From Acidimicrobiales bacterium (lineage in GTDB: Bacteria; Actinomycetota; Acidimicrobiia; Acidimicrobiales; JAUJNH01), in NCBI GenBank assembly GCA_030448245.1, contig JAUJNH010000003.1:43750-107749 (forward strand): DNA of 64,000 bases, in the 5' to 3' direction. Both the position numbers and the translations under genes were made by a program. Positions within the stretch are counted from its first letter, which is position 1; every line of letters starts with the position of its first letter. Under the pieces are notes generated by a model that was given only the letters and a program-made list of their open reading frames with translations, did no database searches and was not told the origin of the DNA. Positions 1 through 64,000 of the stretch are shown one piece after another.

Positions 1-511
1 CGAAGTCGGCGAAGGCCCGCCAGGTGCCTCCCTGGCGCAGGTCGAGGGTGATCGACCAGGTGCCGTCGGCCCCCCGGGTGGGGTGGACGTGCTGGAACCC
101 CGTGAGGTCACGGCGCACCACGATGAGGTGCAGCTCGCGCTCGTGCAGCGCCTCGTAGCGCTGGAGGGGGGAGCCGTCGGGCCCGTCGATGCGGAAGCGG
201 AACGGGGTGGCCGGTCCCGACGCGAGCGTCGTCGCCTCGGCCACGAACCGGTAGCCGGTGTCGGCCACGGCCAACCCGGGGGCGGTGGCGGCGGAAGGGC
301 CGGGCGCCGGCTCGTCGCCGTGGGCGCCCCCATGGCCAGCCTCCGGCTCACCCATCTCCATGCCTGGGGCCATGCTGTGGCCGCCGCTCGAACGGCCGGC
401 CAGCCCGTCCGGGGCCACGGCGCGGGCGACGCCGTAGCTGGCTGCGAAGACCGCAGCCACGGCAACGGTGAAGCCGGCGAGCTTGACGCTGGCGGAAGGG
501 CTCGTCCTCAT
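1..511 (-). CDS. secreted hypothetical protein, N-terminal part only (gene runs off the window start); signal peptide, His/Met/Gly-rich linker, then a beta-rich domain
   Basis: Absent from the ORF track because it has no stop in the window. The reverse-strand ATG at 511 gives MRTSPSASVKLAGFTVAVAAVFAASYGVARA, then GGHSMAPGMEMGEPEAGHGGAHGD, then RFRIDGPDGSPLQRYEALHERELHLIVVRRDLTGFQHVHP. Composition is protein-like. Confidence 0.5.
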   Translation of the reverse strand, partial: MRTSPSASVKLAGFTVAVAAVFAASYGVARAVAPDGLAGRSSGGHSMAPGMEMGEPEAGHGGAHGDEPAPGPSAATAPGLAVADTGYRFVAEATTLASGPATPFRFRIDGPDGSPLQRYEALHERELHLIVVRRDLTGFQHVHPTRGADGTWSITLDLRQGGTWRAFADF

Positions 512-600
512 GGCCGTCATCATACCCCCCCGGGGTACCGTTGGCAACCCGGGCCCGGCGAAGATGCGTGGACGAGAAGCCCGCGGGGTAGGCGCCGGCC

Positions 601-1560
601 ATGGCGAGCTTCGGGTACTTCCTGTCCAGCGAGGAGCTGACCCCCAAGGATGCGGTGCGGACGGCCCAGCGGGCCGAGAAGGCCGGCTTCGACCGGCTGT
701 GGATCTCTGACCACTACCACCCGTGGAACGACGCCCAAGGCGAGTCGTCGTTCGTCTGGGGGCTGATCGGTGCGATCGCCGCAACCACCGATCTGCACGT
801 GACCACGGCCGTCACCTGCCCCACCGTCCGCATCCACCCGGCCGTCACGGCCCAGGCCGCGGCCACGTCGTCGCTGCTGCTGGACGGTCGATTCGCCTTT
901 GGCGTCGGGACGGGCGAGTTCCTGAACGAGCACATCCTCGGCGACCACTGGCCCCCGGCCGACCGGCGCCTCGAGATGCTGGCCGAGGCCATCGAGGTGA
1001 TGCGGGCCCTGTGGACCGGCGAGTGGGTCACTCACTACGGCAAGCACTACACGGTCGAGGACGCCCGGATCTACTCCTGCCCGGACGAGCCCGTGCCGGT
1101 GTACATCTCCGGCTACGGGCCGAAGTCGGTCGCCCTCGCCGCCCAGCTCGGCGACGGGTATGTGAACACCTCGCCCAGCGGCGAACTGCTTCAGTCGTAC
1201 CGCGACCAGGGAGGCAAGGGTCCCGCGCAGGCCGGTGTGAAGGTGTGCTGGGCCGACGACGAGCAGGCGGCGCTGAAGACGGCGCATCGTCTCTGGGCCC
1301 ACACCGGCGTCCCGGGCGAGGCCATGGCCGAGCTGCGGATGCCGCAGCACTTCGAGCAGCTGGCCGGCGTCGTGTCCGAGGAGATGACGGCCGAGAGCGT
1401 GGCGGTGGGCCCCGACCCCGAGCGTCACCTCGCCGCCATCACCCCCTACCTGGAAGCCGGCTTCGACGAGGTCTTCGTGTCCCAGATGGGTGAGGACCAG
1501 GAGGGCTTCTTCCGCTTCTGGGAGAGCGAGCTGCAGCCCCGCCTGGCCAAGCTGGGCTGA
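601..1560 (+). CDS. luciferase-like (LLM class) F420-dependent oxidoreductase
   Basis: 319-aa ORF with FGYFLSSEE, GFDRLWISDHYHPW and FAFGVGTGEFLNEH, the pattern of the LLM / F420-dependent G6PDH-related fold. Confidence 0.8.
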   Translation: MASFGYFLSSEELTPKDAVRTAQRAEKAGFDRLWISDHYHPWNDAQGESSFVWGLIGAIAATTDLHVTTAVTCPTVRIHPAVTAQAAATSSLLLDGRFAFGVGTGEFLNEHILGDHWPPADRRLEMLAEAIEVMRALWTGEWVTHYGKHYTVEDARIYSCPDEPVPVYISGYGPKSVALAAQLGDGYVNTSPSGELLQSYRDQGGKGPAQAGVKVCWADDEQAALKTAHRLWAHTGVPGEAMAELRMPQHFEQLAGVVSEEMTAESVAVGPDPERHLAAITPYLEAGFDEVFVSQMGEDQEGFFRFWESELQPRLAKLG

Positions 1561-1567
1561 CGCCGGC

Positions 1568-2353
1568 TCAGGCCCCCACTCCGTTCCGCGCCTCGATCGC
1601 CGCGGCCACCCGGGCCGGCGCCCGCAGCGCAGGGTGGTGGTCGACACCTTCCAGGAGGACCAGCTCGAGCGACGGCTGCTCGACGGCGAGGCGGCTCGCC
1701 CACATGGGGGCGGTGGTCCGGTCGTCGGCGCCGGCCAACGCCGTGGTGGGGCAGCTCACCCGGCGCAGGAGGTCCGCCGCTCGCTCGGCCAGCACCAGGT
1801 TGGCCAGGGTGCGGTGGTAGCTGGTCCAGGTGTGGCGGACGCCGTCGATGGCCACCGCGGCCGGCACCGAGCGCACGGCCAGGGGGGCCAACGCAGCGGC
1901 GAACGCCGCATGCCGGCACATCAGCTGGCAGATGAAGCGGCCACGCCGGTCACCGGTGGCGGTCCAGCGGGCCATGGCCCCCAGCCGGCCCACCTCGCTG
2001 ACCGCGGTGGCCCGGTCGGGCCAGGCCGGGAGGCTGGTGAGCACCAGCCGCAGCACGAGGTGGGGCCACCGGGCGGCCGCGCCGAGGGCGATGAGACAGC
2101 CGGTGGAGTGGGCGACGAGGGTGGCCGGCTCGACGAGGAGCCGCTCCAGGCCTTCGAGGTGGGCGTCGAGGTCGTAGGCGCTGGTGCCGGGAGCGGGTGA
2201 GCGGCCGAAGCCGAGCAGGTCGGGGGCCACCAGCCGCCGCCCCGGGAGGTGCTGGGCCACCGGGTCCCAGTAGGCCGACGAGGCCCCCAGCCCGTGGATC
2301 GCCACGGTGAGCGGGCCGTCGCCCCAGGTCGAGTGGAACAGGGCCGGCGCCAT
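1568..2353 (-). CDS. alpha/beta hydrolase
   Basis: 261 aa. HGLGASSAYW (HG oxyanion motif), AHSTGC nucleophile elbow, C-terminal GVDHHP. Confidence 0.8.
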   Translation of the reverse strand: MAPALFHSTWGDGPLTVAIHGLGASSAYWDPVAQHLPGRRLVAPDLLGFGRSPAPGTSAYDLDAHLEGLERLLVEPATLVAHSTGCLIALGAAARWPHLVLRLVLTSLPAWPDRATAVSEVGRLGAMARWTATGDRRGRFICQLMCRHAAFAAALAPLAVRSVPAAVAIDGVRHTWTSYHRTLANLVLAERAADLLRRVSCPTTALAGADDRTTAPMWASRLAVEQPSLELVLLEGVDHHPALRAPARVAAAIEARNGVGA

Positions 2354-2358
2354 CCGGC

Positions 2359-3030
2359 TCAGCCTCCCCGCTCCCCCGCTGGGCCGGTCCGGCTCACGCC
2401 GACGCCCTCCCTCCCGGCTTCGTCTCCACGGTCATCCGCCGGGGGCTTCCGGAGTCCCACGCAGTCGTGCTGCCAGAACAGCTCGGGGTAGACCAGGGTT
2501 CCGGTCATCCAGGACCGGCAGGCCGGGAGCCTGAGGACCTGGAACGCCGGCTCCGGGATGCGGAGGGACGGTGACCTGAACCCGTGGTGGCTGGCCCGCT
2601 CGAACCCGAACCGGGCGTAGTAGCCAGGCGAGCCCTCGAGGAAGACAAGGGGATCACCTCGGGCGGCCAGTGCGGCAAGGCCGTGCCTGACCAGACGGGC
2701 GCCGATCCCCTGCTGCTGGCGGGCGGGCTGGACGGCCAGCGGGCTCAGCACCTGCACGCCGACGAGGCGGCGTGGAGCATCCAGCAGGCTCCGGGTGAAC
2801 ATGACGTGACCGACGAGTCCAGTGCCGTTCTCGGCCACGAATGCGAGTCCCTCCCAGGCTGTCGACTGCCGGAGCGAGTCCACCAGCTCGGCGACGACGT
2901 GCCCGTGGTCGCCGAAGGCCTGGACGATGACCTCCCGAACAGCCGGGCGATCGGCCTCGCCCTCGATCCGCAGCTCCACCGAGCTCAGGTCAGCCGAGCT
3001 CACAGGTCGGCCTCTGAGGAGTGCCATCAC
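2359..3030 (-). CDS. GNAT family N-acetyltransferase
   Basis: QQQGIGARLVRHGL matches the acetyl-CoA binding motif Q/RxxGxG/A. YYARFGF is also present. 223 aa. Confidence 0.75.
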   Translation of the reverse strand: MMALLRGRPVSSADLSSVELRIEGEADRPAVREVIVQAFGDHGHVVAELVDSLRQSTAWEGLAFVAENGTGLVGHVMFTRSLLDAPRRLVGVQVLSPLAVQPARQQQGIGARLVRHGLAALAARGDPLVFLEGSPGYYARFGFERASHHGFRSPSLRIPEPAFQVLRLPACRSWMTGTLVYPELFWQHDCVGLRKPPADDRGDEAGREGVGVSRTGPAGERGG

Positions 3031-3106
3031 GCACGGTCACGACCCCTTCTGACCGGGGAGCGCCGGCCCGGACGTCCTGGTGAACGCTCGCGATTCGTAG
3101 CCTTTG

Positions 3107-4483
3107 CTAGTTGCCGTTCGTGGACCAGTGCCACGGCTCCGCGGGGAGGTTGCGGAAGCCGAAGCGGCCGGCGTTGCCGGCCAGCCACCGGAAGGCCGGG
3201 TTGGAGCGTGAGGTGATGAGCGAGCCGCGGTTGGTGAAGTCGATGGCGAGGCCCCGCTCGTGCATGGACGCCCCGGGCTTGGCCGTCGGCGGCGAGCACT
3301 GCGACGACGGCATCTCGTAGATGGCGTAGTTGCTCGTGCCGCAGTTGTTCATGCGCGTCTGAATCTGCTGCTGGGACGACCGGTAGCCCCCGCCGCTGAG
3401 GGAGAGCCCCGCGCCGTCGGACGCCGACAGGAGACTGGCCAGCTGGCCGGCGATCGACGAGGCGACGGTGATGCCCCGGACGGTGGTGAGGCCGGGCCCC
3501 GCTGGTGCCGTGGGCACCGGCCGGCGCGGGCCCGGGGGCGGCGGCAGCACGGCCACCGGGACGGGCGTGGCCCGCCGGGCCGCCTGGGCCACGGGACCGG
3601 GCGCAGCCGGAGTGCGCAGCCGGGCGGCCCGCTCGGACTCGGCCGTCTGCTGAGCCAGGAGCTGCTCGCGCAGGCGAGCGGCCCGCTCGGCCTCCGCCGC
3701 CTGCTGAGCCAGGAGCTCGGCTCGGCGGCGAGCGGCCGCCTCGGCGTCCTGGCGGGCGATGGCGGAAGCGAGCTCTGCGTCGGTCGCGGCCAGCTGGTCG
3801 ACCTCGGCCTCGTTGGCGGCGAGCTTGGCCTCGAGCGACTCGGCCACCGAGGCTTGGGCGGCCTGCAGCTTCTCGAGCTCGGCCAGGTGGGCCTCGCTGG
3901 CGGCCCGCTTGGCGGCTGCGTCCTTGGCCGCCTTGTCGGCTCGCTTGCGGGCGGCCATCAGGTCGGCGCGGGCGGCGCGGACCGCGTCCAGCTTGTCGGC
4001 CGACCTCCCGAGACGGATGTCGGCGTAGACGAGGGAGCGGGAGATGTCGCCGGCCGTGGCCGAGTCGGCCAGCTCGAGCGCCCCCGGGGTGGGCGCGGTG
4101 TAGACGTTCACGGCCTGGCCCCGCAGCGCGCTCATGGCCGTGCGGAGGCGCTCCTCGCCCAACGCCAGCTGGCGGTCGGCCGACTCGGCCTCGAGGAGGG
4201 CCCGACGCTCGGCCTGGGCCGCCTCCCCCAGCTGGTCGGTGGTGCCGCCCACCGAGGCGTCGAGGACCTCGAGCGCCTGCTCCACCTCCTGGTCCGATGC
4301 CTTGAGCACGTCGAGCCGAGCTGCCGCCTCGAGCCGCTTGCGCCGCACCTCGGCCTGCTCGCTCCTGGCGTCGGCGCCGGCCGGCACCGGCAGGGCCAGC
4401 AGCAGGATGGCGAGCGCCGCCACCACGATCTGGGCGCAGCGGCCGTGGGACGCGAGAGGCCAACGGCTGCGAGCGCGGGCCAC
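3107..4483 (-). CDS. secreted coiled-coil protein with C-terminal M15B/VanY-type D-Ala-D-Ala carboxypeptidase domain
   Basis: Signal-like AALAILLLALPVPAGADA, then about 300 aa of Ala/Glu/Arg/Leu-rich heptad-like sequence. The C-terminus SMHERGLAIDF...FGFRNLPAEPWHWS resembles the M15 zinc peptidase core. Confidence 0.7.
   Translation of the reverse strand: MARARSRWPLASHGRCAQIVVAALAILLLALPVPAGADARSEQAEVRRKRLEAAARLDVLKASDQEVEQALEVLDASVGGTTDQLGEAAQAERRALLEAESADRQLALGEERLRTAMSALRGQAVNVYTAPTPGALELADSATAGDISRSLVYADIRLGRSADKLDAVRAARADLMAARKRADKAAKDAAAKRAASEAHLAELEKLQAAQASVAESLEAKLAANEAEVDQLAATDAELASAIARQDAEAAARRRAELLAQQAAEAERAARLREQLLAQQTAESERAARLRTPAAPGPVAQAARRATPVPVAVLPPPPGPRRPVPTAPAGPGLTTVRGITVASSIAGQLASLLSASDGAGLSLSGGGYRSSQQQIQTRMNNCGTSNYAIYEMPSSQCSPPTAKPGASMHERGLAIDFTNRGSLITSRSNPAFRWLAGNAGRFGFRNLPAEPWHWSTNGN
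3624..3731. repeat. imperfect 54-bp (18-codon) tandem repeat x2 inside the coiled-coil region
   Basis: Units 3624-3677 and 3678-3731 share gcggcccgctcgg at their start and an identical 16-nt core tgctgagccaggagct. On the reverse strand they encode LLAQQ(A/T)AE(A/S)ERAARLR twice. Confidence 0.7.
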
Positions 4484-4580
4484 GGGACCGAGACCCTACA
4501 GGGTGGAGGGTTCGCGCCGCTGCACCCCCTTTGGGCGGGCTGCGCCGTGCTCGCACGGGCCGACCTCGTGGGACAACAAC

Positions 4581-4592
4581 TTGCACCTGCAA
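4581..4592. promoter_or_regulatory. candidate MarR operator / divergent promoter element
   Basis: Palindrome TTGCA-CC-TGCAA flanked by ACAACAAC and CAACAC in a locally AT-richer stretch. It lies about 55 nt upstream of the predicted MarR start, in the intergenic region shared with the divergent peptidase gene. Confidence 0.25.
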
Positions 4593-4646
4593 CAACACAC
4601 CTGTCGCGGGTCGTGGCACACCTTCGTGCCCCGGTGGGAGCATGGC

Positions 4647-5156
4647 GTGGTGGACGACCCCCGTTGGCTGAGCCCGGAGGAGATGCGGGCCTGGCGGGCC
4701 CTGCTGGGCGCGCAGCACCGCCTGCACCGGGCCCTGGATCTCGAGCTCCAAGCGGCCCACGGCACCAGCCTTCATGACCACGAGGTCCTCATCATCCTGT
4801 CGGAGCAGCCCGACGGCTCGTGCCGGATGGCCGATCTGGCCGGCCTGCTGACGCTCTCGCGCTCGGGGCTCACCCGCCGGGTCGACCGCATGGCCCAGAG
4901 CGGCCTGGTGACCCGCGAGCGCTGCGCGTCGGATGGCCGGGGCGTCTTCGCCAGAATCACCCAGCGTGGCCGCCGGGCCCTCGAGGCGGCCACCCCCGTG
5001 CACGTCGCCGGCGTGCGGCGCCACTTCATCGACGTGCTGGAGCCGGTCGAGCTGGCGCTCCTCGCCGACGCCCTCGAGAAGGTCGCGCTCGACCCGCCCG
5101 GCGGCGGCGAGCTGGCCGGCTCCGGCGCCGGCGGTGGGTCGGCGGCGGCCGTCTAG
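4647..5156 (+). CDS. MarR family transcriptional regulator
   Basis: The 3' part of ORF 4134..5156 contains SLHDHEVLIILSEQPDGSCRMADLAGLLTLSRSGLTRRVDRMAQSGLVTRE, a winged HTH. Start placed at GTG 4647; the upstream part of the ORF is not protein-like. Confidence 0.8.
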   Translation: MVDDPRWLSPEEMRAWRALLGAQHRLHRALDLELQAAHGTSLHDHEVLIILSEQPDGSCRMADLAGLLTLSRSGLTRRVDRMAQSGLVTRERCASDGRGVFARITQRGRRALEAATPVHVAGVRRHFIDVLEPVELALLADALEKVALDPPGGGELAGSGAGGGSAAAV

Positions 5157-5506
5157 GCCTCAGCGGTCCCGGGCTCGGGCCCCGTCGCCAGCGGGCGGCC
5201 GCTCTCGGCCCAGCCCTCGGTGCCGGCGGTCACGTTCAGAACCTCCCAGCCGAGCTGCAGGCGCATCGCCTCGGCCGCGCTGCGCGACCGGCTGCCCCGG
5301 GCGCAGATCACGTAGAGGGGGCGGCCTTTGGGCACGGCGTCGAGCCGCTCGCCCAGCTCGGGCAGCGGCACCAACACGGCACCCGGCACGTGCTTCTGGA
5401 CGTACTCGTCGGGGTTGCGGACGTCGAGGACGGTGGCCCCGTCGCGCCAGGCCGTCTCGAACGCCTCCAGGTCGACCTCTGGCACCACCGTCGAGTCGTC
5501 GCTCAT
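5153..5506 (-). CDS. rhodanese-like sulfurtransferase domain protein
   Basis: 117 aa from ATG 5506: MSDDSTVV...VLDVRNPDEY...YVICARGSRSRSAAE (active-site Cys loop). The rest of ORF 5153..5869 is Arg/Pro junk. Confidence 0.8.
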   Translation of the reverse strand: MSDDSTVVPEVDLEAFETAWRDGATVLDVRNPDEYVQKHVPGAVLVPLPELGERLDAVPKGRPLYVICARGSRSRSAAEAMRLQLGWEVLNVTAGTEGWAESGRPLATGPEPGTAEA

Positions 5507-6156
5507 GGGGCCAACCTTTCCACGACCCAGAGCTGGGTCTGGCCCCGCCGGTAGCGGAGCCGGTCGTGGAGGCGGCTGGGCCGCCCCTGCCACAGCTCGA
5601 CGGTGTCGGGGACGATCCGGTAGCCGCCCCAGTGCGGCGGGCGGGGCACGTCGTCGTCCGGGAAGCGGGCCTCGGCCTCGGCGACCCGGGCCTCGAGCTC
5701 GGTGCGGTCGGTTAGGACCTCGCTCTGGGCGCTGGCCCACGCCCCGATCCGGCTGGCCCGGGGGCGGGAGGCGAAGTAGGCGTCCGACTCCTCGTCGGTG
5801 GTGGGCTCGGCGGCGCCGGTCAGGCACACCTGGCGGTGGACGTCGTCCCAGCGCAGCAGGCCGGCGCACCGGGGGTTGGCAGCCAGCTCGCGGCCCTTGC
5901 GGCTGTGGTGGTTGGTGAAGAAGACGAGGCCGCCACCGGAGATCCCCCGCAGCAGCACCGTCCGGCTCGACGGCACACCCTCGGCGGTGGCGGTCGACAC
6001 CACCATGGCCCCGGGCTCGGCCACGCCCCGAGCCACCGCCTCGGCCACCCAGGCGGCGACGGCATCGAGGGGGGATGCCGGCAGATCGGCTTCGTCCAGG
6101 GTGCCCCAGTCGTAGTCGCTCCGGATGCTGGAGAGCGGCGGGACCGGCTCAACCAC
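5503..6156 (-). CDS. pdxH: pyridoxamine 5'-phosphate oxidase
   Basis: 217 aa with SRTVLLRGISGGGLVFFTNHHSRKGRELAANP, RASRIGAWASAQS and the C-terminal WGGYRIVPDTVELWQGRPSRLHDRLRY, typical of PdxH. Confidence 0.9.
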   Translation of the reverse strand: MVEPVPPLSSIRSDYDWGTLDEADLPASPLDAVAAWVAEAVARGVAEPGAMVVSTATAEGVPSSRTVLLRGISGGGLVFFTNHHSRKGRELAANPRCAGLLRWDDVHRQVCLTGAAEPTTDEESDAYFASRPRASRIGAWASAQSEVLTDRTELEARVAEAEARFPDDDVPRPPHWGGYRIVPDTVELWQGRPSRLHDRLRYRRGQTQLWVVERLAP

Positions 6157-6472
6157 CCTCGCCTCCGGTGCCGAGCAGGGCCCGCAGGTCCTCGGTGTAC
6201 TGCTCGAACGCCACCCTCCCCCGCCGGGTCAGCGCCACGAACGTGGCGGGCGTGCGCCCCTGGTGGGTCTTCTCGACCTCGACGTAGCCGGCCTCCTCGA
6301 GCTTGCGGAGGTGGGTGGAGAGGTTGCCGGCCGTCATGTCGAGCAGGCCCTGGAGCCGGGGAAAGGCCAAGCGGTCACCGTCGGCCAGAGCAGAGAGGGC
6401 GGCGACCACCCGGAGGCGAGCCTGAGCGTGGATCACGGGGTCGAGCTCGGGAAGCCCGATGGCGCCGCTCAC
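6149..6472 (-). CDS. winged-helix transcriptional regulator
   Basis: 107 aa from GTG 6472: RLRVVAALSALADGDRLAFPRLQGLLDMTAGNLSTHLRKLEEAGYVEVEK. A GTGA start/stop overlap joins it to the upstream membrane-protein gene. Confidence 0.6.
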   Translation of the reverse strand: MSGAIGLPELDPVIHAQARLRVVAALSALADGDRLAFPRLQGLLDMTAGNLSTHLRKLEEAGYVEVEKTHQGRTPATFVALTRRGRVAFEQYTEDLRALLGTGGEGG

Positions 6473-7086
6473 GAGCGGCGCGAGTGCCGGAGGGCGGCAG
6501 ATGCCAGCATGCCCCCGCCCCCGAGGACCGAGACGGCGAGCGAGTGCCAGCCGGGCCCGGCCAGCACGCCGGCCGCGTTGATGACGCTCAGCCAGATCCC
6601 GAAGCCGAACTGGTGGCGGTCGCGCCAGACGGCGCCGCCGCTCATGTACAGGATCGCCGTGATGAGGACCGGCAGCGAGCCCATGAGCAGCCCGAACTGG
6701 GCGTCGGGGAGGTGCGGCTCGAAGCGGGAGCTGATCACGCCGAAGCCGGCGAAGCCGACGGCCCACGACCAGCCGTACATGACGCCACGCTCGGCCGACT
6801 CCCCGGCCACCCCGTGGCTCGCCTTGTACCCGATGACACCGCTGACGACGCCGGCCGCCACCAGCAGGGCGTAGAGCGTGACGAGCGGGAGCCACTGGGG
6901 CATCGACACCAGCACCCGTTCGTCCGGGCCGTAGCGCAGGAACAGCAGGCCGTAGCCGACCAGCCAGGCCAGGCCCCAGGGGATCAGGAAGCTCCCGGGG
7001 TCGACGTCCAGGCGGCGGCGGGCGGCCTCCTGCTCCTCGACGATCAGGGCGAGTGACGCCTCCGGGGAGAGCGGCTCGTCGGTCAT
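6469..7086 (-). CDS. integral membrane protein (about 5 TM), unknown function
   Basis: Hydrophobic segments WGLAWLVGYGLLFL, LPLVTLYALLVAAGVVSGVIGY, WSWAVGFAGFGVI and LLMGSLPVLITAILYM. ATG 7086 is preceded by GGAGGTG. Coupled to the wHTH gene. Confidence 0.6.
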   Translation of the reverse strand: MTDEPLSPEASLALIVEEQEAARRRLDVDPGSFLIPWGLAWLVGYGLLFLRYGPDERVLVSMPQWLPLVTLYALLVAAGVVSGVIGYKASHGVAGESAERGVMYGWSWAVGFAGFGVISSRFEPHLPDAQFGLLMGSLPVLITAILYMSGGAVWRDRHQFGFGIWLSVINAAGVLAGPGWHSLAVSVLGGGGMLASAALRHSRRS

Positions 7087-7187
7087 GGCCATCACCTCCA
7101 AAGTGGTTTGTGGAAGAAACTCCTCTGAGTTTGTACCGCAAACCTCTTCGGACCGCAAGGGCCAGTGTGGCCCGCCGGGCTCACCAG

Positions 7188-7364
7188 CTAGCTGCTCTCC
7201 TTCGCCTTTTGCAGCGTGACGAAGATCTCCTCACGGTGGACGTCGACGCTGCGGGGGGCGGTGATCCCGAGGCGCACCTGGTCGCCCCGCACCTCGAGCA
7301 CGGTGACGACCACGTCGGTGCCGATCATGATGCTCTGGTTGGCGTGGCGGGTCAGCACGAGCAT
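7188..7364 (-). CDS. csrA: carbon storage regulator CsrA (RNA-binding translational regulator)
   Basis: 58 aa: MLVLTRHANQSIMIGTDVVVTVLEVRGDQVRLGITAPRSVDVHREEIF matches the CsrA consensus along its whole length. GGAAGGA lies upstream of ATG 7364. Confidence 0.85.
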   Translation of the reverse strand: MLVLTRHANQSIMIGTDVVVTVLEVRGDQVRLGITAPRSVDVHREEIFVTLQKAKESS

Positions 7365-7432
7365 TGGCAGGTCCTTCCGTGGCGTCCGCGGGCGGCGGTG
7401 GCAGCGTACTTCGTGCGGGCGCGCTAATGGCT

Positions 7433-8125
7433 TCAGCGGAGGAGGCCGAGTTCGGTCGCCCGGGACAGGGCGCCGAAGCGGCTCTGCACGTCCAGCTTCC
7501 CGTAGATGTGCTGGAGGTGGGTCTTGATCGTGGCGTCGCTGACGTAGAGGGCCCGGGCGATCTGCTTGTTCGAGTGCCCCTGGGCCAGCAGGGCCAGGAC
7601 CTCCAGCTCCTTCGCGGTCAGCGGTCCGGCCGCCTCGTCGCTCGGCGGCGCCGGGCTGGCGGGGGCCGGCCGGCGGGTCAGCTGCCCCGTCAGCCCCCCG
7701 ACCCCGTCCCCCGGCTCCGGGCCGATCTCCGGCCCCACCAACCGCTCGCCGCGCGTGATCCTGACCAGGGCGTCGGACAGCTCGTCGGGCCCCACCGACG
7801 CCACGAGGAGGGCGTCTGCGCCGGCGGCGAACAGGGCGCCGATCTCGGTACCGCCCACCGAGAGCGGGGGGACGAGCACCACGACCTTCGGTGGAGCCTG
7901 GTCGTGCTTGGCACTGCGGATGGCGGCTGGGGTCAGGCCGTCGAGGGGCGAGCCGAAGATGACGAGGTCGACACCCCGGAGCCGCACCAGGAGGAGTCCC
8001 TCGCTCACCTTGGCCGCCTCTCCGACCGCGTCGATGCCGCTCTTCGCCAGCACCCCCGCCAGCCCGAGGCGGACCAGCGGCCACCGGTCGACCACGACCG
8101 CGGTTCCGAGCCCGCCGCCTCGCAC
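7433..8125 (-). CDS. LuxR/NarL-family DNA-binding regulator with atypical (likely non-phosphorylatable) receiver domain
   Basis: The C-terminal LTAKELEVLALLAQGHSNKQIARALYVSDATIKTHLQHIYGKL is a LuxR HTH. The N-terminal receiver-like fold has DLVIFGSP where DLVLLDL is expected. Confidence 0.75.
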   Translation of the reverse strand: MRGGGLGTAVVVDRWPLVRLGLAGVLAKSGIDAVGEAAKVSEGLLLVRLRGVDLVIFGSPLDGLTPAAIRSAKHDQAPPKVVVLVPPLSVGGTEIGALFAAGADALLVASVGPDELSDALVRITRGERLVGPEIGPEPGDGVGGLTGQLTRRPAPASPAPPSDEAAGPLTAKELEVLALLAQGHSNKQIARALYVSDATIKTHLQHIYGKLDVQSRFGALSRATELGLLR

Positions 8126-8281
8126 GCCCGCCCATCCTAACGACAGCCCAAGTCTGTCTCCCGGGCTTAGCGTGCCGGAAGCGTTGTCAACCTGCCGGTT
8201 CCGACCGGGTGGTGTCGCGCATGGTCATCGCCCGCTGGAGATCATCCTCTTGCCCGATAGTGGCCGAACCGACCGCCCTGG

Positions 8282-9181
8282 ATGATGGTGCACATGACAA
8301 CGACGTCTGAGCGCAGCAGCACGGTGGCCGACAAGCGGGCCGAGGAGGACCTCGTCCGGCGCCACCTCCCCCTCGTGCACTACGCCGTGGCCGAGGTGGT
8401 CAGCCGGGTGCCCCGCCACGTGAGCCGGGCCGACCTCGAGTCCGCCGGGATGGTCGGGCTGGCGCAGGCCGCCCGCTCCTACGACGCCTCCCGGGGCATC
8501 GCCTTCGACCGCTACGCGGCCCAGCGGATCCGAGGGGCCCTGCTCGATGAGCTGCGCAGCAGGGACTGGGCCAGCCGCGGGGTCCGGTCGCGGGCCCGGG
8601 CGGTCTCGGCGGCCACGGAGCAGCTGACCGCCTGCCTGGGCCGCACGCCCACCAAGGAGGAGGTGGCCGAGCGGGCCGGGATGGCGGTCGGGGCCGTCGA
8701 GGGCCTGGCCGGCGACGTCCACCGCGCCGTCGTCCTCAACTACGACTCGCTGATGGCGTCCGGCGAGGGTGAGGCGGTCCTGCCGGCGGACACGGCCACG
8801 CCCGAGGCGATGCTCATCGAGCGGGAGCGGAAGGCCTACCTCATCGACGCCGTGGCCATGCTCCCCGAGCGCCTGCGCCGGGTGATCGTCGGCTACTTCT
8901 TCGAGGAGCTGCCGATGCTGGTACTGGCCGACGAGCTGGGCGTCTCCGAGAGCCGGATCAGCCAGATGCGGGCCGAGGCCCTGGCCCTGCTGAAGGACGG
9001 CGTGAACAGCCAGCTGGAGCCGGACCTCGTGGTCGAGCACCGGCCCGGCGGGCGGGTGGCCAAGCGCAAGGCGGCCTACCACGCCACCATCGGCGACCGG
9101 TCGGACTACCGGACCCGCCTCGACGCCGGCGACGCCGCTCGGGGCCAGCTGCTCTCGCTGGGGGGCAGGAAGTCGGCGTGA
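8282..9181 (+). CDS. fliA: FliA/WhiG family (sigma-28 type) RNA polymerase sigma factor
   Basis: 299 aa. LPLVHYAVAEVVSRVPRHV, ESAGMVGLAQAARSYD, FDRYAAQRIRGALLDELR (region 2) and LADELGVSESRISQMRAEAL (region 4.2). Extra C-terminal tail. Confidence 0.85.
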   Translation: MMVHMTTTSERSSTVADKRAEEDLVRRHLPLVHYAVAEVVSRVPRHVSRADLESAGMVGLAQAARSYDASRGIAFDRYAAQRIRGALLDELRSRDWASRGVRSRARAVSAATEQLTACLGRTPTKEEVAERAGMAVGAVEGLAGDVHRAVVLNYDSLMASGEGEAVLPADTATPEAMLIERERKAYLIDAVAMLPERLRRVIVGYFFEELPMLVLADELGVSESRISQMRAEALALLKDGVNSQLEPDLVVEHRPGGRVAKRKAAYHATIGDRSDYRTRLDAGDAARGQLLSLGGRKSA

Positions 9182-9185
9182 GGGA

Positions 9186-9854
9186 TCAGGCGGCAGGCTT
9201 GGCGTCGAGCACCTCGACGACGAACCACAGGCTCTCCTGCGGCCCGATGCTGCTGCCCTTCCCGCTGGCCCCGTAGCCCAGGTCGGGGGGGATGCCGAGG
9301 AGGCGCTGGCCGCCGACGGCCATGCCGGGGATGCCCTTCTGCCAGCCCGGGATCACCCCGCTCAGGGGGAACTGGGCGGGCTTGTTCCGGCTGTAGGACG
9401 AGTCGAAGATCTTGCCGGTCGAGCAGGAGACCCCGATGTAATTCACGGTGAGGCTGGCGCCGGCCGCCACCACCGGCCCGGTGCCGGGCTTGAGGTCCTC
9501 GGTCACCAGGGCCGTCGGCGGCGGCCCGACCTTGACCGGCACGGGCGGAGCGCCGGGCGGCAGCGGATCGGCCACCGGGACGCACGGCTTGCCGGCGGCC
9601 GACGCCAGCGCGGAGGACGGGGGGGCGGTGGACGGGGAGGCCGAGGACGGCGTGGTGGCCACGTCGGTCGCCTCGTCGCCCCCGACGACGAGGAAGGCGC
9701 CCAGCACGCCGACGACGGCGACCACCGCCACCACGGCTGCGACGCTCCGGCGGCGCCGCCGCAGCCGGGCCTGACGGGCCGCCTCGGCGGCCCGCGCCGC
9801 CCGGGCCGCCTGCTTCTTCTTCACCTGGTGGCGGTTCGGCTTCTTGGCGGCCAC
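9186..9854 (-). CDS. membrane-anchored FKBP-type peptidyl-prolyl cis-trans isomerase
   Basis: Lys/Arg-rich N-terminus, TM segment VAAVVAVVAVVGVLGAFLVV, and FKBP core LTVNYIGVSCSTGKIFDSSY...GVIPGWQKGIPGMAVGGQRLLGIPPDLGYG. Confidence 0.85.
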   Translation of the reverse strand: MAAKKPNRHQVKKKQAARAARAAEAARQARLRRRRRSVAAVVAVVAVVGVLGAFLVVGGDEATDVATTPSSASPSTAPPSSALASAAGKPCVPVADPLPPGAPPVPVKVGPPPTALVTEDLKPGTGPVVAAGASLTVNYIGVSCSTGKIFDSSYSRNKPAQFPLSGVIPGWQKGIPGMAVGGQRLLGIPPDLGYGASGKGSSIGPQESLWFVVEVLDAKPAA

Positions 9855-9895
9855 GGTCGGAACCTACCAACCGCCCTTGGCGGGAGGATGTCGGC

Positions 9896-10321
9896 ATGGA
9901 CCTGCTCAACGACGCTGCCCGTGCCGCCCTGTCCGCCGGCCACCTGGCTCACCTCGTCACCCTCGACCCGGACGGCTCCCCCCAGGTGACCATCGTGTGG
10001 ACGGGGATCGAGGGTGACGAGATCGTGACGGGTCACCTGTTCGCGTCGAAGAAGGTGCGCAACTGCCAGCGCGACCCGCGGGTCGCGATCTCGCTCGAGA
10101 CCGGTGGACGCAACGACATGGGCCTCGACCACTACCTGGTCGTGCGCGGCACGGCCCGGATCCAGGAGGGCGGCGCCCCCGAGCTGCTGCAGCGCCTGGC
10201 CGAGGTGTACCTCGGCCCCGGGGTCACGTTCCCGCCGATGCCCGACCCGCCCCCCGGCTTCGTCCTGCGCACCACCCCGACCCGCGTGCTCGGCGCCGGC
10301 CCCTGGCAGGCCGAGGGCTAG
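9896..10321 (+). CDS. PPOX-class (pyridoxamine 5'-phosphate oxidase family) probable F420-dependent enzyme
   Basis: 141 aa with HLAHLVTLDPDGSPQVTIVW and NCQRDPRVAISL, the typical split-barrel family pattern. Confidence 0.7.
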   Translation: MDLLNDAARAALSAGHLAHLVTLDPDGSPQVTIVWTGIEGDEIVTGHLFASKKVRNCQRDPRVAISLETGGRNDMGLDHYLVVRGTARIQEGGAPELLQRLAEVYLGPGVTFPPMPDPPPGFVLRTTPTRVLGAGPWQAEG

Positions 10322-12481
10322 CTACCGCAGGGGCTCGGGCAGCGGCTCGGCGTGGACCAGGGCCAGGCGCTGGGTCGGCCGGGTGAGAGCCACGAACAGG
10401 CTGCGCAGCCCCTGCGCCGCCTCGAGCACCAGCCGGGCCGGCTCGACCACCACCACCGCGTCGAACTCGAGGCCCTTCACCGCCTCGACCGGCAGGACGG
10501 TCACCCCTGCGCCGAGGTCGCTGCGGGCCGACGCCACCTGGTGGTCGACGCCGGCCGACGCCAGCCCTCGGCTGGTGGCCTGCACCAGCGAGCCGGGGGT
10601 CACCACGGCAACGGTGCCGAGGCCCACGGCATCGCGCTCGGCGGCGACCGTGCGGGCCACGGCCTCCTGCCACGAGTCGTCCGGCCCGACCGGCACCCGC
10701 CGCGGGTCGGCGTCACCGGTGCGGACCGACTCGGGCACCGTGAGCCAGGGAGCGGCCAGCGCCAGCACCCGCCCGGCCAGCTCCATGATCTCGGCGGGGG
10801 TCCGGTAGTTCACCGACAGGTCGACCTGGTGGGCGCCGCGCCGGCTGGGCAGGTGGGCCAGCTGTTCGTCCCAGCGGCGGGGGGCGAACGGGCCGGTGGC
10901 CTGGGCGATGTCGCCGACGACGGTCATCGACCCCGACAGCGAGCGGCGGCTGAGCATCCGCAGCTGCATCGGGGCCAGGTCCTGGGCCTCGTCGACGACG
11001 ATGTGCCCGAACGTCCGGAGCTCGCCGTCGTCGCCGTTGCTGGCTGCGTGGCGCAGCCGGGTGCTGGGGCCGAGGAGCGCCCGGGCCTCGTCGAGGAGCG
11101 CCAGGTCGGCGTCGGTCCACGGCACCTCGGAGGCCGACGCCGACCGGGGCCGCACGAGGAGGGCGCGCTCGTCCTCGCGCAGCCACCGCGACGCGGCCAG
11201 GTCGACCAGCGGGCCGGCGCCGAAGAGGTCGTGCAGCAGCTCCTCGGGCGAGAGCACGGGCCACATCCGGTCGAGCGCCTCGGCCAGCGGCGGCAGGCGC
11301 CGGAGCTCGCGAGCCAGCTCGCCCAGGTCGCGGCGGGGCGGGTCGCCGCGGTCGCCGCCGTCGCCGTCCGGCAGCAGGCCGGCCGTGCGGGCCCGCTCCT
11401 GGGCGCCGTCCAGCTTGGCGCCCAGGATGCGGGCCAGGCCCTGCTCGACCACCTTGCGGCGGGTGTTGTGGGGCCCGGAGCGGCGCTTGGCCTGGCTGAC
11501 CAGCTCGGCCGAGTCGGCCGCCGAGAAGGTCAGGAGGTAGCTGCCGTAGGGCACCCGGACGTCGCGGCGCAGCGGTCGCTGGCGGTCGGCCACGGCCTTG
11601 GCCAGGACCCGGGCCATGCGGGCGTCGCCCTTCACCCGGGCAACGGCGACGGACCCGTCGGGCACCGCCGTGACGCCGTGGACCAGCCCCCCGATGGTGG
11701 ACAGCTCGACCCCGCTCTCGCCCAGGCTGGGCAGCACGTGCTCGATGTAGCGCAGGAAGAGCGGGTTGGGGCCGACGACGAGGACGCCCTGGTGCTCGAG
11801 GGGGAACCGGTGGGTGTAGAGCAGGTAGGCGGCCCGGTGCAGGGCCACCGCGGTCTTGCCCGTGCCCGGGCCGCCCTGCACGACCAGCACCCCGGCCAAC
11901 GGGGCCCTGATCACCTCGTCCTGCTCGCGCTGGACGGTGGCCACGATGTCCCGCATGCGGCCGGTGCGGCTGCGGTCGAGGGCGCGCAGCAGCACGGTGG
12001 ATCCGCCCACCCCCAGTCCCCCGCCCGGGCCGTCCCCGCCGAACAGCTCGTCCTCCAGGTCGGTGACCTCGCGGCCCCGGGTCAGGAAGTGGCGGCGGCG
12101 GGCCAGGCCCATCGGATGGCGGCCCGTGGCCCGGTAGAACGGTTCGGCGACGGGAGCCCGCCAGTCGACCACCAGGGGCTCCTGGTCGTCGTCCGAGACG
12201 GCCAGCCGGCCGATGTGGAAGGCCTCGCTGGAGCGGTCGCCGTCGCCGGCGGTGTCGATCCGGCCGAACACCAGGGGCTCGTCGCCGATCTCCAGCTGCC
12301 CGAGGCGGGCCAGGCTGGTGCGGACCGAGACGTCCCGCTCGGTGATCGACTGCGGGGTCCCCTGGCCGCGCTGGGCGAAGGCGTCTCCGAGCATCGACCG
12401 GGCCGCCTCGCGCATCGCCTGGAGGCGCGCGTACGCGTGGTCCACGTACGTCTGCTCGGTTCCACGCTCCGGGTGCGGCAC
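10322..12481 (-). CDS. helD: HelD-like UvrD-family helicase (RNA-polymerase-associated helicase IV type)
   Basis: 719 aa. N-terminal FHIGRLAVSDDDQEPLVVDWRAPVAEPFY, Walker A VVQGGPGTGKTAVALHRAAYLLY, and VVDEAQDL. Confidence 0.8.
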   Translation of the reverse strand: MPHPERGTEQTYVDHAYARLQAMREAARSMLGDAFAQRGQGTPQSITERDVSVRTSLARLGQLEIGDEPLVFGRIDTAGDGDRSSEAFHIGRLAVSDDDQEPLVVDWRAPVAEPFYRATGRHPMGLARRRHFLTRGREVTDLEDELFGGDGPGGGLGVGGSTVLLRALDRSRTGRMRDIVATVQREQDEVIRAPLAGVLVVQGGPGTGKTAVALHRAAYLLYTHRFPLEHQGVLVVGPNPLFLRYIEHVLPSLGESGVELSTIGGLVHGVTAVPDGSVAVARVKGDARMARVLAKAVADRQRPLRRDVRVPYGSYLLTFSAADSAELVSQAKRRSGPHNTRRKVVEQGLARILGAKLDGAQERARTAGLLPDGDGGDRGDPPRRDLGELARELRRLPPLAEALDRMWPVLSPEELLHDLFGAGPLVDLAASRWLREDERALLVRPRSASASEVPWTDADLALLDEARALLGPSTRLRHAASNGDDGELRTFGHIVVDEAQDLAPMQLRMLSRRSLSGSMTVVGDIAQATGPFAPRRWDEQLAHLPSRRGAHQVDLSVNYRTPAEIMELAGRVLALAAPWLTVPESVRTGDADPRRVPVGPDDSWQEAVARTVAAERDAVGLGTVAVVTPGSLVQATSRGLASAGVDHQVASARSDLGAGVTVLPVEAVKGLEFDAVVVVEPARLVLEAAQGLRSLFVALTRPTQRLALVHAEPLPEPLR

Positions 12482-12714
12482 GCTCCCTGGGGTCCCCCTC
12501 CCTCGCCTGGGCGGCCGGACATCTTCGCGCCCCTCACGGATCTCTGCGAACCTGCGGCCCGACCAGCCGTGACCCGTGGCAACGTGCCCGCCGTACGGCT
12601 GTCGACCGGCTGGTCGTCGGCGACGGCCCCGCCCGCGTGGCCACCGGGCCCTGCGAGCGGTCCTCCGCCGCTCGCCGCGACCGCAGCGGCCCCGGCGCCC
12701 TACCGTGGCTCGCG

Positions 12715-13734
12715 ATGTGGGCCACCGACGCGCCGTACCTGGCCACGTGCCGGGGTGAGGTGGGCCCGACGCCCCCGGTGTGGTTCATGCGCCAGGCGGG
12801 CCGATCCCTCCCCGAGTACCGGGCCCGCAAGGGGACGTTGAACATCCTCGACGCCCTCCGGGACCCGGCCCTGGTGGCCGAGCTGACCCTCCAGCCCGTG
12901 CGGCGGCTGGGTGTGGACGCGGCCATCCTGTACTCGGACATCGTGGCCCCGGTCGCCGCCATCGGCTTCGGCGTCGAGATCCGCAGCGGTGTCGGGCCGG
13001 TGGTCGAGCGCCCCTTCCGCCACGAGTCCGACCTCGACCGGCTCCGGCCCCTGGTGCCCGAGGAGGACTGCCCGTGGCAGGCCGACGCCGTCCGGCTGCT
13101 GGCCGCCGAGCTCGAGGTTCCCCTCATCGGCTTCGCCGGCGCCCCCTTCACCGTGGCGTCGTACCTGGTCGAGGGCGGGCCCAGCCGCGAGCAGGTCCGC
13201 ACCAGGACGCTGCTGCGGGCCCGCCCCGACCTGTGGGCCGCCCTGCTGGACCGCCTGGCCGACCTGGCCCTGGCCAGCCTCCGCAGCCAGGTCGAGGCCG
13301 GGGCCGCCGCCGTGCAGCTGTTCGACTCGTGGGCCGGATCGCTGTCGGCCCCCACCTACCGGCGCCACGTGATGCCCGCCAGCCGCAAGGTGCTCACGGG
13401 TTTGGCCGACCTCGGCGTGCCCCGCACCCACTTCGGGGTCGGCACCGGCGAGCTGCTCGGGGCCATGGCCGACGCCGGCGCCGACGTGGTGGGGGTGGAC
13501 TGGCGGGTGCCGCTGGACGAGGCGGCCGAGCGGGCACCCGGCAAGGTGCTGCAGGGCAACCTCGACCCCACGGCCCTGCTGGCCGGCCCCGACGTGCTGG
13601 AGACCGAGGTCAAGGCGGTGCTCGAGGCCGGGCGGGCGGCGCCCGCCCACGTCTTCAACCTCGGCCATGGGGTGCTGCCCGAGGCAGACCCGGACGTGCT
13701 GGCCCGGGTCGTCGAGCTCGTGCGCGCCGGCTGA
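12715..13734 (+). CDS. hemE: uroporphyrinogen decarboxylase
   Basis: PPVWFMRQAGRSLPEYR signature; 339 aa from ATG 12715; remainder colinear with HemE. Confidence 0.9.
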   Translation: MWATDAPYLATCRGEVGPTPPVWFMRQAGRSLPEYRARKGTLNILDALRDPALVAELTLQPVRRLGVDAAILYSDIVAPVAAIGFGVEIRSGVGPVVERPFRHESDLDRLRPLVPEEDCPWQADAVRLLAAELEVPLIGFAGAPFTVASYLVEGGPSREQVRTRTLLRARPDLWAALLDRLADLALASLRSQVEAGAAAVQLFDSWAGSLSAPTYRRHVMPASRKVLTGLADLGVPRTHFGVGTGELLGAMADAGADVVGVDWRVPLDEAAERAPGKVLQGNLDPTALLAGPDVLETEVKAVLEAGRAAPAHVFNLGHGVLPEADPDVLARVVELVRAG

Positions 13735-13736
13735 GC

Positions 13737-15168
13737 GTGGCCCCGGCTGACGACAGCCGCCGCACGCCCACCGTGGTGGTGGTCGGCGCCGGCATCTCCG
13801 GGCTGGCGGCCGCGTGGGAGGCCGCCGACGCCGGCGCCGACGTCGTGCTCCTCGACGCCGACCGCCGGGCTGGCGGCAAGCTGGGGACGGCCAGCCTGCT
13901 GGGCCGGCGCATCGACACCGGGGCCGACGCCTTTCTGGCCCGCCGGCCGGAGGGCACCGCCTTCGTGCAGGACGTCGGCCTCGGCGGCTCGCTCACCAGC
14001 CCGGCCACCTCGTCGGCGCTGGTCTGGAGCGGGGGCCGGCTGCAGCGGCTCCCCGACGGGCTGCTCCTGGGCCTGCCCTCCAGCCTGGTGTCCCTGGCCC
14101 GCAGCAGGGTCCTCTCGCCCCTCGGCGTGGCTCGGGCTGCCCTCGACCTGGTGCTCCCCGGCGACCCGGTGCCGGCCGACGTCGACGTCGCCGTCGGGCC
14201 CCTCGTCCGCCGCCGCCTCGGGGCCGAGATCCACGACCGCCTCGTCGACCCCCTCCTGGGCGGGATCAATGCCGGCGACAGCGACCACCTGTCACTGCAG
14301 GCGGGCGTGCCCCAGCTGGCCGCCGCGGTGCAGGGCCACCGCAGCCTGGTCGCCGCCGCCTGGCTGGGGCGGCGGCGCCAGCGACGGCACGAGGGGATCG
14401 GCCCGGTGTTCTCGTCGGTCAAGGGCGGGCTGGGCCGCTTCGCCGACCAGGTGGCCCGCAAGCTGGCCGAGCGGGGGTCCAGGTCGTCCTCGGGTTCACG
14501 GCCGAGCGGATCGAGCGGCGCCCCGGCCGAGCCGGCGGCGTCGACGGGTGGAGCGTCGTCACAGGCGTCGGTGCCCGCTTCGCCGCCGACGCCGTGGTCC
14601 TCGCGGTGCCGCCGGAGCCCGCCGCCTTCCTCCTCGAACCCCACGCCGACCTCGGCGGCCCGGCTTGGCGACATCGCCTCGTCGAGCGTGGCCATGGTCT
14701 GCCTGGCCTACCGGGAGGACGACGTGGCCCACCCCTGGACGGCAGCGGCTTCCTGGTGCCCCGCCGGGACGGCCGGCTGACGACCGCCTGCTCGTGGGCC
14801 TCGAGCAAGTGGCCCGACCTGGCGGCCCCGGCACGGTCGTGCTGCGGGTCTCGGCGGGCCGGGCCGGCGACGGGCGGGCGCTGGTCCTGAGCGACGACGA
14901 CCTGGTGTCCCGGCTCCACGCCGAGGTGGCAGCCGCGGTCGGCATCACAGGTGACCCGCTCGGTCGCCACGTGACCCGCTGGACGGACGCCTTCCCCCAG
15001 TACGCCCCCGGCCACCGCGAGCTGGTGGCAGCCATCGAGCAGGGGCTCCCGGCCGGGCTGGAGGTGGCGGGCGCCGCCTACCGGGGCGTGGGGGTGCCGG
15101 CCTGCATCGGTTCGGGCCGGGCCGCCGCCCGACGGGCGGTGGCCAGCGCCACGACCGACCTCGGGTAG
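13737..15168 (+). pseudogene. hemY: protoporphyrinogen/coproporphyrinogen III oxidase (HemY/CgoX type), reading frame broken four times
   Basis: GTG 13737 gives TVVVVGAGISGLAAAW (FAD motif). Homologous sequence then hops frames near 14475 (G5 run), 14659, 14733 (C4 run) and 14826: ...ERG|VQVVLGFTAERI...LLEPHADLGG|ARLGDIASSSVAMVCLAY...HP|LDGSGFLVPRRDGRLTTACSWASSKWPDL|GTVVLRVSAGRAGD...AFPQYAPGH. Length is 1432 nt, which becomes 1434 after three 1-nt deletions and one insertion. Confidence 0.8.
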
Positions 15169-15212
15169 CGGCGCCTGCCGGACGGGCCAGGAGGCCAGCC
15201 GGTCGCCGACGG

Positions 15213-15863
15213 CTAGGCGGCGGGGTCGATCTCGATCTCAGGGTGGGCGTGGCCCAGGGTGAACGAGGTGACGGTGCCGATCTGGGGGATCCAGGCGGGC
15301 ACGTCGTCGAGGCTGACCGTCCTGCGGTGGATGATCATCGAGATGGTGCGCCACACCACCCACACGTCGAGCAGCAGCGACCGGTTTTCGACGTAGTACA
15401 GGTCGTACTCGGGGGCCTCGACGATGAGCCCGGAGCACTGGTGGCCGATCTGCCACAGGCCGGTGCAGCCGGGCCGGACCTCGGTGCGGCGCCGGGCGAA
15501 CGGCGCCGGCATCGCCTCGTGGAGGAAGGGCATCTCGGGCCGGGGGCCGACCAGGCTCATGCGCCCGATCGGCACGAGGAGCAGCTGGGGCAGCTCGTCG
15601 AGGTGGGTGCGGCGCAGGTTGCGGGAGATCCAGGTGAGCGGGATCGACTCGATGGCCCGCTTGTCGGCGTAGTGGTTGGTGGCGACGGGGAGGGTGCGCA
15701 GCTTCACCAGGCGGAAGGGCACCCCGCCAGCCCCGATCCGGGTCTGCACGAAGAACGGCCAGGCCCGCAGGTTGATGGCGGCGACGGCGGCCAGGAGGAG
15801 GATGACCGGGAGGGCCAGCAGGGCCAGGACGGTGCCCACCACGACATCGATCGACCGCTTCAT
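15213..15863 (-). CDS. polyprenyl-phosphate sugar-1-phosphate transferase (small 'bacterial sugar transferase' / PglC-WbaP C-terminal type)
   Basis: 216 aa. N-terminal re-entrant helix VVGTVLALLALPVILLLAAV, then HLDELPQLL and SLVGPRPE. Confidence 0.85.
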   Translation of the reverse strand: MKRSIDVVVGTVLALLALPVILLLAAVAAINLRAWPFFVQTRIGAGGVPFRLVKLRTLPVATNHYADKRAIESIPLTWISRNLRRTHLDELPQLLLVPIGRMSLVGPRPEMPFLHEAMPAPFARRRTEVRPGCTGLWQIGHQCSGLIVEAPEYDLYYVENRSLLLDVWVVWRTISMIIHRRTVSLDDVPAWIPQIGTVTSFTLGHAHPEIEIDPAA

Positions 15864-16053
15864 GCTCGCTGCTTCATCCCTCTGCTCACTTGTAGCCAGC
15901 CCCGACGAACAGGGGATGACCTCCGAGGAACCGAGAACTTAGCCGGTTCCGTCGCCCCCGCAACACCTTCGGTGGTCGCGGGTGGCCTGGAGGATAGCGT
16001 CGGCGCCTGGACGGACCCCCGGCTCACCCTGCCGACGTCACCGTCGGAACGGC

Positions 16054-17379
16054 ATGAGCGACCTCGTCCTCGGCATCGACATCGGGTCCAGCCGGATCAA
16101 GGTGCTGCTGGTCGACGGTGAGGGCCGGGCCGTGTCCTCGGCCGCGGTTCCCACCCCGTTCACCAGCGGCGCCGGGGGCTCGGGCTCGGAGGTCTCGGTG
16201 GCTGCGCTCGGGGACGCGCTCGGCCAGGCACTGGAGCGGCTCGGAGGCCAGCGCGAGCGGGTGGCCGGGGTCGGGATCGCCGGGATGGCCGAGAGCGGCG
16301 CCCCGCTGGACCGCTCCGGGGCGGCCCTCGCCCCGATCCTGGCCTGGCACGACCACCGTGGCGAGGACGTGGCCGAGCGGCTCTCGGAGCGGTTCGGCAT
16401 CGGCCTGAGCGAGAGGATCGGCCAGCCGCTGCGCGCCGTCTCCTCGGTGGCGAAGCTGGGTTGGCTGCTCGAGCACGGGGTCGGCGGCGTCGAGCGGTGG
16501 CTCGGGGTGCCCGAGCTGGGGCTGCACGCCCTCACGGGCGCCGAGGCGACCGAGTTCTCCCTCGCCGCCCGCACCGGGTGCTGGGACGTCGGGCCCGGCC
16601 GGTGGCTCGACGAGGTGGCTGCGGCGGCGGGGTTCGCTATCGGGGTGTTCCCGGAGGTGCTGCCGGCGGGCCAGGCCATGGGACGGGTGACCGCGGGAGC
16701 GGCGACCAGGTTCCGGATCCCGGCCGGCGTCCCCGTGACCGTCGCCGGCCACGACCACCTGGCGGGGCTGGTGGGCAGCGGCGCCGGCCCGCTCGACCTC
16801 GGGAACTCGGTGGGCACCGCCGAGACGGTCATCGCCCGCTCGCCCACCCTCCCCGACGTGGCGGCGGCGATCGAGCGGGGCGTGGCCGTCACCGCCTTCC
16901 CGGGCGGCGAAGGCTGGGCCGTGCTGGCCAGCGCGGCCCGCTCGGGGCAGGCCATCTCGTCGGCCGCCGCCGCCCTCGGCCGCTCGGAGGCCGAGCTCGA
17001 CGAGCTGGCGGTCGGGGGCTCGCTCCTCGAGGCGCCCGGCCTGCGGGACAGCCTGGAGCGACGGGACCCACCCCGCCTGCCCAACGGCGAGCCGGGCGAC
17101 GCCTGGCACACCCTCCTCCACGAGCTGGCGTCGCTGACCGCCGCCGCCGTCGTGCGCGTCGTCGGCGTGGTCGGGGCCCGGCGGCGCCTGGTCGTGTTCG
17201 GCGGGGGGGCGGCCAGCCGTCCCTGGGTCGCGGCCAAGGCCGAGCTGGCCCCACTCCCGGTGTGGCGGGTGGCCGCGCCCGAGGCCGTCGGCCGCGGCGC
17301 GGCGATCTACGGCGGCGTCGCCGCCGGGTGGTGGCCCTCGCCCACCGCCGCCCCACGCCCGGCCCTCGAACCGGCCTGA
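16054..17379 (+). CDS. FGGY-family carbohydrate kinase
   Basis: From ATG 16054: MSDLVLGIDIGSSRIKVLLVD (ATPase phosphate-1 motif), GHDHLAGLVG, and a C-terminal GGGAASRPW-type motif. Confidence 0.7.
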   Translation: MSDLVLGIDIGSSRIKVLLVDGEGRAVSSAAVPTPFTSGAGGSGSEVSVAALGDALGQALERLGGQRERVAGVGIAGMAESGAPLDRSGAALAPILAWHDHRGEDVAERLSERFGIGLSERIGQPLRAVSSVAKLGWLLEHGVGGVERWLGVPELGLHALTGAEATEFSLAARTGCWDVGPGRWLDEVAAAAGFAIGVFPEVLPAGQAMGRVTAGAATRFRIPAGVPVTVAGHDHLAGLVGSGAGPLDLGNSVGTAETVIARSPTLPDVAAAIERGVAVTAFPGGEGWAVLASAARSGQAISSAAAALGRSEAELDELAVGGSLLEAPGLRDSLERRDPPRLPNGEPGDAWHTLLHELASLTAAAVVRVVGVVGARRRLVVFGGGAASRPWVAAKAELAPLPVWRVAAPEAVGRGAAIYGGVAAGWWPSPTAAPRPALEPA

Positions 17380-17466
17380 GATCCGCGGATCCGACGATCC
17401 GACCCGGCGGCGGAGGATTCTCCTAAGTCGCGACGTGGCGGCGGTGCTCGTGACGACCCGCGCGTC

Positions 17467-18168
17467 GACGGTGCACTCGGCGTCTCGATCCAGCCGCAGT
17501 TCGGGTCAGGTCGCTCGGGGGCCACCGACCTCATGCGGCGCCTCACTCACACCGGCGTGCTGGCCCGCCTCGGCCCGCAGACCGGCGGACGGGTCACGTG
17601 GCGCGACCTCACCGCCCTGCCCTGCTCGCACCCGCACTGCTGCAGCGTCGGCTACCTGGTGCGCGACGACGCCGGCACCTGGCGCTCCCTGGTCTCCCTG
17701 CTCGGTGAGGACCGGCTGCGCCAGCACCTCGACCTGGTCAGCAACCGCATCGCCGGCCAGGACATCCCCGCCAGGTCCGGGCTGCGGTCAAGGAGTCGCT
17801 GCTGGGCCTGCTGTCCGAGCAGTCGAGACTGTCCCCACCCCCGGGTGGTCGACCTGTGGCGTGACGTGTGCGAGCAGTGCGACCTGGGCGTGTCGTCGCT
17901 GCTGCGCCTGGCGCTGCCGGGCGGGCCCAGGCCCTGCGCCGGATGCTCGGTGAGCGGGCGGTGCGGTCACGGTCAAGCCGTTATGGACATGAACACGATG
18001 CTCGAGGAGCGGCTCACCCAGTGCTGCGTGCACGTGGGCACCCGCTCGGCCAGCCAGGACCAGTGCGCCCCGTTCTGCGCCGTCCGGGCGTGGCCGGCGC
18101 TGTCGGCCCGGCGCCTCTCCTCCTCCGCCTCCGGACGGGCCCGGCTGCCGATGGTGACCCTCACGTGA
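17467..18168 (+). pseudogene. 5'-truncated, frameshifted relic of a radical-SAM-family gene (only the Cys-rich C-terminal extension remains)
   Basis: GVSIQPQFGSGR, TALPCSHPHCCSVGYLVRDDAG, then pieces in other frames (VKESLLGLLSEQ; ALRRMLGERAVR), then VKP-MDMNTMLEERLTQCCVHVGT...QCAPFCAV. No CxxxCxxC core precedes it; the kinase gene ends at 17379. Confidence 0.4.
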
Positions 18169-18204
18169 GCCGGCGCCAGCACGACGAGGTGGCCGCCGGG
18201 CGGC

Positions 18205-18708
18205 CTACGACCCGCTGCGGCTCTGCGTCCGCACGACCGTCGCCCTCCTCACCTGGCTGGTCGACACCGGACGCCCCCTATCGAGGTCGAAGAAGCCCAT
18301 CCCCGTGGGCTCCGTCACGAACACCCGGTCGTCGCCAGCCATCGGGCGGATGCGCTCGACGATCGGGGAGCGGCCACCGGTGAAGGTCACCCAGACCCGG
18401 CCGTCAGGGTTGAGGGCCACGACATCGATCCCGAGGCTGGGCTCGTCACGGCGCAGCCGATCCAGCTGCACCGCCAGCTCGCGCTGATCCGCCAGGCTGA
18501 AGCCCACCTGCTCCACCTCGAGGACGATGCCCATGCGCTCCGCCTCCAGCTCGAGCTCCACCACCTCCTGGTCGTCGAGCGAGCTGACCCGCAGGTGGAC
18601 GCGCTGGTCCAGGTCCACCGAGGCGCTGCTGTACACGATCGGGCTCAGCCGACGACGAAGGTTGCTGAGGTGCTGGGCGAGGTCAGGCACCGGCCGGTCG
18701 TGGTCCAC
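18205..18708 (-). CDS. hypothetical protein
   Basis: 167-aa ORF with balanced, protein-like composition (VVELELEAERMGIVLEVEQVGFSLADQRELAVQL...VWVTFTGGRSPIVERI). No family recognised. Confidence 0.5.
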   Translation of the reverse strand: MDHDRPVPDLAQHLSNLRRRLSPIVYSSASVDLDQRVHLRVSSLDDQEVVELELEAERMGIVLEVEQVGFSLADQRELAVQLDRLRRDEPSLGIDVVALNPDGRVWVTFTGGRSPIVERIRPMAGDDRVFVTEPTGMGFFDLDRGRPVSTSQVRRATVVRTQSRSGS

Positions 18709-18738
18709 GCCGAGGAGGCTACGACCGCCGAGGGCCGC

Positions 18739-19845
18739 TCACCCAGCGGCCAGCTCGGTGTAGAGGGCGGCCAGGGCGGCCCCCATCTCCCGCACGTCGA
18801 AGCGGCGGACGTGCTCGCGGGCGGCGGCGCCCAGGGCACGCCGGCGGGTGTCCTCGGCCAACAGGTCGAGCACCACGGCGGCCATGGCCTGCTGGTCGTG
18901 CTCGGCGACGAGGTGACCGCTGACGCCATCGACCAGCACGTCACGGCTGCCCACGACGTCGGTGAGCACCGGCGGGGTGCCGGCCCGCATGGCCTCGAGG
19001 GCCGAGTAGGGGCAGCCCTCGAATCGCGAGGTGAGCACGAACACGTCGAGCTGACCGAGCGCGGCCCCGGCGTCGGGCAGGGTCGGGAGGTGGTGGAACC
19101 GTGCCGCCGCGCCCGGTGGCAACCGGGCCGGGTCGACGGCCGTCCGCAGCGGTCCGTCTCCCACCAGCACGGCGTGGGCGTCGGGGCGGCCCGACAGGAC
19201 GAGGCCGGCCAGCGCGGTGAACCGCTCCGGCGCCTTTTGGGCTACCAGGCGGGAGATGGTGCCGAACAGGGGGACGCCCGGGGCGAGGCCGAGGAGGGCC
19301 CTGAGGTCGGGGCTGGTGGGTGGAGGAGCCCAGCCGTCGACCTCGATGCCGTTGGGGATCGTGACGAGGCGGGCGGGGGGCACCAGCCGCAGGGCCGTGA
19401 GCTGGGCGGCCTCGCTGGCGGAGATGGCCACCAGCCGGTCGGTCATCCGGCCCAGGCCCCGTTCCACGGTGAGGGCGGCTCGGCCGGCGGCGATCCCGTG
19501 CGGGGTGTAGGCGCGAGGCCGCCCGGTCACCGTGCCGGCGACCCGGCCCAGCGCCCCCCCGACCGAGCTGTGCCCGTGGACCACCGCCGGCTGCGTCCTG
19601 CGCACCAGCCCCACCAGCCCGGCGAGCGCCGCCGCGTTCCTGGGCCGCAGCGGCGATCGCCGCATCTCGGTGACGTGCACGACGGCTCCGGCGGCGGCCA
19701 TGCGGCCTGCCGCAGCCCGATCGGTCAGGCCGCCGACCCGCTGCGACGGGATGGCGACGTGGTGCTCGACCCCCTCGACGTGGCGGACCACGTCGACCAG
19801 GTGGCGGGCCGTCCCCCCCTCGAGAGCCTCCAGAACGTGCAGCAC
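18739..19845 (-). CDS. glycosyltransferase family 4 (GT-B)
   Basis: VLHVLEALEGGTARHL at the N-terminus and SRFEGCPYSALEAMRAGTPPVLTDVVGSRD (EX7E region). Start set at GTG 19845. The ORF upstream of that is Arg/Pro-rich and overlaps the divergent gene. Confidence 0.8.
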   Translation of the reverse strand: MLHVLEALEGGTARHLVDVVRHVEGVEHHVAIPSQRVGGLTDRAAAGRMAAAGAVVHVTEMRRSPLRPRNAAALAGLVGLVRRTQPAVVHGHSSVGGALGRVAGTVTGRPRAYTPHGIAAGRAALTVERGLGRMTDRLVAISASEAAQLTALRLVPPARLVTIPNGIEVDGWAPPPTSPDLRALLGLAPGVPLFGTISRLVAQKAPERFTALAGLVLSGRPDAHAVLVGDGPLRTAVDPARLPPGAAARFHHLPTLPDAGAALGQLDVFVLTSRFEGCPYSALEAMRAGTPPVLTDVVGSRDVLVDGVSGHLVAEHDQQAMAAVVLDLLAEDTRRRALGAAAREHVRRFDVREMGAALAALYTELAAG

Positions 19846-19931
19846 CCGGACGTCGCGCCCGACCGCGGTGAGCCCCTGCACCAGGCCGGGCAACCTAGCC
19901 CTGACGTGGAGGGCGTCCCCTATCCTTCCCG

Positions 19932-20594
19932 GTGATGGCGCAGGGGGTGGACGACGGCGACGACCTGGCCGTGAGCCTGTCCTGGCCGGGCGGCCCGGCA
20001 CCTCGGCCCCCGGCGCCCCCCCGTCCGGCTCCCCCCAACAACCGCGAGCCGGTGCCCTCCGATCGGGCCGCTCCTCCCCCGGCGCCGCGGATTGACCCCC
20101 CCGGCCCGAACCCGGCGCCCGCCCCCGGGATCACGCCGAGGCCTCCCCCGGCCCCTCGCGTCGGCACCGAGCCCAGGCCACGCCCGCCGGTCGAGGGCCG
20201 CTCGACGGCGTTGCCGCGGCCTGCCGCGCCGGCTCGCCGCTCGGTTCCCCGGGGCCCCGGCACCACCAACGGCCCCCTGGCCAACGACACGCTGCTCAGC
20301 ATGCTCGACCACCTGACGACGCTCTCCCAGCTCGTCACCGGCACGAGCAGGGCGACCTCGGCCGAGCTGGCTGCCCTCGGCGGCCAGGTCGAGAAGGCCG
20401 TCGCCGATCTCGACGCCCTCCAGCTGCGCGTGGTCCGGAGCCTGGCCGGGTTCGACGGCCTGCGGTTGCGCATCCAGAAGGAGCTGGCCGACCGCCCCCC
20501 GCTCACCGACGACGACATCGATCGCATCGCCGACGGCGTCACCCAGCGCCTCCTCAACCACGTCCGGGTGGAGACCGAGGAAGGCCTGCGGTGA
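19932..20594 (+). CDS. hypothetical protein, Pro-rich N-terminal half and helical C-terminal half
   Basis: The C-terminal 100 aa look genuine: DTLLSMLDHLTTLSQLVTGTSRATSAELAALGGQVEKAVADLDALQLRVVRSLAGF...IDRIADGVTQRLLNHV. The N-terminus is a PxP low-complexity region. Confidence 0.45.
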   Translation: MMAQGVDDGDDLAVSLSWPGGPAPRPPAPPRPAPPNNREPVPSDRAAPPPAPRIDPPGPNPAPAPGITPRPPPAPRVGTEPRPRPPVEGRSTALPRPAAPARRSVPRGPGTTNGPLANDTLLSMLDHLTTLSQLVTGTSRATSAELAALGGQVEKAVADLDALQLRVVRSLAGFDGLRLRIQKELADRPPLTDDDIDRIADGVTQRLLNHVRVETEEGLR

Positions 20595-20842
20595 ACCTCC
20601 GGCCTCCGAGCGATCGGGGTCGGGGCTGATCGGACCCGAGTCACCGGTGGCGGCTACCTTCCGGCGCTGCCTGCGTAAAGGTTGGCGCTCCACCTTGAGT
20701 TCTTCGGCACCGCTTCTGCCGACGGGTGAAGCGTCGCCGACCGCCGGGTCAGGGGGACGACAACGCGCGCCTCGCGTCCGGATCATGGCTGGCGTGCCGT
20801 TGAGCGATGAGGACCTCGAGCGGCTGTGACGATCGGTCCTCT

Positions 20843-21724
20843 TCACGGCCCACGCTGGCGCAGCACCTCCGCTCCCACGTCCCTGCGACTTCGCTCCTCG
20901 CGTCGGTGCAGCCGCAAGCATGCGTCAGCGTCTGGTCGGCCGCCGTCGTGTGGAGCCGTAGTCCCGCGGAGTGCTGTGCGGCCCGCCGGACGGGCAACCA
21001 CCACTCCCGAACCCGGCCGCCTCGACGACCATGCAGATCCCAGCGTGACGTGGCCCGGAGGACCGCCTCGCCGATACTGGTGCCGATGACAAGTGAGAGA
21101 GCGGCCGCCAGGACCAGCACCAGGAAGGAACCGGCGCATCTCCACCGACCGCTTGCACTGCCGGACGAGGGCGGCGGAGCGGTCCTCCACGGCGTCGTCG
21201 AGACAGACCTGGTCCCGCGCCGCGATGCACCCCAGCAGCCTGTCGAGGCCCTCGAAGAACTCCACCGTCTCCGGGTGAGCTCGGGGGCTGCGGGCCGCCT
21301 CGGCCATCGCCGCAGCGGCGGCCACCGCCCCCTTCGTGTCGCCTCGTACCAGCCGAGCGAGACCGTCCAGGTACTGCCGGGCCACCGGCGCGTCCTCGGC
21401 GAAGCCCCCCTCGGGCACCCTCGCTGCCACCCGCTCGGCCAAAGCCCGGTCCCCGGCCACCAGCGCCGCCACCAGCCACGAGTCGGCCCGGCCACTGTCG
21501 AGCTCCTGGCCCCGGTCGAGGGCTTCTCCCGCCCACCCCGCCCCCTCGGCCAGCCACTGCCTCAAGACCTCCACCGACTCGCCCAGCGCCCACCCGTACT
21601 GCACGGCCTCCACCGCCCTGCTGACCGCGACGTCGAAGACGTGCAGCCTGCCCTGGCGCCCCGACCGCTCCACCGTCAGGCGAACCAGCTCGATCCCCTC
21701 CTTCTCGAAGTCGTAGTAGCTCAT
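20843..21724 (-). CDS. helical module of unknown function (candidate toxin C-terminal module or immunity protein); 3' end unreliable
   Basis: From ATG 21724: MSYYDFEKEGIELVRLTVERSGRQGRLHVFDVAVSRAVEAVQYGWALGESVEVLRQWL...ALVRQCKRSVEMRR is protein-like for about 200 aa. It then degenerates near 21130, where another frame carries a TM-like FLVLVLAAALSLVIGTSIG. It is in the same frame as the Hint C-terminal piece, with no stop between them. Confidence 0.4.
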   Translation of the reverse strand: MSYYDFEKEGIELVRLTVERSGRQGRLHVFDVAVSRAVEAVQYGWALGESVEVLRQWLAEGAGWAGEALDRGQELDSGRADSWLVAALVAGDRALAERVAARVPEGGFAEDAPVARQYLDGLARLVRGDTKGAVAAAAAMAEAARSPRAHPETVEFFEGLDRLLGCIAARDQVCLDDAVEDRSAALVRQCKRSVEMRRFLPGAGPGGRSLTCHRHQYRRGGPPGHVTLGSAWSSRRPGSGVVVARPAGRTALRGTTAPHDGGRPDADACLRLHRREERSRRDVGAEVLRQRGP

Positions 21725-21785
21725 CTTCCGCCAGCCGCCGCCCCCTGTCCCGCCGTCCTCTTGAGGAGAGAAGAACCGTGCGCCG

Positions 21786-23047
21786 CTACGACCACAAGCC
21801 GGACGAGGCCTGGATGTGTCGACCAGCACCTGTCCCGTCGGGGTGACCAGCCGTTCCCCCGGGGTGAGCTGTTCGGCTTCTCGGAAGGTGCGGGAGGAGG
21901 AGCACCTGTCCCCAGAACCGGTGGTGGTCAGTGGCCGACACCGTGGACCCATCGGCCAGGCGGAGGGTCGGCCAGGCGGAGGGTGGCCATCTCGTCGGTG
22001 CCGAGGTAGGACCACTGCGCCAGCACGGCCCGAGGCGCCCACGAACCGCGTCGGCGTCAAAGGCGAGCACCACGTCACCGGGGCGGACCTGCTCGACGGC
22101 CCGGCGGGCCCCGTCGGCCAGCAGCACCTCGGTCCCGGTGGGGAACGACGACGTTGCCATGCACGTGCCCGGTCCGGCATCGGTGTCGACCTCCTCGCCG
22201 CCGTCGGCGTCGGGGTCTGAGCCGTCACCGCTGTTGCCGTCGTTGTTGCGGCGGCAATCGGACTCCTTCTCCGGCTGAGAAGACTCCGGCAGCGGCAACG
22301 GCGCCAGTTCCGGCTCCGGCCCCCGCAACCCGTCGGTCAGATACGCCTGCACCTCCCCCACGACCAACTCATGCCGGGCCGCCTCCCCCGCTCCAACACC
22401 GTGCCCGCCCCACCGAGGGCCGAGGACCACACCACCTCGTACTCCAACCACACCTGCAACACCAACGGCGGCTTGCCCGCCGTCGTCCGCTCGAACCCCC
22501 GGCCGCACCGCGCCGGACCCGCCGCCCCCGGCGACCACTGCACACCGGGCCCCTCACATACCGTCACCACACCATCGGAGAACTCCCACCGCACCCGCCG
22601 AGGCGTCGCCCCAGCCGACACCTCCACCTCCCCCACACGAGAGGAGGCCGTGAACGCCTGCCACACCCTCGGGTCGGGGTCCACCGCCAACCACATCTCC
22701 AACCCCACCACCTGCACCCCATCCACCCGCGGCGACGTCCGCGCCCCTGGCCGGAAGTACTCCCCCCGCAGCTCACTCAACGACCGGTCCAACGCCGAAC
22801 GCTCCCACCCCGCCGCCTCCGGCCTCAGCTCCTCCACTGCACCGCCCACAGCCCGCAGCCGGCGGTCATCGGTGGCCGGATCCCCGTCATCCACCACCTC
22901 CACACACACCGGCACCCGCCACCGATGCGCCGCCCGCGCCGGCACCAACACCACCCGCGCCCGCATTGCCAAATCCCGGGCCGCCCCATCAGCCCCGCCC
23001 GACAGCACCTCCTCAACCACCCCACCCGCAACCCCGTCCATCGGCAT
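21786..23047 (-). pseudogene. polymorphic-toxin-type protein with pre-toxin Hint domain, disrupted by several frame breaks
   Basis: N-terminal MPMDGVAGGVVEEVL...PLVLQVWLEYEVVWSSALGGAGTVLERG, then a break at the C5 run 22375-22379, then EAARHELVVGEVQAYLTDG...TCMATSSFPTGTEVLLADGARRAVEQVRPGDVVLAFDADA. A break near 22045 leads to RAVLAQWSYLGTDEMATLRLAD, followed by the 16-bp duplication, then GSTVSATDHHRFW. A break near 21900 leads to TFREAEQLTPGERLVTPTGQVLV. Confidence 0.6.
21953..21984. repeat. perfect 16-bp tandem duplication (CGGCCAGGCGGAGGGT x2) inside the Hint domain
   Basis: Read directly from the sequence: 21953-21968 and 21969-21984 are identical. 16 is not a multiple of 3. Removing one copy joins ...DEMATLRLAD to GSTVSATDHHRFW in frame. 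Confidence 0.95.
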
Positions 23048-23622
23048 CACACGCCGAGCCCACCTCCGCCCCCACCGCAGCCCCCGCCGGCAGCAACCCA
23101 AACAACGGCGCCAGCACCACCACCGCCACCCAAACGGCGCATTGGCAAACCCGGTCGTCTCAGCACGACGCCCGCAGCTCCCCGGACGCGGCCACCCCGC
23201 CGCCAACCGCGACCGACCAGCGGTCACGTCGCCCCAGACCCCGCCGGTCAGCTACCGGTCGAACGCTAGGTCCTCTCCACCTCGCTCGCTGCTGCCGGAA
23301 CCGCTTCTCGACCACCTCTGGCCTCCCCGACCCAGTGTCACAATGCGTGTGGTGCAGATCAGCATCCAAAGGCATGACACCAAACGTGCGGTACACCCTT
23401 CACAGGCGGCGTTCGGGCCGCTTCTGACAGGCTCAGCGAGCCAGCCCCGAACCGGAGGTTCGTGATGGACGTGAGGCGCACGGTGGAAACACCAACCGAC
23501 CCCGCCGCGCCCACCCCCAAGCCCCCACCCGACCCACCACCCCACACCCCGCCCCATGGGGATCCCCGCTCCTCGAAGTCGAACGCGCCGTCCAAGAACG
23601 AGCCAAAACCCTCGCCCTCGAC

Positions 23623-23859
23623 ATGGGCCGCCCCGACGGACGCGCCGCCATGCCCTCACTCCTCGACGACGAGATCCGCCGCTGGTCCGACGAGGCCAAA
23701 CGCGGCATCCGCACCCACGACCTCGCCGACCCCGCCGGCCTCACCGAGAGAGCCTGGCGCAACCTCGCCGGCTACGGCCCACTCGAACCCCTCCTCGCCG
23801 ACCCCGACGTGTGGGAGATCATGATCAACGTCCCCGACCAGGCGTTGGCTCACCCATGA
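23623..23859 (+). pseudogene. N-terminal stub of a CpaF/TadA/VirB11-type secretion ATPase
   Basis: 78 aa. LTERAWRNLAGYGPLEPLLADPDVWEIMINVPDQ matches the conserved N-terminal segment (GLGPLEPLL.DP.VTEIMVNGP) of this family. The ORF stops immediately after it, and no Walker motifs follow in any frame. Confidence 0.55.
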
Positions 23860-24142
23860 GATCAGCGTGCGAGCCGAGCTGCCCGGATGCAGGGCGACCG
23901 AAGCTGCCGCCTACCGATTTGCCACGTCGTGCTCGACCCCGTGACGGGCTCGACGTACGAGCAGCGGTAGGGGCCCGGCGCCTTGTAGCTCGTCACGGCC
24001 AAGGGAGAGCCTACCGCAGGCCCGCCGCCGCATCCGCGGCCGGTTGCCGCGTCGGGCTCTGACTCCCTGGAGGACCTCCTCGGCCGTTCCGCGTCGACGA
24101 CGCATAGTGATCAGGGAGCTGCGGCTGACCGGTGATCCTCGG

Positions 24143-24529
24143 TTAGCGAGGCAGTGAACCGGCCAGCAAGGTAGCCAAAGAAGAGATGTCAGCCACCTTG
24201 TGCATGTTGTCGAGCGTCGGCTCGTCGCCCTCTTCCGCCTCATAGTCGTGATCTCAGAAATAGACCTTGCCTCGATCCGGGCCGGTCAAGCCAAGACAGT
24301 AGAGGTTCCCTGCCTGATCATCCGCGATGGGGATGAAGCCGGTCGGCACGCGGCCGGTGTACGTCTTCATCACATCGCGGAGCTTCCGGGAGGAGCCGTC
24401 CGGGTCAGCGACCGAGAACACCTCTCGGACCCCGCCGAACTCGCTCTCCGTGACACTGTTGAACTGGGTCAGCCTCGTACCATCACCTTCGCGCAGGAAG
24501 TCGCCGTACCCTTCGGGTAGCGAACCCAC
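24143..24529 (-). pseudogene. SUKH-1 / SMI1-KNR4-like (polymorphic-toxin immunity type) gene with an in-frame TGA
   Basis: LPEGYGDFLREGDG...FIPIADDQAGNLYCLGLTGPDRGKVYF-TGA-DHDYEAEEGDEPTLDNMHKVADISSLATLLAGSLPR-TAA. The TGA at 24254-24256 sits where this family has the Trp of VYFWDHD. The match extends upstream (IERSVLADLESAVGSLPEGY) with no canonical start codon. Confidence 0.6.
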
Positions 24530-25134
24530 AGCGCTCTCCAGGTCGGCGAGAACGCTACGCTCTATAGGTCGCCCGCGGGTCTGGTAGATCGACGGGTCAG
24601 CCAGCAGGGGCGTTTCCCTGGTACGTCCGCCGCGGCGAAGTCTCGAACCACAGCAGCACCTCCTGTGTGCGGACCGCTTCGGGGATCTCCGTCGGGCTTT
24701 GAGCGGCGGGCCGGCCGGTCCTTGCCGGCTGGGTGGTTTAGCCGAAGCGGGACGGTTCTACGCACAGCTTGGACCCGTCTCAGCGCGGGCTTCCTGAACG
24801 TGGGCGGGCGGCTGGGCTGTGCCGTCGGGTGGCCGGGTAGCGCTCTGCAGGTGTTCGGGGCTGACGGTGCCATGTCGACAGGTGACAGGTTCTTGCTGGG
24901 CTGGCCGCCCTCGCTGCGCTCATGGCCGTGGTAACCGCCACGCAGGGTCGGTGGCTTGCCGGCGCCGTCTTCACTCTGAACGCCGTCAGCTTTCTGGTCG
25001 TGCTGATGCAGCGACGCCAACGTAGGTATTGTTAGCGCTGATCTGTAGCGGACCATCCCCATGGAGTACACCCTCCGCACAAGCGCCGGCCACGTCCCCA
25101 CCGTCGTCCCCCTCCCCGGCGCAGGCCCGGGACG

Positions 25135-26172
25135 GTGAACATCCACGTGGCGCCGCCCCGGTTGCTCCCGATGCTCGCTGGCGGCAACGGCATCCCACCT
25201 GACCCCGACGCTCACCAGCTAGAGCCGAAACTTGATGGGCAAAGGATCGTCGCCCTGGTCGAGCCGTCGGGGGTCGTGCTCACCAACCGGCGGGGCGGCG
25301 AGATCACCGGCACCTACCCCGAGCTCGCCGGGTTGGCTCCGGCGCTGGCTCACCACGCCGCGGTGCTCGACGGTGAGGTCGTCGCCTTCAACGAGAAGGG
25401 CCAGACGAGCTTCCAGCGCCTCCAACGGAGGATGCACGTCCTGCGGCCTCCTCCCGCCCTCCTGATCGAAACGCCCGTGTCGTTCGTCGCCTTCGACGTG
25501 CTCTGGCTCGACGGCCAGCTCCTCATCGACCGACCGCAGACCGAGCGGCGCCGGGTCCTCGACAGCCTGAGCATCAAAGGCCCGGCCTGGCAGACCGCTC
25601 CGGTCCTCGACGCCACCCCAGATGAGCTGCTCGACGCCTGCCGCAACCTCGGCCTCGAGGGCTTCATGGCCAAGCGGCTCGACGCCCCCTACCAACCCGG
25701 CCGACGGTCAACGGCATGGTCGAAGATCAAGTGCGGCCGGCGCCGCGAGTTCGTCGTGGGCGGCTGGTCGACCGGTCACGGCAGCCGCCAGGACAGCATC
25801 GGCTCCCTGGCGCTCGGCTGCTACGACGCGGCGGCCGAGGAGGCGGAACGGCGGGGCCGGCCCCAGCAGCTGTTCTACGTCGGCCAAGCGGGCTCAGGGT
25901 TGAACGAGGAGACGATCGGCCAGCTCAAACGCCTCTTCGCCCAGATCGCCATCCCGACCTCGCCGTTCATCAACCCGCCCAAGGCCGGGCTCCACCACGC
26001 CCAGCCGATCCTGGTGACCGAGGTGGCCTACACCGAGGTCACCGAGAGCGGCACGCTCCGCCAGCCCTCGATCAAGGGACTCCGCACCGACGTCATCGCC
26101 ACCGAGGTCACCTGGGACGAGGAGATCGCCGCCTGCTTCCCCGATCAGCTGCGGGGACGCGGAGGTGGCTGA
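25135..26172 (+). CDS. ligD: ATP-dependent DNA ligase, LigD ligase-domain type (stand-alone)
   Basis: PRLLPMLA..., motif I EPKLDGQR, motif III FDVLWLDG, motif IV EGFMAKR, motif V WSKIK. 345 aa. Confidence 0.85.
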   Translation: MNIHVAPPRLLPMLAGGNGIPPDPDAHQLEPKLDGQRIVALVEPSGVVLTNRRGGEITGTYPELAGLAPALAHHAAVLDGEVVAFNEKGQTSFQRLQRRMHVLRPPPALLIETPVSFVAFDVLWLDGQLLIDRPQTERRRVLDSLSIKGPAWQTAPVLDATPDELLDACRNLGLEGFMAKRLDAPYQPGRRSTAWSKIKCGRRREFVVGGWSTGHGSRQDSIGSLALGCYDAAAEEAERRGRPQQLFYVGQAGSGLNEETIGQLKRLFAQIAIPTSPFINPPKAGLHHAQPILVTEVAYTEVTESGTLRQPSIKGLRTDVIATEVTWDEEIAACFPDQLRGRGGG

Positions 26173-27124
26173 GAACCGGGTCACCGTCGAGGTCGAGGGG
26201 CGCACGCTCGTCATCGGCAACCTCGACAAGCGCCTCTACCCCGACGGGACCACCAAGGCCGAGGTCATCCACTACCTGACGGCGGTGGCGCCGGTGCTCC
26301 TCCCCCACCTGGCAGGTCGGGCCATCACCATGAAGCGCTTCCCCGACGGCACCCAGGGCGGCTTCTTCTACGAGAAGCGCTGCCCGTCGCACGCCCCCGA
26401 GTGGGTGAGGACGGTGGACCAGTGGGTCAGCCACGGCGCCGGCCGCTGGGGCAAGGAGGACCGGGGCCCGAAGACCAGCGAGGAGGTGCCCTTCTGTGTG
26501 GTCGAAAGCCTGCCGACGCTGGTCTGGCTGGGCGGCATGGCCGCGCTCGAGCTGCACACGCCCATGGCCCAGGCGGCCGGCCGGTGGGGGGCGGAGGTGC
26601 CGACGCTGGTCGTGCTCGACCTCGACCCCGGGGCCCCCGCCAACGCCGTGGAGTGCGCGGTGGTGGCACTGCGCATCCGCGAGCTGCTGGACACCCTCGG
26701 GCTGCGCACCGTCGTCAAGTCCTCGGGCAACAAGGGGCTGCAGGTCTACATCCCGGTCAACGTCCCCGGCACCACCCACGACGGGGCCCGGGGCTTCGCC
26801 CAAGCCATCGCCCTGCTGCTCGAGAAGCAGGACCCGCAGCTGGTCGTGTCGCAGCAGCGCAAGGACCTCCGGCCCGGCAAGGTGCTGATCGACTGGCTCC
26901 AGAACGAGTCGTTCAAGACCACCGTGTCCGTCTACTCGCTGCGGGCCCGGGAGCGACCCACGGTCTCGACGCCGCTGGCCTGGGACGAGGTGGAGGCCCT
27001 GGCCCAGGGCGGTGATCCCGAGTCGATCCAGATGAGCCCCCAGCAGGTGCTGGAACGGGTCGCCCGGCACGGTGACCTCTTCGCCGAGGCCACCACCCTC
27101 GAGCAGCCGCTGCCGAAGCTCTGA
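26165..27124 (+). CDS. ligD: NHEJ DNA polymerase/primase, LigD polymerase-domain type (stand-alone)
   Basis: VEVEGRTLVIGNLDKRLYPDGTTKAEVIHYL, MKRFPDG, FFYEKR, VVLDLDP, SSGNKGLQVYIP. Overlaps the ligase gene by 8 nt. Confidence 0.85.
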   Translation: MAENRVTVEVEGRTLVIGNLDKRLYPDGTTKAEVIHYLTAVAPVLLPHLAGRAITMKRFPDGTQGGFFYEKRCPSHAPEWVRTVDQWVSHGAGRWGKEDRGPKTSEEVPFCVVESLPTLVWLGGMAALELHTPMAQAAGRWGAEVPTLVVLDLDPGAPANAVECAVVALRIRELLDTLGLRTVVKSSGNKGLQVYIPVNVPGTTHDGARGFAQAIALLLEKQDPQLVVSQQRKDLRPGKVLIDWLQNESFKTTVSVYSLRARERPTVSTPLAWDEVEALAQGGDPESIQMSPQQVLERVARHGDLFAEATTLEQPLPKL

Positions 27125-27142
27125 TCGCTACGCTGCGCCCGG

Positions 27143-28357
27143 ATGGCGACCGCGGCCTGGGTCACGCCGCTCCCCCCGGACCGCAACGGGGGCGGCGGCC
27201 AGATCCGCCAGGCCCACCTGCTGCTCGGCCTGGCCCGCCGGGCGGCGATCCACCTGATCTGCCCCGGCCCGGTGGAGGACCAGGCGGTACGGGAGGCGGT
27301 CACCGTGCTCACCGAGGTCGAGCCGCCTGAGGTGGTCTGGCGGGACCGGCACCCCTGGCTGCGACGGAGCGCGAGCCTGGTCGACCTGCTGGCGTTGCGC
27401 ACGCCGCGTGAGGTGCGCTGGTTCGAGCGGTACCGCCCCAGCCTGGCCGCCGCGCTGCAGGACGTGACCGCCGACGTGGTGCTCGTCGAGTTCGTCGGCT
27501 TGGCCCCCCTGCTCCCCCCCTCGCCGGCCCGGCGCGGGCGCTGGGTGCTCACGTTCCACAACCTGCCGTCGCGGATGGCGGCCCAGGAGGCCGCCCTGCG
27601 GTCGCACCCGGTCCAGCGATGGGTGTTCCAGCGGGATGCGGCCGTCGCCGCCGCGTACGAGCGGCGGGCAGCTTCTGGCTTCGACGCCGCCATCACCTGC
27701 ACGACGGCCGATGCGGAGGCGCTGGCGTCTCCGGGCCCGACTCTTGTCGTCCCGAACGGCGTCGACGTCGGCCGCTTCCGCCAGGCCCCTCAGGTCAGCG
27801 AGCCGCGGGTCGTGTTGACGGGCGCCCTCTACACCGCCCCCAACATCGAGGGCGCCCGATGGCTGTGCCACGAGGTGCTGCCCCTGGTGCGGCAGCAGGT
27901 CCCCCACGTCCAGGTCGACATCGTGGGCGCCCGGCCCACCGACGAGGTCCGGGCCCTCGGATTGCAGCCAGGGGTCGCCGTCCACCCCGACGTGGCTGAC
28001 GTCGCGCCGTTCCTGCGGGCGGCCCGGGTGGCCGTGGTGCCCCTGCGCATCGGGTCGGGCAGCCGGCTGAAGGCACTGGAGGCGATGGCCGCCGGCCGGC
28101 CCGTGGTCGGCACCACGATCGGGGTGGAGGGGCTGGACCTGCAGCCCGAACGGGAGGTGCTGATCGCCGACGATCCGGCCGCCTTTGCCGCCGCCACGAT
28201 CCGGCTGCTGCATGATGACCACCTGGCCGCCTCCCTGGCCGCCGCCGGCCGGGCCGCCGTGGAGGCCCGGTTCGACTGGGCGCCCATCGCGGCCCGGTTC
28301 GCCGACGCGGTGCTGGACATCGCCCATCCCGCGCCGGCGGGCCGGGCCGGCGGCTAG
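27143..28357 (+). CDS. glycosyltransferase family 4
   Basis: 404 aa. VVPLRIGSGSRLKALEAMAAGRPVVGTTIGVEGL is a GT-B C-terminal motif. Confidence 0.8.
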   Translation: MATAAWVTPLPPDRNGGGGQIRQAHLLLGLARRAAIHLICPGPVEDQAVREAVTVLTEVEPPEVVWRDRHPWLRRSASLVDLLALRTPREVRWFERYRPSLAAALQDVTADVVLVEFVGLAPLLPPSPARRGRWVLTFHNLPSRMAAQEAALRSHPVQRWVFQRDAAVAAAYERRAASGFDAAITCTTADAEALASPGPTLVVPNGVDVGRFRQAPQVSEPRVVLTGALYTAPNIEGARWLCHEVLPLVRQQVPHVQVDIVGARPTDEVRALGLQPGVAVHPDVADVAPFLRAARVAVVPLRIGSGSRLKALEAMAAGRPVVGTTIGVEGLDLQPEREVLIADDPAAFAAATIRLLHDDHLAASLAAAGRAAVEARFDWAPIAARFADAVLDIAHPAPAGRAGG

Positions 28358-28419
28358 AGCCACCGGGGCGTCCGTCCCGGGCCCGCGGCCGGTCCCCGTA
28401 CAGTTGCAACCCCGATGGG

Positions 28420-29691
28420 GTGTCGCGTCGTGCCGGGCTGGGTCCCGTGAGCGGGCCCGTCATCGAGCTGGACGGGATCTGCAAGCGCTACTGGCAGATC
28501 AAGGAGCGCAGCCTCCTGCGCGCCCTGATCCCGCTCGGGGGCCCGAACCGGACCGAGCTGTGGGCGCTCCGCGACGCCGACCTGCGGGTCGACAAGGGCG
28601 AGACCGTCGGGGTCATCGGTCACAACGGCGCCGGCAAGTCCACCCTCCTGCGGCTCCTCTCGGGCGTCACCAGGCCCACGGCCGGCACGCTGGTCGTCAA
28701 GGGCCGGATCGCCCCGCTCCTCAGCGTCGGGGTCGGCTTCCACCTCGAGATGACGGGCCGCCAGAACGTCTACGTGAACGGGATGCTGCTCGGCCTGACC
28801 CGAGCAGAGATCAGGGAGCGCTTCGGCCAGATCGTCGAGTTCTCCGGTCTGTCCGACTTCATCGACACCCCGGTCAAGTTCTATTCGACCGGCATGTTCA
28901 TGCGCCTCGGGTTCTCGGTCGCCGTCCAGGTCGACCCCGACGTGCTCATCGTCGATGAGGTGCTGGCCGTCGGCGACATGGCCTTCCAGCTGCGCTGCCT
29001 CGACCGGATGCGCGAGCTGCAGCGGGCCGGGACGACGATCGTGTTCGTCAGCCACCACATGCACGCCATCCACCTGCTGTGCCCTCGCACGGTCGTCCTG
29101 GACCACGGCCGCGTCGACTTCGACGGCCCCACCGAGCCGGCCATCGCCCGGTTCCACAAGCTCCTCTCGAACCCCGACGGCACGGGCTCCGTCGCACCCG
29201 TGCAGGTCGTCGGCCGCGAGCTGCTCCTCGAGGACGGCACCCCCGTCGTCGACGTCGAGCAGACCCAGCTGCTGACCTACGTGGTGCGCGTGCGGTTCGG
29301 TGCCCCGGTCGACGGCCCGGGCGTGAACTTCCGGGTGGTGTCCGAGGACGGCCGGCTGGCCTACGCCAGGCAGACCGTCCTCGGCGAGCAGTGGCGCCAC
29401 TACTCCGCTGGGTCCGAGGCCGAGGTCCGCATCCGGTTCCGGCCGCGACTGGGCGGCGGCGGCACGTTCCACCTCAGCGTCGACATCACCGACCACCTCA
29501 CGACCATCCTCACCACCGACCTCGACGGCCCGTCGTTCTACGTCCCGCCCCTCTACGGCGTCGAGGGCCCCGCCGACCTGGAGGGCGCCATCACCGTCGA
29601 CGGGACGTCGAGGACCGACTACACCTGGGACCGCTTGGTGACGGGTCCAGCGACCGTGCCACCGGCGGCGGAGGAAAGCACCGGCCCCTGA
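28420..29691 (+). CDS. polysaccharide-export ABC transporter ATP-binding protein (Wzt/TagH type) with about 170-aa C-terminal beta-rich extension
   Basis: Walker A GHNGAGKST, signature-like YSTGMFMRLGFS, Walker B LIVDEVLAVGD. The extension VQVVGRELLLEDG...NFRVVSEDGRLAY...FHLSVDITDH lies where Wzt carbohydrate-binding domains sit. An alternative GTG start exists at 28447. Confidence 0.85.
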   Translation: MSRRAGLGPVSGPVIELDGICKRYWQIKERSLLRALIPLGGPNRTELWALRDADLRVDKGETVGVIGHNGAGKSTLLRLLSGVTRPTAGTLVVKGRIAPLLSVGVGFHLEMTGRQNVYVNGMLLGLTRAEIRERFGQIVEFSGLSDFIDTPVKFYSTGMFMRLGFSVAVQVDPDVLIVDEVLAVGDMAFQLRCLDRMRELQRAGTTIVFVSHHMHAIHLLCPRTVVLDHGRVDFDGPTEPAIARFHKLLSNPDGTGSVAPVQVVGRELLLEDGTPVVDVEQTQLLTYVVRVRFGAPVDGPGVNFRVVSEDGRLAYARQTVLGEQWRHYSAGSEAEVRIRFRPRLGGGGTFHLSVDITDHLTTILTTDLDGPSFYVPPLYGVEGPADLEGAITVDGTSRTDYTWDRLVTGPATVPPAAEESTGP

Positions 29692-29763
29692 TGGGCGAGG
29701 GCCGGCCTCCGGCCGGTGCGCCAGCCGGGGCCTACGGGCGGCGACTGGTAGGTTCCCGACGGG

Positions 29764-30759
29764 ATGGGTGAGCGGACGGTGCAAGCCGGCGGCTTTCGCC
29801 TGACGGTGGGGGTGCCCGATCGATGGGCCAAGGCCGTGCGGGGCGCCATCGGCCGGGAGGCACCGCCTCGCGGCAACCAGGGCGACCAGCCCGACGGCGG
29901 GCTGGTCGTCCGCCCGGTTCTGGCCGTGCCGTTCGAGCGGCGGGACCCCGACGCCGGCCTCGGCTTCGTCCGCGACCGGATCCGCTGGCGGGTCGACCAC
30001 CGGCTGGAGGCCGCTCCCGACGAGGTCGAGGACACTGCGGAGGCGCTGGCTCGCTGCGTCGCCGCCCGCCCCTGGTACCACACGATCGAGCTGCCCCACG
30101 GCATCGTGACGCACGGGGCCTACGACAACCGGGCCCTGGTCCCGCACTACGGCATCCCGGCCGACCTTCGCGGCCAGCGCGTCCTGGACGTGGCGTCGGC
30201 TGACGGGTTCTGGGCGTTCGAATTCGAGCGCCGGGGCGCCACGGTCACCGCCGTGGACATCGAGACCACCGCCGACGTCGACCTCCCCGGCCCGGTGCGC
30301 GAGCGGGCGGCGGCCCTGGGGATGGCTGACCCGATCACCGACGGGTTCGCGCTGGCGAAGCGGGCCCTCAAGTCGAACGTGGAGCACGTCACGTGCACGA
30401 TCTACGACCTCGACCCGGAACGACTCGGCCGGTTCGACCTGGTGCACGCCGGCGACGTCCTCCTCCACCTCCGCGACCCGCTCGGGGCGCTTGAGCAGCT
30501 CCGCCGGGTGACCGGCGGAACCGCGCTCCTGTCCGACGTCTTCGACCCGGCGCTCCCCGACGCACCACCGGGTGGCGGAAAGCCGGCGCTCTACTACGGG
30601 GGCGGCAACGCCGCATGGTGGCGGCCGTCGCTCGGCACGCTCGTGCAGATGGTGGCCGACACCGGCTTCTCCGACGTCGAGGTGGTGACGACCTACCAGC
30701 TGGCAGCGCGAGGGGAGCCGGTCGGGCACTGGCGGGCAGTGATGCGGGCCACGCCGTGA
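29764..30759 (+). CDS. class I SAM-dependent methyltransferase (DUF1698/CmoB-like architecture)
   Basis: ARPWYHTIELPHGIVTHGAYDNRALVPHYGIPADLRGQRVLDVASADGFWAFEFERRGATVTAVD. The N-terminal start is uncertain. Confidence 0.7.
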   Translation: MGERTVQAGGFRLTVGVPDRWAKAVRGAIGREAPPRGNQGDQPDGGLVVRPVLAVPFERRDPDAGLGFVRDRIRWRVDHRLEAAPDEVEDTAEALARCVAARPWYHTIELPHGIVTHGAYDNRALVPHYGIPADLRGQRVLDVASADGFWAFEFERRGATVTAVDIETTADVDLPGPVRERAAALGMADPITDGFALAKRALKSNVEHVTCTIYDLDPERLGRFDLVHAGDVLLHLRDPLGALEQLRRVTGGTALLSDVFDPALPDAPPGGGKPALYYGGGNAAWWRPSLGTLVQMVADTGFSDVEVVTTYQLAARGEPVGHWRAVMRATP

Positions 30760-30816
30760 CCACCGCCGGCGCCAGGGGCTCGGAGCCGTTTGAGGGTGCC
30801 GGGATAGGATCGGCGG

Positions 30817-31692
30817 ATGGCCATCTCTCAGGCGGGCGACGACCTCGGCCGTCAGGCTAGGGGCGCGGCGACGGGTCCGACGGCCAGCGATCGGTACCTC
30901 ACCCTGCTGAAGCGCTGCCTCACCCGGTACGACTTCGACGAGGACCTCGACCCCGTCGTGCCCGGCTCGCCGCTGAAGCGGCAGATCTGGGCCCAGGTGT
31001 CGAAGGTGCTGGAGCGCCGGGACCTGGTGGCCTACCGCAAGCGCCCGTTCGAGGCCTGGCTGCGCGAGGAGGGTCGCGACTGGCCGACCAGGGCCGAGAC
31101 GATGATCGGGCTCCGCCGGCTCGACAACCTGCAGGAGTGCATCGAGACCGTGGTCGCCGACGGGGTGCCGGGCGACGTGCTCGAGGCGGGTGTCTGGCGC
31201 GGTGGGGCCGGCATCCTCATGCGGGCCGTCCTCGACGTCCTGGGCGACACCGAGCGCACCGTCTGGCTGGCCGACTCGTTCCAGGGCCTGCCCAAGCCTC
31301 GGCCCGAGCACCCGGCGGACGCCGACGACAAGCACTGGACCCAGCCGTTCCTGGCGGTCTCGCTCGACGAGGTCAAGCGCAACTTCGCCCGCTACGACAT
31401 GCTCGACGACCGCGTCCGCTTCCTCGAGGGCTGGTTCAGCGACACGCTGCCCGCCGCCCCGATCGAGCAGCTGGCCGTCCTGCGGGCCGACGGCGACATG
31501 TACGGCTCGACGATGGACGTGCTCGACGCCCTCTACGCCAAGGTCTCGGTCGGCGGGTTCGTGATCATCGACGACTACGGCGAGATCGCCCAGTGCCGAG
31601 CCGCCGTCGAGGACTTCCGGACCCAGCACAAGATCAGCGAGCCGCTCCAGCGCATCGACGGCAGCGGCGTGTTCTGGCGGCGCCGGCGCTGA
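30817..31692 (+). CDS. TylF/MycF-family (macrocin-type) sugar O-methyltransferase
   Basis: RAETMIGLRRLDNLQECIETVVADGVPGDVLEAGVWRGGAGILM, LADSFQGLP and LRADGDMYGSTMDVL are typical TylF-family blocks. Confidence 0.85.
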   Translation: MAISQAGDDLGRQARGAATGPTASDRYLTLLKRCLTRYDFDEDLDPVVPGSPLKRQIWAQVSKVLERRDLVAYRKRPFEAWLREEGRDWPTRAETMIGLRRLDNLQECIETVVADGVPGDVLEAGVWRGGAGILMRAVLDVLGDTERTVWLADSFQGLPKPRPEHPADADDKHWTQPFLAVSLDEVKRNFARYDMLDDRVRFLEGWFSDTLPAAPIEQLAVLRADGDMYGSTMDVLDALYAKVSVGGFVIIDDYGEIAQCRAAVEDFRTQHKISEPLQRIDGSGVFWRRRR

Positions 31693-31710
31693 GCCACCCG
31701 GCCGAACGGG

Positions 31711-32687
31711 GTGAGGCGGCCGGCGGGGAGACCCCCTCCGCCAGCGCCGTCGACGTCGAGGTCTCGATCGTCGACCACGAGAACCGGGAGGTCGTCCGGG
31801 CCTGCCTGCTCACCCTCCCCGCCGCCGTCGAGGGCCTGACGTGGCGGGCGACGGTGATCGACAACGTGTCGGGGGACGGCAGCCTCGACATGCTGGCCGC
31901 CGAGTTCCCGGACGTCGGCGTGGTGGCCAACCCGGTGCGCCTGGGCTTTGGCGCCAACCACAACCAGGTCGTGCGCCGCCTCCTCGCCGACGGCTCGGCC
32001 CGCTACCTCCTGGTGCTGAACGACGACACCGAGCTGGCGCCGCAGGCCGTCACCCGGATGGTGGCCGCCCTCGACCGCCACCCCGACCTCGCCGCCGTGG
32101 TGCCCTCGGTGGTCGACGGCAACGGCCGGCCGGCGGCCACCCGCCTCGCCTACCCGTCGGTCCGAAGCTGGCTGCGCGCCGACCGCTTCGACATCACCGA
32201 GCTCCCTGACCCCGAGGGCTGGCTGCAGGGCTCGTGCCTGCTGCTGCGGGTCGACGCCCTGCGCCAGGTCGGGGGGTTCGACGAGCAGTTCTTCCTGTTC
32301 TACGAGGACGTCGACCTCAGCCGGCGGCTCGTCCAGGCCGGCTGGGGCCTCGGTGTCTGCCCCGAGGCCACCGTCGTGCACCACGGGCACGCCACCGTGC
32401 TGAGGCCCGAGCTGGTCCGGGCCACCTACCGGCAGGGCCACCGCAGCCGCTACCTCTACGTCCGCAAGCACCTCGGCCCCCGCCAGGCCGCGCTGCTGTC
32501 GGCGTTGGGGCGGGCGGTCCTGCTGGCCCGGGCCGTCAAGCTGCGGCTCGAGTGGGCCCGCACCCGGCAGCCCGACACCCGCGACCGGGCCCGCCACCTC
32601 CTCGACCTGGCCCGCTCCGACCCGCGCCGGCCGCTGGCCCACGAGGCCGACCAGCTCCGGCGGAGCCCCGCTCAGAAGTTGAAGTAG
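31711..32687 (+). CDS. glycosyltransferase family 2; start region apparently frame-broken
   Basis: VSIVDHENREVVRACLLTL, VIDNVSGDGS, LVLNDDTEL, FFLFYEDVDLSRR. No in-frame ATG or GTG precedes the conserved VSIVDHEN (in-frame from 31749). GTG 31711 in the +1 frame would join if the C5 run at 31732-31736 were C6. Confidence 0.7.
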
Positions 32688-34087
32688 ATGAAGGGGACGG
32701 GCGTCCCGCCGCTGAACACGACGATCGGCACGATCATCAGGCCGTAGGCGACGCCGCGCAGCGCCGGGTTCCACCGGAGCATCGGCGTGTGGTCGCGGGC
32801 CCGGTGCTGGGCGGAGTCGAGGAGGAGCACGGCGGCGGCAGCCAGGGCCACCAGGACCACGGCGCCCCGGTCGGTGACGCCGCCCTGCAGCCGGGCGATG
32901 CCGCCCAGGTAGCCCAGCGCCCCACTGATCGAGTCGGCCCGGAAGAACACCCAGGCCAGGCACACGAGCTGGAAGGTGACGACCGTGCGCACGAGGTCGC
33001 GACGCAGCGACCAGGGCCGCCAGGCGTCCTCGTCGACGACCCTGGTGAAGCGCCGCTCGCCGGCCAGGTACAGGCCGTGCAGCCCGCCCCAGACCACGAA
33101 CGTGAGCGCCGCCCCGTGCCACAGGCCGCCGATGAGCATCGTGAGCAGGAGGTTCCGGTAGGTGAGCAGGCCGCTGCCCCGGTTCCCGCCCAGGGGAATG
33201 TAGAGGTAGTCGCGCAGCCAGTTCGAGAGCGAGATGTGCCAGCGCCGCCAGAACTCGGTGACGCTCCGGGACAGGTAGGGCTGGTTGAAGTTCTCCGGGA
33301 GGCTGATGCCCAGCAGCGACGACGAGCCGCGGGCGATGTCGGAGTACCCGGAGAAGTCGCCGTAGATCTGGAAGGCGAAGGCCCAGACCCCGACGAGCAG
33401 GCCCAGCGAGCTGGTGGTCTCGGGCGAGGCGAAGGCGTCGTTCACGTACGGCGCCAGCATGTCGGCGATGGCCACCTTCTTGAACAGCCCGAGGAGGATG
33501 AGCACGGCCGCCCGGCGGATCTCGGGCCCGTCGGGCCGGGTGCGCTCCCGGCCGAACTGGGGGAGCTGCAGGTGGGCCCGCCCTATGGGCCCGGCCACCA
33601 GCTGCGGGAAGAAGGCGACGAAGACGGCGAAGTCGAGGAGGCTGCGGGTGGGCTCGATCTTCCTGCGGTACACGTCGAAGGCGTACGAGATGCCGTGGAA
33701 CGTGTAGAACGAGATGCCCACCGGCAGCAGGATCCGCAGGACGGGGGGGCTCACGTCGATCCCCAGCTGGTCCAGCAGGCGGGCGCCGTCGGTCAGGAAG
33801 AAGTCGAAGTACTTGAAGAAGCCGAGGATCCCGAGGTTCACGGCCAGGCTGACGAGGAAGATCCGCTTGCGCCGCCGCTCGTCGTCGGTCCCCTCGAGCA
33901 CCCGCCCCACCACGAAGTCGGTGAGCGTGGACAGCATGAGCAGGCCGAGGAAGCGCCAGTCGAAAGCGCCGTAGAAGACGTACGACGCCACGAGCAGCAG
34001 CACGTTCTGGGCCCGCCGGCCCAGCATCCAGTAGGCGGCCAGCACGAGCGGCAGGAACAGCGCGTACTGGAGGGAGTTGAACGTCAC
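32672..34087 (-). CDS. MBOAT-family membrane O-acyltransferase (AlgI/DltB-like)
   Basis: 471 aa from GTG 34087. VTFNSLQYALFLPLVL, ISFYTFHGISYAFDVYR, FWRRWHISLSNWLRDYLYIPLGG, GGLWHGA. Confidence 0.85.
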   Translation of the reverse strand: MTFNSLQYALFLPLVLAAYWMLGRRAQNVLLLVASYVFYGAFDWRFLGLLMLSTLTDFVVGRVLEGTDDERRRKRIFLVSLAVNLGILGFFKYFDFFLTDGARLLDQLGIDVSPPVLRILLPVGISFYTFHGISYAFDVYRRKIEPTRSLLDFAVFVAFFPQLVAGPIGRAHLQLPQFGRERTRPDGPEIRRAAVLILLGLFKKVAIADMLAPYVNDAFASPETTSSLGLLVGVWAFAFQIYGDFSGYSDIARGSSSLLGISLPENFNQPYLSRSVTEFWRRWHISLSNWLRDYLYIPLGGNRGSGLLTYRNLLLTMLIGGLWHGAALTFVVWGGLHGLYLAGERRFTRVVDEDAWRPWSLRRDLVRTVVTFQLVCLAWVFFRADSISGALGYLGGIARLQGGVTDRGAVVLVALAAAAVLLLDSAQHRARDHTPMLRWNPALRGVAYGLMIVPIVVFSGGTPVPFIYFNF

Positions 34088-35187
34088 GGCTCGGCGAGGC
34101 GGGCCGCGGCCAGCTCCTGCTGCACCAGGGGGGCCAGGTACGACGAGAGTTGGGCCGCCCCGGCCCCGTTGAGGTGGACCGGGTCGGCGAACAGCGCGGT
34201 CGGCCACACCCCCGGCTGCACGAAGGCGGCGCCGCTGCGCTGCGCCACCCCGGCGAAGGCCTCCATGGCCTTGCGGTAGTCGGCCTCGCCCCCGGGGTGG
34301 GCGACGATGAGGTCGGTGGTGACCGGCATGGCCACGAGCAGCACCCGGGCACCGGCCACGCGGATCGCCCGGATCATCTCCTGCAGGATCGTCACGTTCT
34401 CCAGGCCGACGGTGAAGCCCTGCAGGGCGGCCACCACGCCCTGGATGACGGCCTGCGCCTGGCCCGGCCCGCCCTTCTCGAGGTAGCCCAGGTCGGCGAA
34501 GGCCAGGTCGTGGCCGTCCGGGCTGAGCTCGGGGTCGAAGACGTTCGGGTCGACCGTGTCCCCACGGAAGGGGTGGCGCAGCGAGCTGCGGTACCGGTAG
34601 AGCATCGAGTGCTCGCGCAGGAAGGCGTCGGCCCGGTCGACCGGGCTGCCTCGGCCCTCGGCCGCCCGCACCACCCGGGAGGCCCGGTAGGCCCCCACCC
34701 CGGCCTCGGGGGCCAGGACGCTGGGGTTCAGCTCGTTGCTGGAGAAGCCGACGACGACCACCTTCGGGTCGAGCTTGGGCAGCACGATCCTGGTCGTCCA
34801 GTCGGCGATGACGGGCAGGGTCTCGCCCGCGATCGACGCGTTGTAGACCGTGGTGCCCGGCACCGCCTGGGCGAGGGCGGCCGGATCGCCCCCGGCGTCG
34901 AGCATCGAGTCGCCGACCAGCACGACCTCCGGCCGGCGGCCCTCGCGGGCCCGGGCGCCGATCTGGGTGAACTTCTTCTGCAGCTCGGGCGTGGGCCACA
35001 CGTTCGGCTCGTCGAGGTGGGAGCGGCCGGCCCTGACCGCGAGCTCGGCCAGGAGCAGCACGGCCAGGGCGACGGCGATCGGGACCACACGGCCCCGGTG
35101 GCGCCGCCGGGTGTCGGGGCGACGCGGCCCGACACCCGGCGTGACCCCGGCCTCGGCGCCCGTGTCGGTGGCCGTCACCCCGGACAT
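34084..35187 (-). CDS. membrane-anchored SGNH/GDSL-like hydrolase/acyltransferase partner of the MBOAT protein
   Basis: From ATG 35187: TM segment VVPIAVALAVLLLAELAV, block I EVVLVGDSML, NASIAG, block V-like DPVHLNGAGA. Its stop overlaps the MBOAT start (GTGA). Confidence 0.6.
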   Translation of the reverse strand: MSGVTATDTGAEAGVTPGVGPRRPDTRRRHRGRVVPIAVALAVLLLAELAVRAGRSHLDEPNVWPTPELQKKFTQIGARAREGRRPEVVLVGDSMLDAGGDPAALAQAVPGTTVYNASIAGETLPVIADWTTRIVLPKLDPKVVVVGFSSNELNPSVLAPEAGVGAYRASRVVRAAEGRGSPVDRADAFLREHSMLYRYRSSLRHPFRGDTVDPNVFDPELSPDGHDLAFADLGYLEKGGPGQAQAVIQGVVAALQGFTVGLENVTILQEMIRAIRVAGARVLLVAMPVTTDLIVAHPGGEADYRKAMEAFAGVAQRSGAAFVQPGVWPTALFADPVHLNGAGAAQLSSYLAPLVQQELAAARLAEP

Positions 35188-35231
35188 CCTGGCAGTTCGC
35201 CCCGTCGCCCCCCGGGCGCCGGCCGGTGGCC

Positions 35232-36239
35232 TCAGACGACGAACGTCCGGTACCTGAGGGCGCCGTGGACCTGGCCGACGGCCCGGGCCGTGTCGACCGC
35301 GAGGTTGCCGACGCACACCTCGAGGAAGCGGGGGCGGCGGACCGATGGCCGCCGGCACCACAGGTAGGGCAGGACGGCGAGCGCCGCCGGACGCCACCGG
35401 AGGGCGACGGCGCCGCCGGCGACGGCCGCGAGGAAGGCGGCGTCCTCGCGCCGGTACGACCACGGCCGCCAGAACGCCTCGCGCCGGAACCCGGGGTGCT
35501 GCACGCCGAGGGCCACGATGATGCGGTCCAGGTAGCCGTGCTTCACGTGCCACACCCAGCCTCGGTCCTCGACGGCGTGCACGACGACAGCGTCGCCCAC
35601 GAAGCCGCGGCCCCACCCGGCCTCGACCACCGCCCACCCTGCGGCGGTGTCCTCGCCCCAGGCCACGGGGGTGGCGCCGGCGCCGGGGCGGGTCGACCAC
35701 CAGGCGATCTGCTCGTCGAACCCGCCGGTGCTCTCGAGGGCGGCCCGGCGGTAGAAGACGTTGCAGGCGTCGAAGTACGGCGTCGCCTCCGTGATCACCC
35801 GCCACACGTACCAGCCCTGCAGCTTGGTGATGTCGACGCCGTCAGGCGGCCTCGTGCAGCCCTGGGCCACACCGAGGTCGGGGTCGGCCTCAAAGGCGGC
35901 GACCCCCGCCTCCAGCCACCCGTCCTCGGGCTCGCAGTCGTCGTCGGTGAACGCCACCAGCGGGGCGGACGCCGCCCGCCAGCCCAGGTTCCGGGCTGCG
36001 GCAGGGCCCCCGTTGACCGGGGTGCGGAGGGCCACCAACCGGTACGGGACCTCGCCGACGGCCGAGGCGACGACGTCCGGGGTGTCGTCGGTCGAGCAGT
36101 CGTCCACCACCAGCACCTCGAATCGGTCCGGCCCGATCGACTGCGAGGCGAGGCGCCGGAGGAGCTCGGCGCACCGATCCGAGCGGTCGTGGGTGGGGAC
36201 GACGACCGACACCGCGACCTCGGACGGGGCGGACGCCAT
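35232..36239 (-). CDS. glycosyltransferase family 2
   Basis: From ATG 36239: VSVVVPTHDRSDRCAELL, EVLVVDDCSTDDT, AARNLG, FTDDDCEP. Confidence 0.8.
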   Translation of the reverse strand: MASAPSEVAVSVVVPTHDRSDRCAELLRRLASQSIGPDRFEVLVVDDCSTDDTPDVVASAVGEVPYRLVALRTPVNGGPAAARNLGWRAASAPLVAFTDDDCEPEDGWLEAGVAAFEADPDLGVAQGCTRPPDGVDITKLQGWYVWRVITEATPYFDACNVFYRRAALESTGGFDEQIAWWSTRPGAGATPVAWGEDTAAGWAVVEAGWGRGFVGDAVVVHAVEDRGWVWHVKHGYLDRIIVALGVQHPGFRREAFWRPWSYRREDAAFLAAVAGGAVALRWRPAALAVLPYLWCRRPSVRRPRFLEVCVGNLAVDTARAVGQVHGALRYRTFVV

Positions 36240-36324
36240 CGGCTCCGGACGGTAGCGGACGCCTCGGAGGGGTCGAGGGCGGCCGACCCCTCCGGTAGCA
36301 TCTTCCGGCCATGGTGCTGCCCCG

Positions 36325-37512
36325 GTGACCCGACCCGGTCGCCTCAGGGTCGGCGTCCCCTCGTTCGTCTCGAAGATGACGCCCGCGTCGGGAGCCGGCC
36401 GGATGTGGCACAACGTCCTCGAGCAGCTGAGCCGCCAGGTCGACCTGTCGACGTGGGACGAGCCCGGCGGGTCGCGGTTCCGGGTGCCCCCCGACGTCTG
36501 GCTGACCGACGGCCACGACGGCCCCCTGCCCGTCGCCGAGCCGATGGTGGTCCACCTGCAGGAGGCCAGCTGGCGCCACGAGAGCACCCGGCCGGTCATG
36601 CAGCCCTGGTTCATCGAGCAGTTCGAGCGGAAGAGCCGGGCGGCGGCGGAGCGGGCGGCGGTGATCATCACGCCGTCGGGGTCGTCGCGGGCCCAGATCC
36701 TGGGGCAGTACGCCTTTGACCCGGGCCGGGTGCACGCCGTGCCGCTCGGGGTCGACCTGGCCCTGTTCCGCCCCGGGCGGCCCGGGGCCGGCGACATAAT
36801 CGAGGCGGCCGGCGGCGACCCGTCGGCCCCATACGTCCTGTTCGTCTCGAGCCTGTCACCCCGCAAGAACCTGGGGTCGCTGAAGACGGCCATGAACGCC
36901 CTGGCCCGCCGCGGGCTGCCCCACAACCTGGTCATCGTGGGCTCGCCGCCCCCCGACCGACGGGACTGGAAGGACCTGGCCGCCGCCGCCGCCGCCGGCC
37001 TGCCCGACGCCCCCGGCCGGGTCGTGTTCCTCGGCTCGCTCAGCGACGTCGAGCTGGCGGCGGTCACGGCCGGCGCCGCCGTGTTCTGCCTGCCCAGCAT
37101 GATGGAGGGCTTCGGCCTGACCGCCCTCGAGGCCATGGCGTGCGGCGTGCCGGTCGTCGTCTCGGACCGGGGCTCGCTCCCCGAGGTCGTCGGCGAGGCC
37201 GGCGTGGTCACCGAGCCCACCGCCGAAGCGCTCGAGGTGGCGCTGTTCGACCTCGTCGCCAGCCCCAAGCGGATGGACGAGCTGAGCCGGGCCGGCCTGG
37301 CCCGGGCCCTCCAGTTCAGCTGGAAGGCCACCGCCGCCGGCTGGCTGCAGGCGCTGCGCCAGGCCGCGCCGAGCCCCGGGGTCGGCCCGCTCGACTGGGT
37401 GCCGCCGCCCGGCTTCGGCCGGCGGCTGCTGCAGCAGGGCGTCCGGCTGCCGATCGGGCGGAGGCGGCCGGCGCCGAAGCCCGCCGACGGCAGGCCCGCC
37501 GGCAGCAGCTGA
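36325..37512 (+). CDS. glycosyltransferase family 4
   Basis: CLPSMMEGFGLTALEAMACGVPVVVSDRGSLPEVVG; 395-aa ORF. The Arg/Pro-rich C-terminal tail may be non-genuine. Confidence 0.8.
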   Translation: MTRPGRLRVGVPSFVSKMTPASGAGRMWHNVLEQLSRQVDLSTWDEPGGSRFRVPPDVWLTDGHDGPLPVAEPMVVHLQEASWRHESTRPVMQPWFIEQFERKSRAAAERAAVIITPSGSSRAQILGQYAFDPGRVHAVPLGVDLALFRPGRPGAGDIIEAAGGDPSAPYVLFVSSLSPRKNLGSLKTAMNALARRGLPHNLVIVGSPPPDRRDWKDLAAAAAAGLPDAPGRVVFLGSLSDVELAAVTAGAAVFCLPSMMEGFGLTALEAMACGVPVVVSDRGSLPEVVGEAGVVTEPTAEALEVALFDLVASPKRMDELSRAGLARALQFSWKATAAGWLQALRQAAPSPGVGPLDWVPPPGFGRRLLQQGVRLPIGRRRPAPKPADGRPAGSS

Positions 37513-37525
37513 CCCTTCTCCGGGC

Positions 37526-38149
37526 TCAGGCGGCCAGGGCCGGGGCTCCCTCGCCCCGCAGCGCCGGGAGCGCCGCCCGCCGGCCGAGGACGGCCATGGC
37601 CAGCGCCAGGCTGGGCGCCACGACCTCTCGGCCCGTGCCGTGAGCCCACTCCTGGTCCTCGGCCACCAGGCGCAGGCCCTTCAACCGGTTCCGGGGCACG
37701 AAGCCGACGTGGGCCCTGGGGCTCACCAGGAAGTCGAGGACAGCACCGAGCCGGGACGGCTGGTCCCAGTCGCCGTGGGGGTCACCGAGGCCCCATCGGA
37801 TGTCGGCGCCGTGCACGACGATGTCGGTCAGCGGCGCCGCCGGCGGCAGGCCCGGCGGTCGGGCGGTCGAGCCGGCGTGCTCCTCGAGCGTGGCCAGCAG
37901 GTCGGCCGGCGGGCGTTCGGCCAGCATCTGGGCGACCCGGTCCATGGCCGCCCCGATCCCGCCGGCCCGCACGACGTGGAGCGCCATCTGCGGGGCCGAC
38001 ACCGAGAAGGGCGTCACCAGGTGGACCAGGACGTGGTGGACCGACCAGCCCGAGCACAGGCTCGGCTGCGCCCAGGCGTCGGGCGGCAGGTCGCGCAGCC
38101 GCGCCACCAGCTCCAGCCGCTCGGCCCGGACGACCTCGAAGACCGGCAC
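37526..38149 (-). CDS. DinB-fold, maleylpyruvate-isomerase-family (mycothiol-dependent type) protein
   Basis: RAERLELVARLRDLPPDAWAQPSLCSGWSVHHVLVHLV; 207 aa. Confidence 0.75.
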   Translation of the reverse strand: MPVFEVVRAERLELVARLRDLPPDAWAQPSLCSGWSVHHVLVHLVTPFSVSAPQMALHVVRAGGIGAAMDRVAQMLAERPPADLLATLEEHAGSTARPPGLPPAAPLTDIVVHGADIRWGLGDPHGDWDQPSRLGAVLDFLVSPRAHVGFVPRNRLKGLRLVAEDQEWAHGTGREVVAPSLALAMAVLGRRAALPALRGEGAPALAA

Positions 38150-38222
38150 CCGCAGAAAGGTAGCGACGCTCGCGTGGTGGCGGCAGGCGGATCTTGGTCC
38201 GAACGGCCGACGTTGGCCGCGT

Positions 38223-39173
38223 TCAGGCTGAGGGCGGAGGGCCGGCCAGCGGCGGGGCGCCGTGGAGGACGACCCGGGTGTGGTGCGGGAGCTCGCGGCG
38301 CAGGTGGGCGTGCCGTTCCGGCGGCCGGCGAGCGGCGATCCTCACCCCGGCCCGGGCGGCCACCCGCACCGCGTTCAGTGCCGCCCACGCCCGCACGCCG
38401 ACCCGGCTGCGGTCCCGCTCGTACCAGTCGTACATGGCGTCGAAGCAGCGGCCCATGTACTCGTCGCCCCAGGCCTGGGCTCCTGCAGCGTTGCCGACGT
38501 GGACGACGGCGACGTCGGCCTCGAAGCGCCGCCGCCACCCCCGCCGGGCCAGCCACCAGCACAGCTCGATGTCCTCGACGTACATGAACCACCGCTCGTC
38601 GTAGGGGGCTCGGCCGGACAGGGCGGCGGCTCGGATCACGTGGACGGCGCCGATGGCCCAGTCGATGTCGGCGGGGGCGGCGGGCTGGTCGGCCAGCTCG
38701 AGGAGGAGGTGGCGCCCGATCCGACCCCCCTGCAGACGGCGGGGGAGGATGCAGGTGGCCGCGCCGACGCCGAGCGACGGGAAGCGGCGGGCGGTCCACT
38801 GCGGTGCCCCGTCGGCGCCGACGAGCAGGGGCGCCACCAGGCCGACGCCGGGGTCGGCGAGGAGCCGGCGAACCAGAGTGGCCAGCGAGCCCGGCGGCGG
38901 CTCGGTGTCGGGGTTCAGCGCGATCAGCACCTCGGCCCCGGTGCCGGCGAGGGCCTGGTTCATCGCCCTGGCGTAACCGATGTTGGTGGCGTTGCGGACG
39001 ACGCGGGCATGGGCGGCGGCGACATCGGCGCTGCGGTCCGACGACGCGTTGTCGACGACCACGACCTCGGCCTGGATGCCCTCGAGGGCGGCCGGCAGGG
39101 CCTGCAGGCACCGCTCGAGGAGGCCCGCCGTGTTCCACGACACGATGCCCACCCCTACCGTGGCGACGGTCAC
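38223..39173 (-). CDS. glycosyltransferase family 2
   Basis: From GTG 39173: VGIVSWNTAGLLERCLQAL, VVVVDNASSDRS, GYARAMNQ, IALNPDTE, WFMYVEDIELCWW. Confidence 0.8.
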   Translation of the reverse strand: MTVATVGVGIVSWNTAGLLERCLQALPAALEGIQAEVVVVDNASSDRSADVAAAHARVVRNATNIGYARAMNQALAGTGAEVLIALNPDTEPPPGSLATLVRRLLADPGVGLVAPLLVGADGAPQWTARRFPSLGVGAATCILPRRLQGGRIGRHLLLELADQPAAPADIDWAIGAVHVIRAAALSGRAPYDERWFMYVEDIELCWWLARRGWRRRFEADVAVVHVGNAAGAQAWGDEYMGRCFDAMYDWYERDRSRVGVRAWAALNAVRVAARAGVRIAARRPPERHAHLRRELPHHTRVVLHGAPPLAGPPPSA

Positions 39174-39196
39174 CGGATCGCCATCGGCCGGCGGGC

Positions 39197-40051
39197 TCAC
39201 AGCAGGTCGACGAACAGGCGGTCGTGGTGGCGGTGGACGGCCACGGCCACCACGGCCAGGACGAGCGTGGTGCCGACCGAGACGCCGAGAGCGAGGTTCG
39301 AGGGCAGCGGGGAGCCGACGGCCGCCGTCTGGAAGAGACCCACGATGCCGGTGAGGGGGTTGAGGTTGAGCACTCGCCCGGCCGGACCGAGGACCGAGAG
39401 CGGGTACACCACCGGGGTCACGTACAGCCAGACCAGCTGGGAGGCGATCACCACGAACTTGAGGTCGCGGAAGTAGACGTAGAGGGCCCCCAGGACCATG
39501 CCCAGGGCGGCGGAAAAGGCGACGGCGAGGGCGGCCGCCGGCACCAGCAGCAGGAGCCTGGGCCGCAGCGGGGCGCCCACGATCGGCAGCTCGACGAACA
39601 GGATCAGGATCGACGCGCCGAGCAGCACGAGGTTCGAGCACGGCGGGACCAGGGCGAGGATGGCCCGGGGGAACCAGACCTTGTCGGTGAGCCCCGCCCC
39701 TTCGACGATGGCCGTGGTGGACGCACCGATCGACGTCGACACGTAGACCCACGGCACCATGCCGGCGAGGACGTACCCCGCGTAGCTGTAGTCCTGCCCG
39801 GCCCCGAAGCCGCCGACGCGGGAGAACACGAACACCATCGCCACCGACTGGACCAGCGGCATGGCGATCGACCACAGGATCCCGAGGGCGGCCCGCTTGT
39901 AGCGGACCTGGAAGTCCTTGCGGGCCAGGGCGGCCAGCACGCCCCGGAAGCGCCACAGGCCCCCCATCCACGCCCACAGCGAGTCGGGGTGCCGGTCCAG
40001 CCGGAGGACCGGCCCCTCGCCCGCCGCCGGCGTCCGGGCGGTCGCCTTCAT
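39197..40051 (-). CDS. ABC-2 type polysaccharide-export permease (Wzm type)
   Basis: From ATG 40051: LARKDFQVRYKRAALGILWSIAMPLVQ, six hydrophobic segments, 284 aa. Confidence 0.85.
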   Translation of the reverse strand: MKATARTPAAGEGPVLRLDRHPDSLWAWMGGLWRFRGVLAALARKDFQVRYKRAALGILWSIAMPLVQSVAMVFVFSRVGGFGAGQDYSYAGYVLAGMVPWVYVSTSIGASTTAIVEGAGLTDKVWFPRAILALVPPCSNLVLLGASILILFVELPIVGAPLRPRLLLLVPAAALAVAFSAALGMVLGALYVYFRDLKFVVIASQLVWLYVTPVVYPLSVLGPAGRVLNLNPLTGIVGLFQTAAVGSPLPSNLALGVSVGTTLVLAVVAVAVHRHHDRLFVDLL

Positions 40052-40932
40052 GGGCCGGGAGCGGGCGGAGCGGTGTAGGCCCGGACGACCAGGCTGATCC
40101 GGGGGATCAGCTCGAGGTCGCGCCAGCCCTCGATGTGGCGGTCGATGACCTCGTCGCTGAGGTCCTCGACCCGGTCGAAGCCGGCGTCGAGGAGGACCCG
40201 CTCGAGCAGGGCGAAGTCGTAGATGACGTGGTGGCGCTCGAGGTCGAGCGCCCCGGGCTGGCCCAGCCGGGCGTGGCTCGTCATCCCGAAGATGGGGATC
40301 ATCACCGTCCACTTGCTCTCGGGCGGGCTGTCGAGGTAGGCGGCGAACACGGTGGCCGCGTCCGGAACGTGGATCTGGGCGAAGCCTCCGGGCCGCAGCA
40401 CCCGGCGCCACTCCCGGAGCGTGGCCATCAGGGCCGACGAGTGCACGTGCTCCAGGATGTGCACGGCCAGGACCTCCTCGGCCGAGCGATCGGCGAAGGG
40501 CAGCGACGAGGCCGACGACACGTGCTCGACGTGGCGAGCCCAGCGGTTGGCGTCGACGTGCACGTAGCCGGGGCTCGGGAAGTCGCCGCTGCCGATCTCG
40601 ATCCGCAGCGGGTCGACGACCTCGGCGTTCAGCTCGAGACGCTCCCGGATCCCGGCCGGCAGGTGCTCGACCCAGCCGGCGCCGCCGCGGCACCGGGCTC
40701 GGCGGATGGGGGGGCCGGCGTAGCCGCGCACCAGACGCACCGCCTGGCTCTTGGCCCCATCGACCGTCGTCCACGACCGGACGGTGTGGCGGAGCCGGCC
40801 GGCACGGGTCGGCCCATGAGGGGATGCGGGTTCGGTGGGCAGGGCCATCGCCAGGTGCGGGGCCGCCGAGCTGGGGGCGCTGGTCGCGGGCACGGCGGGC
40901 GCGTCCTCGCGCTCGACGGTCGGCCCTTCCAT
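40048..40932 (-). CDS. class I SAM-dependent methyltransferase
   Basis: LRIEIGSGDFPSPGYVHVD (motif I), VLAVHILEHV, LREWRRVLRPGGF. An ATGA overlap joins it to the Wzm start. The start at ATG 40932 is uncertain. Confidence 0.7.
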   Translation of the reverse strand: MEGPTVEREDAPAVPATSAPSSAAPHLAMALPTEPASPHGPTRAGRLRHTVRSWTTVDGAKSQAVRLVRGYAGPPIRRARCRGGAGWVEHLPAGIRERLELNAEVVDPLRIEIGSGDFPSPGYVHVDANRWARHVEHVSSASSLPFADRSAEEVLAVHILEHVHSSALMATLREWRRVLRPGGFAQIHVPDAATVFAAYLDSPPESKWTVMIPIFGMTSHARLGQPGALDLERHHVIYDFALLERVLLDAGFDRVEDLSDEVIDRHIEGWRDLELIPRISLVVRAYTAPPAPGP

Positions 40933-41017
40933 CGGTCGGATGCTACCGGCGCCCGTACAGTGACCCATCGCTCCGCCCTCCCCGAACCCGAGCGCCACCC
41001 TGCCACCGGAGCCCGTC

Positions 41018-41746
41018 ATGGACCCTCGCATCTACGCCCAGATGCGGTCGGTCGAGGACGACCACTGGTGGTTCCGCGGCCGTCGGGCCGTCATCGCGGC
41101 GATGCTCGGCGGCCTCTCGCTCGGCAGCTCGGGCCGCGTGCTCGACGCGGGCTGCGGCAGCGGTGGCAACCTCGGCACGTACGCCGGGCTGGGCGAGGTG
41201 ATGGGCGTCGACATGGAGCTCGAGGCCCTCGGTCACGCCCTCGGCCGCGGCTACCGGGCCGTGGGCGTGGCCTCGCTGGACGACCTCCCCTTCCGGGACG
41301 CGGCCTTCGACCTCGTGTGCGCCACCGACGTCATCGAGCACGTGATCGGTGACGTCGAGGCCCTGCGCGAGCTGCGGCGGGTGACGGCCCCGGGCAGCCA
41401 CCTGCTCGTCACCGTCCCGGCCTACCGCTGGCTGTGGAGCGACAGCGACGTCCAGCTTGGCCACCAGCGCCGCTACACCGCCCCCGAGCTGGTGCAGCGG
41501 TGCACCGAGGCCGGGTGGACGGTCCAGCGCACCAGCTACTTCAACACGGTGCTGCTGCCACCCATCGCCGCCGTGCGCTGGATCCGCCAGCGGCGGGAGG
41601 CGGCGTTCGCCCCCACCGAGCTGGCGCAGACCGGAGCCAACGCCAACCGGGTGCTCCGGCTCCCGATGGAGCTGGAGGCCCGGCTGATCGCCGCGGGCGT
41701 CCGCCTGCCGACGGGCGTGTCCATCGCCTGTCTCTGCCAGCGTTGA
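41018..41746 (+). CDS. class I SAM-dependent methyltransferase
   Basis: VEDDHWWFRGRR, VLDAGCGSGGNL, FDLVCATDVIEHV; 242 aa. Confidence 0.8.
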   Translation: MDPRIYAQMRSVEDDHWWFRGRRAVIAAMLGGLSLGSSGRVLDAGCGSGGNLGTYAGLGEVMGVDMELEALGHALGRGYRAVGVASLDDLPFRDAAFDLVCATDVIEHVIGDVEALRELRRVTAPGSHLLVTVPAYRWLWSDSDVQLGHQRRYTAPELVQRCTEAGWTVQRTSYFNTVLLPPIAAVRWIRQRREAAFAPTELAQTGANANRVLRLPMELEARLIAAGVRLPTGVSIACLCQR

Positions 41747-41756
41747 CGGGTGCCGC

Positions 41757-42338
41757 TCACGGCGGTGCCGGCGGCGGGATGCGCTTCAGGCCGAAGTCAC
41801 GGCTCTTGATCTTGACCATGCGACCTTCGGGGTGGTGCCAGACGATGCCTTCGATGGCGGCCTCGGCCAGGTAGGAGCGCAGTCCCTCGAAGTCGCGAGG
41901 CGCGTCCGGGAGGACTGCGGCGTCGGCGTGTGCGACCAGCTCATGCTCGGTGAACCGCTCCGGGTTGCCCTGGATCTTCGGCCCCAGCAGCTCGTAGGTG
42001 CCGTCCAGCTCGCCGCCCCGGTCGCGGCCCGTCAGCCTCTCGAAGGCCTGACGATGCCAGCGGTCTTCCGGGCCGTCGCCCACCGGCACCCACCCAAAGC
42101 TCTTGCCGGTCACCGGGTCGTGCTGTTCCACCTCGAAGTCGCGTGGCGGTGGCTTGCCGGGCTTCAGGTCGAACCGCTTGTAGAGGCGGCGGTCGCGGAT
42201 GAGGCAGCAGGTCCCGTCGTACTTGCGGGTGGCTGCTCCCTCACCGGCCAGCACCCACTCGGCGCCGGGCACCACCTCATCCCGGACGAGGTGGTCGCCG
42301 TCGTAGTTGCGCTGGTAGAGGCTGATGATCTTCTTCAT
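41757..42338 (-). CDS. minimal ATP-dependent nucleic-acid ligase-like protein (RNA-ligase-type nucleotidyltransferase domain only)
   Basis: 193 aa. MKKIISLYQRNY, motif I-like ATRKYDGTCCLI (KxDG), motif IV-like IEGIVWHH, motif V-like MVKIKSRDFG. Visibly less GC-biased codons than its neighbours. Confidence 0.6.
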   Translation of the reverse strand: MKKIISLYQRNYDGDHLVRDEVVPGAEWVLAGEGAATRKYDGTCCLIRDRRLYKRFDLKPGKPPPRDFEVEQHDPVTGKSFGWVPVGDGPEDRWHRQAFERLTGRDRGGELDGTYELLGPKIQGNPERFTEHELVAHADAAVLPDAPRDFEGLRSYLAEAAIEGIVWHHPEGRMVKIKSRDFGLKRIPPPAPP

Positions 42339-42500
42339 GTGGTGCTCCCTTCGCTGGGCTGAACCATCGGCCGGCAGCCGCTTCCACGGCCGGCGTCGGT
42401 GTGAACCGGATCAGTCAACCCCGGCGCCGCCACCAGCACCGCTGCATTTCGAGGAGCCCAACCCCAGGCATCTCGATCGTCGACCACGACCGAGCGGCCG

Positions 42501-44516
42501 TCAGCGCGCCCCCGCGCAGCTGACGTCCGGCGGCCCGACCACCCGGTAGATCGCCCCGTGGCCGTCTCGCTCGGCGACGAGCTCGAAGGCGGCGTCAGCC
42601 TCCACCCACCGCTGCCACTGGGTTCCGGGGATCACCCCCGTGAACGGGAAGCCGCCATCCCGCAGCGCCTGCATCCACGCGGGGCAGGAGTCGAGCGGCA
42701 CCGGAGCGCGGTCAGCAAGCCGCGTCAGGGTCACCGCCCGGTTCGGGGCGCCCGGGCCGTAGAGGAGGGCCACCTCCGGGACCCACCCGGCGATCCTCGT
42801 CGGCTGCTCACGGATGGCCCAACGCCGGAGAGGATCGGACTCCGCGCTCGGGTGCTGCCCCACGATCACGGCGACGCCGACCACGGCCAGGGCGGTCGAC
42901 GCCGCCGCGCCGGCCCGCCACCAGGCGAGCAGGCCAGGCCGCGAGGCCATCCAGGCCGCCACCCCACCGCCGGCCGCGGCCGCCACCAGGATGGCAAAGG
43001 AGCGCCCCCCGATCTCCGGTGCCCAAAAGGCGATGCGCTGGCCGGCCGGGATGCCGGCGGCGACCACCGCGCAGCCGACGACGGGGAGGATGGCGGCCCA
43101 CCGCCGCCCAGCGAGGGCGATGCCCGCCGTCACCATGCCCAGGGCGAGCGCGGCGGCGGCGTAGTGCACGTTGATGACGAACCCCTCGGGGGTCCCCTCG
43201 GCCCCGTAGGCGCTGGCCGGGGTGGTCAGGTACCCGATGCCGGTGACCACGGCGGCGGCGGCCAGCCCGCGCCGGAACCGGTCCCCGGACCGGAGCCCTA
43301 CGACGATCCCGAACAGGACGGCGACCAGCACCGGGAGAAAGAGCGGGCCCATGGCCTGGCCCAGCCCGTCCCAGAGCTTCCGCAAGGCCCGCCCGCGGAC
43401 GAGGTACCACGCCACCGAGTACGAGTACTGGTGGACCTCGGTCGTGATCTGCGGCAGCTGGAAGGGGCCGACGCCGATGCGGGCCGGCGGCAACGGGCTG
43501 CCGTAGCTGACGGCGTTGCGGACGTACCACGACACGCCCACGGCCAGGGCGCCCACCGCCCCCGCAGCCGCGGCCCGCAGGCGACCGGCGGGGACCCTGG
43601 TGGCGAGCAGCCACAGAGCGAACCCGGCGAGGGCGACGCCGGGGGCGATGGCCGAGAGCTTCGTGCCGACGGCGGCCCCGGCGCACACCAGGGCCAGCAC
43701 GTACGGGGCGGGCCGGCCGCGGGCATGGGCCAGGACGGCGACGGCGCCCAGCAGGAGGAACACCACGAGGGCGTCGTTGACGGCTTCCCCCGGCTGCGAA
43801 AAGGCGATGACGGGCAGCCCGAGGACCACCGCCGCCGCCCCCACGGCCAGCAGCCGGGCCCCAAAGGCCTTGCCGAGGGCGTCGGCCGCGACCAGGACCA
43901 GGCCGCCGAGCACCAGGTTCTTCACGGCGCCGAACACGACGGACTTGGTCAGCACCAGCGCCATGGCCACGAGCAGCTCGTCGTTGGCGGGGTAGAACTG
44001 GACGGGCAGACCGGGCAGCACGAACCGGTTCTGGTCGGCCACCCCGGTCTGGGCGAAGGTGGCGGCGAACGGCAGGTGGTAGCCGAGCGAGTCGGGGTCG
44101 CCGATGCCCCCGCGCACGGCGATGGCCGTGCGGGCCACCCAGATGGCGGCGACGACCAGCACGAGCACGACGGTGGCGACCACCAGCAGCGCCTGGCTCG
44201 GCTGCACCGTCGCCTCGTCGAGTTGGGCCTCGGGGTCAGGCTGCGGGCCGGCGCCAGCCCGGCCGAACGCGACGGCCGCCGCCGCGCTGATCACGCTGGC
44301 CCCCAGCAGCGGCAGCGTCCGCAGCCAGCCCACCGCGCCCAGCAGCTGCCCCAGGGCCAAGGCCCAGCAGAGGCCGATCAGCACGGTGGTGACCACGCCG
44401 ATGCTTCCCCGCCATCCGGCGAACCACGTCCGCTTGATCGTGAGCGAGACGGTGGTGGCCGACCCGAGGAAGACGATGGCCCAGAGCCCGGCCAGCGTCA
44501 GGTCGGCCAGGCTCAC
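42501..44516 (-). CDS. polytopic membrane protein, GT-C-like (ArnT/PMT-type) glycosyltransferase candidate
   Basis: 671 aa from GTG 44516. More than 12 hydrophobic segments, then a soluble C-terminal region of about 100 aa. A GTGA overlap joins it to the upstream GT2 polyprenyl-phosphate glycosyltransferase gene. Confidence 0.65.
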   Translation of the reverse strand: MSLADLTLAGLWAIVFLGSATTVSLTIKRTWFAGWRGSIGVVTTVLIGLCWALALGQLLGAVGWLRTLPLLGASVISAAAAVAFGRAGAGPQPDPEAQLDEATVQPSQALLVVATVVLVLVVAAIWVARTAIAVRGGIGDPDSLGYHLPFAATFAQTGVADQNRFVLPGLPVQFYPANDELLVAMALVLTKSVVFGAVKNLVLGGLVLVAADALGKAFGARLLAVGAAAVVLGLPVIAFSQPGEAVNDALVVFLLLGAVAVLAHARGRPAPYVLALVCAGAAVGTKLSAIAPGVALAGFALWLLATRVPAGRLRAAAAGAVGALAVGVSWYVRNAVSYGSPLPPARIGVGPFQLPQITTEVHQYSYSVAWYLVRGRALRKLWDGLGQAMGPLFLPVLVAVLFGIVVGLRSGDRFRRGLAAAAVVTGIGYLTTPASAYGAEGTPEGFVINVHYAAAALALGMVTAGIALAGRRWAAILPVVGCAVVAAGIPAGQRIAFWAPEIGGRSFAILVAAAAGGGVAAWMASRPGLLAWWRAGAAASTALAVVGVAVIVGQHPSAESDPLRRWAIREQPTRIAGWVPEVALLYGPGAPNRAVTLTRLADRAPVPLDSCPAWMQALRDGGFPFTGVIPGTQWQRWVEADAAFELVAERDGHGAIYRVVGPPDVSCAGAR

Positions 44517-45295
44517 ACAGGGGCCTCGACGTCGGCGCCGCGCCCCGAAAGGCCGTGCCGCAGCCGAAGGTGCAACGCCAGGCGGACCACGTCGAGGGCC
44601 ATGGGGGCCGCGGCGGTTGCGGGCCGCACGCTCGACCCTGCGCCGTGCTGGTAGGCGATCGGCACCTCGGCCACGCGGTGGCCGCCGTTGCGGGCCCGCA
44701 TGAGCAGCTCGATGTCGAAGGCGAGCCCTGGCACCAGCAGCGACGACAGCAGTGACCTGGCCAGATCGGCCGGCAGGAGCTTGAACCCGCACTGGGTGTC
44801 GCGGGTGTCGAGACCGGTCATGGCCCGAACGAACCGGTTGAAGACACGGCCCACGATGACCCGCGACTGCGGCGCCGCGACCCGCGACCCGGCGAGGTCG
44901 CGCGACCCGATGGCGATCTCGGCCCCGTCGGCCAGCGCGGCCGCCAGCTTCGCCGTCTCGCTCAGCGGGGCGGCGAGATCGACGTCCGACAGCAGGACGT
45001 GGGTACCGGACGACGCCCGGGCCCCCCGAGCGACGGCGTCGCCCTTGCCATGGCTGCCCGGCTCCGCCGGGACCACCGTCCAGCCTGGCCGGCCGGCCAG
45101 CTCCCGGATCCGCAGCCCGGTGGCGTCGAGGCTGGCGTCGTCGACGACGACGATCTCGGTGAGCCGGTAGCCAGGGCACAGGGTGCTCCCGAGGAGCGGC
45201 GCGACTCCGTCGACAAAGGCGGGCAGCCGGCGCTCCTCGTTGTAGAGGGGCACGACCAGCGAGACCCGCGCCGGCTCACCCCCGGGCGACGACAT
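44513..45295 (-). CDS. GT2 polyprenyl-phosphate glycosyltransferase (Dpm1/GtrB/ArnC type)
   Basis: From ATG 45295: VSLVVPLYNEERRLPAFV, EIVVVDDASLDAT, GKGDAVARG, LLSDVDL, TQCGFKLL. Confidence 0.8.
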   Translation of the reverse strand: MSSPGGEPARVSLVVPLYNEERRLPAFVDGVAPLLGSTLCPGYRLTEIVVVDDASLDATGLRIRELAGRPGWTVVPAEPGSHGKGDAVARGARASSGTHVLLSDVDLAAPLSETAKLAAALADGAEIAIGSRDLAGSRVAAPQSRVIVGRVFNRFVRAMTGLDTRDTQCGFKLLPADLARSLLSSLLVPGLAFDIELLMRARNGGHRVAEVPIAYQHGAGSSVRPATAAAPMALDVVRLALHLRLRHGLSGRGADVEAPV

Positions 45296-46076
45296 ACTGG
45301 GTCCACAGCAGGGCTCGCAGCGGGCGAACCTGCAGCATCGGCTCGAGTCGCTGTTCGATCCGCAGCGCGGCTGCACCGCCGGCCTCGGCCAGCACGGGGA
45401 TGTACACGCTCGACCAGCGGCGGCGCTCGATGCGCAGCCCGTTGGCCGTGAGCTCGGAGGTGAGCCGGCGTGAGGAGACCAGGCTGATGTGGCCGGTCTC
45501 CAGGACCGGCTCTCGGTAGATGGCCCGCACGACGCGGATCACCCCGGGACGGAAGGCCACCTTCCCGAGCAGCTCGAGCGGGCTCCACGGCTGCGGGGTC
45601 GACAGGACGAGCACGCCGCCCGGGCGCAGGAGCTTGGCCATCGAGGCCAGCGCCGCCCTCCAGTCGTCGATGTGCTCGAGCACCTCGGTGCACAGGATCA
45701 GGTCGAAGCTGCCCGGCTCGAGCCGGGTCCGGGTGATGTCGTCGACCACGAAGCCGACGGCGGGCCGCTCGCCCACGACGTCGCGGGCCCGGTCGAGGAA
45801 GTCCGGCTCGATGTCGGTGACGACGACCTCGTCGGCCAGCTCGGCCAGCAACGGCAGGTAGATCCCCGAACCGGGCCCGATCTCGAGGGCGCGCGCCGAC
45901 CCGGCGCAGGGGCGGAGAAGGCTCTCGACCACCTCGCGGCGCCGGGTGTGGATCCACCGCCTGGTGGGGTTGGTCGACGAGTAGAGGGTGTCCTGCAGCT
46001 CGAGCCGGGTGGGCGCTCGACCAGAGGGCGGATCGCCCGGCCCCCTCGTGATGCTGACCTCGTGCACCATCGGCAT
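45276..46076 (-). CDS. class I SAM-dependent methyltransferase
   Basis: ALEIGPGSGIYLPLLAE, VVVTDIEPDFL, LILCTEVLEHI, LLRPGGVLVLSTP. 20-nt overlap with the downstream GT2. Confidence 0.75.
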   Translation of the reverse strand: MPMVHEVSITRGPGDPPSGRAPTRLELQDTLYSSTNPTRRWIHTRRREVVESLLRPCAGSARALEIGPGSGIYLPLLAELADEVVVTDIEPDFLDRARDVVGERPAVGFVVDDITRTRLEPGSFDLILCTEVLEHIDDWRAALASMAKLLRPGGVLVLSTPQPWSPLELLGKVAFRPGVIRVVRAIYREPVLETGHISLVSSRRLTSELTANGLRIERRRWSSVYIPVLAEAGGAAALRIEQRLEPMLQVRPLRALLWTQYVVARG

Positions 46077-46120
46077 GGTAGCGGGGCCCCTTCCGGGCCC
46101 TCCGGCCGGCCCCGCGGTGG

Positions 46121-47239
46121 GTGCGGGATACTCGGTCGGCGATGGGATCCCGGCCGAGCGTGCTGGTCGACGCTGCTGCGCTGGGCGGCCCCTCCGCCTC
46201 GAGCGGGATCCGCACCGCCACCCGCTGCCTCCTCGAGGCGCTGGTGGCCGATGCGTCGGTCGAGCTCACCGCCCTCGTCACCGCCGGGGTGCGCCTGCCG
46301 AGCGGGGTGCGGCGCCGGCAGGTGCAACGGGTGGCGCCCAAGGGTCGAGCCGAGCTGATCGAGCACGCGCTGCGGCTGCCTCTCGAGCTGCGCCGCACCC
46401 GCACCGACGTGCTGCACGAGCCGGGCTTCGCCGCGCCATGGCGGGTGGACCGGCCGTACGTCCAGACCCTGCACGACGTCATCCCGCTCGTCCTGGACGA
46501 CCCGGACCTGGCCGTGCTCCGCCGGCGCTGGCGCCGCTTCGCCCCCCGCTACCGACGGGCCGACGCGGTGATCGCCGTCTCCCGGTCGGCGGCCGACGAC
46601 GGGATCCGCCTGCTCGGCCTCCACCCGGCGCGGATCGAGGTCGCCCACCACGGCGTCGATCCAGCCTTCCACCCGGGCGATGCCGGTCCTCCGGATGCCG
46701 ACGACCCCTACCTGCTGGCGGTCGGCGAGTTCAACCGGCGCAAGGGCTTCGCCGAGGCCTTCGAGGTGGCGGCCCGTCTGGCCGAGCGGGGTCACCCGCA
46801 CCGGCTGAAGGTCGCCGGCCTGGTCCACCCGTGGTCGAGAGGTGACTTCGAGGCCACGCTGGCGGCCAGCCGCCGGCCCGACCTGATCGACCACCTCGGG
46901 TTCGTCGACGACCTGCCGGCGCTGGTCCGCTCGGCCTCGCTGTTCCTCAGCACCACCCGGTACGAGGGGTTCGGCCTGCCGGCCCTCGAGGCCATGGCCA
47001 GCGGCGTGCCCGTCGTCGCCTTCGCCAACTCGGCGGTGACCGAGGTGGTCGGCGACGGCGGGCACCTGGTGCCTGACGGCGACGTCGGCGCCATGGCCGA
47101 CGCCGCCCACCGGCTGCTGGGATCGCCGGTGGCGTGGGACGAGGCCAGGGAGGCGGGCTTGGCCCGGGCGGCGCTCTTCACGTGGGCGGCAACCGCCGAG
47201 GTGCACGCCGAGGTGTTCTCGAGGGTGGCCGCCGGCTGA
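46121..47239 (+). CDS. glycosyltransferase family 4
   Basis: LSTTRYEGFGLPALEAMASGVPVVAFANSAVTEVVG. An alternative start exists at ATG 46142. Confidence 0.8.
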   Translation: MRDTRSAMGSRPSVLVDAAALGGPSASSGIRTATRCLLEALVADASVELTALVTAGVRLPSGVRRRQVQRVAPKGRAELIEHALRLPLELRRTRTDVLHEPGFAAPWRVDRPYVQTLHDVIPLVLDDPDLAVLRRRWRRFAPRYRRADAVIAVSRSAADDGIRLLGLHPARIEVAHHGVDPAFHPGDAGPPDADDPYLLAVGEFNRRKGFAEAFEVAARLAERGHPHRLKVAGLVHPWSRGDFEATLAASRRPDLIDHLGFVDDLPALVRSASLFLSTTRYEGFGLPALEAMASGVPVVAFANSAVTEVVGDGGHLVPDGDVGAMADAAHRLLGSPVAWDEAREAGLARAALFTWAATAEVHAEVFSRVAAG

Positions 47240-47274
47240 AGCGAGCGGAACGGCCGGCTCTAGGGTGCCGAGGC

Positions 47275-48414
47275 GTGGCTGGTGCGCGCCGGGTGCTGTT
47301 CTTCGAGGCGTACCCCCACGCCTTCACCGGCGCCCAGCGCCAGCTGCTGCTGCTGCTGCGAGGGCTGGCACGTCGGGGCTGGGACGTGGGGCTGGCTGCT
47401 CCGGCCGACGGGGCCTTCCCGGAGGAGGCCCGCGCCGCCGGCATCTCGTTCGAGGTGGCGCAGCTGCCGGGCGCGCTCAGGATCTACGGGCGGCAGACCA
47501 CGGGAACCAAGGCCGTTGCCGCCGCCGCCGCGCTCCCCCCGGCGTGGGCCAGGCTGGCCCGCTGGCTCAAGGGCCGGGCTGACCTCGTCCACTGCTGTGA
47601 CCACCGGGGCCAGCTGCTCCTGGGGCCGGCGGCCCGGCTGGCCCGCCTCCCCGCGGTCTGGCACATCGAGGCCATCGACCGCAACCGGGCCCTGAACGAG
47701 CTGTGCTCGCGGGCGGCCTCCCACGTGGTCGTGCCCAGCCAGGCGGTGGCCGCCGGCCTGCCGGGGCTCCACGTCGACGGCAACCTCACGGTGGTCCCCA
47801 ACACGGTTGCCCCCGAGTGGCTGGAGCCGGTCACCCGCCAACCCTCCGACCGGCCCACCGTCGTGACCGTCGGCCGGCTCCACCCGGACAAGGGCATCGA
47901 CGTCCTCCTCCACGCCATGACCCACCTGCGCGGGCGGCTGCCGGCGGCCCGGGCTGTGGTGGTGGGCGGCGAGCAGCCGGGCCACGAGGGGCACCGCAGC
48001 GAGCTGCTCGCCCTGCGCCACCGGCTCGGCCTCGACGACGCCGTGGACCTCCCCGGCGCCGTGGCCAACCCGCGACCGGTGCTGCTCGAGGCCAGCGCCT
48101 ACGTCCAGCCCTCACGGGAGCGGACCGAGCTGCAGCCGCTCGCCGTCCTGGAGGCGATGGCCGTCGGCCTGCCGGTGGTGGCCACCCGGGTCGGCGGGGT
48201 GCCGGAGATGCTGGACGGCGGCCGGCTCGGCCTGCTCGTCCCGCCCGAGGACCCGCCGGCCCTGGCCGACGCGCTGGCTCGCGTGCTCGAGAACCCCGCG
48301 CTGGGCGACCGGCTGGGGCGGGCCGCCCAGGCCCACGTCCGCGCCGCCTGCACGGTCGAGGGCATGGTCGACCTGGTCGAGCGCATCTACCTCTCGCTCC
48401 TGACGGCCCGGTGA
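47275..48414 (+). CDS. glycosyltransferase family 4
   Basis: VLFFEAYPHAFTGAQRQLL, VQPSRERTELQPLAVLEAMAVGLPVVATRVGGVPEM. GTG start at 47275 or 47293. Confidence 0.8.
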   Translation: MAGARRVLFFEAYPHAFTGAQRQLLLLLRGLARRGWDVGLAAPADGAFPEEARAAGISFEVAQLPGALRIYGRQTTGTKAVAAAAALPPAWARLARWLKGRADLVHCCDHRGQLLLGPAARLARLPAVWHIEAIDRNRALNELCSRAASHVVVPSQAVAAGLPGLHVDGNLTVVPNTVAPEWLEPVTRQPSDRPTVVTVGRLHPDKGIDVLLHAMTHLRGRLPAARAVVVGGEQPGHEGHRSELLALRHRLGLDDAVDLPGAVANPRPVLLEASAYVQPSRERTELQPLAVLEAMAVGLPVVATRVGGVPEMLDGGRLGLLVPPEDPPALADALARVLENPALGDRLGRAAQAHVRAACTVEGMVDLVERIYLSLLTAR

Positions 48415-49538
48415 GGGCCGTCCTCTTCGCCAACCGGGTGGTCGATCCCGTGCGGTCGATGACCGGGATCGGCCGCTACGTCGAGGGGCTGACTGCGGCG
48501 CTGGCGGCGCGAGGCGAGCCGGGCTGGTGCTACGACGTGAGCGCGCCGAGCGAGCGGGGCCGGCCCCAGTGGCTGCCGCCCGGCGTGGGCTACCGGCCGG
48601 TGCCCGGGCCCCGCAAGGGGCTCCACCTGGCCTGGACGCTGCTGCACCAGCCCCGCCTGGAGCGGGTCGTCGGCCCAGCCGACCTCGTCCACGTCCTGCA
48701 CCCCTCGTTCCCACTGCCCACCCGGCGCCCGTCGGTCGTGTCGATCCACGACGTCATGCTCCTCGAGCACCCCGAGTGGTACCAGCGTGACGAGCTCTGG
48801 GGCTTCCGGCGCTGCATGGACGGGCTGGCTGCCGGGACCGGCCCGGTCATCACCGTGTCGGCCGACGTCGCTGAGCGGCTGGTGCGGCGCGTCGGCATCG
48901 CCCGGGAGCGGATCACCGTGGTGCCCCTGGCCGTGGGCGACGAGTTCCGGCGCCCGGCGGCGCCGGCCGACATCGAGCGGGTGTGCCGGGCGCTGGACGT
49001 CCGGCCCGGTCGGTTCCTGCTCGCCGTCGGCAACCTGTCGACCCGGAAGAACCTCGACACGCTCGTCCGGGCCATGGCGCGGGTCCAGGCCACCGACCTG
49101 CCACTCGTCCTGGCCGGCCGGCCCGGGACCAGCGCCACCGAGGTCGGCGACGAGATCCGCAGGCATGGGGTGGGCGACCGGGTCCGGCTCGCCGGCTTCG
49201 TGGCCGACGCCGACCTGCCGGCGCTCGTGCAGGGGGCCCTGGCCCTCGTCCACCCGGCGGTCGACGAGGGGTTCGGCCTGCCGCCGCTCGAGGCGATGGC
49301 CGCCGGCACGGCGGTGATCGCGGCCCGGGCCGGCTCGATCCCCGAGGTCGTCGGCGGCGCCGCCCTCCTCGTCGACCCGCTCGACGCCGCCGCCTGGACC
49401 GAGGCGATCGACCTCGTCGCCGCCGACGGGGACCGCCGGGCGGCGATGACTGCCGCCGGCCGGGCCCGGGCCGCCGCCTTCACCTGGCAGCGGGTGGCCG
49501 AGCAGACCGTCGCCGTGCACCGCTCGGCCCTCGGCTGA
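48411..49538 (+). CDS. glycosyltransferase family 4
   Basis: GTG 48411 overlaps the previous stop (GTGA). VHPAVDEGFGLPPLEAMAAGTAVIAARAGSIPEVVG. Confidence 0.8.
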   Translation: MRAVLFANRVVDPVRSMTGIGRYVEGLTAALAARGEPGWCYDVSAPSERGRPQWLPPGVGYRPVPGPRKGLHLAWTLLHQPRLERVVGPADLVHVLHPSFPLPTRRPSVVSIHDVMLLEHPEWYQRDELWGFRRCMDGLAAGTGPVITVSADVAERLVRRVGIARERITVVPLAVGDEFRRPAAPADIERVCRALDVRPGRFLLAVGNLSTRKNLDTLVRAMARVQATDLPLVLAGRPGTSATEVGDEIRRHGVGDRVRLAGFVADADLPALVQGALALVHPAVDEGFGLPPLEAMAAGTAVIAARAGSIPEVVGGAALLVDPLDAAAWTEAIDLVAADGDRRAAMTAAGRARAAAFTWQRVAEQTVAVHRSALG

Positions 49539-49541
49539 GCA

Positions 49542-51032
49542 GTGGGAACCTCGGCGCCCGTGCGCAAGCCCGCCCTGCTGGCCGTCCTCGGCGGCCTGGC
49601 CGCCGCAGCGTCGGTCCAGCCGGTGGGGCTGTGGCCGCTGGGCCTGGTGGGCGCGGGCCTCCTGACCCTGGCGTGGGGGCAGGCCACCAGCCGTCCGGCC
49701 CGTGCCCTGGCCGGTGGCCTCTGGGCCCTGTCGATGCTGCTGTGCACCACCTTCTGGGTCACCGACTTCCAAGCGGTGGGGTACGTGGTGCTGGCCCTGC
49801 TGGGCGCCAGCTTCTTCACGGCCGCCGGCGCGCTGGTGCCGACGGGGAGGGCATGGGTCGGGGTGGGCGCGGCCGGCGCCATCACCGTTGCCGAGTCCCT
49901 CCGGGCCAGGGTGCCGTTCCAGGGCTTCCCGATGGGCGGCCTCCCCCAGGGCCAGGCCGACGGGCCGCTGGCGGCCACGGCCCGGCTCGGGGGCACCACG
50001 CTGCTGACCCTCGCCACCGCCCTGGTGGGCGCGGCGCTGGCCGAGGCGGTGCGGCGCCATCCTCTCCGAGCCGCTGCGCTGCTCCTGGTCCCGGTCGTCG
50101 CCGGCGGGTTGGGCGCTCTCGCGCCCCCGGGCGAGCAGGTCGGCTCGCTCCGGGTGGCAGCCGTCCAGGGCGGCGGCCCTCGCGGCACCCGGGCGGTGGA
50201 GACGGCGGCTCGGGACGTGCTGGACCGCCACCTGGCGGCTTCTCGGACGATCGCCCCAGGGACCGTCGACGTGGTGCTGTGGCCCGAGAACTCGGTCTCG
50301 CTCGACGGACCGACGGCCGGGGCGCCCGAGCGGGAGGAGCTGGCGGCCGAGGCCCGCCGGCTCGGGGCGGTGCTGCTGGTCGGGGTGGTCGAGGACCTCC
50401 CCGGCCAGCGCTTCTACAACGCCCAGGTGGCGTTCGGCCCGGACGGCCAGCTGATCGGCCGCTACGACAAGGTCCACCGGGTGCCTTTCGGCGAGTACGC
50501 GCCGCTGCGCAACCTGGTGGCCAAGGTGGCCGACCTCAGCCTGCTGCCTCGCGACGCCATCGCCGGCAAGGGCCCCGGGATCCTGCCGGGCCCTGGGGGC
50601 GAGCGGCTCGGCGTGGTGATCTCCTACGAGGTGTTCTTCGGCGACCGGTCCCGCTCGGCGGTCCGCAACGGGGCGCAGGTGGTGCTCGTGCCGACGAACG
50701 CCTCGTCGTACGGGACCAGCCAGGTGCCCGACCAGGAGGTGGCCGCGGCCCGGCTGCGGGCGTGGGAGACGGGCCGCGACCTGGTGCAGTCGGCGCCCAC
50801 CGGCTTCTCGGCGTTCGTGGCCCCCGACGGGGAGGTCTCCCAGCGCACCGACCTCGGCGACCAGGCGGTCATCACCGCCGAGGTGCCCCTGCGCCGGGGG
50901 TCGACGCCCTACGTCCGCACCGGTGACCAGCCCTGGCTCGTCCTGGCCGGGGCCTGCTTCGCGCTCCCCGCACTGTCCGGGCTGGGCGCCAAGCGGTCCC
51001 GCCGTCACCTTGACCAGCCGACCGGCCCCTAG
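49542..51032 (+). CDS. lnt: apolipoprotein N-acyltransferase homologue (Lnt; multi-TM N-terminus plus CN-hydrolase domain), with Ser at the expected nucleophile Cys position
   Basis: Hydrophobic N-terminal half. VVLWPENS (Glu), RYDKVHRVPFGEYAPL (Lys), then GVVISYEVFF where Lnt proteins have ICYE. The Ser codon TCC lies at 50622-50624. Confidence 0.8.
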   Translation: MGTSAPVRKPALLAVLGGLAAAASVQPVGLWPLGLVGAGLLTLAWGQATSRPARALAGGLWALSMLLCTTFWVTDFQAVGYVVLALLGASFFTAAGALVPTGRAWVGVGAAGAITVAESLRARVPFQGFPMGGLPQGQADGPLAATARLGGTTLLTLATALVGAALAEAVRRHPLRAAALLLVPVVAGGLGALAPPGEQVGSLRVAAVQGGGPRGTRAVETAARDVLDRHLAASRTIAPGTVDVVLWPENSVSLDGPTAGAPEREELAAEARRLGAVLLVGVVEDLPGQRFYNAQVAFGPDGQLIGRYDKVHRVPFGEYAPLRNLVAKVADLSLLPRDAIAGKGPGILPGPGGERLGVVISYEVFFGDRSRSAVRNGAQVVLVPTNASSYGTSQVPDQEVAAARLRAWETGRDLVQSAPTGFSAFVAPDGEVSQRTDLGDQAVITAEVPLRRGSTPYVRTGDQPWLVLAGACFALPALSGLGAKRSRRHLDQPTGP

Positions 51033-51047
51033 GAGCATGGCCGCCAG

Positions 51048-52321
51048 ATGCCCGACCCCCCGATCCGCATCGCCCTCCTCGTCTACCGCGGCAACCCCCA
51101 CTCGGGGGGCCAGGGCGTGTACACCCGCGAGCTGGCCAAGGAGCTGGTGGCCCTCGGGCACCTGGTCACGGTGTTCGCCGGCCAGCCCTGGCCCGAGCTG
51201 ACGCCGGGCGTCGGGTTCGTGCCGGTCCCCAGCCTCGACCTGTACCACCCCGACCACCCGTTCCGGCCTCCCCTCCGCCTCCGGGCCTACCGCAGCTGGA
51301 TCGACCTGCTCGAGGTGGCGCTGATGTCCACGGGCGCCTTCCCCGAGCCGCTCACCTTCAGCCTCAGGGTGCGCCGGCTCCTCGCCGAGCGGCGAGGCGA
51401 CTTCGACCTGATCCACGACAACCAGTGCCTGGGCCGCGGCATCGGTGGCCTCCTCGACGACGGCTGGCCGGTGCTGGCCACCCTCCACCACCCCATCACG
51501 GTCGACCGCGAGATCGACCTGGGCCACGCCGAGACCCTTCGGCGGAGGCTCGGCCTGCGCCGCTGGTACTCGTTCCTCCGGATGCAGGTGCGCGTGCTGC
51601 CCCGCATCCCGCGGGTGGTGACCGTCTCCGACTCCTCCAAGCGCGACATCTGCGCCCAGATGGGTGCACGGCCCGAGCAGGTGCACGTGGTCCCCGTCGG
51701 CGTCGACCTCGACACCTTCCGGCCCCTGCCAGGCATCGAGGAGGTGCCGGGCCGGATCGTGTGCACCACCTCGTCCGACATGCCGCTGAAGGGCCTGGTG
51801 CCGCTCCTGGAGGCGGTGGCCAAGCTGCGCACCGAGCGGCCCGAGGTCGAGCTGCACGTGATCGGCGCCCCCGCCAGGGATCGACCATCCCCGGCCACCT
51901 CGACCGCCTCGGCCTCGACGGGTCGGTCGTGTTCCACAAGGGCATCGAGACGTCCGCCATCACCGAGCTGTACGCCTCGTGCCAGGTGGCCTGCGTGCCC
52001 AGCCTGTACGAGGGGTTCAGCCTCCCGGCCGTCGAGGCCATGGCCTGCGCCGTCCCGCTGGTGGCCACCACCGGCGGCGCCCTCCCCGAGGTGGTGGGCC
52101 CCGACGGCCAGGCCGGGCTCCTCGTCCCGCCGGCCGACGCCGGTGCGCTGGCCATCGGCCTGGCCCGCCTGCTGGACGATCCCGTGCTGCGGGCCAGCGT
52201 GGGGCAGGCAGGCCGGGCACGGGTGCTTGAACGTTTCACCTGGCGCCGCTGCGCCGAAGCCACGGTGGCCCACTACCGGGCTGCCCTCGACGAGCACTCC
52301 GAGCGAGCCGGCCGGGCCTGA
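51048..52321 (+). pseudogene. glycosyltransferase family 4 with one apparent -1 frameshift
   Basis: IALLVYRGNPHSGGQGVYTRELAKEL...ELHVIGAP | (R)QGSTIPGHLDRLGLDGSVVFHKG...CVPSLYEGFSLPAVEAMACAVPLVATTGGALPEVVG. The break is at the C5 run 51868-51872. Length is 1274 nt, or 1275 with one added base. Confidence 0.8.
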
Positions 52322-52323
52322 GG

Positions 52324-53057
52324 GTGCTCACCGTCGACTACGGCCGCCTGGGCCTGCGCCCCGGCGAGCTGGTGCTGGACCTCGGAGCCGGCGCCGGCCG
52401 CCACGCCTACGGCGCCTTTGCCCGCGGCGCCCGCGTGGTCGCCCTCGACCATTCCGAAGCCGACGCCAAGGACTGCGCCGCCTTGCTCGAGGCCCTGGCC
52501 GAGGATGCGGCCGGCCCGGGCCCGAGCGGCGGGATCGAGCGGGCGGGGTCGTCGATGGTGGGCGACGCCCTCGGCCTGCCGTTCCCCGATGCCACCTTCG
52601 ACCGGGTGATCTGCGCCGAGGTGCTGGAGCACGTCCCCGACGACCGCCGGGCCATGGCCGAGATCGCCCGGGTCCTGAAGCCGGGGGCACGGCGGCGGTG
52701 ACCGTGCCCCGGTTCGGGCCCGAGCTGGTGTGCTGGGCGCTGTCGGACGAGTACCACCTGGTCGACGGCGGCCACGTCCGGATCTACCGGCTGGCCGAGC
52801 TGCGCCGCCGCCTGCGCAGCGCCGGCCTGCGGCCGGCCGGCGTGGGCCTGGCCCACGGGCTCCACACGCCGTACTGGTGGCTGCGGTGCGCCGTCGGCGT
52901 CGGCAACGACGACCACCCGCTGGTCCGGGCCTACCACCGGGTGCTGGTCTGGGACATCGAGGCCGGCCGGCCCCTCCCCACCCGCCTGGCCGAGGCCGCC
53001 CTGAACCCGCTGCTGGCCAAGTCGGTCGTCGTCTACCTGGAGAAGCCACCCCGGTGA
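52324..53057 (+). pseudogene. class I SAM-dependent methyltransferase with one apparent -1 frameshift
   Basis: VLDLGAGAGRHA, RVICAEVLEHVPDD, ARVLKPG | GTAAVTVPRFGPELVCWALSDEYH...VVVYLEKPPR. The break is at the G5 run 52683-52687. Length is 734 nt, or 735 with one added base. Confidence 0.8.
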
Positions 53058-54139
53058 TCCCCCTGCGCCCCTCGCAGGTCTTCACCACCTGCGCCTCGAT
53101 CGCCCGCGTCCAGCGGACCGACGGGATGGTGCCGTGGGCGCCCGGCCTGCACGCCGACCCGTGGAACCACGTCGAGGCGGCGATGGCCCTGACCGTCGGC
53201 GGCTTCGTCGAGGAGGCCGTCGCCGCCTACCGGTGGCTGGCCGCCACCCAGCACCACGACGGCAGCTGGTGCACCTACTACCTGCCGTCGCTCCCCGGCG
53301 GGATCGAGGACGGCAGGCGGGACACCAACGTCTGCGCCTACGTGGCCACCGGGGTGCTCCACCACCTCCGAGCCACCGGCGACCGGGCCACCGCGCTCGA
53401 GCTGTGGCCCGTGGTCGAGCGGGCCATGGGTTTCGTGCTGGCCCACCAGCAGGCCGAGGGGGCGCTCACCTGGTCGGTGCAGCCCGACGGACTGTCGCGG
53501 CCGGCGGGTCCCGCCGGCCGCTGGGCCCTCCTCAGCGGGTCGGCGTCGGCGTACCACTCCGTGCGCTGCGGGGTGGCCCTGGCCGAGCAGCTGGGCTGGG
53601 AGCGACCCGAGTGGGAGCTGGCCGCCGGACGCCTGGCCACCGCCGTCGCCTTCCGCGAGGACGAGCTGTTCGAGCCGAAGCACCCGTGGGCCATGGACTG
53701 GTACTACCCGGTGCTGTGCGGCGCCGTCGGCGGCGAGGCGGGCCGAGCCCGGCTGCGGGCCGGCTGGGACCGCTTCGTCACCGAGGGCCTCGGCGTGCGC
53801 TGCATCGACGACCACCCCTGGTACACCGGCGCCGAGACGGCCGAGTGCGCCACCGCTCACGCCGTCGCCGGCCTGCGCGACGAGGCCGAGGCGCTCCTGC
53901 ACTGGGCGTCGCGCCTGCGCCGCCCCGACGGCGGCTACTGGACGGGACTCGTCGAGCCCGCCGGCAAGACCTTTCCCCACGACGAGCGGTCCACCTACAC
54001 CGCCGCTGCCGTCGTCCTGGCGGACGACTGCGTCTACGGCACGGGACCGGCCAGCACGCTGTTCCGGGGCCAGGGCCTGCCCGCCGGCCTCGACCTCGAC
54101 CTCGCGGCCATCGCCGAAGCCGAGCTCGACCGGGAATGA
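53054..54139 (+). CDS. prenyltransferase / squalene-oxidase-repeat (alpha-alpha toroid, terpene-cyclase fold) protein
   Basis: GTG 53054 overlaps the previous stop (GTGA). Repeated aromatic-rich segments HHDGSWCTYY, AEGALTWSV and RPDGGYWTGL, typical of this repeat family. 361 aa. Confidence 0.65.
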   Translation: MIPLRPSQVFTTCASIARVQRTDGMVPWAPGLHADPWNHVEAAMALTVGGFVEEAVAAYRWLAATQHHDGSWCTYYLPSLPGGIEDGRRDTNVCAYVATGVLHHLRATGDRATALELWPVVERAMGFVLAHQQAEGALTWSVQPDGLSRPAGPAGRWALLSGSASAYHSVRCGVALAEQLGWERPEWELAAGRLATAVAFREDELFEPKHPWAMDWYYPVLCGAVGGEAGRARLRAGWDRFVTEGLGVRCIDDHPWYTGAETAECATAHAVAGLRDEAEALLHWASRLRRPDGGYWTGLVEPAGKTFPHDERSTYTAAAVVLADDCVYGTGPASTLFRGQGLPAGLDLDLAAIAEAELDRE

Positions 54140-54238
54140 GGCGGCGCCGGATCCGGACCGATGTCGAGGAGGGACCCTGCCTCGACCCGATGAGGGCGGG
54201 GCTTTGCGGTCAGCCCCGAGCGGTACCCTGACCAGCCG

Positions 54239-54637
54239 ATGAGGAGACGATGGGCCGTGGTCGTGGTGGGGGTGCTCCTCGTCCTGGTCGTCGGTTCCAG
54301 CGCTCGGGGGCCAGGCCAGCTGCTGGGTCCTCATCCGGTCACAACGGCGGCGAGCGGCGACGTGACCGGCCTGGTGGAACCACGTGCCGGTGCGACAGCG
54401 CTGTCGGTTGCGGTGGTCGAGCCGGGACAGCGGGTGAGGTTGCTGCGAGCCGAGTACGAGCCGGTGTCACGGTGGCTGTCCAACCTGCTGGTCACGGTTC
54501 TGCTTCTGGTCGGCGCCGTGGCGTGGGGACGCCATCCTGTGCGGCGCCGCGTGCTCGAGCTGTCGATCAGAGCGCTGACGGAGTGGTGGCGGCCGGCGCC
54601 TGGCCGGCGCGCGCCACCAGCCGCCTCCACCAGCTGA
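54239..54637 (+). CDS. hypothetical membrane protein
   Basis: MRRRWAVVVVGVLLVLVVGSSA (signal/TM), a second TM LSNLLVTVLLLVGAVAW, and high GC3 in this frame. Confidence 0.4.
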   Translation: MRRRWAVVVVGVLLVLVVGSSARGPGQLLGPHPVTTAASGDVTGLVEPRAGATALSVAVVEPGQRVRLLRAEYEPVSRWLSNLLVTVLLLVGAVAWGRHPVRRRVLELSIRALTEWWRPAPGRRAPPAASTS

Positions 54638-54685
54638 CGGGCGGCCTCCACCGACGAGTGGCGGCCCCCGGAACCCGAGGATCGG

Positions 54686-54706
54686 CGCGGGGCTGAGGCA
54701 GCCCCG
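54686..54706. terminator. GC-rich hairpin, possible factor-independent terminator (no U-tract)
   Basis: gcggggctg-agg-cagccccgc: a perfect 9-bp stem with a 3-nt loop, 49 nt after the stop of 54239..54637. Confidence 0.25.
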
Positions 54707-54814
54707 CCCAGCCCGCTCGCGTTCCCGTTCGCCTCTCTGAGACCTCTCGACCTCGGCTCCTCTGGGAGCCTCAACCCGTCGCGGCGTGGCGGCCGCGGCC
54801 GCAAAGGACCGCCT

Positions 54815-55195
54815 GTGCTCAACACTGCAAGCTTCCTGTTCATCTACTACATCGGTTGCGGGTACGTGATCGTCCTCCTGTGGATGTGCGTGACCGATCC
54901 ATCGGGTCGAGCCGTCGAACCCGCCGTCCGGAGAAGGCTCCATCGGCTTGCCGTCGCGCTTGCCGTGGTGGGTGTGCTCCATCCAGTCCTCGCGCTGGCC
55001 GGCCGAGACGTCGGCGAGCAGCTCCGCCGGACCGACGGTCCGCCAGACCCGAGGGCGCACCGGACGGCCCGGCTGACCAACTGGGGCCTTGCCGTCGCGC
55101 TCGGTGTTCTCGGAACGGTCGTCGTCAGCCAGCTCGGGCCGTTCGAGGATGCCCCGCTCCTCCGGCAGATCAGCGAAGCGCTGCCCTATGGCTGA
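54815..55195 (+). CDS. hypothetical membrane protein
   Basis: GTG start. FLFIYYIGCGYVIVLLWMCV and WGLAVALGVLGTVVVSQL. About 80% GC3 counted by hand in this frame. Its stop overlaps the next gene's ATG by 8 nt. The opposing 376-aa ORF places its third codon position on this frame's first position. Confidence 0.4.
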   Translation: MLNTASFLFIYYIGCGYVIVLLWMCVTDPSGRAVEPAVRRRLHRLAVALAVVGVLHPVLALAGRDVGEQLRRTDGPPDPRAHRTARLTNWGLAVALGVLGTVVVSQLGPFEDAPLLRQISEALPYG

Positions 55196-55604
55196 GCGGG
55201 CCGCAAGCCGCATGAACCAGCATCGAGGGCTGTGGCCGTTCGCTGCTGCGCTGGTCGCGGCCGGGATGGTCGCTGGGCTCGGGCCTGTCCTGTTGCGGGG
55301 ACCCTCGTTCGTCGAGAGGATCTCGTTCGTCAACCGGGGACCGTACGACATCCAGGTCGAGGTCAGCGACGACGACGAGGGCCGCTGGATGAGCGTCACG
55401 ACCGCCGACGCCGCCTCGACCAGCGTCGGGCTCGACGTCATCGACCAGGGAGCCATCTGGGTGCTTCGGTTCCGGGCACAGAGCCGAGACGCCGGGCAGC
55501 TGCGCATCACCCGGGCGGAGCTGCAGCAGGCCGGGTGGACGGTTGAGGTGCCCCAGGCGGTGACCGACAGCCTCCGAGAAGCAGGAGCACCCCCCACGCC
55601 ATGA
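55188..55604 (+). CDS. hypothetical membrane-anchored/secreted protein
   Basis: From ATG 55188: LWPFAAALVAAGMVAGLGPVLL, then SFVNRGPYDIQVEVSDDDEGRWMSVTTADAASTSVGLDVIDQGAIWVLRFRAQ. Confidence 0.5.
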   Translation: MAERAASRMNQHRGLWPFAAALVAAGMVAGLGPVLLRGPSFVERISFVNRGPYDIQVEVSDDDEGRWMSVTTADAASTSVGLDVIDQGAIWVLRFRAQSRDAGQLRITRAELQQAGWTVEVPQAVTDSLREAGAPPTP

Positions 55605-55647
55605 ACCGCTACCGTCCCCGTCCACCCGTCGAACGGCAGGTGACCCC

Positions 55648-56127
55648 ATGACAGAGGTGACCGAGACCCAGCTCCCCGGTGTCGGCGTGCGCCACGAGTT
55701 CACGACGGTCTCCGGCGAGCGTGTCGCGGTGCTGTCGCACCGCACCGGCCGCCGGGAGATCGCCGTGTACGACCGGGCGGATCCCGATGCCTGCTCGACG
55801 GTGCTGCACCTCAGCAACGACGACACCCGCACCCTGGCCGAACTCCTCGGCGGCAGCCCGGTGAGCGAGGCGGTCTCCGGCGTGCAGCAGCTCAAGGGCG
55901 TGGCCGTCGACTGGATCCGGATCAGGCCCGGCAACCAGCATGCCGGCGCCACGATCGGCGACGGCCGGTTCCGAACCCGCACGGGCGCCTCCATCGTGGC
56001 GTTGGTGCGTGGCGACGAGACGTTGCCGGCCCCCGGACCGGAGGTGGCCCTGGAGGCCGAGGACGTCGTCGTGGCCGTCGGCACCACCGGCGGCCTCCGC
56101 CAGCTCCGCGACCTCCTCGAGGCGTGA
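55648..56127 (+). CDS. cation:proton antiporter regulatory subunit (KhtT/YhaT-like, TrkA-C domain)
   Basis: MTEVTETQLPGVGVRHEFTTVSGERVAVLSHRTGRREIAVYD and the C-terminal TGASIVALVRGDETLPAPGPEVALEAEDVVVAVG. Confidence 0.8.
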   Translation: MTEVTETQLPGVGVRHEFTTVSGERVAVLSHRTGRREIAVYDRADPDACSTVLHLSNDDTRTLAELLGGSPVSEAVSGVQQLKGVAVDWIRIRPGNQHAGATIGDGRFRTRTGASIVALVRGDETLPAPGPEVALEAEDVVVAVGTTGGLRQLRDLLEA

Positions 56128-57308
56128 CCCCGGTCCTGGCAGCAGCCAGCGGCGAGGCCGCCCTCGCCTTCATCGAGATCGGTGCAGTCGCCCTGGTCCT
56201 GTCCGTGCTCGCCCGCCTGGCGGGACGCCTCGGCATCACCGCCATACCCCTCTACCTGCTGGCCGGACTGGCCGTCGGCGAGGGAGGCATCGCACCGCTC
56301 GACGTCAGCGCCGACTTCATCCAGCTCGCCGGAGAGATCGGGGTCCTGCTCCTGCTGCTCACCCTCGGGCTGGAGTACAGCCCCGACGAGCTGCGCCACG
56401 GCCTGCGAAGCAGCCTCACACCCGGCGCCGTCGACGCCCTGGCCAACTTCACCCCGGCCTTCCTGGTCGGCCTCATCCTGGGCTGGGAACCCGCCGCCGC
56501 CCTCCTGCTCGGCGGTGTCTGCTGGATCAGCTCCTCCGGGGTCGTCTCCAAGGTCCTCACCGACCTCGACCGGCTCGGCAACCGGGAGACCCCCGCAGTC
56601 CTGAACCTCCTCGTCATCGAGGACCTGGCCATGGCCGTCTACCTCCCCGTCGTCGGCGCCCTCATCGTCGGCAGCGGGGCAGCCGACACCGCCGCCACCG
56701 TCGCCATCGCCCTCGGTGCCGTCACCCTCATCCTGGCTGTCGCGCTCCGCTGGGGCGACCACCTCAGCAGGCTCCTCGCCCCCGCCTCGGACGAAGCGTT
56801 GCTCCTCGCCGTGTTCGGACTGACACTGCTCGTTGGAGGCTTGGCCCAGGAGGTCCAGGTGTCGGCAGCCATCGGCGCCTTCCTCGTCGGCCTCGCCCTG
56901 TCCGGGTCGGTCCAAGCCCGAGCGGCCGCCGTGGTGGGCCCACTGCGCGACCTGTTCGCCGCGACCTTCTTCCTCTTCTTCTCCTTCTCGGTCGACCCCA
57001 GCGACCTCGTCGCCGTCCTGCTGCCTGCAGCGGCCCTCGCCCTGCTCGGGATCTTCGGCAAGATCCTCTCGGGATGGGTGGCAGCCCGAACCGCGACCGC
57101 GCGGACCCCCGGACGGCTCCGAGCCGGGACGGTCCTCATCGCCCGAGGCGAGTTCTCCGTCGTCATCGCCGCCCTCGGGGCAACGACGGCCGACGGCGCC
57201 GAGCTCGGCGCTCTCACCGCCGCCTACGTGCTCATCACGGCCATCGCCGGCCCCCTCGCCGCCAAGTACTCCGACCGCCTGGCCACCCGGGTGGCCACGG
57301 CCACCTAG
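56124..57308 (+). CDS. CPA2-family cation:proton antiporter (KhtU/YhaU-like)
   Basis: 394 aa, about 12 TM. GITAIPLYLLAGLAVG, GVLLLLLTLGLEYSPDEL. 4-nt overlap with the regulatory-subunit gene. Confidence 0.85.
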   Translation: MTPVLAAASGEAALAFIEIGAVALVLSVLARLAGRLGITAIPLYLLAGLAVGEGGIAPLDVSADFIQLAGEIGVLLLLLTLGLEYSPDELRHGLRSSLTPGAVDALANFTPAFLVGLILGWEPAAALLLGGVCWISSSGVVSKVLTDLDRLGNRETPAVLNLLVIEDLAMAVYLPVVGALIVGSGAADTAATVAIALGAVTLILAVALRWGDHLSRLLAPASDEALLLAVFGLTLLVGGLAQEVQVSAAIGAFLVGLALSGSVQARAAAVVGPLRDLFAATFFLFFSFSVDPSDLVAVLLPAAALALLGIFGKILSGWVAARTATARTPGRLRAGTVLIARGEFSVVIAALGATTADGAELGALTAAYVLITAIAGPLAAKYSDRLATRVATAT

Positions 57309-57320
57309 ACGGTGCTGCCA

Positions 57321-57656
57321 TCAGCGCTTCGGTGGAAGGGAGCGGGCGTAGCCGACACCCCGCTCCACCCACGAGAGCAGCTGGCGCTTGGTCCGCACGT
57401 CAGCGGCGTCGACCCGCAGCCAGCCCGCCACGTCGCGCCCCCGCATCTGCATGGGCTCGGCCTTGGTCCGGGTCAGGAGCGCCCCGGCCGACGAGGGATC
57501 GACCCGCACCAGCACACCTCCCTGGCCGCTGGCGGCGATCGCCATGTTGCCGCCGACGAGGAAGGCCAGCCCCCCGAACATCTTCTTCTCGGTGACATCA
57601 GCGTCGCCTGACAGCAGCTCGCGCAGCCGATCCGCCAGATCCTCGTCGTACGCCAC
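57321..57656 (-). CDS. TfoX/Sxy N-terminal-domain family protein
   Basis: MAYDEDLADRLRELL...VTEKKMFGGLAFLVGGNMAIAAS...VLVRVD; 111 aa. Confidence 0.8.
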   Translation of the reverse strand: MAYDEDLADRLRELLSGDADVTEKKMFGGLAFLVGGNMAIAASGQGGVLVRVDPSSAGALLTRTKAEPMQMRGRDVAGWLRVDAADVRTKRQLLSWVERGVGYARSLPPKR

Positions 57657-57715
57657 GTGCTGATGCTACGAGGCGCTGCTTCCGTGCTGGCGTGTCACCG
57701 GCTGCTGTCGTCCAG

Positions 57716-58243
57716 CTACCAGCAAAGCAGGGCGGAGACGATCGCCATCCACCCGACGAGCCAGACCCCGATGGTCGCGAGGAGGGCGGCGCCTCCGCCG
57801 ATCAGGTTGACCAGACGCTTCCATGCTGGCTCCTCGGGTCCACGGTCAGCAGGCTGGCGGGGTGCAGCAGGGTCCCACCTGAAGCGGTTCGCGTCCTTGG
57901 CGGCGCCCTGGAGCTCTCTCAGGCGCTCCGCCACCGGGCGGGGATACGCGTCGATCTCGTTCCGGACGGGCAGGGCCTTGATCACGTTGACGGCGTCGTG
58001 GCCGTGACGCTCGTGCAGGGCTCGCACGGCCGCCTCGGCTTCTGGGCCGCTGCGCTCGGTCAGGAACCAGTAGGCCCCGGCACGAGGAAGGTCACCCATC
58101 TCGAAGAAGACCCGGCCGGCCAGCTCGAGCACCCCCTGATCTGCGGGACGGCCGGCCACCATGCCCGTCACCCGGTCGCGCGCCTTCCACAGCCGTCCCG
58201 CGGCGAGATCGTCCCTCACCCGCTCCAGCCCGTCATGACCCAC
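57716..58243 (-). CDS. hypothetical protein with helical repeat N-terminus and C-terminal TM anchor
   Basis: ERVRDDLAAGRLWKARDRVTGMVAGRPADQGVLELAGRVFFEMGDLPRAGAYWFL and the C-terminal LIGGGAALLATIGVWLVGWMAIVSALLCW. Confidence 0.55.
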   Translation of the reverse strand: MGHDGLERVRDDLAAGRLWKARDRVTGMVAGRPADQGVLELAGRVFFEMGDLPRAGAYWFLTERSGPEAEAAVRALHERHGHDAVNVIKALPVRNEIDAYPRPVAERLRELQGAAKDANRFRWDPAAPRQPADRGPEEPAWKRLVNLIGGGAALLATIGVWLVGWMAIVSALLCW

Positions 58244-58480
58244 GGAACTGATGTTCTCAGGCGAAGGAACAGACGCGAGCCGAATTTCCCCGGTACCGGA
58301 AACCTCTCGCTGGATGGAAGGTCCCTTCGGACGCCCAAGCCAGGATGGGGGCCGTGCCGACCGCTGCTGGTCTCGACGCCGACGGCGGGCACGGGCGTGC
58401 AGATCTTCGCCTACCGGCCCGCCTGCGCCGGTCTTCAGGGGCCGGCGGCGACGTGACGCCCCTGCGAGCGGCTGCTCGGC

Positions 58481-58931
58481 CTATCGAGAGCGCCTGGTGA
58501 CCACGAAGCGGTCTCCGGATCGCCGCCCGACGAGCTCGATCTCCCGGTCGGACCACCGCACCCCCTGCTCCTCGTTGGCGTCCTCCATGCTCGCCGGGTC
58601 GAAGCCTTCGAGGAGAAGGAAGCGTCCGCCGCACTGCGGGGGGTACGACTGGGCCAGCGCCTCGCAGAGCTGGACGCGACCGGCGTGCGCGAGCAGGGAG
58701 CCGCGCACGGCGATCTCGCCGGGCGCATCCGACTCGAGTGCTTGAAGCACGGTCAAGGCGCCTCCTGGCGCCGGTTGACCGGCGGCTGGCCCTCCCCCAC
58801 CACCAGCGGGCCCGTCGGTTCCGCCGGGCTGCTCGCGCACGCCGCCGGGCCACGGCAACGGCCACGAGCACCACCGTGCGTCGGATGCTCGCAAGAAGGC
58901 CGCTGCCTGGGAGGTGCCGAAGCCACGTCAT
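58481..58931 (-). CDS. hypothetical membrane-anchored protein downstream of the ECF sigma gene; possible frame break near 58850
   Basis: ATG 58931 gives MTWLRHLPGSGLLASIRRTVVLVAVAVA (TM) in one frame. The domain ALTVLQALESDAPGEIAVRGSLLAHAGRVQLCEALAQSYPPQCGGRFLLLEGF...VRWSDREIELVG is in the frame of ORF 58481..58894. Length is 451 nt, one base over a multiple of 3. Confidence 0.35.
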
Positions 58932-59031
58932 ACGTGCTCCTTCGACGTCCGGGCGCCGGCCGAGGTTCCCGCCGCGCCAGGGTCCTCGACCTCCGTCGTC
59001 GCCCCCCGCTGACGAGGGTGGTGCGAAGTGC

Positions 59032-59610
59032 TCACGCGCTCCATGCCAGCCTCTCGTCGTCGGCCAGCACGGGCCGCAGCGCGGTGAGGGCCCTGTGCAG
59101 GCGGGACTTGACGGTTCCCTCCGGGATCCCGAGCCGCGAGGCGGTCTCCCGCAGCGACAGCCCGGCCAGCACCCGCAGGGCCAGCACCTCCCGGTGCTCG
59201 GGGCCGAGGCTTCGCAGGGCGGCGGCCACCACCGGTCGCAGGGTGGGGTCCGCATCGGTGTGGACAGCAGCCTGCGTCCCCGTGCCGAGGGTGGCGTGCA
59301 GGTCCCTGCGCCGCCGGGTTGCCCGGTGGTGGTCGATCGCCACGTTCGAGGCCACCTGGCCCACCCAGGGGCACAGCTGCTCGTCGCTGGGAGCGAACCG
59401 CAGCACGCGGATCTGGACCTCCTGCAGCGAGTCCTCGAGGTCGGGGCCGTGCACGCCGCGGCGGATGAGGACGAGCCGAGCCACCCGCTCCTCGGCAGGG
59501 TCGAGAGGCCGGGACCGGCCTCGGTGGGGGCGCGTTTCGAGAAGCATCTGTTCTCCAGTCGTCTCTGCATGGATAGGGATGTGGACGAGGCCGGCCCCTG
59601 GGCTTGACAC
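59032..59610 (-). CDS. ECF-type RNA polymerase sigma-70 family factor
   Basis: DLEDSLQEVQIRVLR (region 2), NVAIDHHRATRRR, and region 4 EHREVLALRVLAGLSLRETASRLGIPEGTVKSRLHRA. The start may be the internal ATG near 59547. Confidence 0.8.
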   Translation of the reverse strand: MSSPGAGLVHIPIHAETTGEQMLLETRPHRGRSRPLDPAEERVARLVLIRRGVHGPDLEDSLQEVQIRVLRFAPSDEQLCPWVGQVASNVAIDHHRATRRRRDLHATLGTGTQAAVHTDADPTLRPVVAAALRSLGPEHREVLALRVLAGLSLRETASRLGIPEGTVKSRLHRALTALRPVLADDERLAWSA

Positions 59611-59628
59611 CTGGGGTCGGCCCGGCGT

Positions 59629-60273
59629 TCAGGTCGTTCGCAGCGCCTCGGTCGGCGCCAGCCGGCCTGCTCGGACCGCGGGGTAGAGACCGGCCACGGC
59701 CCCGATGACGAGCGCAGCGGCCACACCGCCGACCAGGCCGACGGCAGGGAGGACCGTGGCCCACCCCTGGCTCCGGGCGTAGCCCGCGGTCACGGCCGCA
59801 CCCAGCGTCACGCCGGAGAGGCCGCCCAGGCCGGACAGGATGAGTGACTCGGTGAGGAACTGCAGGGCGCCGGGGGTCGAGTCGGCGGCCAGGCCCCGAT
59901 AGGCCGGGACGTCGCCGTAGAACAGGCGCACCTCCCGGCCGTCGAGGGCGTAGAGGGCGCCGTTCCTCTCGACCACCGACCCTTCGGCGGCCAGCCTCGT
60001 CACCGTGCCCTGCCCCCGGTTCGTCACCGAGGTCGAGGCGCCATAGCCCAGCGTGCCCTCGACGGCCTCGCGCTCGACGAGCGTCCTGCGCACGATGGGG
60101 GTGGTGGCTGGCTGCTTGCGGAGCTCGGGGTCGCCCGAGCCCCCGGAGCCGGTCCCGCCCGACGAGATGCCGAACAGCGCCACGGCGGCGAAGAGCGGTG
60201 CGGCGGTGAAGAGGGCGAGCCGGCGAGCCCGGTGGGAGCGGCCCCCGCGGGCCTGGCCGGAGTCGGCGCTCAC
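59629..60273 (-). pseudogene. deletion-generated chimera: N-terminus of a HlyD/MacA-like periplasmic adaptor fused to the last TM pair of a MacB/FtsX-type ABC permease
   Basis: aa 1-136: LFTAAPLFAAVALFG (TM), TPIVRRTLVEREAVEGTLGYGASTSVTNRGQGTVTRLAAEGSVVERNGALYALDGREVRLFYGDVPAYRGL (adaptor N-terminus). aa 137-214: LQFLTESLILSGLGGLSGVTLG...AGLYPAVRAGRLAPTEALRTT (FtsX C-terminus). The junction is near 59866. Confidence 0.6.
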
Positions 60274-60827
60274 TTCTTGCTCCCGGCAGGAGCACCCGGC
60301 TCGGGCATGCCCACCTGCTTGCTGCAGGTGGCCTGGGCCTTCTTGAACTCGGGGCTGTCGAGCTGCTCGTCACCGAGGTCGAGCGTGGCGCCGCCGCCGC
60401 TCTCCATCGTCGGGTCAGGCATGTCGATGCCCTGCTCGCGCATGCAGCGCGACATCTTCAGGGCCTTGTCCTGGAAGTCCTTGTCGGGTTCGCCCATGGT
60501 GCCCTTGAGCGCCTCACGCTCGGCCTTGCACTTCCCGTCGAGGCTCTGCATGTCGTCCTGGCCAGGGCCGGCGCTGCCGGGGGCGACCTCGATCATCCCG
60601 TTGGGGTCCGGGTCCGGCACGTCCACGCCGTTGGCCCGCAGGCACTTGACGTAGGCCAGCGAGGCCGACTGCGGGTCGGTCTTGCCCTTCGGCGCCCCCT
60701 TGGCCGTGGTGGTGGTCCGGGATCCGTCGGCCGTGGCCACGCCCGTGGTCTTCTGGTCCCCGCCGCCGCAGGCGCCGACGAGCAGGGCAAGAGCCAGGCT
60801 GGCCACGGCCAGGTAGCGCTTGGTCAT
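60270..60827 (-). CDS. lipoprotein
   Basis: From ATG 60827: MTKRYLAVASLALALLVGACGG (lipobox LVGAC). Four further Cys in a Lys/Asp-rich mature part. 4-nt overlap with the next gene. Confidence 0.7.
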   Translation of the reverse strand: MTKRYLAVASLALALLVGACGGGDQKTTGVATADGSRTTTTAKGAPKGKTDPQSASLAYVKCLRANGVDVPDPDPNGMIEVAPGSAGPGQDDMQSLDGKCKAEREALKGTMGEPDKDFQDKALKMSRCMREQGIDMPDPTMESGGGATLDLGDEQLDSPEFKKAQATCSKQVGMPEPGAPAGSKK

Positions 60828-60937
60828 TCCACTCTCCTGTTCGTCCGTCCGTCGCCGGCGCTCGCCGGCAAGCAGAGTGGTACGACAACGGCGATAACCA
60901 GGCGGTAAACGGTTCCGGCGTTCTGCCCGACGAAGCG

Positions 60938-62159
60938 TTATCCAGGCGTTATGCCGGAGGCCCCGGTGAGCCGGGTGGGGAGCCGCACCTCGACCTGCAG
61001 GCCACCCCCGGGCCGCGGGGCCGCCCACACCTGCCCGCCGTGGGACCGCACGACCGCCTGCACGATCGACAGGCCCAGCCCGGAGCCGACGACCGACCGG
61101 GTCCGGTCGCCCCCGAGGCGTCGGAACGGCTCGAGAGCCGGGCGATCTCGCCGGGGCCGATGTCGGGCCCGGTGTTCGCCACCGAGACGGCGGCGCGACC
61201 GTCGGCCGCTCGCGTGGTGACCTCGATCGAACCGCCGTGGACGTTGTGGCGGACCGCGTTCTCGACGAGGTTGCAGACCACCCGCTCGAGCAACGGGGGG
61301 TCGCCGCAGGCGGTGGCCGGTCCGAGCTGGCGCTGGACGCGAAGCTCGGCCGCCGCCACCTCGCCCGCCACGGCGTCCAGCGCCTGCTCGGCCGCGGCGG
61401 CCAGGTCGACCGGGCTCCACTCCTCGATGCGCCGGTCGCTTCGGGCCAGCAAGAGCAGGCTGTCGATCAGGCGCTCGCTGCGGCCGATGGCGTGCCGCAG
61501 CTTCTCGGCCGTGGCCGAGTCCTCGGGTGAACGGCCCGGTCCGGCGAGCTCGACGTCGACCAGAGCGCGCTGGATGGCCAGCGGGGTGCGCAGCTCGTGC
61601 GAGGCGTTGGCGATGAAGCGCTTCTGGGCGTCGAAGGCGGTGCTCAGCCGGGCCAGCATGTCGTCGAACGTGTCGGCCAGCTCCTTCAGCTCGTCGGAGG
61701 GGCCCTCGAGGGCGATCCGCTCGTGCAGGTTCTGGTCGGACAGCCGCCGAGCGGTTGCGGTGATGCGGTGGAGCGGCTGCAGGACCCGCCCCGCCACGAT
61801 CCACCCCAGGGCGATGGAGACGAGCGCCATCAGGCCGAGGCCGCCAGCGACTGCACCACGAGGGTGTCGAGCGTCCGCTGCCGGTACTCCCTGGCGCTCT
61901 GGATGAAGGCGTCCTGGATGCGACGCCCCTCGGGCGTGCTGATGTCGACCGGCAGCACCTGGTCGAACGCCCCGCCGACCGGCGCCTCCAGGGGCAGGAC
62001 GTTCCGCTCGATGGCCGGAGCAGCAGTCACGTGCACCGGCTCGGGAAGACGGGAGCGGACCAGTCCGTAGTTCACGACCAGCAGCAGCGCCCCGGCGAAG
62101 AGGAACAGCCCCCCGTAGAGCATGGTGAGGCGCAGGCGGACGCTGAGGCGCAACCTCAC
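60938..62159 (-). pseudogene. sensor histidine kinase (HAMP-HisKA-HATPase) with two apparent -1 frameshifts
   Basis: GTG 62159 (GTGA overlap with the RR stop). LTMLYGGLFLFAGALLLVV...TLDTLVVQSLA | GLGLMALVSIALGWIVAGRVL...FIANASHELRTPLA (H-box)...LVENAVRHN...GPGEIARL | FEPFRRLGG...GSGLGLSIVQAVV. Breaks are near 61842 and 61134. Length is 1222 nt, or 1224 with two added bases. Confidence 0.75.
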
Positions 62160-62811
62160 GGCGTGATGCGGTACCCCGCGCCGGGCAGCGTCTCGATGAC
62201 CTGGGGCTCGCCCAGCTTGCGCCGCAGCTTCATCACGGTCACGCGGACCGTGTTGGTGAAGGGGTCGGCGAACTCGTCCCACGCCCGCTCGAGCAGCTCC
62301 TCGGCGCTGACGGTCCGGCCGCCGGCGCCCAGCAAGACCTCGAGCACGGCGAACTCCTTGGGGGCCAGGTTCAGCTCCCGGCCGCCACGGGTGGCCCGGC
62401 GTCGCCCTGGGTCGACCTCGACGTCGGCGGCCCGCAGCTCAGGCGGGGTGGCCGGGACCCGCCGGCCCAGGGTCCGCACCCGCGCCACCAGCTCGGAAAA
62501 GGCGAAGGGCTTGGGGAGGTAGTCGTCGGCGCCGATGGTGAGCCCTTCCACCCGCTCCTCGACGGCGCCGGAGGCGGTCAGCATCAGGATCCGGGCGGTC
62601 CGCCCTTCCTCGACCAGGGTCCGGCAGACGTCGTCGCCGTGCACCAGAGGGAGGTCACGGTCGAGGACGACCACGTCGTAGTCGTTGACCAAGGCCTTGT
62701 CGAGGGCCCCCTCGCCGTCGTGCGCGACGCCACCGCCATGCCCTCCCTGCGCAGGCCGAGGGCCACCACCTCAGCCATCACCTCCTCGTCCTCGACCACC
62801 AAGACCCGCAT
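62156..62811 (-). pseudogene. OmpR-family response regulator with one apparent -1 frameshift
   Basis: MRVLVVEDEEVMAEVVALGLRREGMAV | AHDGEGALDKALVNDYDVVVLDRDLP...MLTASG...DDYLPKPF...winged helix ...LPGAGYRITP. The break is near 62730. Length is 656 nt, or 657 with one added base. Confidence 0.75.
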
Positions 62812-62868
62812 GAGCTGCCATCCTCACCCGAACCAGATAACGCCGAGATAACCAGAGTTGGCCCGGCG

Positions 62869-63492
62869 TCAGCGGTCGGTGCGGCGCAGGACCCGGAGGC
62901 TGCCGGTGGCGGCCACGTCGTGCCAGGCGCCGGAGGCCAGGCAGCGGCGGTAGAGCTCGAACGGGGGGCGCCCCCCGTCGGTCGGGTCGGGGAAGACGTC
63001 GTGGATGGCCAGCAGGCCGCCGTGGCGCACGTGGCGGAGCCACGCCGCCTCGTCGGCCCGCACCACGTCGTCGCCGTGGCCGCCGTCGACGAAGAGGAAG
63101 CCGAGGGGGGTGGCCCAGGCGCGGCCGATGGTGGCCGACGGGCCGACCACCGGCACCACGACGTCCTCGAGCCCGGCCGCCGCCAGGGTGCGGCGCAGGA
63201 ACGGGAGCGTGTCCATCCGCCCGCTGGCCAGGTCGACGACCTCGGGGTCGTGCCACTCCCAGCCCGGCTGGTTCTCCTCGCTGCCCCGGTGGTGGTCGAC
63301 GGCGAACAGCACCGTGCCCCGCGTTCGGGCCGCGGCGCCCAGCCACACGGCCGAGCGACCGCAGTACGAGCCGACCTCGAGGAACGGACCGTCGGCGGCC
63401 AGGGCGGCCGCGTGCAGGGCCTCGGCCTCGTCGTCGGGCAGGAAACCCTTGGTGGCGGCGGCGACGCGGCGCTCGGTGGGGTTCAGGGCCAC
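62869..63492 (-). CDS. class I SAM-dependent methyltransferase (O-methyltransferase family-3-like)
   Basis: From GTG 63492: GPFLEVGSYCGRSAVWLG, LFVDGGHGDD, GGLLAIHDVF; 207 aa. Confidence 0.75.
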   Translation of the reverse strand: MALNPTERRVAAATKGFLPDDEAEALHAAALAADGPFLEVGSYCGRSAVWLGAAARTRGTVLFAVDHHRGSEENQPGWEWHDPEVVDLASGRMDTLPFLRRTLAAAGLEDVVVPVVGPSATIGRAWATPLGFLFVDGGHGDDVVRADEAAWLRHVRHGGLLAIHDVFPDPTDGGRPPFELYRRCLASGAWHDVAATGSLRVLRRTDR

Positions 63493-63497
63493 GGTGG

Positions 63498-63992
63498 TCA
63501 GAAGACCGGGATGTCGTCCTCGTCGTCGCTGCCCACGGCGTGGTGGTCCCGGTGGAAGAGCAGGTGGTTGATGATGAGGAACTTGCCGATCCAGAGCAGG
63601 CCAAAGGCGGCCAGGCTGGAAAGGTTGAGCAGGAAGGCGGTCCGGGCCTTGCCGAGCCCCCGGCCCTCCGCCCACTGCTCGGCCGCGTAGACGCACACCG
63701 TCGAGAACACCAGGCCGACGAACGACATCACCCAGAACGGGACGATCTCCCGCCAGAGGTGGCTGGGCCCGTTCTTCCTCCACGTCCACCGCCGGTTCAG
63801 CTCGTAGCTGGGCACCGTGCCCACGGCCACCGCCACGATGCTCGAGAGCACGCCGTTGTGGGTCAGGAAGAACGTCGTCAGCTGCACGATCTGGCTGACG
63901 ACGATCGAGATCGCGCTGACCATGGAGTACTTGACGAGCTTGCGGAGGCCGGGCTTCTGCAAGAGGCCAGGCAGGCGGGTCGTGGCCTCCAT
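63498..63992 (-). CDS. GtrA-family membrane protein
   Basis: 164 aa. KLVKYSMVSAISIVVSQIVQL, NRRWTWRK and four TM segments, the typical GtrA-like pattern. Confidence 0.8.
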   Translation of the reverse strand: MEATTRLPGLLQKPGLRKLVKYSMVSAISIVVSQIVQLTTFFLTHNGVLSSIVAVAVGTVPSYELNRRWTWRKNGPSHLWREIVPFWVMSFVGLVFSTVCVYAAEQWAEGRGLGKARTAFLLNLSSLAAFGLLWIGKFLIINHLLFHRDHHAVGSDDEDDIPVF

Positions 63993-64000
63993 CGCAGGCC

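Follow-up and report, generated by a model that had tools for sequence, protein, structure and literature searches.

Gene content of the segment

In a 4.5-kb stretch of the 64-kb window (the whole stretch of DNA analysed), a toxin gene and two immunity genes are broken, and part of a TadA/CpaF pilus-motor gene is present. The toxin pseudogene, an Imm49-like gene and a SUKH-1 gene lie on the minus strand and the 5' fragment of the TadA/CpaF gene on the plus strand. When open reading frames were filtered by composition and size (GC3 > 0.84, GC2 < 0.62, length of at least 90 aa), a dense series passed on both flanks and none within 20,592-25,041. This result, together with a GC drop limited to the island (0.64-0.72 vs 0.74-0.79 in the flanks, with GC3 also below that of the flanks), confirms the collapse of ORF integrity between normal flanks described in the original prediction. 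All five items listed there are present in the sequence at or near the positions proposed, and the Hint, SUKH and CpaF/TadA assignments each have profile or homology support. The features are as follows.

20,600-21,131, no strand: unassignable sequence; in the frame plot the codon-position GC signal changes frame
21,132-21,724, minus: body of the Imm49-like gene, codons 17-211 of 250, 68% identical to the stand-alone 250-aa protein P0012
21,757-21,822, plus: ribosome-binding site (RBS; GAGGAG), GTG start and first 15 codons VRRYDHKPDEAWMCR of the Imm49-like gene, inverted relative to the gene body and abutting the truncated Hint domain
21,823-22,253, minus: acidic linker of Asp and Gly (RRNNDGNSGDGSDPD...) and, after it, the N-terminal two thirds of PT-HINT (tblastn of P0016, P0018 and P0020)
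21,901-21,912, no strand: 12-nt string AGCACCTGTCCC, produced by a 7-bp insertion (21,903-21,909) and one substitution; missing from the sister assembly
21,952-21,983, no strand: perfect 16-bp tandem duplication TCGGCCAGGCGGAGGG x2 in the Hint region; one copy missing from the sister assembly
22,254-22,409, minus: last beta-strand of the N-terminal module and Pro-rich linker, HELVVGEVQAYLTDG + PLPLPESSQPEKESDC, in another frame (P0016 254-305, 56% identity)
22,385-23,038, minus: N-terminal module in its main frame, DGVAGGVVEEVL...AGTVLERG (P0016 47-261, 48% identity, E = 4e-64; family search)
23,039-23,177, minus: toxin 5' remnant, including a hydrophobic segment AVWVAVVVLAPLFGLLPAGAAVGAEVGSACDADG of signal-peptide or anchor type (aligned with P0002, P0003 and P0009)
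23,178-23,562, no strand: spacer separating the ATPase fragment from the toxin 5' end, with no supported assignment
23,563-23,859, plus: 5' portion of a TadA/CpaF-type ATPase gene covering residues about 5-97; the reading runs to ...EIMINVPDQ and closes with ALAHP and a stop
24,146-24,580, minus: SUKH-1 (SMI1/KNR4) immunity pseudogene (Pfam PF09346, 37 bits vs a cut-off of 25.4)
24,581-25,134, no strand: about 0.55 kb without a supported gene (frame plot)

The segment is very probably the inactivated, rearranged remnant of a polymorphic toxin/immunity locus in an Acidimicrobiia genome, as had been proposed, and the locus is a decayed member of an already known kind. Its outermost parts yielded little. 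The region 20,600-21,131, into which the Imm49-like ORF continues up to a stop at 20,843-20,845, had no Pfam match and no similarity to the neighbouring genes of relatives. The claim that about 0.6 kb (24,530-25,134) lacks a convincing ORF holds for 24,581-25,134, where no supported ORF, tRNA or Rfam match was detected and only a hydrophobic run of 49 codons on the plus strand (24,886-25,032) looks protein-like.

The toxin pseudogene and its intact relatives

The minus-strand sequence from 23,177 to 21,823 is a pseudogene of a secreted PT-HINT polymorphic toxin, and in tblastn it aligns piecewise, with changing frame, with intact relatives. It has at least four frameshifts or stops shared between assemblies and three window-specific indels; the start, some 150 residues from the middle, the final third of the Hint domain and the entire toxin domain are missing. 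No toxin can be produced from the island. The 5' remnant, to which residues 2-61 of the intact relative P0016 contribute a match at 23,177-22,992 (tblastn), contains an in-frame TGA at 23,160-23,162, has no usable start and is in a different frame from the part that follows. A frameshift near 23,040 parts the N-terminal module from the signal peptide, and a window-specific 1-bp deletion at 22,384 severs the module from its last strand, the frame being restored by an extra C in the sister assembly. The Asp/Gly linker is fused straight to the Pro-rich part, without the helical stretch of about 150 aa that intact relatives have (P0016 306-455).

The proposal that a Hint domain is spread over three reverse-strand frames was borne out by HMM matches in three minus-strand frames, with a shared frameshift near 22,045 and two window-specific insertions. 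The joined translation matches Pfam PT-HINT at 26.9 bits (E = 6e-6), 0.8 bits short of the cut-off of 27.7 bits, and over profile positions 5-96 of 137 only; a full PT-HINT domain scored above the cut-off in six of six long relatives tested. The string AGCACCTGTCCC copies its sole other occurrence in the window, at 21,825-21,836.

The intact relatives P0016, P0018 and P0020 (747-790 aa) consist of a signal peptide, the N-terminal module (about 240 aa), a helical region of about 150-170 aa, PT-HINT and a variable C-terminal toxin of about 130-170 aa, with a small gene directly downstream of the toxin gene. The N-terminal module, which the original prediction could not place in a family, belongs to a large one (2,783 representative clusters) without a match among Pfam and NCBIfam models. 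Its fold was predicted confidently and would comprise an alpha/beta part and a PKD/Ig-like beta-sandwich; it has no close solved relative. Thousands of secreted stand-alone proteins, about 280 aa long and lacking toxins, also contain the C-terminal part of the module (about 140 aa). In both long intact contexts (L077 and L078) the toxin gene comes last in a Tad pilus operon, to which it is translationally coupled. The intact relatives reveal an unnamed toxin-carrier domain, encoded by genes at the end of Tad pilus operons.

The predicted immunity genes

The reading that begins MSYYDF had been regarded as a module of the toxin. It is indeed continuous with the Hint frame without a stop (ORF 20,843-22,228), and its tail degenerates as described, homology to relatives stopping at about 21,132. 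It is, however, the body of a separate 250-aa gene that stands alone in P0012, P0013 and P0160, opened here at a fortuitous ATG and devoid of about 40 codons at its 3' end. The missing 5' end lies on the plus strand, where residues 1-15 of P0012 are matched at 80% identity, and in blastn the same segment aligns plus/plus with the loci L003 (341-377, 89%) and L055 (264-296, 94%). The peptide DTSRPRPACGRSGARFF following 'GQVLV' was considered as the tail of the Hint domain and rejected, being the antisense of the RBS, start codon and first 15 codons of the Imm49-like gene.

In L003 and L055 the homologue lies directly downstream of the toxin 3' end, which carries an E-x-K-like motif ('VEAKGG') and has no Pfam match. 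Intact homologues are rare, with only three among 5.8 billion clusters. Their sole Pfam match is Imm49, to which P0012 and P0013 align with E = 3e-4 and 5e-3 (20.9 and 16.8 bits, below the cut-off of 30.1) across profile positions 17-207 of 217; the window copy gave no Pfam match. Imm49 (PF15575, DUF556) has been paired with restriction-endonuclease-fold toxins of the Tox-REase-1 and -6 families (PMC3482391). The likeness consists in the near-whole profile match of the intact homologues and the position just after the toxin 3' end, and the difference in the scores below cut-off and the unmatched window copy.

The SUKH-1/SMI1-KNR4-like ORF with an internal TGA was recognized correctly in the original prediction. 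The TGA, at 24,254-24,256, breaks the Pfam match, which rises to 48.2 bits when this codon is read as Trp. The first possible start (GTG at 24,529) comes only after conserved N-terminal residues, and the gene has no usable start. Like known SUKH-1 genes, it scores above the Pfam cut-off and lies in a toxin locus; it differs from them by the TGA, the lack of a start and its orphan state, as no toxin gene adjoins it.

Lesions shared between assemblies

The sister assembly GCA_030447705.1 (L001), which is 99.6-99.9% identical to the window, carries most of the same lesions. The two agree exactly in lacking the helical region and the toxin domain, in the truncation of the Hint domain and of cpaF, in the inverted 5' end of the Imm49-like gene, in frameshifts near 23,040 and 22,045 and in the SUKH TGA; L002, a third assembly, has the same SUKH TGA and ATPase fragment. 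The presence of the same lesions in an independent assembly indicates that they are real. Decay is still under way; the window and its sister strain, at 99.9% identity, each have private indels. All nine differences between them within the island fall in 1.13 kb (21,251-22,384; chance about 5e-6), a clustering not predicted by simple neutral decay of the whole island.

A sequencing or assembly artefact, with genes that are unbroken in the organism and frameshifts introduced by error, for example through collapsed paralogues in a metagenome-assembled genome, would account for this concentration of differences, and L001 does have a scaffold gap at 25,027-25,067. Toxin paralogues also exist elsewhere in the same genome, at a locus (L004) with copies of the N-terminal module, helical region, PT-HINT and toxin, orphan cassettes, IS elements and a CdiA_C + SitI3 pair, which also speaks for a toxin/immunity remnant in the window. 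These paralogues are, however, too diverged to have been merged with the window copy, and an inversion and deletions of hundreds of bases are not base-calling errors. As the major lesions recur in an assembly with a difference of 0.1-0.4% elsewhere, a third assembly repeats the SUKH and cpaF states, and the flanking genes on the same contig are intact, this explanation is scarcely credible.

The TadA/CpaF fragment and residual function

The original assignment of a 78-aa ORF to a CpaF/TadA-type ATPase is supported by its best match among solved structures, CpaF (E = 0.004, residues 35-70 vs CpaF 53-88), and by 67% identity of the fragment to residues 2-97 of intact TadA/CpaF proteins of 430-520 aa (e.g., in L058), with nothing beyond. 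With the native start gone, the ATG at 23,623 is the earliest one in frame, and no start codon precedes residue 21 of the conserved region. The N-terminal 95 residues are homologous to the motor ATPase of Tad (type IVc) pili, whereas the T2SSE ATPase domain is missing, and neither this domain nor another 3' part of cpaF was found in the 64-kb window.

The fragment had been listed among the decaying pieces, an interpretation that was not supported. An orthologous fragment in another lineage (L057) is 82% identical (dN/dS = 0.14, dS 0.66) and shares the derived tail PDQ(A/T)LA(H/Q)P and the same stop, and the truncated copies in L060-62 and L069 are broken at most about 10 codons from the same position. 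From these comparisons the fragment appears to recur elsewhere under purifying selection, and decay is not evident.

These data would also suit an island that is partly alive, serving as a reservoir of orphan immunity genes and recombination substrates in which the ATPase fragment, and perhaps the Imm49-like ORF, make functional small proteins. Orphan immunity genes are known in polymorphic toxin loci (PMC3482391), and the Imm49-like ORF, still open in the window (21,724-20,843), may retain residual function, which was counted against full inactivation. Yet this ORF has lost its own RBS, start and last 40 codons and is frameshifted in the sister strain by a 5-bp deletion at 21,668-21,672; the SUKH nonsense codon is present in all three assemblies; the ATPase fragment in the window has no early start; and its low dN/dS could reflect gene conversion by a complete cpaF at another site of each genome. 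Partial activity is unlikely next to the preferred reading of an inactivated toxin/immunity locus.

Origin of the island

The lower GC makes the suggested horizontal acquisition plausible at most; the island has no tRNA, integrase or flanking repeat. A further suggestion, a link to conjugation, was not sustained: the intact relatives of the ATPase are Tad-pilus ATPases encoded in cpaB-cpaE-cpaF-tadBC loci, which is not evidence of conjugation. It is very unlikely that the island is left over from an integrative or conjugative element by which the toxin cassette was carried in. Besides the reduced GC and GC3, this idea draws on the name of the best NCBIfam model for the intact ATPase relatives ('TadA family conjugal transfer-associated ATPase'), on the differing contexts of island pieces in other metagenomes (L055, L057) and on the repeated breakage of cpaF at one site, which could mark an insertion site. 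Nevertheless, the match to that model (TIGR03819) reaches 192 bits vs a cut-off of 373, no tRNA, integrase, relaxase, coupling protein or VirB4 accompanies the island, flanking direct or inverted repeats are only short, chance-level matches, and the 3' part of cpaF is absent from the window.

The toxin cassette might alternatively not have been acquired alone, the island being what remains, in place, of an entire Tad pilus operon with a toxin-immunity pair at its end, the arrangement seen in L077 and L078. In keeping with this, the toxin gene is terminal and coupled in both of these contexts, about 0.4 kb separates the cpaF fragment of the window from the 5' end of the toxin, and L055 also joins an Imm49-like gene with cpaF. 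The fragment belongs, however, to a different subgroup from the cpaF of L077/L078 (E = 8e-5 only), no N-terminal module gene occurs within 10 kb in the loci with its closest intact relatives, and a search for tadB/C, flp, TadE-like, LysM and lipoprotein genes gave no trace. As gene order and orientation do not match either, such an origin seems quite unlikely. In the synteny comparison, no gene order was common to the window and its closest available relatives (about 77% LigD identity).

Comparison with known systems and proposed history

The intact relatives resemble the Sec-dependent PT-HINT toxin systems described by Zhang, Aravind and co-workers (2012, PMC3482391) in architecture and in the immunity gene directly downstream, and the genome of the window likewise contains orphan cassettes and extra immunity genes. 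The window copy differs in having no toxin domain and a Hint domain without its last third, in its frameshifts and in an N-terminal domain without a Pfam or NCBIfam model. MAFB-N, Microscilla-N and APD1/APD2 are lineage-specific N-terminal domains of Sec-exported toxins for which surface anchoring or clustering was proposed (PMC3482391, section 37). Like them, the module described here is a conserved domain right after the signal peptide in proteins whose C-termini diverge; no sequence relation to them was found and, unlike them, a part of about 140 aa is present in toxin-less secreted proteins and the two intact toxin genes with long contexts end Tad operons. In Myxococcus, the Kil system uses a Tad-like pilus for contact-dependent killing, and the minor-pilin tips of this pilus are interchangeable (PMC8460266, PMC12075869). 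The likeness lies in a Tad apparatus genetically coupled to variable components tied to cell killing. The variable parts of Kil are, however, minor-pilin complexes, with no PT-HINT toxin or immunity pair described, whereas the link between toxin and Tad genes here is a gene order in two contigs only and the signal of the N-terminal module is Sec-type, not prepilin.

By analogy with the established toxin model, the toxin of the intact relatives would be exported by Sec and held or presented at the cell envelope by the N-terminal module, the Hint domain would release the C-terminal toxin by cleavage, and the product of the downstream gene would protect the producer cell; the lost toxin was probably a nuclease. 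In the window, the toxin gene has lost its start, helical region, Hint last third and toxin domain and carries several frameshifts, its cognate Imm49-like gene has lost the 3' end and has an inverted translation start, and a second, orphan immunity gene of the SUKH type has a nonsense codon. The order in L055 is toxin, Imm49-like gene, a 182-aa gene and cpaF; deriving the window order from it would require at least two inversion breakpoints and several deletions.

A dead toxin/immunity locus between the glycan genes and ligD

The stretch at 20,600-25,134 is a dead polymorphic toxin/immunity locus of a known kind, which does nothing. Its kind had been named correctly from sequence reading; it holds a PT-HINT remnant together with Imm49-like and SUKH pieces. 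The reported collapse of ORF integrity is also real: third-position GC is strong in both flanks and becomes weaker and frame-switching in 20,600-25,134 in the codon-position GC plot, the GC content (0.70-0.80 in the window) goes down to 0.64-0.72 in the island, and ORFs filtered by GC3 > 0.84, GC2 < 0.62 and a length of at least 90 aa tile the remainder of the window with none between 20,592 and 25,041. Rfam and tRNA scans of the island were empty, and a promoter and terminator scan returned none. As by-products of this analysis, an unnamed N-terminal domain family and its possible coupling to Tad pili are of note.

Two further assemblies were available for comparison, L001 (NCBI assembly GCA_030447705.1, contig JAUJOI010000012.1) and L002 (a Logan contig from run SRR24765286). 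L001 comes from a very close strain, assembled independently, as it is 99.6-99.9% identical to the window across 15,166-36,175. The LigD ligase bordering the island (25,135-26,172) is encoded identically on both; in species-representative genomes its nearest relatives are found in Acidimicrobiia/Acidimicrobiales metagenome-assembled genomes (up to 79% identity).

The toxin pseudogene

A toxin pseudogene runs on the minus strand from 23,177 to 21,823. It was mapped against an intact relative of 747 aa, P0016, with the following correspondence.

Residues of the intact toxin P0016 and their counterparts in the window (minus strand)
2-46: 23,177-23,039, with a TGA in frame at 23,160-23,162
47-261: 23,038-22,385, in a second frame
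254-305: 22,409-22,254, in the frame of the first piece again
about 306-455 (helical region): absent; ...EKESDC joins directly to RRNNDGNSGDGSDPD...PGTC
467-549: 22,169-21,906, with a frameshift near 22,045
554-575: 21,886-21,823
about 576-747 (last third of Hint and the toxin): absent

The segment at 23,159-23,039 is hydrophobic and homologous to the signal peptides of the relatives; it lies out of frame, is preceded by the TGA and has no start codon. The Hint domain is spread over three frames, as described earlier, with HMM matches in each of them; the joined pieces score 26.9 bits against Pfam PT-HINT (PF07591; cut-off 27.7, E = 6e-6) over profile positions 5-96 of 137, compared to 33-44 bits over the full profile length in intact relatives. 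The C-terminal toxin domain is absent, homology ending at about residue 575 of P0016 (window about 21,823), and beyond this point the window continues into the start of the following gene, in inverted orientation. The N-terminal module, helical region and Hint domain are common to P0016, two other intact toxins (P0018 and P0020) and the copies at a second locus, L004, while their C-termini are unrelated.

Immunity genes

An Imm49-like gene lies directly downstream of the toxin remnant, and in L003 and L055 its homologues sit behind the 3' end of a toxin, a few dozen bases past the end of another frame containing HVVEAKGG/HVVEA; these toxin ends, on short and frameshifted contigs, had no Pfam match. 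The original prediction took this helical reading, beginning MSYYDF, for a module of the toxin. Instead, it is a gene of its own, of immunity type, whose start is inverted. Translated, it matches stand-alone proteins of 248-251 aa (P0012, P0013 and P0160; 67-81% identity) and no others in 5.8 billion clusters. These proteins start with MRRY(D/A)HKPDE.W, about 16 residues ahead of the MSYYDF of the window, and run about 40 residues past the end of homology in the window (about 21,132). The first 15 codons of the gene are found on the plus strand, as VRRYDHKPDEAWMCR at 21,778-21,822, preceded by GAGGAG at about 21,760, with 80% identity to residues 1-15 of P0012 and, at the DNA level, 89% identity to L003 and 94% to L055. 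This inverted start adjoins the last homologous Hint codon (GQVLV, 21,835-21,821); therefore, 'DTSRPRPACGRSGARFF', previously read as a continuation of Hint, is the antisense of the start region of the immunity gene, and Hint is truncated at 21,823.

The sole Pfam match of P0012 and P0013 is Imm49 (PF15575), over nearly the full profile (E = 3e-4 and 5e-3) and under the gathering score (20.9 and 16.8 bits vs 30.1); the window copy had no Pfam match. Imm49 is an all-alpha immunity protein, partner of Tox-REase-1/-6 (Zhang et al., 2012, PMC3482391). A profile search with the Imm49-like alignment, aimed at bridging to annotated Imm49 proteins, added one close homologue only, and the corresponding search of the PDB gave a weak YfdQ match (E = 0.02) and nothing else. 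In the relatives a conserved 182-aa gene always comes after the Imm49-like gene (L055 1,021-1,569; L056 865-1,122; L003 1,096-1,155). This gene, which the window lacks, matches nothing but DUF7691, and that weakly (E = 0.009); possibly the cassette has in it a further immunity gene or an accessory one.

The SUKH-1/SMI1-KNR4 assignment was borne out by the stop-to-stop reading 24,257-24,757 (minus strand), which scores 37 bits against SMI1_KNR4 (PF09346), above the Pfam gathering score of 25.4, and 33 bits against SUKH_6. The earliest codon that could serve as a start (GTG at 24,529) comes nine codons after the beginning of the match, and no ATG, GTG or TTG lies ahead of the conserved N-terminal residues. 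The internal TGA noted earlier was located at 24,254-24,256; with it, and with no usable start, the gene is not translatable intact. After the TGA the frame goes on as DHDYEAEEGDEPTLDNMHKVADISSLATLLAGSL, and the score increases to 48.2 bits if Trp is put in its place. The original codon was presumably TGG. SUKH is in the same state in L001 and L002 as in the window.

Rearrangement and continuing decay

In L055 the order on a single strand is toxin end, Imm49-like gene, 182-aa gene and 5' end of cpaF. Its segments align to the window as follows.

L055 264-296: window 21,779-21,811, plus/plus
L055 323-894: window 21,707-21,132, plus/minus
L055 1,749-1,957: window 23,563-23,771, plus/plus

Thus, the immunity start and the cpaF fragment are co-oriented, while the immunity body is inverted between them, with the toxin remnant on the strand of the body. 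As the start and cpaF kept their orientation, and body and toxin are inverted relative to L055, at least two inversion breakpoints are needed. A small local inversion of 21,757-21,822 alone was considered and discarded, since the comparison with L055 requires at least two events. Besides, the end of Hint, the toxin domain, the 3' end of the Imm49-like gene and the 182-aa gene must have been lost by deletion. Searches of 20,400-21,300 and 23,150-23,600 for remnants of genes that neighbour the toxin in relatives (lipoprotein, Tad genes, 182-aa gene) and of the Imm49 3' end gave nothing above noise.

Most of this damage is shared with L001, including the frameshifts near 23,040 and 22,045, the truncation of Hint, of cpaF and of the Imm49-like gene at its 3' end, the lack of the helical region, the inverted start and the SUKH TGA. 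Other lesions are private to one strain.

22,384, window only: 1-bp deletion
21,952-21,983, window only: perfect 16-bp tandem duplication
21,903-21,909, window only: 7-bp insertion, recreating a 12-nt string otherwise found only 76 bp off
21,668-21,672, L001 only: 5-bp deletion in the immunity gene

The differences between window and L001 inside the island, 5 substitutions and 4 indels, all fall in 1.13 kb (21,251-22,384; L001 6,085-7,191), where the flank rates predict 0.57 substitutions (P = 3e-4) and 0.11 indels (P = 7e-6), and the remaining 3.3 kb show none (P about 5e-6). Relaxed selection accounts for the indels but not for their confinement to 21,251-22,384; the clustering may reflect heterogeneity of the population, local mutagenesis or conversion from a paralogue not seen here. 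The island is a textbook case of an eroding toxin-immunity locus, with deletions, inversion, duplications by slippage and nonsense mutation, and two near-identical strains catch the process under way.

The ATPase fragment and the origin of the island

The plus-strand ATPase piece had been described as a decayed stub of CpaF/TadA/VirB11 type. The Tad type and the N-terminal homology were upheld: its best solved-structure matches are CpaF (PDB, E = 0.004), and a metagenome scan gave 20 loci (59-82% identity) whose intact members (430-520 aa) match the TIGR03819, VirB11 and TrbB models and neighbour cpaB, a cpaE-like gene and tadB/C-like genes. The window holds residues about 5-97. The rest of the gene is absent from the 64 kb, as tblastn with an intact relative finds residues 2-97 only, and the fragment has no Pfam T2SSE match, the domain that carries the Walker motifs. 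The view of it as decaying did not hold. L057 carries the same truncated form (tail PDQTLAQP-stop vs PDQALAHP-stop in the window), at 82% identity with dS = 0.66, dN = 0.094 and dN/dS = 0.14, compared to 0.21 for the same region of intact genes; with the same tail and this ratio, the fragment seems to be conserved, or else converted time and again, and not in decay. The copy in L076 is frameshifted. In L060-62 and L069 the break is no more than ten codons away from that of the window, with differing tails; the recurrent position of breakage lies after ...VWEIM[IV].

ATPase 5' fragments in related loci
L057: 606-902
L076: 879-1,176
L060: 1,933-2,277 (same in L061 and L062)
L069: 473-742

This recurrence points to a small protein that is conserved, or to a recombination/insertion hotspot in cpaF.

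The lower GC and the presence of pieces in other contexts elsewhere fit a horizontal acquisition, but no integrase, relaxase, coupling protein or VirB4 domain was found in any frame of the island, and the window has no tRNA and no att-like or meaningful flanking repeats. The proposed conjugation link is unsupported, and the ATPase fragment is of Tad type. Synteny was explored by a LigD-ligase scan of species-representative genomes, which gave 48 loci, none of them with the flanking order, the relatives being too distant; the sole shared piece was a GT4 homologue in L046. A distant DNA search of a plasmid collection with 23,250-25,134 returned no match.

The N-terminal module, a family of secreted proteins

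The N-terminal part of the toxin had been proposed as an undescribed domain, and this was corroborated, as neither the module nor its relatives match any Pfam or NCBIfam model. Its close relatives are only 11 proteins, without Pfam domain or name, several of which open with a signal-like segment of hydrophobic residues; the module is followed in them by ELVVGEVQAYLTDG..PLPLPES and then a helical region. A profile of these proteins searched against 1.84 billion representatives gave 2,783 matches (clusters at 50% identity) at E <= 1e-3. Names of relatives at the source are all 'hypothetical protein', mostly from Acidimicrobiia. Full-length matches are proteins of 747-850 aa, and all six tested have a complete PT-HINT domain at about residues 480-680, followed by 100-170 more residues. 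The C-terminal 140 aa or so of the module also end thousands of secreted proteins of about 280 aa. A weak match in L016 near ligD was set aside, being unsupported by codon composition and context.

An AlphaFold2 model built on a 149-sequence alignment (mean pLDDT 84.5; > 90 for nearly all of residues 41-280) superseded an earlier 10-sequence prediction that was too poor (pLDDT 51.5). It comprises an N-terminal helix, an alpha/beta part and a beta-sandwich. Foldseek found no match at E <= 1e-3 in PDB and BFVD; similarity is local and limited to generic PKD/Ig/FN3-like beta-sandwiches (ColG PKD, probability 0.94-0.97, target TM-score about 0.5). The module belongs to a large secreted-protein domain family of Acidimicrobiia and relatives that serves as N-terminal carrier of PT-HINT toxins; its fold is predicted with confidence, and no solved structure is close to it.

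Another contig of the same genome (L004; GCA_030447705.1 contig JAUJOI010000007.1, 6,830-27,822) carries a further, larger graveyard of this toxin family. It holds at least four fragmentary or chimeric copies, one of which combines a piece of the N-terminal module, the Hint end and a CdiA_C toxin with SitI3 immunity, as well as orphan Hint-toxin cassettes and two transposase genes (DDE_Tnp_1 and ISL3). No Tad genes were found near the island or L004.

Intact toxins in Tad pilus operons

The intact toxins P0018 and P0020 are each encoded by the last large gene of a Tad operon.

L077 1,777-12,977: complete Tad pilus operon with a terminal toxin of 790 aa (P0018)
L078 109-11,378: complete Tad pilus operon with a terminal toxin of 785 aa (P0020)

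The operons open with cpaB, followed by a gene at the cpaE position, cpaF (T2SSE), tadB and tadC; next come a Flp-like pilin of 69 aa and three TadE/Tad-type genes, then the genes for a LysM membrane protein, a lipoprotein and the toxin, and lastly a small gene. L077 has overlapping start and stop codons all the way from the TadE-like genes to the gene past the toxin. The lipoprotein-toxin pair also occurs in L053. For a stand-alone family member in L054 the lipoprotein is present, but an EAL-domain gene lies upstream, which leaves the link to Tad suggestive only.

These two operons are a first hint of PT-HINT toxins built into Tad pilus operons. It is conceivable, if rather doubtful, that the N-terminal module is Tad-associated and that its toxins form a class whose production, export or presentation is coupled to the Tad (type IVc) pilus of Acidimicrobiia. 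If this were true, the Tad system would join the known delivery routes of polymorphic toxins, and the island, with a cpaF fragment beside a toxin remnant, would be the wreck of a Tad-coupled toxin system; the truncated N-domain of CpaF, being conserved, might then persist as a small protein with an effect on the pilus motor. No paper linking PT-HINT toxins to Tad operons was found in the literature searched; the nearest precedent is the Tad-dependent contact killing of Myxococcus (PMC8460266, PMC12075869). Were the arrangement general, it would parallel that process and offer a testable route of toxin export or presentation in a poorly studied, mostly uncultured actinobacterial class.

The lipoprotein-like gene itself, which has no Pfam match, lies directly before toxins and one stand-alone protein of the N-module type (L053 2-868, L054 670-1,239, L077 8,574-9,602, L078 7,207-8,298), which suggests a conserved two-gene unit.

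Observations on the borders of the island

An intact 220-aa gene (19,932-20,594, plus strand) borders the island; its N-terminal half is very Pro-rich and its C-terminal half coiled-coil-like, with weak HrpB7 matches only (E about 0.01) and no homologue seen in the related loci. At the opposite end, a hydrophobic 49-codon stretch without family match (24,886-25,032, plus strand; QVLAGLAALAALMAVVTATQGRWLAGAVFTLNAVSFLVVLMQRRQRRYC) resembles the C-terminal end of a lost membrane protein. Just upstream of ligD, a 41-nt AT-richer stretch (25,027-25,067) is the counterpart of a 100-N scaffold gap in L001 (9,834-9,933). LigD itself is encoded by two ORFs, one for the ligase and one for the primase-polymerase, with an 8-nt overlap (25,135-27,124), neighboured by glycosyltransferase, ABC (Wzt-like) and methyltransferase genes, and several related genomes (L005, L011, L018) carry two tandem copies of the ligase each.
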